From Orbicella franksi (Eukaryota), in the NCBI GenBank assembly GCA_964199315.1, contig OZ116698.1, positions 36,828,001-36,892,000 of the forward strand: a DNA stretch of 64,000 bases, read 5' to 3'. Each line of letters opens with the position of its first letter. Position 1 is the stretch's first letter. The position numbers and the translations under genes are program-made. The notes under the pieces are model-generated. The model was not told the origin of the DNA. It worked only from the letters and a program-made list of their open reading frames with translations, and made no database searches. This document shows, one piece after another, positions 1 through 64,000 of the stretch.

Positions 1-319
1 GTGATGAGAATTTGGTGGTACATCAACACAGTATCTCCTGATTGATGATTTTCTTTACTCTCGTTACATGACTGCTTGAAAATGTATTCATCTTGGAAGG
101 AGAGACTAGATGTTAAGAGTAGTGAGACTTGAAGTGTCAAGCAGAAAGCAGGCTTTGTCAATAAATTACAATATGAAAATAGAGGTTTTATTGAAATTTA
201 TATCATGTGTTAATAAGTGTTTTCATACAAACAGGGCAGTTTTGATTCTTTACTTTAAATTTTGAAACTAAACTGAAAACTATAAATCTTCATATATGTT
301 TGGTACCCAGAGGGGGCAG

Positions 320-880
320 GGGGGGGGGGGGACTGCAATATGAAAAGGACAGGGGTGCTCAATGGAAATTTTGAAACGAACCCCTAAGAGACATGAAGAT
401 CCTGTTTTGTGGGCGTTACTTGGAATTTTTTCACCCCTAAGAGGTACCAGTTCTCAAACCATATTATCTTGTGTTGCAGTTTTTGCAGCTCAATAGCCTA
501 AAGGGTGCCACAAAAGCTCTCACTGTGGACCTTTTGAGGCTGGACACCCTAAGAGGAACTAAAACTGCCTTTTTAACCCGTGAAATGTAGGATGAGTACC
601 CCTTCCTTTTTTTGTATGGGAGTACTCCCCCCACCACGGGTCTGGTATAGACCTGGTATAGACCTGGTATAGACCTGGTATAGACCTAGTATAGACCTGG
701 TATAGACCTGGTATAGACCTAGTATAGACCTAGTATAGACCTGGTATAGACCTGGTGTAGACCTAGTATAGACCTGTGATAGACCTAGTATAGACCTGGT
801 ATAGACCTTTTAACCTCTAAAAAGGTACAGTGAGTACCCATGTCCTTTTTGTATTGGAGTACTTCCCCCTGGGTCTGGTA
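320..880. mobile_element. Non-autonomous DNA transposon (MITE) remnant with a duplicated right end
   Basis: G-rich terminus followed by atatgaaaagga; right end gtatgggagtactcccccc occurs at about 613-632 and again at about 851-870. A related element lies at about 18465-18875. Family not assigned. Confidence 0.55.
642..806. repeat. 11-bp minisatellite (ctggtatagac/ctagtatagac) x15
   Basis: Fifteen consecutive 11-bp units counted directly from 642 to 806. Confidence 0.97.
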
Positions 881-1646
881 GAGACCTTCAAAATGATTTC
901 TGTATTTTAATAACCGCTATAATTATTGTCATTAATGGCACTTGCATTGCTACAGCCATCTGGCACAGGCAGTTCTGTTCCGTAAACTACATGTGTGTCC
1001 TGATCTGTTAACAGAGAAATGTGAAAGTAGCACTGACTAAGTTGTATTGCATGGTCTTTATTTGCTCATTCAAGTACTTTCTTTCTGTTGGAGGGTTTGG
1101 TTCAAAATTAGAGTTAAAGAATCATTTCAAGTGGACATCTTCAGCCTTTGGGACTGTAATAATTAGAGAAACAGTTTTTCACTAAAAGTAAAATAAGGTA
1201 GAACCAAGTAAGGCACAAGCCTTTAATATTGGAAAGTACTCTGCAACAACAGCTATTTTGTCCAAAATTTTCCTCAGAAAAACAGCAATTGACTCAAGAA
1301 TTTAGAAAGTGGGCACCTTATACTTCATGTCAACACTTTAGAAAAGACAATGAGTATATATTTAGGTTAATTTGGTCTTGTTTTATTTTTAAAAGATTTT
1401 TTCCAATAAAATGTTTGAAAGAAATTAATGTTAGTAGTTTTGTTTTGTGGTCATTAACATATGTTTCAGATTTCAAAAGGTAGTATTCCAGAAATAACTA
1501 AATATTATAGAGATAAAGGTAATGTAAGGTAAGGTAATTCCTTTAGTACCATTTACTGTTTTGAGTGGTTTTCATTTGAGTGCCTAAAGTAATGTGCTTT
1601 TACTTTAGTTTCACATTTTTACTGCGCCATTAACCAAGGGTGCTTT

Positions 1647-2000
1647 CGGTTAGTGTAAAAGGGGGACTGCAGACTGCAGGTAAATTGCAGACTGAGGGTA
1701 AAATGCAGACTGCAGAGAAGGAAAGAAACCCAGACTGCAGAGTTTCTAACTGAATTGTGTTACCATTTCCACCATTGAGAGCTAACCATAAAGAAGCTAA
1801 AGCAAGTGTTATTCAGGCTAACTGGAGCCGTAACCAGAGCACCATTCAGACTAACCTTCACTACGATTAGCTGTAATAACCCTATTTATGGTTACCATTC
1901 AAAAATGGAAATAACATGCATATGATGTATACTCAAAAAAAGTTGTAGTTTGCAGTCTGCAATCTACTCTTGGTCTGCAGTCTGTGTTTTACACTGACCA
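1647..2000. mobile_element. MITE with TIRs (ggttagtgtaaaa / ttttacactgacc) and internal cagactg repeats
   Basis: Inverted termini with subterminal gactgcagact / gcagtctgc repeats, flanked by a roughly 10-bp direct repeat (agggtgcttt / agggtgcctt). Confidence 0.7.
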
Positions 2001-2157
2001 AGGGTGCCTTGGGGCAGATATAGGGCTGGTGGGGGAGGGGGGGGGGGGATCTGCCATTGGAATCAATCAGAAAATTAACTTAAAAATACTTCAATAAATA
2101 GCTGGTTTTTTTATTTCGAACTATTAATTTATGCTAATATACAGGCAATGTATGTGT

Positions 2158-2735
2158 TGTAGGTAATTTTTTTCTTCAGGTAAATTTGATTTTTACCTAA
2201 GTAATATTTTTTTAACTAGGTAATTTTAAAACAAATTTTTTTACCTGAATATTTGGACCGAGGTGAGTCTGGGACCCAAAAAAGCAATAATTAGGAGAAA
2301 AAAAAGAAATTTTTTCAACTTGAGCTGTGTAGTCTAGTGGAGATCGAGATGGACATGTAATCTGAAGGTCTTGGGTTCAACACACGGTAGGTACTTGTAA
2401 TTTCCTTCTTCCTTTGAAATTAATAATTAGATAGGAAAATAAGAAGAGGTAGGCGTAGAATAGGGAGATAGTGAAAGAGAAGAAGAAGTAGGTGGGAGCA
2501 GGGAGAGATGAAGAGAAGAGTAGGAAATGAGATTTTTCTCCTCCTTTTTTTATTTTTCTTTTCTTTTTAGAGCCCCCTAAAAATACCAGGCCCCTATTTT
2601 TAACCCCACCCCATAAATTAAAACCCTTTTTAGTTAGTTGACTGAAACAGAGCAAGAGAAAAATTACCTGGTTAAAAAAAAAATACCTAGTTAAATAATA
2701 AATTTACCTAGTTAAAAAAAAATTACCTACTGAAC
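2158..2735. repeat. Foldback-like element with inverted arrays of aggtaattt / aaattacct
   Basis: About 2160-2250 carries several (t)aggtaatttt units and about 2660-2730 carries their reverse complements. Confidence 0.5.
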
Positions 2736-3043
2736 ATTTTTAACTGCAACATATGCAAGATGTTTTATGTGCATTGTTCACAAAAGTTTACGATGTGCCC
2801 ACCGTTAAGTTAGATCTGAGTTAGCATTCTTTTCACATATATATTTCAAAATTATACAGGATTCAATACATCCTCTTTTTTTCGGTATAAAATACCTGAA
2901 TAACTATTGTACGTAGGTAAAGAATAAATAGAATCGTTATGTCAAGGTGAGTAGAAACTTTTAAAATAAAGGTTGATTGATTGATAGTCGCTACGGTATT
3001 AAAAGCTTTCTGGGGTGTCCCATATGAGTTTTTAACATCTTAC

Positions 3044-3675
3044 ATTACGACTGACTGTTTTAGGAAAATCCTGCAAAGCATATGATCAAAATACATTTTT
3101 CTCCGTTTCCTGTTCCATTTTCCTAACATTGTCTATGTGGCCATATTAAATTGAAGTCTCCATGGTAGCCAAAAACAGTCTTCCAATTTGACAAAAATAT
3201 TCTACCACATCGTCCTCATGTTTCACGTTGCGGTTGACTTTTCTCGTCTTCCAACTCTTCCGGCTTGAGGGGACACAATTCCCTTCATTACGTTAACTTG
3301 AGTTACCATAGCAGTCTTTGTTTGTTGAATCGGAGGCAAAAAGTGAGATCGGCTTGGCCTTGATGCGCTTTCTTCCATGGCCAATTCGTGATCAGCCATG
3401 CTTCCTCTGTGAACGTGCACAGTTTGTTTTCTCTCCACAGACCGTAATCTTTGGTTTATATCGCGAGCTTCTCGAAGTAGTTCATCCAGTTGTTCCTCTG
3501 AAAGTTCGTCCAAGTTTTCTACCAGGCTTTCGTAATCCGGGTCCAATCCAACCGTTTCGTCTCCCGCAGTGTGCTCGTAAATCGCTTTATTACGAACATT
3601 CGAAAACGGGACACGCTGAGCGCTTTTTTCCGACGAGAACAATGGCGATTTTTCGCCATTCTGTGAAGAAGCCAT
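3044..3675 (-). CDS. Hypothetical protein, 5' exons (exon 1 3675-3307, exon 2 3070-3044); later exons uncertain
   Basis: ATG at 3675 opens 123 codons (MASSQNGEK...LDELSEEQLDELLREARDINQRLR...FLPPIQQTKTAM) ending at a GTAACT donor. A 27-nt in-frame exon (DFPKTVSRN) has a tttgcag acceptor and GTAAGA donor. Candidate later exons are 2895-2870 and one starting at 1004 (ctgttaacag acceptor). No family recognised. Confidence 0.7.
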
Positions 3676-4135
3676 GTTTGCAGTATAAAACCGTGTTTGT
3701 CGACAATAAAATGCAAACGCAAATGTCTGTTCAATTGTCGTGAGTACTGAGCAAACACATTTTCCATTGTTTGCAATAAGTTTGCCTATTTCACGCCATA
3801 TGTCTGGTTCTTTTGTTGTCGAATGCCTAGGTTACATGTCATTTTCTCTTTGTCAAACCAGCCAATCAGAGCTCTCGGTACGCACTCCCCAGAGAATATT
3901 CTAAATATGGAAGACGACAGAGCAGTAAGGCCTGGGTATGTTTCACGGGTTTCGCGCTGAAATCGAAACCTCATGAAAGCTGGGTTACGGAATATTTTTG
4001 CTTTTGTCTTCGGATTTCAATGGTAATACCACTTCGTTAACGACAATAATAGAGATCTTTGTCTTCGGTAAGACTGTTTTTGTGATTTGCAACAGTTCAA
4101 GAGACTAAAATGGTGAAGAATTGTAATTTTTGACC
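3676..4135. promoter_or_regulatory. Putative bidirectional promoter between the minus-strand gene and the HLTF-like gene
   Basis: 460 bp, CpG-rich, between divergent ATGs. CCAAT box (ccaatcaga, about 3862) and E2F consensus TTTCGCGC at 3950-3957. Confidence 0.65.
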
Positions 4136-7100
4136 ATGCCCGTCATGGCGGAAGTGGATTTTTTTACAACCATGAACGGCTCGCTGAATACAAGCCTTCA
4201 AGAGGATGATCAATATTGTGATAAAGGTTCTTCACCAGTGAGAAACGAAAACAGCGGTGTCGTAGCTAGCGATCTCGATGGAAAACTGGACAACGGCGAA
4301 CGTAACTCGGCTGGAAATAAATCATTGTCAACCCAAGATGGAGACGTGCCTCAAAATATGGAACAGACTCTCGATTCAGTGGCCGTCGATATGAAGCAAA
4401 CCTCGTCTGAAGTTTCGTTTGACATGCCAAGTGATTTGGGGAATAATGAAGATTCCAAGACGCAGTGTTCTAGCTCAGAGAATCTAGAGTGTAACGGACA
4501 AACATTGATCCTACCAAATGCCTCAAGCCTCGCTCAAACTAACAACTGTGCTTCTGAAATTCTGCAAGTTTCTACAGAACACATTTCAACTGATAAATTA
4601 CCAGATGCGTCCCAAAGCAATGAACACAAATCTGGTTTTCCTTTACCCCTTAATGCATCATTGGTAGACAGTGTCACAACTTCACCCTATTTTATAAGAT
4701 CAGCTAAAAAGGCTCGCCTGTCAAATCCTGTAACACATGAAGATACAGCAGCTCAAAGTACAACTTGTTCTTTTGTCACGCCAGGAACGCCTACCACTAG
4801 TTTTCTTGCAAATTCCACAAAATCTGTAACAACATTTGCTATTGCAATGCCTGAAAGCATTAAACCAGCAGCGACAATTTCAGCCCCAGCTGTAGCACAA
4901 GATGTCTCAAAAATCACTGCTGTTACTTGTGTAAGAACATCATCCAACAGTAGCCTTTCAAATTCCTCAAAACCTATAACAACATTTGCTATTTCACTGC
5001 ATGAAAGCAATGAACCAGCTGCGACAATTTTAGCTCCAACTGGAGCATCAGATGTCTTGCAAACCACTGCCGTCACTCATGTTGTGACTCCTCAAATGTT
5101 GGCGCAAGCTCTTGCTATGTGCACCTTGCCAATGAATGCTTCAGCAACCAGCACTATGGCAGGGAATTCTAGTACACCATTGGCTATTCCAAGTTTGGCT
5201 AACAAAGTAGAGGATCTGGAACCAACTTCAATATCAAATAACATGGCAACCATCTCTAGGCCATCTTTTCCAAGTACCATTACAAGTAATTCTACAGCTT
5301 TGGTTGCAATTCCAGTCCTGACGACAAAGTTAGATCCTGAAGTTTCAAATGGGTCTTCATCTTCAATATCAAATAATGTGGCAACCATCTCAAGCTCATC
5401 TTTTCCAAGTACAAGCAATTCTAAAGCTTTTGTTGCAATTCCTGTACCAATGACAAAGTTAGATCCCGAAGTTCCAATCGCGTCATCAAATGTTACCGCA
5501 AATGTTACACAAACAACAGTTGCTGTCAAACTTTGTGCAGATAATGCTGCATTGGAATCACTGCCAATTGCAAACAGTTCTACTGCCCATCCTGATATTC
5601 CAGCTATTTTTCCAGACTTTACTCCATGCAACAAATGTAACTCTATTCTTGTTTGCTCCTGCCCTGGTCCTTTCAGCACTGGAGAAGGTAGTGGAGCTGT
5701 TCCTAAATGTACAACTTGCCAAGCTAGTTGTCAAGGTGACTGCACATGTAATGGAATGAAAGCAAACCAAGTGAATGATGTAAATTCCTCTGAACAAGAT
5801 GTGAAGCCTCAGATTTTTCCTGTTGTGGTAAGCGAATACGTGTATTGTGAATCCTAGGTATTGTGTTCTAAGGTGACTCTTTTCTCAATGTTTCTCTCCT
5901 ACATGTACATGTACATTGATAACTTTCTGAGGAAGTGCAGGAAAAAATACTAGGCATAAAATGCTACAGACTAATGTAGTTTGCCATTGGTACGTGTAAG
6001 AGAGGAGGTCAGGGGTAGAAACCAGGGTGACTTACATTGTACAAGTTGATAAGCCAACTTCCTAGATGTATGATCCCTGTTGTTGGAACACTTAGGAACT
6101 TTTAGATGCATGTACAGTGTACATCTTGCCTTATCCACAGAATTATGGTAGCATGCAAAGGGCCCCAGTCCCAGGACTAATGTACCGTGCAGCTCAGAAT
6201 TATTCCCAATCACACTGCATGTGCATAGTGTTTATGTACATTTAAGTTCACTTTGGACAGAATGTTAGGAGAATTATACATTTACGATTTTCTTAACATT
6301 TTACCCAGTAGAGTTGTAAAGGGATTCTGACTCCAAATGACCATATTTACCTGTGTACTAAAATAATGATGATATAAATTATGTACTTACTCTTCTATAG
6401 CCACTGAATGTCTTAGACCAACTCTTTGACGGCCTGGTTGAATATGACAAGATAGCAAAAGCTGAGCAACCCGAGGTACATAATTCTATGGGAAATGACT
6501 TAATATGTAAAGATACTTAGATATATTAATATAAATATTTCTGCCATGAACACTGAAGGAAAGTCCCATCTCTGTTTTCATTCAACAAGGTTGTGAGTTT
6601 GGCAATGAAATTGTTATGAATAATGAGATTGTAAGAAGCAAGACTGATGGCGTAGTGTCCATCTCATATGGCCATCTGAATTTAAAAAGTCTGCTCTGCT
6701 TTTCACTTGAAATTATTGAAAAAAAAGTTAAAAAGCATCTTATTAAGGACTGTAACATGAAAAGTGCTAACTACCTTGTACATGGTTGACATGGAAGTAC
6801 AGTACTGCTCAATAGCTTTTGTTTCAATGGTCACACACTAGTGTTGCATCCACAGACTTGAAGAACCATCTTATGCAGCATAATAATTTATTACCGGTAC
6901 ATGATAGTGCATGCACATGAACTTGTACCACACGACAAAAACAGGTTATCCCAGCAAACAATGTAATTAATTTATTCCACTGACAGGCCATTACCACAAG
7001 GCTGTTCCCTTACCAGCTACAAGCTCTAAACTGGATGATAACAAGAGAAAACAATACTGATCTAGCTGCATTCTGGACACAAGTCAACAAGAACACATGG

Positions 7101-10100
7101 TTTAACAAGGGAACAAACTGGTCCACTGACAGAAAGCCTAACTCTCCCAAAGGTGGCATACTAGCAGATGATATGGGGCTTGGAAAGACTCTTACTGTTA
7201 TCACCCTGATTATGGCCAATCACCTTAATGGAAAGCCAATGTTCTCTAGGCGGTCATCAACTAAGGTTGGTTAAATTGTGTACTTATTAATGGTTATTTG
7301 TTTTTAAATGAGCTAAGAAATAAGCATACAGTAAGTAATTTTTGAAAAATCTCTCAAAATTGCACAAGTTGTCAGGCTAGTGCAATTAATAGAATTTTCA
7401 AATAACAATAGTTTTCATACAGCAACTAATTTATTGTGTGAAAATTACAGCTGTGCCTGTATAATTTGCACTGCAGTGAATATTAAAAATTAATGATGAA
7501 TTTGCCTGCTCTCAGCGATCACAATGATGAAATTTTCTCAGTCTTCTGATAAAATATCCAAATACTGGTAACTGACCACTCGCCCAGTGGGGCTTTTCAG
7601 CGCTAATCCAAACAATCGCTGAATGACTAATTGCAGGAGGTAGACCAGTTAACTAATAACAAGGGTGCTAAAGAATTCAACTCAGAACTACAATGTACTG
7701 AGAACTACACCAGCTAGTGGTCAGAGTAGGATTTGAACCTGCAATTTCAAGTCCAGCATCCTAACCATGGCTCGAAAAAACTTGAATTCCAGCTTGCCAT
7801 TAGGACAGTTATCTCTCAAATATTGCTTGCCCTGGCCAAGTCTTAGTTTACTCTTTTGATGATTTAGTTGGCAGACGAATTGCCTGATCACTTGCCCATT
7901 GGGCAAGTGAGAATGAAAAATTACTTGCCCAGAACATTAGGAGAATCTGCTTGTCCTGGACAACATTACTGGACGGCACTTTTTTCGAGCCTTGCTAACC
8001 ACTCAGCTACACTGCGCTATTGTCCATGAGGAATTAATGTAATTTGTGATGATTTTTCCATTCTGTTTTCAAAGAGAGGAGCATCAACTTTAGGCCAAGA
8101 TGGAGAATGTAAATCTGAGCCTGCAGAGAAGATGGCACGCAAAGATAGCGAAAATGGTGACAATGATGGCGATGTTGAAATGGATAACAAAGAAGCAGTG
8201 AAGACAGTAACTATTAAGAAAAGAAAAGAGGTTGGAGACAAAAAGAAAAGGTACTTAATACCAGTGGTAAAGTTCTGAAAGTAACAAAGTGCATTACCTC
8301 TTATTTAGCAATCTCTTTGTACTTGTATCATTGCTTGCAGAGGGTAAATTTTGGGGATTGCTACATGTAGGTACATGTATGGGTACCTCAAATGCATACC
8401 AAATCTTAGTGAAGTTAAAAAAAACAAAACAAAACAATAAAAATGTTCTGAACATGTAGAAAAAAGAAAGGGTTTACTATTGTTGAAATGAATTTCTGTT
8501 ACACCAAACAGAGTCTTGCCTAAGTTGTAGTAAGGATCATTATGATTTAAAACAAAATTCAGAACATTTTGGTTCAGTTTGTTGTATGTGTGTGTTTTAG
8601 TTGTTATATCCATTGTTTCCATTGTTATTTTCTTGTGAAGTTTTGTATGAGGCTGCTTCTTTTCGAAGATCATTTATTTCCAAAGTGTCGCGTCTTTGAA
8701 ATTTGCTGATCAATTAACAACCGTGAAATTTTTCACTTTTTTTGAGGATTGCTACTTTTTTATTACTATAGTGATCTGCTGAGCAGGAAGTTGAGTGGGT
8801 GAATGGGTTGGGGTCTTGCTCTTCCCTCCCCCGCCAGAAAGGTTTGATATCTGTAAGTGTTTTTGCATACCTGCTATGTGTTTCAACATTGTTGAACTGT
8901 TTTGTAACATTTCAGGTTGGCAGACAGTAAAGCTTTAAAACAGCCAGGTTTTAGATTCAGGCAAATGTATCTCTCCAAGTTCTCCAGGTACTGTATGGGT
9001 AGATTTATTTTTTTCGTGATTAAATTTTTCATGATCTCCCAATAAGTCTCTCTAATGTTTTTTTTTTTTTTAAATGTGTTGTTGTACTGATCAGTGTGTT
9101 GTATTCTTGCTCTGATGATGATGATTCTTTTTGTTTACAGCAAAGCAATAAAAAAGGAGAAATTCAAAGAGGAGAAAGAAGTTCCCAAACCTAAAAAATC
9201 ACCATCACCAATTAGCATTGATACTGATGATAAGGTTGACATGGCTACACCATGGCTGTCTGCTGGCAAACGCAGTGTTAGTGCAAATGGAACTAACAGC
9301 AACAAATCTCAATCAGATGACGAGCACGGTGCTACATTGATTGTGTGCCCACTGTCTGTGCTTAGTAACTGGACAGTAAGTGTTGAAAATAAACTCAATG
9401 TTAAGTCCCCTTGTTTATTCCTTTTTTAAACTCTACCCTCACTCCTCAGCACTAAAAAAAACCTTGAATTCAACTGTGCTATTGGACAAGCAGCTCCAAA
9501 CTTTTTCTTGCCCTGGGCAAGTCTTAGTTTACTTTTTTTGTTATTTAGTTGGGAGGCAACTTGCCTGGGCCCTCACCCATCAGGCAAATGAGAATGAAAA
9601 GCTCATTGCCTGGTAGGAAAATCTACTTGACCCAGAAGAACGCACAACACTTACTGCTCCTGTGCTTTCAGTAAGACCTGGAACCTTCTAGAGGTCCAGC
9701 CAGTATTCTGTTGTGGATCACCAGCTATACTGATAATGCTACCTACCAGTTTACGAAACTTTGTCCTTTGAAGAAAGTTGTTATGAGCTTCACTTATTGC
9801 TCTCTGACAGGTGCTATGCTCCAGGAGAGCCACTTTCTTCAAATGTTATAGAAAGCACTGCCCCAGCCCCCTTTATTTGAGTCACCCTGTACTTTGCCCG
9901 TTGAGTTAGATCCCTGCTCAGTTCTCGTGTGTTTAGCCCCACTCTATTTGCAGTAAGCCCCTTTAATATATTTCACTCCGACTATTTACATGTACAGCTG
10001 TATCCCCCTCTATTTACACCCTTCCCCAACACCATCTCCCTGGACTCTTTTAATACTTGTCTTCTAGTGACATGGTATAATAATCTAGGCCCATTTTTGT

Positions 10101-13100
10101 ACTCCTCTTGGTAGCCCACTATGTCTAAACCCCTGTATTTATGCCCAATATTCCTCTACCTCTTCTAGTTAGCTTCTGGGAGTAGAAACAAAAGAACCTG
10201 CCTCTTTTGTCCCCAAAGAGCTGTCCATTTCCTGTGTAGTGCTAAACAGTGTCTTGACCATGCATCTCCCTTTTTTCTAGTAATTCATGTCAAGTGGAAT
10301 CACTTCTGTATCATTGACTTCTATCTTCTCTCTAACATGTACATGTAAAATCTATGTGAAAACATTGTGTTGATCAGCTGTTGTTTTGTGCTTTTTGTAG
10401 GACCAGATATGCAGCCATGTTCACCCAGATGTCAGTCTGCAAGTTTACATGTATTATGGAGCAGAGCGATTGAGAGATGTGAAATTTCTTAGACAACAGG
10501 ACATTGTACTGACAACATATCCTACACTGACTAATGACTACAGCAGGGTGAGTATTGACACTGTACATGTATGTCCTCTGCTGTTCTGTTGTCTGTCAGC
10601 ACTCAGGTGATGCTCAAGTGTCATAAAAGCACCTGTCATAAAATCCACTGTACATAGTCTCATAACATATTTTAACTTGGATTTCAATTTTACTATTGTA
10701 AATAGCTATAGGTTTTTTTTTTTTTTTTTTTTTTTGGTAGTATTTTCTTCTAATTTAACTCGTTTTTGTTACGTCCCCGTATTAGTAGGGGAGTTTTTCC
10801 CCAGCTAGGTGGTTGATGACATTCTTAATAAAGTTTCTATCTATCTATCTATCAGTAGAGATCTTTGTGAGCATGGAATACATGTAAGTTGTTTACAGAC
10901 TTGTATGTCCTATTCAACCTGTTCACGCAGTTTTATTTACTTGACTGTAAGATGTGGTTTACCAATAATTATACATGTACTTAATCAGAAACATGGTGTA
11001 AAACAGTGACTGTTATTTGATCACAAGCTTGTTTCTCTAGTAAACTGACCTGTGGCCAAGTTATCGGAGATTGCTGCCTGTTGATGTCAGTTTGCAATTT
11101 TCTGTTTGTTTTTCCAGTTTTGTGTTTGGAGATGTGAAGAACTATTGAAGATGTAAAAGTTTTCTTCCTAAGTAAATTTGTTGTTATATTTCTGCTTTCT
11201 TGGTCAAAATAATTCCCTAGGAACTCAGAACGTTAAATTGCTCAGTCAACTTAAGTGTCCATTGCTGAGTGGGTTTTTGATAACAACTTCAGGGATACAT
11301 GTTGGAAGGAAAACGATCGTGGACAGTAATAAATTTGCCCGTGCTTATCATGACTTGAGCCTATGTGTGAGCCTGTGTTCATCAAGTTTTCCTAGTATTG
11401 TATTGTATTGTCAGTCATTAATGATTATTATTACAAACTACGTTAATCACTGTACATTGCAGAATGACTCTCCACTTCACAAGATTAAATGGCTGCGCAT
11501 TATCCTAGATGAGGGTCACACTATAAGAAACCCACAGACTCGTCTGACCAAAGCTATGATTGATCTAGCAGCAGAGCGTCGATGGGTCCTGACAGGGACA
11601 CCAATACAAAACAGGCTGGATGACCTGTGGTCCGTGTGCAAATTTCTTCGCATAGAACCATTTGATGACAAGGGCTGGTGGAATTCTGCACTGGCCTCAA
11701 GTGTGAGAAGAGGAGATGAACAAGGCGTCAAGTAGGCTGCTTAACTTTAAGCATAGAATACTTAAAGAAGCTTAGTCTAGTTTGAGTTATTTTGGCCATG
11801 TACACAATTACCTTTGAATTGAGGGAAACCTGGAAATAAAAGTTTACTAAGATATAAGACATAAAAAGAAAACGCCAAAGAGATAATAATTAACCATAAA
11901 GGAAGAAGGATGGCTAAGGATGGTGAAGATTAACACGGACTACAAACGACGAACTGGAAAAATTTAGGCTTAACTTTTCAAAATGCGCAAACCTTTAACT
12001 GTAACGCACATGTAGACCCATTAAATTTCAGTCTGAATTTCAGTGAGTAGCCAGAGGAGACATCTGGCTAGTTTTAATAGCTTTTTTAATACACATAAAC
12101 TGTGCTTGCCAAAGTTGTGAACTGTGTCCCAATTGAGATGAACCTGCAGCCAAGAGCACTGACAATAATTTATTTCTTTTGTAGCGCAGCAAATCAGTGT
12201 ACTGAATAAAGAAAACAAGCTTTTCTCGCTTATTGAAAACCATTTTGATTAACATAGTACAAGGTACCACCCACCGTAGAAATTTGAAAACAGCATTCTC
12301 ACTCTGAAAATGTATCAAAATGTTTTCCGTCCACACTACGCCGGAGAAATATCACCGGTCATTTTGGATATATGAAACGAAAAGCCGGCGTTTCAAAATT
12401 CCTTCGGTTTGAAGACCCTTTACGAAACGAAACTTACAAAACTTTAGAAATATTAAAAGCTGTGTCTTTAAATTTCTCACTTGCAATGATAATTTTTTCT
12501 AACAAAACACCGTCAATCTCGCTTACGATTTGGACGTTGAATTTTTTGGATGCCCATTTCAGGCCGTGATTTAATTTTTGGTATAATACCAATTATCCAG
12601 ACTTTCATTCTGGTGAATTGAGTAAAATACTTTCGAGAGACTTGTCCTTCAAAGTAAAAGAATTGAAACGAATTGAAATGATCTACACCTTTGATTGCAG
12701 TCGTTTACAAAAACTTCTCAAGCACATTTCAATCAGAAGACTCAAGACAGATCAGGACGAGGGAAAACCACTTGTAAAGCTGCCGCCTCGTACAGTGGTC
12801 ATTCAAGAGGTTGAGTTGTCTGACGAGGAGCGGAAATTATACGATGCCATGCAGAACCATGGCCAACTGATCATACGAAGGTAATTTCATACATGTAGTT
12901 TGGCTTTCCTTTAGAAAAGACGATGGCAGATAGGAGTCTGAAATAGAACTGGACGGCGTTTAAAGACATTCAAACGCACGTTTATTATGATTGTCTAGAC
13001 GTGATTGTATGTTCACTAACTAATTATCCTAATCTAAAAAATATTCAATCTACACAAACCCCTATTGACCCTTTAAACTGGACCAGCGGCAAATTTCCCC

Positions 13101-15914
13101 TGACAGTATCAATGGATAAAGCAAGAGAGAAGGTAGTGAGAATCAGGGACATCATCACCAAATAGAAATTTCTATGATCTTTAACAAATTCTCGTAGCTA
13201 GTACCATAAGAAAATGTATGGATATCAGTGGGGTGAGTTTGTATCATGATCCACCTCCCATTTCCTTGCGGGTGTGCGCTTTCCAGCGGTTCAGCTGTGG
13301 TCATTAAAACAAAATGCACGTACAGCTGTACACTGTTAATGAAATAAGTGCAGCAGGGCTTCGTTTGCCATCTCTGCATTTCTTATTTCAGATATCTTCA
13401 AGATGGAACAGTCCTAGCGAAGTACGCGCACTGTTTTGTCATTTTAATGCGTCTCCGCCAGTTGTGTTTACATCCCCAGCTCTGCGCTAAAGAATGCGAA
13501 TCACTACAACATGCACAGAATCTTTTACAAGGTAACTAGGGTAGGCACGGGCCTAACACTGTACAGATGACACTTCACAGTGTTTGGTTAGTCTATAGAT
13601 GTATCCCCTTGATAATCCTCTTTTTATGCTCTTTTTACCAACGCTACGGTTATATTTTACCGGAAAAGACCTGAAAATTTTGAAATCAGTCTTCCCATCA
13701 TTTGTTCTCCTGCTGCTCGTTTTGTGGCTGAGATTGAACAGATCTAGGGCTAGGGTATTGAATATACTGTGAATAAGCAATGGTCTACCTTTGGCCAAAA
13801 ACATATGCTCGGATATTTTTCCGCGGTCATCGGAGAGCGAAGCATTCGAGGAAACTAGCAAACTTCGAGGGACAAATAATGTCCAAAGACAAATGTCGGA
13901 GCATCTTTTCACGCCAATGGGGTGTTACTGCGTGTATTATTCTTCAAACATTTTTAGATAAGGTCGCTCTTTTGGGGAAACCTCTTCTAAGTCGGTCAAT
14001 GTTAAAATGGTTCTGGGCGCGTGAAAACATTTTGCTAGTTTGCTTGAAATGTTTAGTAAGTTACTCAATCTTGTGACGTATTTGGACCAGTCAAACGCGA
14101 GAAAATATATCTGATGTGTGAATGTGATACTTCAGGGCTAGATGATTCAGATGACGACGATCTCGATGTGGACCACGACACTAACCGACTCATCAAAGAC
14201 CTACTCATGACGTTATCTTCGGGAAGTGACGAAGAATGTTCGGTGTGCCTCGACTCCCTGGTCGAGCCGGTCATCACGCGCTGTGCACATGTCTTTTGCC
14301 AGCAGTGCATTATGGATGTTATGACGTCAGATAACCTTGCTCCTCGCTGCCCGCTCTGCCGTGCGCCGCTAAATGAGAACGAGTTGATTAAAGTTCCCGA
14401 GAAGAAGAAACAGAAACCAGAAGCCAAGAAAACTAACGAGGAACCTGGAGAGTCTGAGAAAAGTTCCAAGGTTTGAGTTTTTTGGAGAGAAGTACTTTTT
14501 TAGAAACCACAAGTAATGTAAGATTTCACATATTTCTGAGGCAGTATATAATTCTCACTATTTAGCAGAAGGGCTTTTTAATAGGAGATCTTTTCTGTTA
14601 ATTAACCGGTCATCTTCTTACAGCAACAGGATAAACATTTTGTCCTGGATTCTGGTTTTACAGCTGTTACTTGAAATTTCTCGGCACCTGGTTGTTTGGG
14701 GCTTTTTAAATATTATTTCCGTATAGTTGTTATTATTGAGCGAAAACAATTTTAAAAAAGTATTTTACAATTTAAGTCACAGTGTTTCTCGTTCTCCGTA
14801 ACTTCTACTCGTGTTTTTAATTAACAATTAGATTATGAGCTCGAGATTTCTCTCATGTGATAGATGACGAGGGCACAGCCCGAGTCAACTATCACGCATA
14901 GAAATTGAGAGCGAAAAATCTAATTGTTTTAGTATAAATCTACTAGTCGTTCAAAACTTTATCTAAATCCTCTTCACAAACACTTCGAAAACGCCAAGAA
15001 GCGGCCCTCAAATTGTTAACAAGGGCACACGTTTTTTTTCCATTTCTTAACTATTACATACTTTAAATTCATGCCAGATTATCAACAATGTATATATTAT
15101 AATAGTGCGCTTGTCACCTTCCATTTCAGCTGGATGCATTGATAGGGGCCTTATGTGCCATCCGAGATAAGGACCCGTCCACAAAGAGCCTTGTAGTGTC
15201 CCAATTCACTTCATTCTTGGATGTTATCGAGAAAGCGCTCAAGAAAGAAGATTTATCCTTTGTCAGGCTGGATGGAAGAATGACCCAAGAAGCGAGGGCC
15301 CGAGCCATAGAGAACTTTTCCAACCCTAGTTCCAGTTCTCCTAGAGTCTTCTTGTTGTCGCTGACAGCTGGGGGAGTGGGTTTGAATCTAACGGCTGCTA
15401 CGCGAGTTTTTCTTATGGACCCGGTATGTTAAGTGAAACGCTGACTGTAAGCTGTTATACCAAGCAAAGGTTTAACTTATAACTTTATAACTTTGATTTT
15501 GTTTGTCACTGCTGTAGGCCTGGAATCCGGCCATTGAGGAGCAGTGTTTCGATCGCAGTCATCGCTTGGGTCAAACACAAGAAGTGATTATCACAAAGGT
15601 TGGTATATTGCATGTTCCTTCTCCCTCGCAAATACTTCAAGTCAGGTTTTAAGTAGCTCGTTTGGTTCAGTCAGAATCCAGTCTGCAAGATTCACCTGAG
15701 CCCTCGTTTTAAACGTCAGTGTCGTGACCATCATTGCGTGACGGAGTGCTTTGTCTTTCAGTACATTGTGATGAATTCCGTGGAAGAGCGCATGCTCAGC
15801 TTGCAGGAACAGAAGCGGACGCTGATGGGCCAGGCCTTCGGTTTACAAACACAGAGTCAGGAAGAACGGAGGCGAGCTCGAGTGCGGGATATCAAGCATC
15901 TGATTGGCCTGTGA
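4136..15914 (+). CDS. HLTF: HLTF/RAD5-like SNF2-family helicase with embedded C3HC4 RING and an atypical N-terminus; 14 coding exons, about 1375 aa
   Basis: Exons: 4136-5827, 6401-6475, 6987-7265, 8075-8250, 8916-8987, 9141-9375, 10401-10547, 11463-11731, 12701-12880, 13392-13531, 14136-14470, 15130-15423, 15518-15598, 15762-15914. All GT-AG, phases compatible, total 4128 nt. Motifs: GGILADDMGLGKT (Walker A), TLIVCPLSVLSNW, LDEGH (Walker B), LTGTPIQN, RING CSVC...CAHVFCQQC...CPLC, SQFT, RLDG, LSLTAGGVGLNL, WNPAIEEQCFDRSHRLGQ. The segment LDQLFDGL...WMITREN...FW matches my recollection of vertebrate HLTF. Confidence 0.93.
7575..7765 (-). mobile_element. Degenerate tRNA-derived SINE (same family as 29378-29603)
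   Basis: Shares ggaggtagaccagtt, agctagtggtcagagtaggatttgaacct and tccagcatcctaacca with the better-preserved copy. Confidence 0.55.
7765..7995. repeat. Interspersed repeat with cttgccc/gggcaag motifs; second partial copy at about 9450-9640
   Basis: Direct similarity between 7770-7960 and 9460-9630 (cttgccctgg(c/g)caagtcttagtttact...gagaatgaaaa). Confidence 0.7.
11763..12005 (-). mobile_element. TTAA-flanked MITE (Kolobok-like), degenerate copy
   Basis: Body matches the copies at 26037-26290, 27474-27690, 35963-36203 and 45568-45793. Confidence 0.7.
14826..14935. repeat. Palindromic MITE (aattagattat...atctaattg); second copy at about 55400-55510
   Basis: Near-identical hairpin element seen twice in the window. 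Confidence 0.75.
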
Positions 15915-16284
15915 ACGTAAGATACGGCAAATTATCGTCTTGTGATTGGGCATGAGAAAATCTATAGATTGCAATGTGTCTCGGCGACGTAAGGAACTGC
16001 TGAACAAGAACTGATTTTTGATGAGGAGATCAATGGTTTTAATGCTGTAGGTGAAGAACTTTTATTTCAATTCAAGCATTGTCGCTGGGAATTCCCGAGC
16101 CTTATAAAACTTCTGTGTTCAGTTCTTATCCCTGTTTACGTTGGTAAAGGTGCCTTAGACCAGAAATATTACAGCTTAGAAGGTTTTGTACAAGATTCAA
16201 GCGCTTGTACTACTTTGACTGACAAAGAAGACTGATTGTTTTGTTAGGCATAACTAAAATGAATACTCCAAAATAACGTTGTCC

Positions 16285-16410
16285 AGGCCCCAGTTGTTTC
16301 GACTGATAAATCACCATCCAGTAGATAACTCTTAACAAAACAAACCACTTTCCACTGGATAGTGATTTTTAGCGGATAGCGTTATCCGCCTTTCGAACAA
16401 CCCTGGCCAG
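16285..16410. mobile_element. Short MITE (ggccccagttgtt ... aacaaccctggcc)
   Basis: Inverted termini with internal ggatagcgttatcc palindromes. Confidence 0.6.
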
Positions 16411-17809
16411 GGAGGTTACCAAGACAACAGTATGTGTCTTAATGTAATTGATTGAATAGCGAGACATCCTTGATCATACAGTTAGTTTCTACTGTTTTTT
16501 CGAATGACCTATGTTGAAGTATATGTTTGTCTGATAGCTACAAATAATACCGGAAGTTATTTAATTCATGGATGCAAGTAATTGCTGCCATTTTTTGAGT
16601 ATTGCACGCTTAGACCGTTCCTGTTCAGTGTTTACCATAAATTTTACAGAAAGTCTAGTCTTTAGCAATACATAGATATATATTTTTGACATTGACAGCA
16701 TTTGCAAAAGGGGAACCTGAAGTATTTTATAGTGATTTAAAGCCAGAACGTTATCCCCGAACGCTGGTAATGAGCGTCAAATAAATATTTGTTTGAAGAG
16801 TATACCACAACGCCTTCAAAAGGAGTCTCCGTGCTCTGAGTTACAAGACTGACCGGAAAGCGGGAATAAACTTATTGAAACACCTGTAAGAATATTCACT
16901 GGACAAAAAGAGACTAAATACTTTTTTTTTTCGTAAGGTGCTTAAAGCTAATTATGTAAAACTTAAGAACAACAATTGATGAAAAACTTTTGGGCTAATC
17001 CTTACTAAACCTAAGTACAACACGTCACCTCCCCCCCCCCCCCCCCCCTCCCTCACTACCTAATAGAGATCAAAATTCATCCCTGTTCCATGTACTTTTT
17101 CCAAAAGTAAACATCGAGCATTGAACGGGCCCATTTATGCCTTCATCATGAACATTTTCGTGAAATTTTTAGATTGAAGCAGGACAAGATCGTAATTTTT
17201 TCTTTCATTTTTTAGCCTGCGCCCCTCTTTCGTATTCCTGTCCTCCTTTTTCCCGCGGGATATGGGGGTACGATCATCATACGGATGTAGGCGCGACTGC
17301 AGATAGAAAGCGAAGAATCACAGAGGAACTGTGAGATTATCTGCAAAACAAGTAACGCCAGGATTATCTGGAGTCCGGAATAATCGTCTTGGTTCAACTT
17401 CTCGCGCTAAAACTGAATAGTCAGCATGTCCGTAACGCATTCTGTAGAAAGCGTGACCGATGCGAACGAGTATCCCTTGAGGGAAATGAAACACAACAAG
17501 TTTTACCTTGCAATTCCTGCCTACATGTATGTCTCCGCGAATAACTCGATTTTAACGGTTCGCCCTGTGCAACTGACGATCCGATGAAGTTAAGAGATTA
17601 GAGGAAGTATTATCTGATTTCAGTTTAGAGGAATCTTCATTCTATGAAAAATTAACTTTACCGGAAGCGGAGTGTCGATGTCACGCAATTTTCGAAGACA
17701 AAGTCCCTTGTTCATTATTGTTCGCGTTGCCGTCGACGGTGCTCTTCTTCGATAGTTTTCGAGTCTGATTATTTCCCAAGCAATCTAAGACTACAGACGT
17801 TGCAGTGGC

Positions 17810-20800
17810 ATGGCTTCGCTCCTGATATTTTTATTAACTTGCATTTTGTGTCGGGGAATAACAGCAAATTTTAAAGGACCTGACAGATCATACATTCCTA
17901 AATCGGATCTTAAAGGACAAACGGCCCGGTCAGACATGGACAAGGATAAAGCGAATCTCAGGTTAGTGACATAACGCTATTTTTTACGTTTTAACAGTAC
18001 CTGGTAAAAGATGAATGAGTTTAAACACACCAAAAGCTTTCCCCTGCATTTGATGACATTTTGGCGGGATGAATTTTTGTAGCTTGTTTCTGTGAGTAAA
18101 AAATTTTACGTGTTAAGGTTTACCAGCAGAGCACGTTGTTTTTATTTGATACAATATCATTTACTTTCGATCAATGGACTTAATTTATATCTTCTCGTTT
18201 TGACACAAAGCTACAAAGATTTTAAGGTGTTACTGTTAACCGGAAATTCTTTGCCGTCATTGTGACATCCTCTGTTGCCTTCGAAAGGCAAGCGTTGCGT
18301 GACATTCATGAGCTTTTCTCTTTTTTCGGTCGTCACGCAATATTTCTTCCAACTGAAAGCTGCTAAAGCGAAATAATTATAGCAACTCTTAATGGCGAGA
18401 AGAAACAAAAATAACGATCACCACTAGAGTGAGAGAGAATGCGAAAAAGCTTAAGGACATGGGGTACTCAACATAGTTTTAAGTCTTTTACAAGGGGATG
18501 CTCATACCTTGGGTGGAGTGTCCCATGTGAAAAGGTCGGGGAAGCTCGTCGTCTCGTGTCTGGTCTTCTCGCGTATAAATCAAGGATTCTGATCCCACTT
18601 AGGGTGTTGATGACGAAACGCCACTATTTTTTGCTGTCAAAGTATCTTTTAGGGTGGATTTGAAAAAATAATAAAAGAAACGTTCTTATTTCCGTTTTTA
18701 GGCCTGATTTCCGCCGGTTTCTTGACTCCGGTGTACAAGCTCCTTTCTTGAACATTTGTATCTTTTAGGGGTCAAGTTAAGTTCCAGCCACGCCCGGATT
18801 GGTCTCCTTTAGAGGTTTAATTCAATTTTTCTGACGGGCACCCCCGACCTTTCCATATGGGAGTAACCCCTCGGGGCTCATACCCATATCATTATACGCG
18901 TTTTTTTGTTTGGCCCTATCATTTCCTAGCTTCATACAACGAAGGCGGTTGGTTTATGACAATTCAGCAATCCATATTCTAACCTGCGAGCAGGCTCACC
19001 TTTGAGTCACACGCGCGAGCGGCGAGGAGCAAAGCGATTCGGCGGGAAGGAGTCTGGTGTAGAGTCTTGTCTCGCGGCTTTACCGCTTTATTTCGCGCGT
19101 GCTTGTGCTCCAACGTGAGCCCGCTCGCAGGCTATCCATATTCTGTAGCACGGATTTTGTCTAAACTACTCCTTGGGTACCCGAGCTAAGCATTTTTTCT
19201 TTGTTATAGGTTGGTTATTCCATTAATTGATAAAAATGGAGATGGTCAAATATCAGTCGAAGAACTTGCTGCCTGGACAGGCAGGAGTATGAAGAATTTT
19301 TACAAACAAGAGGCCGAGAATCGGCTAAAGACACTGGACACGAATAAAGACGGCAAGGTCTCTTGGGAAGAATATATCAAGGGCGCTGAAAACAGAGGAG
19401 GTCAGTGATAGCGCCCTTTATGTTTGTGTGGGGTCAGGAGGAGGGAGGCTTGGGGGGGGGGTAGGGTGCGTAAAGACTGACTGTACTGTGCTCTAGGAAC
19501 TTTTAAAAATTCTAGGCCTTTATGTACTATGGCAAATACTCCTTTTAGAAACAAGCTTAATGTGTTTTTTATTGCGGATTCAACTGAGCTAGGAATCATT
19601 CTTGAAACATAAATCACGAATACATAAATTGCGAGGATTAAAAATAATAGAACTTTGAAGTTTCTAGCTTGAAGGGTCAATTGTCTCACGATGTTATTTC
19701 GCAGGTTTTACAGAGAAACAAAAAAAGCGCGACAAAAGAAGATTTGATCACGCTAACGCGAAGGAAGACGGTTTACTATCACGTGATGGTTTGATTTCTA
19801 TGTTTCATCCTGAAGAAAATCCAAACATGTTTGAAATCATAGTTGAAGTAAGATTTTGTTGTGTTCTTTGTTCTTTGTAAACCCTGATATATGTATCTTA
19901 TTAACCAACCGTGAAGGCCATACTTTTAGTATATCGAAACGAGGTCCGTACAAAAAAGACCAAACGTTGATATTCTCGCCGTACGTTCCTTGGCAAGCTT
20001 AGTTCAAGAAACTAAAGAACTTAGAATGGTCGCGCGAGATCATTCGGGACAATTCCCGTTCCAATACTCGAGAAATATCGGACCGGCAATGGAGCAATCT
20101 AATTGGTTGATTTAAGTAATTGCCCCTCTGAACTAACTTAGTCGTGTGATAAATAATAGTATAGTCCCTTAACCATAATTAACATGTTTCAGGGCGCTTA
20201 AAAACAATGTGGACTTCCTCACGTCAATGTGCAGATACAACGTTGGTCAAATGTAGCTATTTCAAGCGGTATTTTTTGCGGTTTCTCAGCTCACATTAAT
20301 TTTTGCGGAGTACAACCCTGAAATTTATAAAGATGTACAACGCACGTGCTGATCGCCATTTTGTTTTGAGGCATTTTTGCTGCTTCTTGTATCGCTCGTA
20401 TCTAAGCTCTCCTTGACCACGAGTCAAGAATTAACCGTTGACTGCATGCGAGTTTGAGTTTGTCCTCTGTTACAACGTATATCATTCACGAGACAATGAA
20501 GACTAAGACAGTTGATCCCTCATATAGGCCTTATTCCTAAGGTAATCCGTCTTAAGTTATTTTCAGACGTAATACCCTCTTCTTCTACAGGCGCGTTGCG
20601 TGTGATTAGTTTCGTGGAGAATGAAATTACGCGTGGACTAGCTGTTCACGTGAGTAACATTAGCTTCACAGGATTGGCCATTTCCGAGACTGATAAAGAT
20701 CTAGAAATAACTTAAGAGGGATTTCCTTGGGAATAAAGCCTATATAGGGGATTGACTCTCTTATACCCTTCATCCTCTCCTGACGCACTGTGTAATCTCT

Positions 20801-21904
20801 TTAGGAATTCATGGAATTCGTGGATACCGACAAAGATGGGTTTCTATCATTCGATGAGTACAAAGGTAAACATATCTCGCGGATTTTAATGACCATTTTT
20901 CTAGGGGAGGTGAGCATCGGATATAAGTAGGGACCTCCCAAGGGGGGATAGCATATTTCCTTCATCCACTTAAAATTTCACTTTTTCTCCCTTGTTCCCT
21001 ATAATAAATTCTATTGTTACCTAAAATGTTTTGTCACTAAGTTTCCTTCAAATGTAGAGATATCCCTTGTTCGCTCAAATTAATCCCAAAAATATCACTT
21101 GTTCCCTTGAAATAAATGATCAAGTTCCCTTGCTCCCAAAAACCCTGAGAGGCCCTCAATTAGATGATGCTGACCCGCGTAAATTGCTAACTATTTTTTC
21201 CTGCAGGTAAAACGGTAGATACTGGCAGCACGGACCAACGGACCGCTGAAGAATCTTTCAAAAGGCTTGATCAAGATAGTGATGGAAAACTGAACAAAGT
21301 GAGTATTAAGGACTGCATTTATTCTTGTCTTAAATTCCCTGTGAAATGAAATAAAAATATTTTCTTGAAGGAAACTCAACATTGTAAAGATTAGAAAGAG
21401 TAGCTTTTTCCAGGTTCAGTAGCTTCTTAAAACGTTTCCAAGGTGGCGAGCTAAAATAGGAAACTTCGCTGGAAAAAAAAAGAGAGTGCCGCCATTGTAA
21501 TGAAAGACTGAAGCACTGCAGCCAACTAAACAACCGCTTACAGGGTACATCTACCTTTCATACCAGTTCGTAGTGTCTTATTCTTTTTACATGTCGCTGA
21601 TAATGCGTTTTATTAAAGGAAGAGATGAAACTTTGGTTGGCTGCCGTTAATACTTCCTCTCAAGCAAAGAACCAAGCAAAACGGCAAGTTAGCATGGCCG
21701 ATGATAATAAGGTAAGACTACTGTAATAAAAGTCAAATGAAAATTGGAAAGCTGCTTGCAATTGAAGGTTGTTGGACTGAAAGTTTACCATGTTAATCCA
21801 CACAGGATGGTGTTTTAGGTGAAATGGAAATTCTCAACCACATAGGAGTTTTCACTGGACGCGAAGGGCTTCGGACAGGAGAAGGAGCCAAGGACGAATT
21901 ATGA
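17810..21904 (+). CDS. CREC-family (calumenin/reticulocalbin-like) EF-hand protein 1, secretory-pathway resident, ends KDEL; 276 aa
   Basis: Exons 17810-17961, 19210-19400, 19705-19847, 20805-20865, 21207-21298, 21619-21711, 21806-21904 (831 nt, in frame). Signal peptide MASLLIFLLTCILCRG. EF loops DKNGDGQISVEE, DTNKDGKVSWEE, NAKEDGLLSRDG (degenerate), DTDKDGFLSFDE, DQDSDGKLNKEE, DDNKDGVLGEME. C-terminus GAKDEL*. Confidence 0.92.
18981..19133. mobile_element. MITE with 19-bp TIRs and an 11-bp flanking direct repeat
   Basis: TIRs aacctgcgagcaggctcac / gtgagcccgctcgcaggct; atccatattct at both 18970-18980 and 19134-19144. Confidence 0.8.
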
Positions 21905-23021
21905 AGCTCTGAGTTTCTGTTGGGTTATCGCGTCGCAATGCTGTTGTCACAGAGTGCAGTGGCAGATAAATCGAGAATGATGTTTCAACAGAGAGATACT
22001 TCAGAATGAGCGTGAAGAAGAAGACAAAGGCAACAAACAAACAGACAGTATAACTGCTTTATAGCAGGCAGGTTTTTGTATTCAGTTTGTGACAGCAATA
22101 TTGTTAAACAGCGGCTACGAGGTAAAAACATGACGTGGTGACTAATCTCGTACCCAGATCTCACTCTGTTTGACTCTGGCCGTGGAAGATTTGGGTTCGA
22201 GCTTAGTTAGTGACAGATGCGAGTTGGTTTCTACTGTTTTCTGTTTGTTTATTTGTTTGTTTGTTTGTTTGTTTGTGATATATTTAAAGCAGCTCACTTT
22301 CGTGCCGTTATGGTCCAGTAACATTGTCTCATAAGTTTTACAGTTAATCTAGCAATTGTTTTGCATCTTTTCATTAAACCTATTGATCACGGAAAAACTA
22401 CGGCTCGAAAGTAATGTGAAAGCATTTACAACCAGTATGTTAGAAATTTAAACCAAACTGGCAGAAATCAGTAATACGGAAAAGTGGCTCGTCAATGAAA
22501 AAAAATAGATGATAAGTCTTTTTAGAAGCACTTAAAGACCCCTGTGGTGGAATTTACCTTCTTTGATGTCAGACGCAATATTGAATATCGATGAGTGCTT
22601 CTGTGCAGGGTTAAAATAATACGCTAGACTGGTCATAAACAAAAGAACTTATATTGCAAGGACGGTTGGGTTTACGTTATAAATTTACATTTTCCGTTTA
22701 CGTTATAAGACGCATACAAAGCTCTGTGTGATAGTGACACGTGAGAGAAAAAAACTATTTTTGTTGAAAATTACTGAACATATTTCTTTGTTATTAAATT
22801 TAATTATAGTCTTAAAAAATCATGGAAAGTTTAGACCAGTTTGTGAGTTCGTGACTCAAATATTTGCTGTAAAAAGCAGTTCCTTGTGGTTACATCCTTT
22901 CCCCTCCCGTGTTTACTCAAGGGGTTCTAAATTTGAGCTCTTTTGTTATAAAGGACCATGTTTGACGACATTGCAAATGAGCTCAACGCTAGAATGCGCA
23001 TCGTCCGATATGACTTATAGC

Positions 23022-23061
23022 GACGTGGCGTAACGCGAACGAACGGGAAACGTGGCCCAAT
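23022..23061 (-). promoter_or_regulatory. ER-stress elements upstream of CREC gene 2: ERSE-II (ATTGG-N-CCACG) plus GACGTGG core
   Basis: 23051-23061 reverse complement is ATTGGGCCACG, an exact ERSE-II consensus 90 bp upstream of the ATG. GACGTGGC lies at 23022-23029 and a full TGACGTGG at 22131-22138. Confidence 0.7.
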
Positions 23062-23151
23062 TTTGAATAAATTGGTAAATCGCAGCTATTTGCTAGCTTC
23101 TTTAAGATTGCTAATCCGCTCTCTCGCTGCGAAAAGTCACGTTTAATCAAG

Positions 23152-64000: not shown

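Follow-up and report, generated by a model that had tools for sequence, protein, structure and literature searches.

Structure and transcription of an SNF2-RING gene

The window, by which we mean the whole 64-kb stretch of Orbicella franksi DNA that was analysed, carries on its + strand a gene of 14 exons (4136–15914) that encodes a protein of 1390 aa, hereafter the window gene. In the gene model 14/14 exons are in frame, free of stops and joined by GT-AG introns, and Pfam places SNF2-rel_dom, RING and Helicase_C in their proper order along the protein. RNA contigs from four runs have their 5′ ends at 3934–3985, with adapter sequence abutting position 3934 in X3. They define a 5′ leader (3934–4135, + strand) that holds four short uORFs (ATG at 3938, 3973, 4020 and 4110) and, at 4124–4126, a TAA in frame with the ATG at 4136 and three codons 5′ of it. 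A divergently transcribed neighbour gene adjoins these contig ends.

The splice donor of exon 1 is GTAAGC at 5828. The junction 5827|6401, which the sequence-only reading had placed between exons 1 and 2, was recovered together with 6475|6987 and 7265|8075 as GT..AG joins in RNA contigs from four runs, each belonging to a different study, and exons 1–4 from 3934/3935 onwards lie on single contigs (X3 record 21, 2476 nt; X12 record 16). Intron 1 is retained in some RNA contigs (records 3, 11 and 17). Loose ends of RNA contigs past 8252 match the start of exon 5, and these ends together with the orthologues are the grounds on which that exon was entered in the model. The RNA contigs cover exons 1–4 and the start of exon 5; exons 6–14 were modelled from conservation and splice-site logic. 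The first exon of 1692 nt (564 aa) stands as originally read, whereas the present model has 1390 aa against 1375 aa in the earlier one and includes the 24-aa exon 5 (8916–8987). Transcription of the gene was seen in RNA data from many samples.

All exons of the enzyme core are on the + strand; identities to L013 refer to one of the homologous loci described below. Exon 2 (6401–6475, 25 aa, RNA junctions on both sides), PLNVLDQLFDGLVEYDKIAKAEQPE (PLNVLDQLFDGL...EQPE), is the first HLTF-homologous segment; it is 80% identical to its orthologues and has no start codon within it. Exon 3 (6987–7265, RNA junctions; Pfam SNF2-rel_dom, 51 bits; 85% identity to L013) bears the Q motif and Walker A (GILADDMGLGKT), and is followed by an acidic/basic linker in exon 4 (8075–8250, from the model and the RNA junction 7265|8075) and by exon 5, which is 92% identical to L013. 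The motif Ia region (LIVCPLSVLSNW) falls in exon 6 (9141–9375, a GT-AG in-frame model with orthologue tblastn matches), and exon 7 (10401–10547) was modelled at 90% identity to L013. Motifs II (DEGH) and III (TGTP) are encoded by exon 8 (11463–11731; Pfam SNF2-rel_dom, 88 bits), whose best solved relative is Rad5 (6L8N, 79.6 bits). Modelled exons 9 (12701–12880) and 10 (13392–13531), at 85% and 80% identity to L013, lead to exon 11 (14091–14470; Pfam zf-C3HC4_2, 45 bits, and other RING models; 75% identity to L013), in which a C3HC4 RING lies between the two ATPase lobes. Helicase_C with motifs IV–V occupies exon 12 (15130–15423; Pfam, 53.6 bits), motif VI (QCFDRSHRLGQ) was read from the translation of exon 13 (15518–15598; 81% identity to the paralogue on contig C7, described below), and modelled exon 14 (15762–15914) ends in the TGA stop. 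By Pfam and the model, the ATPase motifs GLGKT, DEGH, TGTP and QCFDRSHRLGQ and the C3HC4 RING are all intact, as had been proposed for the ATPase and E3 modules.

An orphan first exon with short conserved motifs

Exon 1 (4136–5827, + strand, a single open reading frame) encodes an orphan N-terminal region of 564 aa that is rich in Ser (15%), Thr (11%), Pro (7%) and Asn (7%), with charged residues making up just 14%. AF2 gives it a mean pLDDT of 37 and no secondary structure, and the region is predicted to be disordered; composition and AF2 both agree with its first description as Ser/Thr/Pro-rich and probably disordered. It is single copy in the genome, matched no Pfam family at E ≤ 1 and no PDB entry, and had no usable match in the protein atlas. 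The tandem repeats noted previously comprise two pairs: a ~47-aa internal duplication (4784–5074, + strand; aa 217–263 versus 267–313; local self-alignment score 122) and a tandem duplication of 129 nt (43 aa) in 1.9 copies (5226–5477, + strand; TRF 82% matches, score 347; protein self-alignment score 131). Among the RNA contigs eight variants of exon 1 were seen, six of them non-synonymous, in keeping with weak constraint over most of exon 1.

Several short segments stand out among the exon-1 homologues, which have a MAEV N-terminus in common. The motif SPYF(I/T)RSAKKAR (4682–4717, + strand), made up of an aromatic pair and then a basic patch, is partly conserved in alignment A1: the closer homologues keep it, P0002 and P0006 have it twice, and in the most distant ones it is degenerate. 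The Cys cluster claimed earlier is present (aa 498–538), as part of an aligned 8-Cys motif, F-x2-C-x-K-C-N-S-x-L-V-C-S-C...C-x3-C-x-G-x-C-x-C (5618–5749, + strand; aa 495–538), with the spacing C-x2-C-x5-C-x-C...C-x3-C-x3-C-x-C in the homologues. Across 9 sequences its F, 8 Cys, K, N, S, L, V and G never vary. L023, the most divergent orthologue, and P0002 have lost the second half of the motif, so the cluster may not be essential. The 8-Cys cluster is unique in the genome. Nine members of the cluster gave no Pfam match to known zinc modules (CXC, CXXC, metallothionein-like etc.) at E ≤ 10, a PDB profile search gave no match at E ≤ 10, and AF2 returned no usable fold for the 94-aa Cys segment (pLDDT ~41); we regard the cluster as a candidate zinc-binding motif. 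At the very end of the exon, directly at the splice donor, the alignment shows DVKPQIFPVV (5798–5827, + strand), in which D, V, K, P, F and P are the same in all 9 aligned sequences; past the donor, every homologous ORF reads on into 'VS...' intron sequence.

Homologues of the first exon in other lineages

Homologues of exon 1 were found in ~20 other clusters, 12 of them in a first search of 1.84 billion representatives and more thereafter. These homologous ORFs are open over 447–769 aa and are 24–48% identical overall in exon 1. At four loci (L012, L013, L015 and L023) exon 2 comes after the exon-1 ORF, with SNF2 exons also downstream at L013, L015 and L023 and a RING exon at L013 and L023; here exon 1 is 30–34% identical and most downstream exons are 65–92% identical. 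Lineages in which exon 1 is ~30% identical have 74–92% identity in most ATPase/RING/helicase exons, and exon 1 changes at several times the rate of the enzyme core. The sources, from sample types and identity levels, are apparently other corals. Among the representatives, a search for full-length homologues with the 755-aa P0002 (reach ≤1321 aa) gave exon-1 ORFs only, and exon 3 in the protein atlas matched generic SNF2 fragments only. In exon 3, P0025 resembles the window gene more than the gene on C7. At its locus, L020, an orphan ORF of 698 aa runs up to a GTAAGA donor, with an exon-2-like exon 1.1 kb further 3′; the contig ends 354 nt upstream of the ORF, which limits any statement that HIRAN is absent there. 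The start of the L020 ORF had looked by eye like the latter half of HIRAN, a candidate rejected when BLASTP against the coral HIRAN exon came back empty. A literature search turned up no paper describing a HIRAN-less HLTF paralogue in cnidarians.

Origin by duplication of HLTF

A HIRAN scan located the second, HIRAN-containing HLTF of the genome on C7 (7521.8–7541.4 kb), a separate and canonical gene whose HIRAN (77–79 bits) is encoded by two small separate 5′ exons. This gene matches the window gene over every core exon at 42–81% identity, mostly 42–59%, which bears out the proposal of a paralogue with a different N-terminal module, and at least seven exon junctions are common to both (aa 590, 844, 982, 1042, 1215, 1314 and 1341). 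HLTF similarity had been said to begin at exon 2, and indeed the C7 gene has a matching linker exon, ELDKLFEKLGQNKMATIEPAE ('ELDKLFEKL..EPAE'), as its counterpart. After the C7 gene, the closest SNF2 relative of the window gene in the genome shares only 34% identity with it in exon 8. From the core-exon identity and the shared intron positions we conclude that the window gene is a real, transcribed, DNA-level duplicate of HLTF (Rad5/16-like SNF2 subfamily) with new 5′ exons, in which the two HIRAN-coding 5′ exons have given place to a single first exon of 564 aa that has a promoter of its own.

In a tree of exon 3, a single exon of 93 aa, the window-type clade has support of 99/98 and the deep nodes are without resolution. 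The coral canonical HLTF is 57% identical in this exon to vertebrate-like HLTF fragments versus 48% to the window gene, and since it is nearer to the former, the split between the two coral genes may be old. Eleven exon-3 fragments form a group ('ELPPFWEC..RDYFNTAT'; L024) that is nearer the canonical type.

The lack of deep resolution and the 57% versus 48% identities would also suit an origin in another HIRAN-less SNF2-RING lineage, of the Rad16, Ris1/Uls1/FRG or SHPRH type, for instance as a SUMO-targeted ligase. Rad16, Ris1/Uls1 and plant FRG1/FRG2 (CHR27/28) are HIRAN-less SNF2-RING proteins, as is the product of the window gene, and several have long low-complexity N-termini; these types and that of SHPRH too join SNF2-RING to long disordered N-termini. 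SHPRH has H15 and PHD domains, neither of which had a Pfam match in the scanned pieces of the window gene. SHPRH is described as a second PCNA-directed SNF2-RING ligase, without HIRAN, that coexists with HLTF (PMC13086300). The coral protein likewise coexists with HLTF, to which it is much closer than to SHPRH. We consider an origin in one of these lineages unlikely: the HIRAN-HLTF is the closest genomic relative in all exons, the best solved relative is Rad5, and the coinciding intron positions and the HLTF-specific 'LDxLF...EPAE' linker exon common to both genes point, as sequence features, to HLTF ancestry. Neither a Ris1/Uls1-type SIM array nor any conserved SUMO-interaction-type hydrophobic/acidic motif is evident by eye in the N-terminus in alignment A1.

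A duplicate may also decay, and the fast divergence of exon 1 with its mostly non-synonymous variants is what a pseudogene or neutral copy, having lost HIRAN by accident and being functionless, might display. That this is such a copy is very unlikely, however, as none of the 14 exons is interrupted by a stop, the catalytic motifs are preserved, transcription extends to many samples, exon 1 itself stays open over 447–769 codons in ~20 clusters, and most core exons remain 74–92% identical where exon 1 has fallen to ~30%.

Absence of HIRAN

The sequence-only reading had found no visible HIRAN domain and no room for a HIRAN exon between exons 1 and 2, and three kinds of search agreed. A six-frame scan of the whole genome gave 97 HIRAN matches with none in the 64-kb window, tblastn of the genome's own HLTF HIRAN exons against the window gave chance-level matches only (E > 2), and the open frames of the leader and of introns 1–3 matched no Pfam family, HIRAN included. 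The N-terminal HIRAN domain of HLTF/Rad5, which binds 3′-OH DNA ends, is absent from the window gene, whose transcript starts at ~3934.

In the C7 gene HIRAN sits on small exons of its own, so that one could in principle have been overlooked here, and the window gene could then be an ordinary HLTF whose HIRAN lies in an upstream exon, behind an alternative promoter or in an intron. This explanation is largely refuted and in our judgement has next to no chance of being right: the RNA contigs stop at 3934–3985 beside the divergently transcribed neighbour, an in-frame stop lies three codons ahead of the ATG, the nearest HIRAN match on the contig (25 bits) is ~208 kb past the window end on the opposite strand, and the canonical HIRAN-HLTF sits apart on C7. 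Equally hard to credit is the notion that exon 1 is part of another gene or an artefact of assembly or read-through, with exon 2 or 3 as the true start of the SNF2 gene; exon 1 does lack homology to known families and intron 1 is kept in some RNA contigs, but the 5827|6401 GT..AG join occurs in 4/4 runs, homologous ORFs all end at the same donor with DVKPQIFPVV, exon 1 precedes SNF2 sequence in L012, L013, L015 and L023, and exon 2 contains no start codon.

Proposed function

HLTF/Rad5 is the textbook example of an SNF2 motor that a HIRAN domain brings to 3′ ends at stalled forks. We consider it probable that the HLTF duplicate in the window is a translocase and E3 ligase that works without HIRAN-guided fork reversal, is recruited by its N-terminus, and acts beside the canonical HLTF. 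Its sequence suggests an ATP-driven dsDNA translocase joined to a RING E3 ligase, and by analogy with HLTF the ligase partner would probably be Ubc13-Mms2 and the target PCNA. Lacking HIRAN, the protein would be incapable of capturing 3′-OH ends through that domain, which makes HLTF-type fork reversal by it alone unlikely. Recruitment would instead proceed through short linear motifs of the N-terminus and the probably zinc-binding Cys cluster, and exon 1, predicted to be disordered and conserved in short motifs only, may act as a 'targeting module'; the protein would act alongside the HIRAN-HLTF of the same genome.

A human counterpart for this domain set is available in HIRAN-deleted HLTF (156–1009), which retained ATPase, PCNA polyubiquitin-ligase and most translocase activity, lost fork reversal, regained it when purified HIRAN was supplied in trans, and did not complement HLTF loss in cells (PMC4666394). 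The window protein has the same remaining domains, but the human construct was made by cutting the protein short and has no N-terminus in place of the lost one; the coral gene, in contrast, is a natural paralogue that has been conserved beside a full HLTF. That fork remodelling is regained in trans through stand-alone HIRAN proteins of pogo-type transposons is a most improbable variant of this scheme, for although there are 97 HIRAN matches genome-wide, a 166-aa open frame with HIRAN adjoins a pogo-like transposase ORF at L002, and added HIRAN rescued the human truncation (PMC4666394), the transposon HIRANs are divergent, are not co-localised with the window gene, and nothing links them to it.

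A more far-reaching proposal, which we put forward as doubtful, is that the 8-Cys cluster and its flanking motifs constitute an undescribed zinc-dependent DNA-, chromatin- or PCNA-targeting module and a functional substitute for HIRAN; in that event reef corals would possess a further HLTF-type translocase-ligase for damage tolerance, aimed differently from the first and maybe cooperating in trans with transposon-borne HIRAN proteins.

Significance

The finding is a variant of the HLTF family rather than a new kind of system. With HLTF (SMARCA3)/Rad5 the window gene shares an SNF2 ATPase with a C3HC4 RING between its lobes, the 'LDxLF...EPAE' linker exon ahead of the Q motif, and an exon-intron structure like that of the coral's own HLTF; it differs in that HIRAN has given way to an orphan exon of 564 aa, disordered and bearing the 8-Cys cluster, and in that its exon 3 reads APFW..W[FY]N[KQ]GT where HLTF has PPFW..[YF]N..T. 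It amounts to a natural domain-swap experiment, in which motor and ligase were kept and HIRAN was exchanged for a disordered region with a Cys motif, and can show both which HLTF functions are independent of HIRAN (PCNA polyubiquitination, protein displacement, G4/R-loop handling) and how such motors get re-targeted. Corals are long-lived and UV-exposed, and their somatic lineages are passed to gametes, which makes their DNA-damage-tolerance toolkit a subject of interest in itself.

Results

The modelled HLTF-like gene has 14 exons (4136-15914, + strand) with a 1390-aa open frame and GT-AG at all junctions, and its exon 1 is an ORF of 564 aa (4136-5827, + strand). RNA contigs of four runs from four different studies were compared over 3000-8900; the sequencing runs that match the window are labelled coral metagenome. 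GT..AG joins appear in these contigs at 5827|6401, 6475|6987 and 7265|8075, exons 1-4 lie together on individual contigs (2476 and 2368 nt) that start at 3934/3935, and the start of exon 5 (8916) is read in loose contig ends after 8252. The 5′ starts fall at 3934-3985, with adapter adjoining 3934 in one run, and an in-frame TAA lies three codons upstream of ATG 4136. Given these joins and 5′ ends, together with the in-frame TAA, translation of the protein begins at 4136, and splicing joins exon 1 to the HLTF-like part; the link to exon 2 drawn in the sequence-only reading is thus borne out by the 5827|6401 junction in four runs. Four short uORFs occupy the 5′ leader (3938-4133, + strand; ATG at 3938, 3973, 4020 and 4110). 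RNA depth is very high at 7570-7990 in intron 3 (summed contig depth 165-636, bin 7728-7924), where many contigs continue into unrelated sequence, the pattern that an expressed interspersed repeat would give.

The enzyme core is intact. Exons 3 (51 bits) and 8 (88 bits) match Pfam SNF2-rel_dom, exon 11 matches a C3HC4 RING model (45 bits) and exon 12 matches Helicase_C (53.6 bits); Walker A (GLGKT), DEGH, TGTP and motif VI (QCFDRSHRLGQ) are all preserved. The closest solved structure for the DEGH exon is Rad5 (6L8N, 79.6 bits). Farther downstream, EF-hand-like ORFs at 19211-19408 and 24300-24500 (+ strand; e.g. DKNGDGQISVEELAAWT..., DTNKDGKISLDELTAWT...) look like two related calcium-binding genes.

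A Pfam six-frame scan for HIRAN across the whole 497 Mb genome gave 97 matches, none of them in the window; tblastn of the genome's own HLTF HIRAN exons against the window returned chance matches only (all E>2), and open frames of the leader and introns 1-3 matched no Pfam family. Most of the 97 matches are repeated open frames of ~128-196 aa, such as a 166-aa HIRAN frame that faces a 403-aa pogo/Tigger-like transposase ORF head-to-head (L002:67-1857; G000:C10:6088870-6092064). The top match (79 bits, C7:7521895-7522128) lies on contig C7 of the same genome, where it forms the opening coding exon of another gene. Both the proposed absence of HIRAN from the window gene and the existence of a second, HIRAN-containing HLTF therefore stand. 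Window exons 3 and 7-14 have counterparts farther downstream in the C7 gene, most of them 42-59% identical (81% in the 27-aa exon 13), and the edges of these matches fall on exon boundaries of the window gene, at aa 590, 844, 982, 1042, 1215, 1314 and 1341. In the C7 gene, two HIRAN exons are followed by 'ELDKLFEKLGQNKMATIEPAE' and then 'AIKTVLFPHQKQALAWM...', the counterparts of exon 2 ('NVLDQLFDGLVEYDKIAKAEQPE') and exon 3 ('AITTRLFPYQLQALNWM...') in the window gene. The SNF2 relative that ranks next in this genome reaches only 34% identity in exon 8. Because of these exon matches, coincident boundaries, corresponding exons 2-3 and the distance of the next relative, we conclude that the window gene is a DNA-level duplicate of HLTF in which a new first exon and promoter replaced the HIRAN exons.

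Exon 1 is rich in Ser (15%), Thr (11%), Ala (10%), Pro (7%) and Asn (7%), with 14% charged residues vs 29% in the remaining protein. The tandem repeats and Cys cluster noticed earlier correspond to two internal duplications, one of 129 nt x1.9 (5226-5477) and one a pair of ~47 aa each (aa 217-313), and to a conserved Cys block. No Pfam family (E<=1), PDB sequence match (E<=10) or second genomic copy of exon 1 was found, and its AlphaFold2 model (11-row alignment) has a mean pLDDT of 37 and almost no secondary structure. A phmmer search of 1.84 billion representatives returned just 12 proteins, every one an ORF of 176-755 aa comprising exon 1 and intron read-through, and a word-based search from one homologue added eight sequences; one of the contigs carrying exon-1 ORFs belongs to a metagenome sample with a TARA label. 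Overall, the homologues are 24-48% identical to the window. They keep the MAEV start, partly the SPYF(T/I)RSAKK motif, and DVKPQIFPVV right at the donor, the final 94 aa being 44-66% identical. They also share an otherwise invariant block, F-x2-C-x-K-C-N-S-x-L-V-C-S-C, 14-18 variable residues, then C-x3-C-x-G-x-C-x-C, whose second half is lost in L023, the most divergent orthologue, and in protein P0002. This block matched no Pfam model or PDB profile, does not recur in the genome and failed to fold in AF2 (pLDDT 41).

Four homologous contigs (L012, L013, L015 and L023) share a common order of a head-to-head 146-157-aa ORF, the exon-1 ORF and exon 2, followed by SNF2 exons in L013, L015 and L023 and by the RING exon in L013 and L023, with 68-81% identity to the window in exon 2 and mostly 65-92% in the SNF2 and RING exons. 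Most core exons of L013 are 74-92% identical vs ~30% for exon 1, which indicates, on sequence comparison, that the N-terminal exon changes at several times the rate of the enzyme core, yet is maintained. Among exon-1 variants in the RNA contigs, 6/8 are non-synonymous. The window's divergent neighbour is a 150-aa ORF (3223-3675, − strand) without a Pfam family, and its RNA contigs stop at 3772-3888, ~50-150 bp from those of the HLTF-like gene. Together with the 146-157-aa ORF lying head-to-head upstream of exon 1 in L012, L013, L014, L015 and L023, this suggests a conserved bidirectional promoter pair, the likeness of the neighbour ORFs being one of position and length.

A tree built on 93 aa of exon 3 from ORF fragments placed the window type in a clade of 12 clusters (99/98 support), with deeper nodes lacking resolution. 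In exon 3 the coral canonical HLTF is 57% identical to vertebrate-like HLTF fragments vs 48% to the window gene, which points to an old split or to faster evolution of the new copy after a later duplication. The fragments P0024 and P0025 are 58-60% identical to the window type vs 44-49% to the canonical type. At the metagenomic P0025 locus (L020:355-4230; also L021 and L022), a 698-aa Ser-rich orphan ORF ending in a GTAAGA donor precedes exon-2-like and exon-3-like HLTF exons, lying ~1.1 kb upstream of the former ('KIEEVDKMFEDS...TEPAQ') and in the same phase. This ORF contains repeats and 'IIEIDSSDGS'-type motifs of hydrophobic and acidic residues, and the locus may hold a distant relative of the window gene whose N-terminal exon cannot be aligned. 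It is a hint of HLTF-like genes carrying a long orphan exon in this place outside the alignable clade, although the P0025 contig is short and may miss an upstream HIRAN.

Discussion

By its ATPase-RING core and descent, the window gene belongs to the HLTF/Rad5 lineage. Canonical HLTF/Rad5 proteins share this core but carry HIRAN, which the window gene lacks, and the canonical name is therefore not warranted. SHPRH, Rad16 and Ris1/FRG have a similar HIRAN-less SNF2-RING architecture, whereas the window gene is HLTF-derived. Our literature search found no paper describing such a HIRAN-less HLTF paralogue in cnidarians.

The complete catalytic motifs and the C7 exon matches uphold the earlier view of a paralogue with intact ATPase and RING; a "targeting" role for exon 1 is a proposal. 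Human HLTF without HIRAN (residues 156-1009) is still a dsDNA-dependent ATPase and a PCNA polyubiquitin ligase and retains most of its translocase activity, but it loses model-fork reversal, which purified HIRAN restores in trans (PMC4666394). By analogy, the coral protein would translocate on dsDNA and act as a RING E3, but would lack fork reversal guided by HIRAN. Recruitment might proceed through the conserved short motifs and presumed metal-binding Cys cluster, a candidate zinc or DNA module, of the disordered N-terminus. The HIRAN-less paralogue is real, expressed and conserved, and would act in this coral alongside canonical HLTF.
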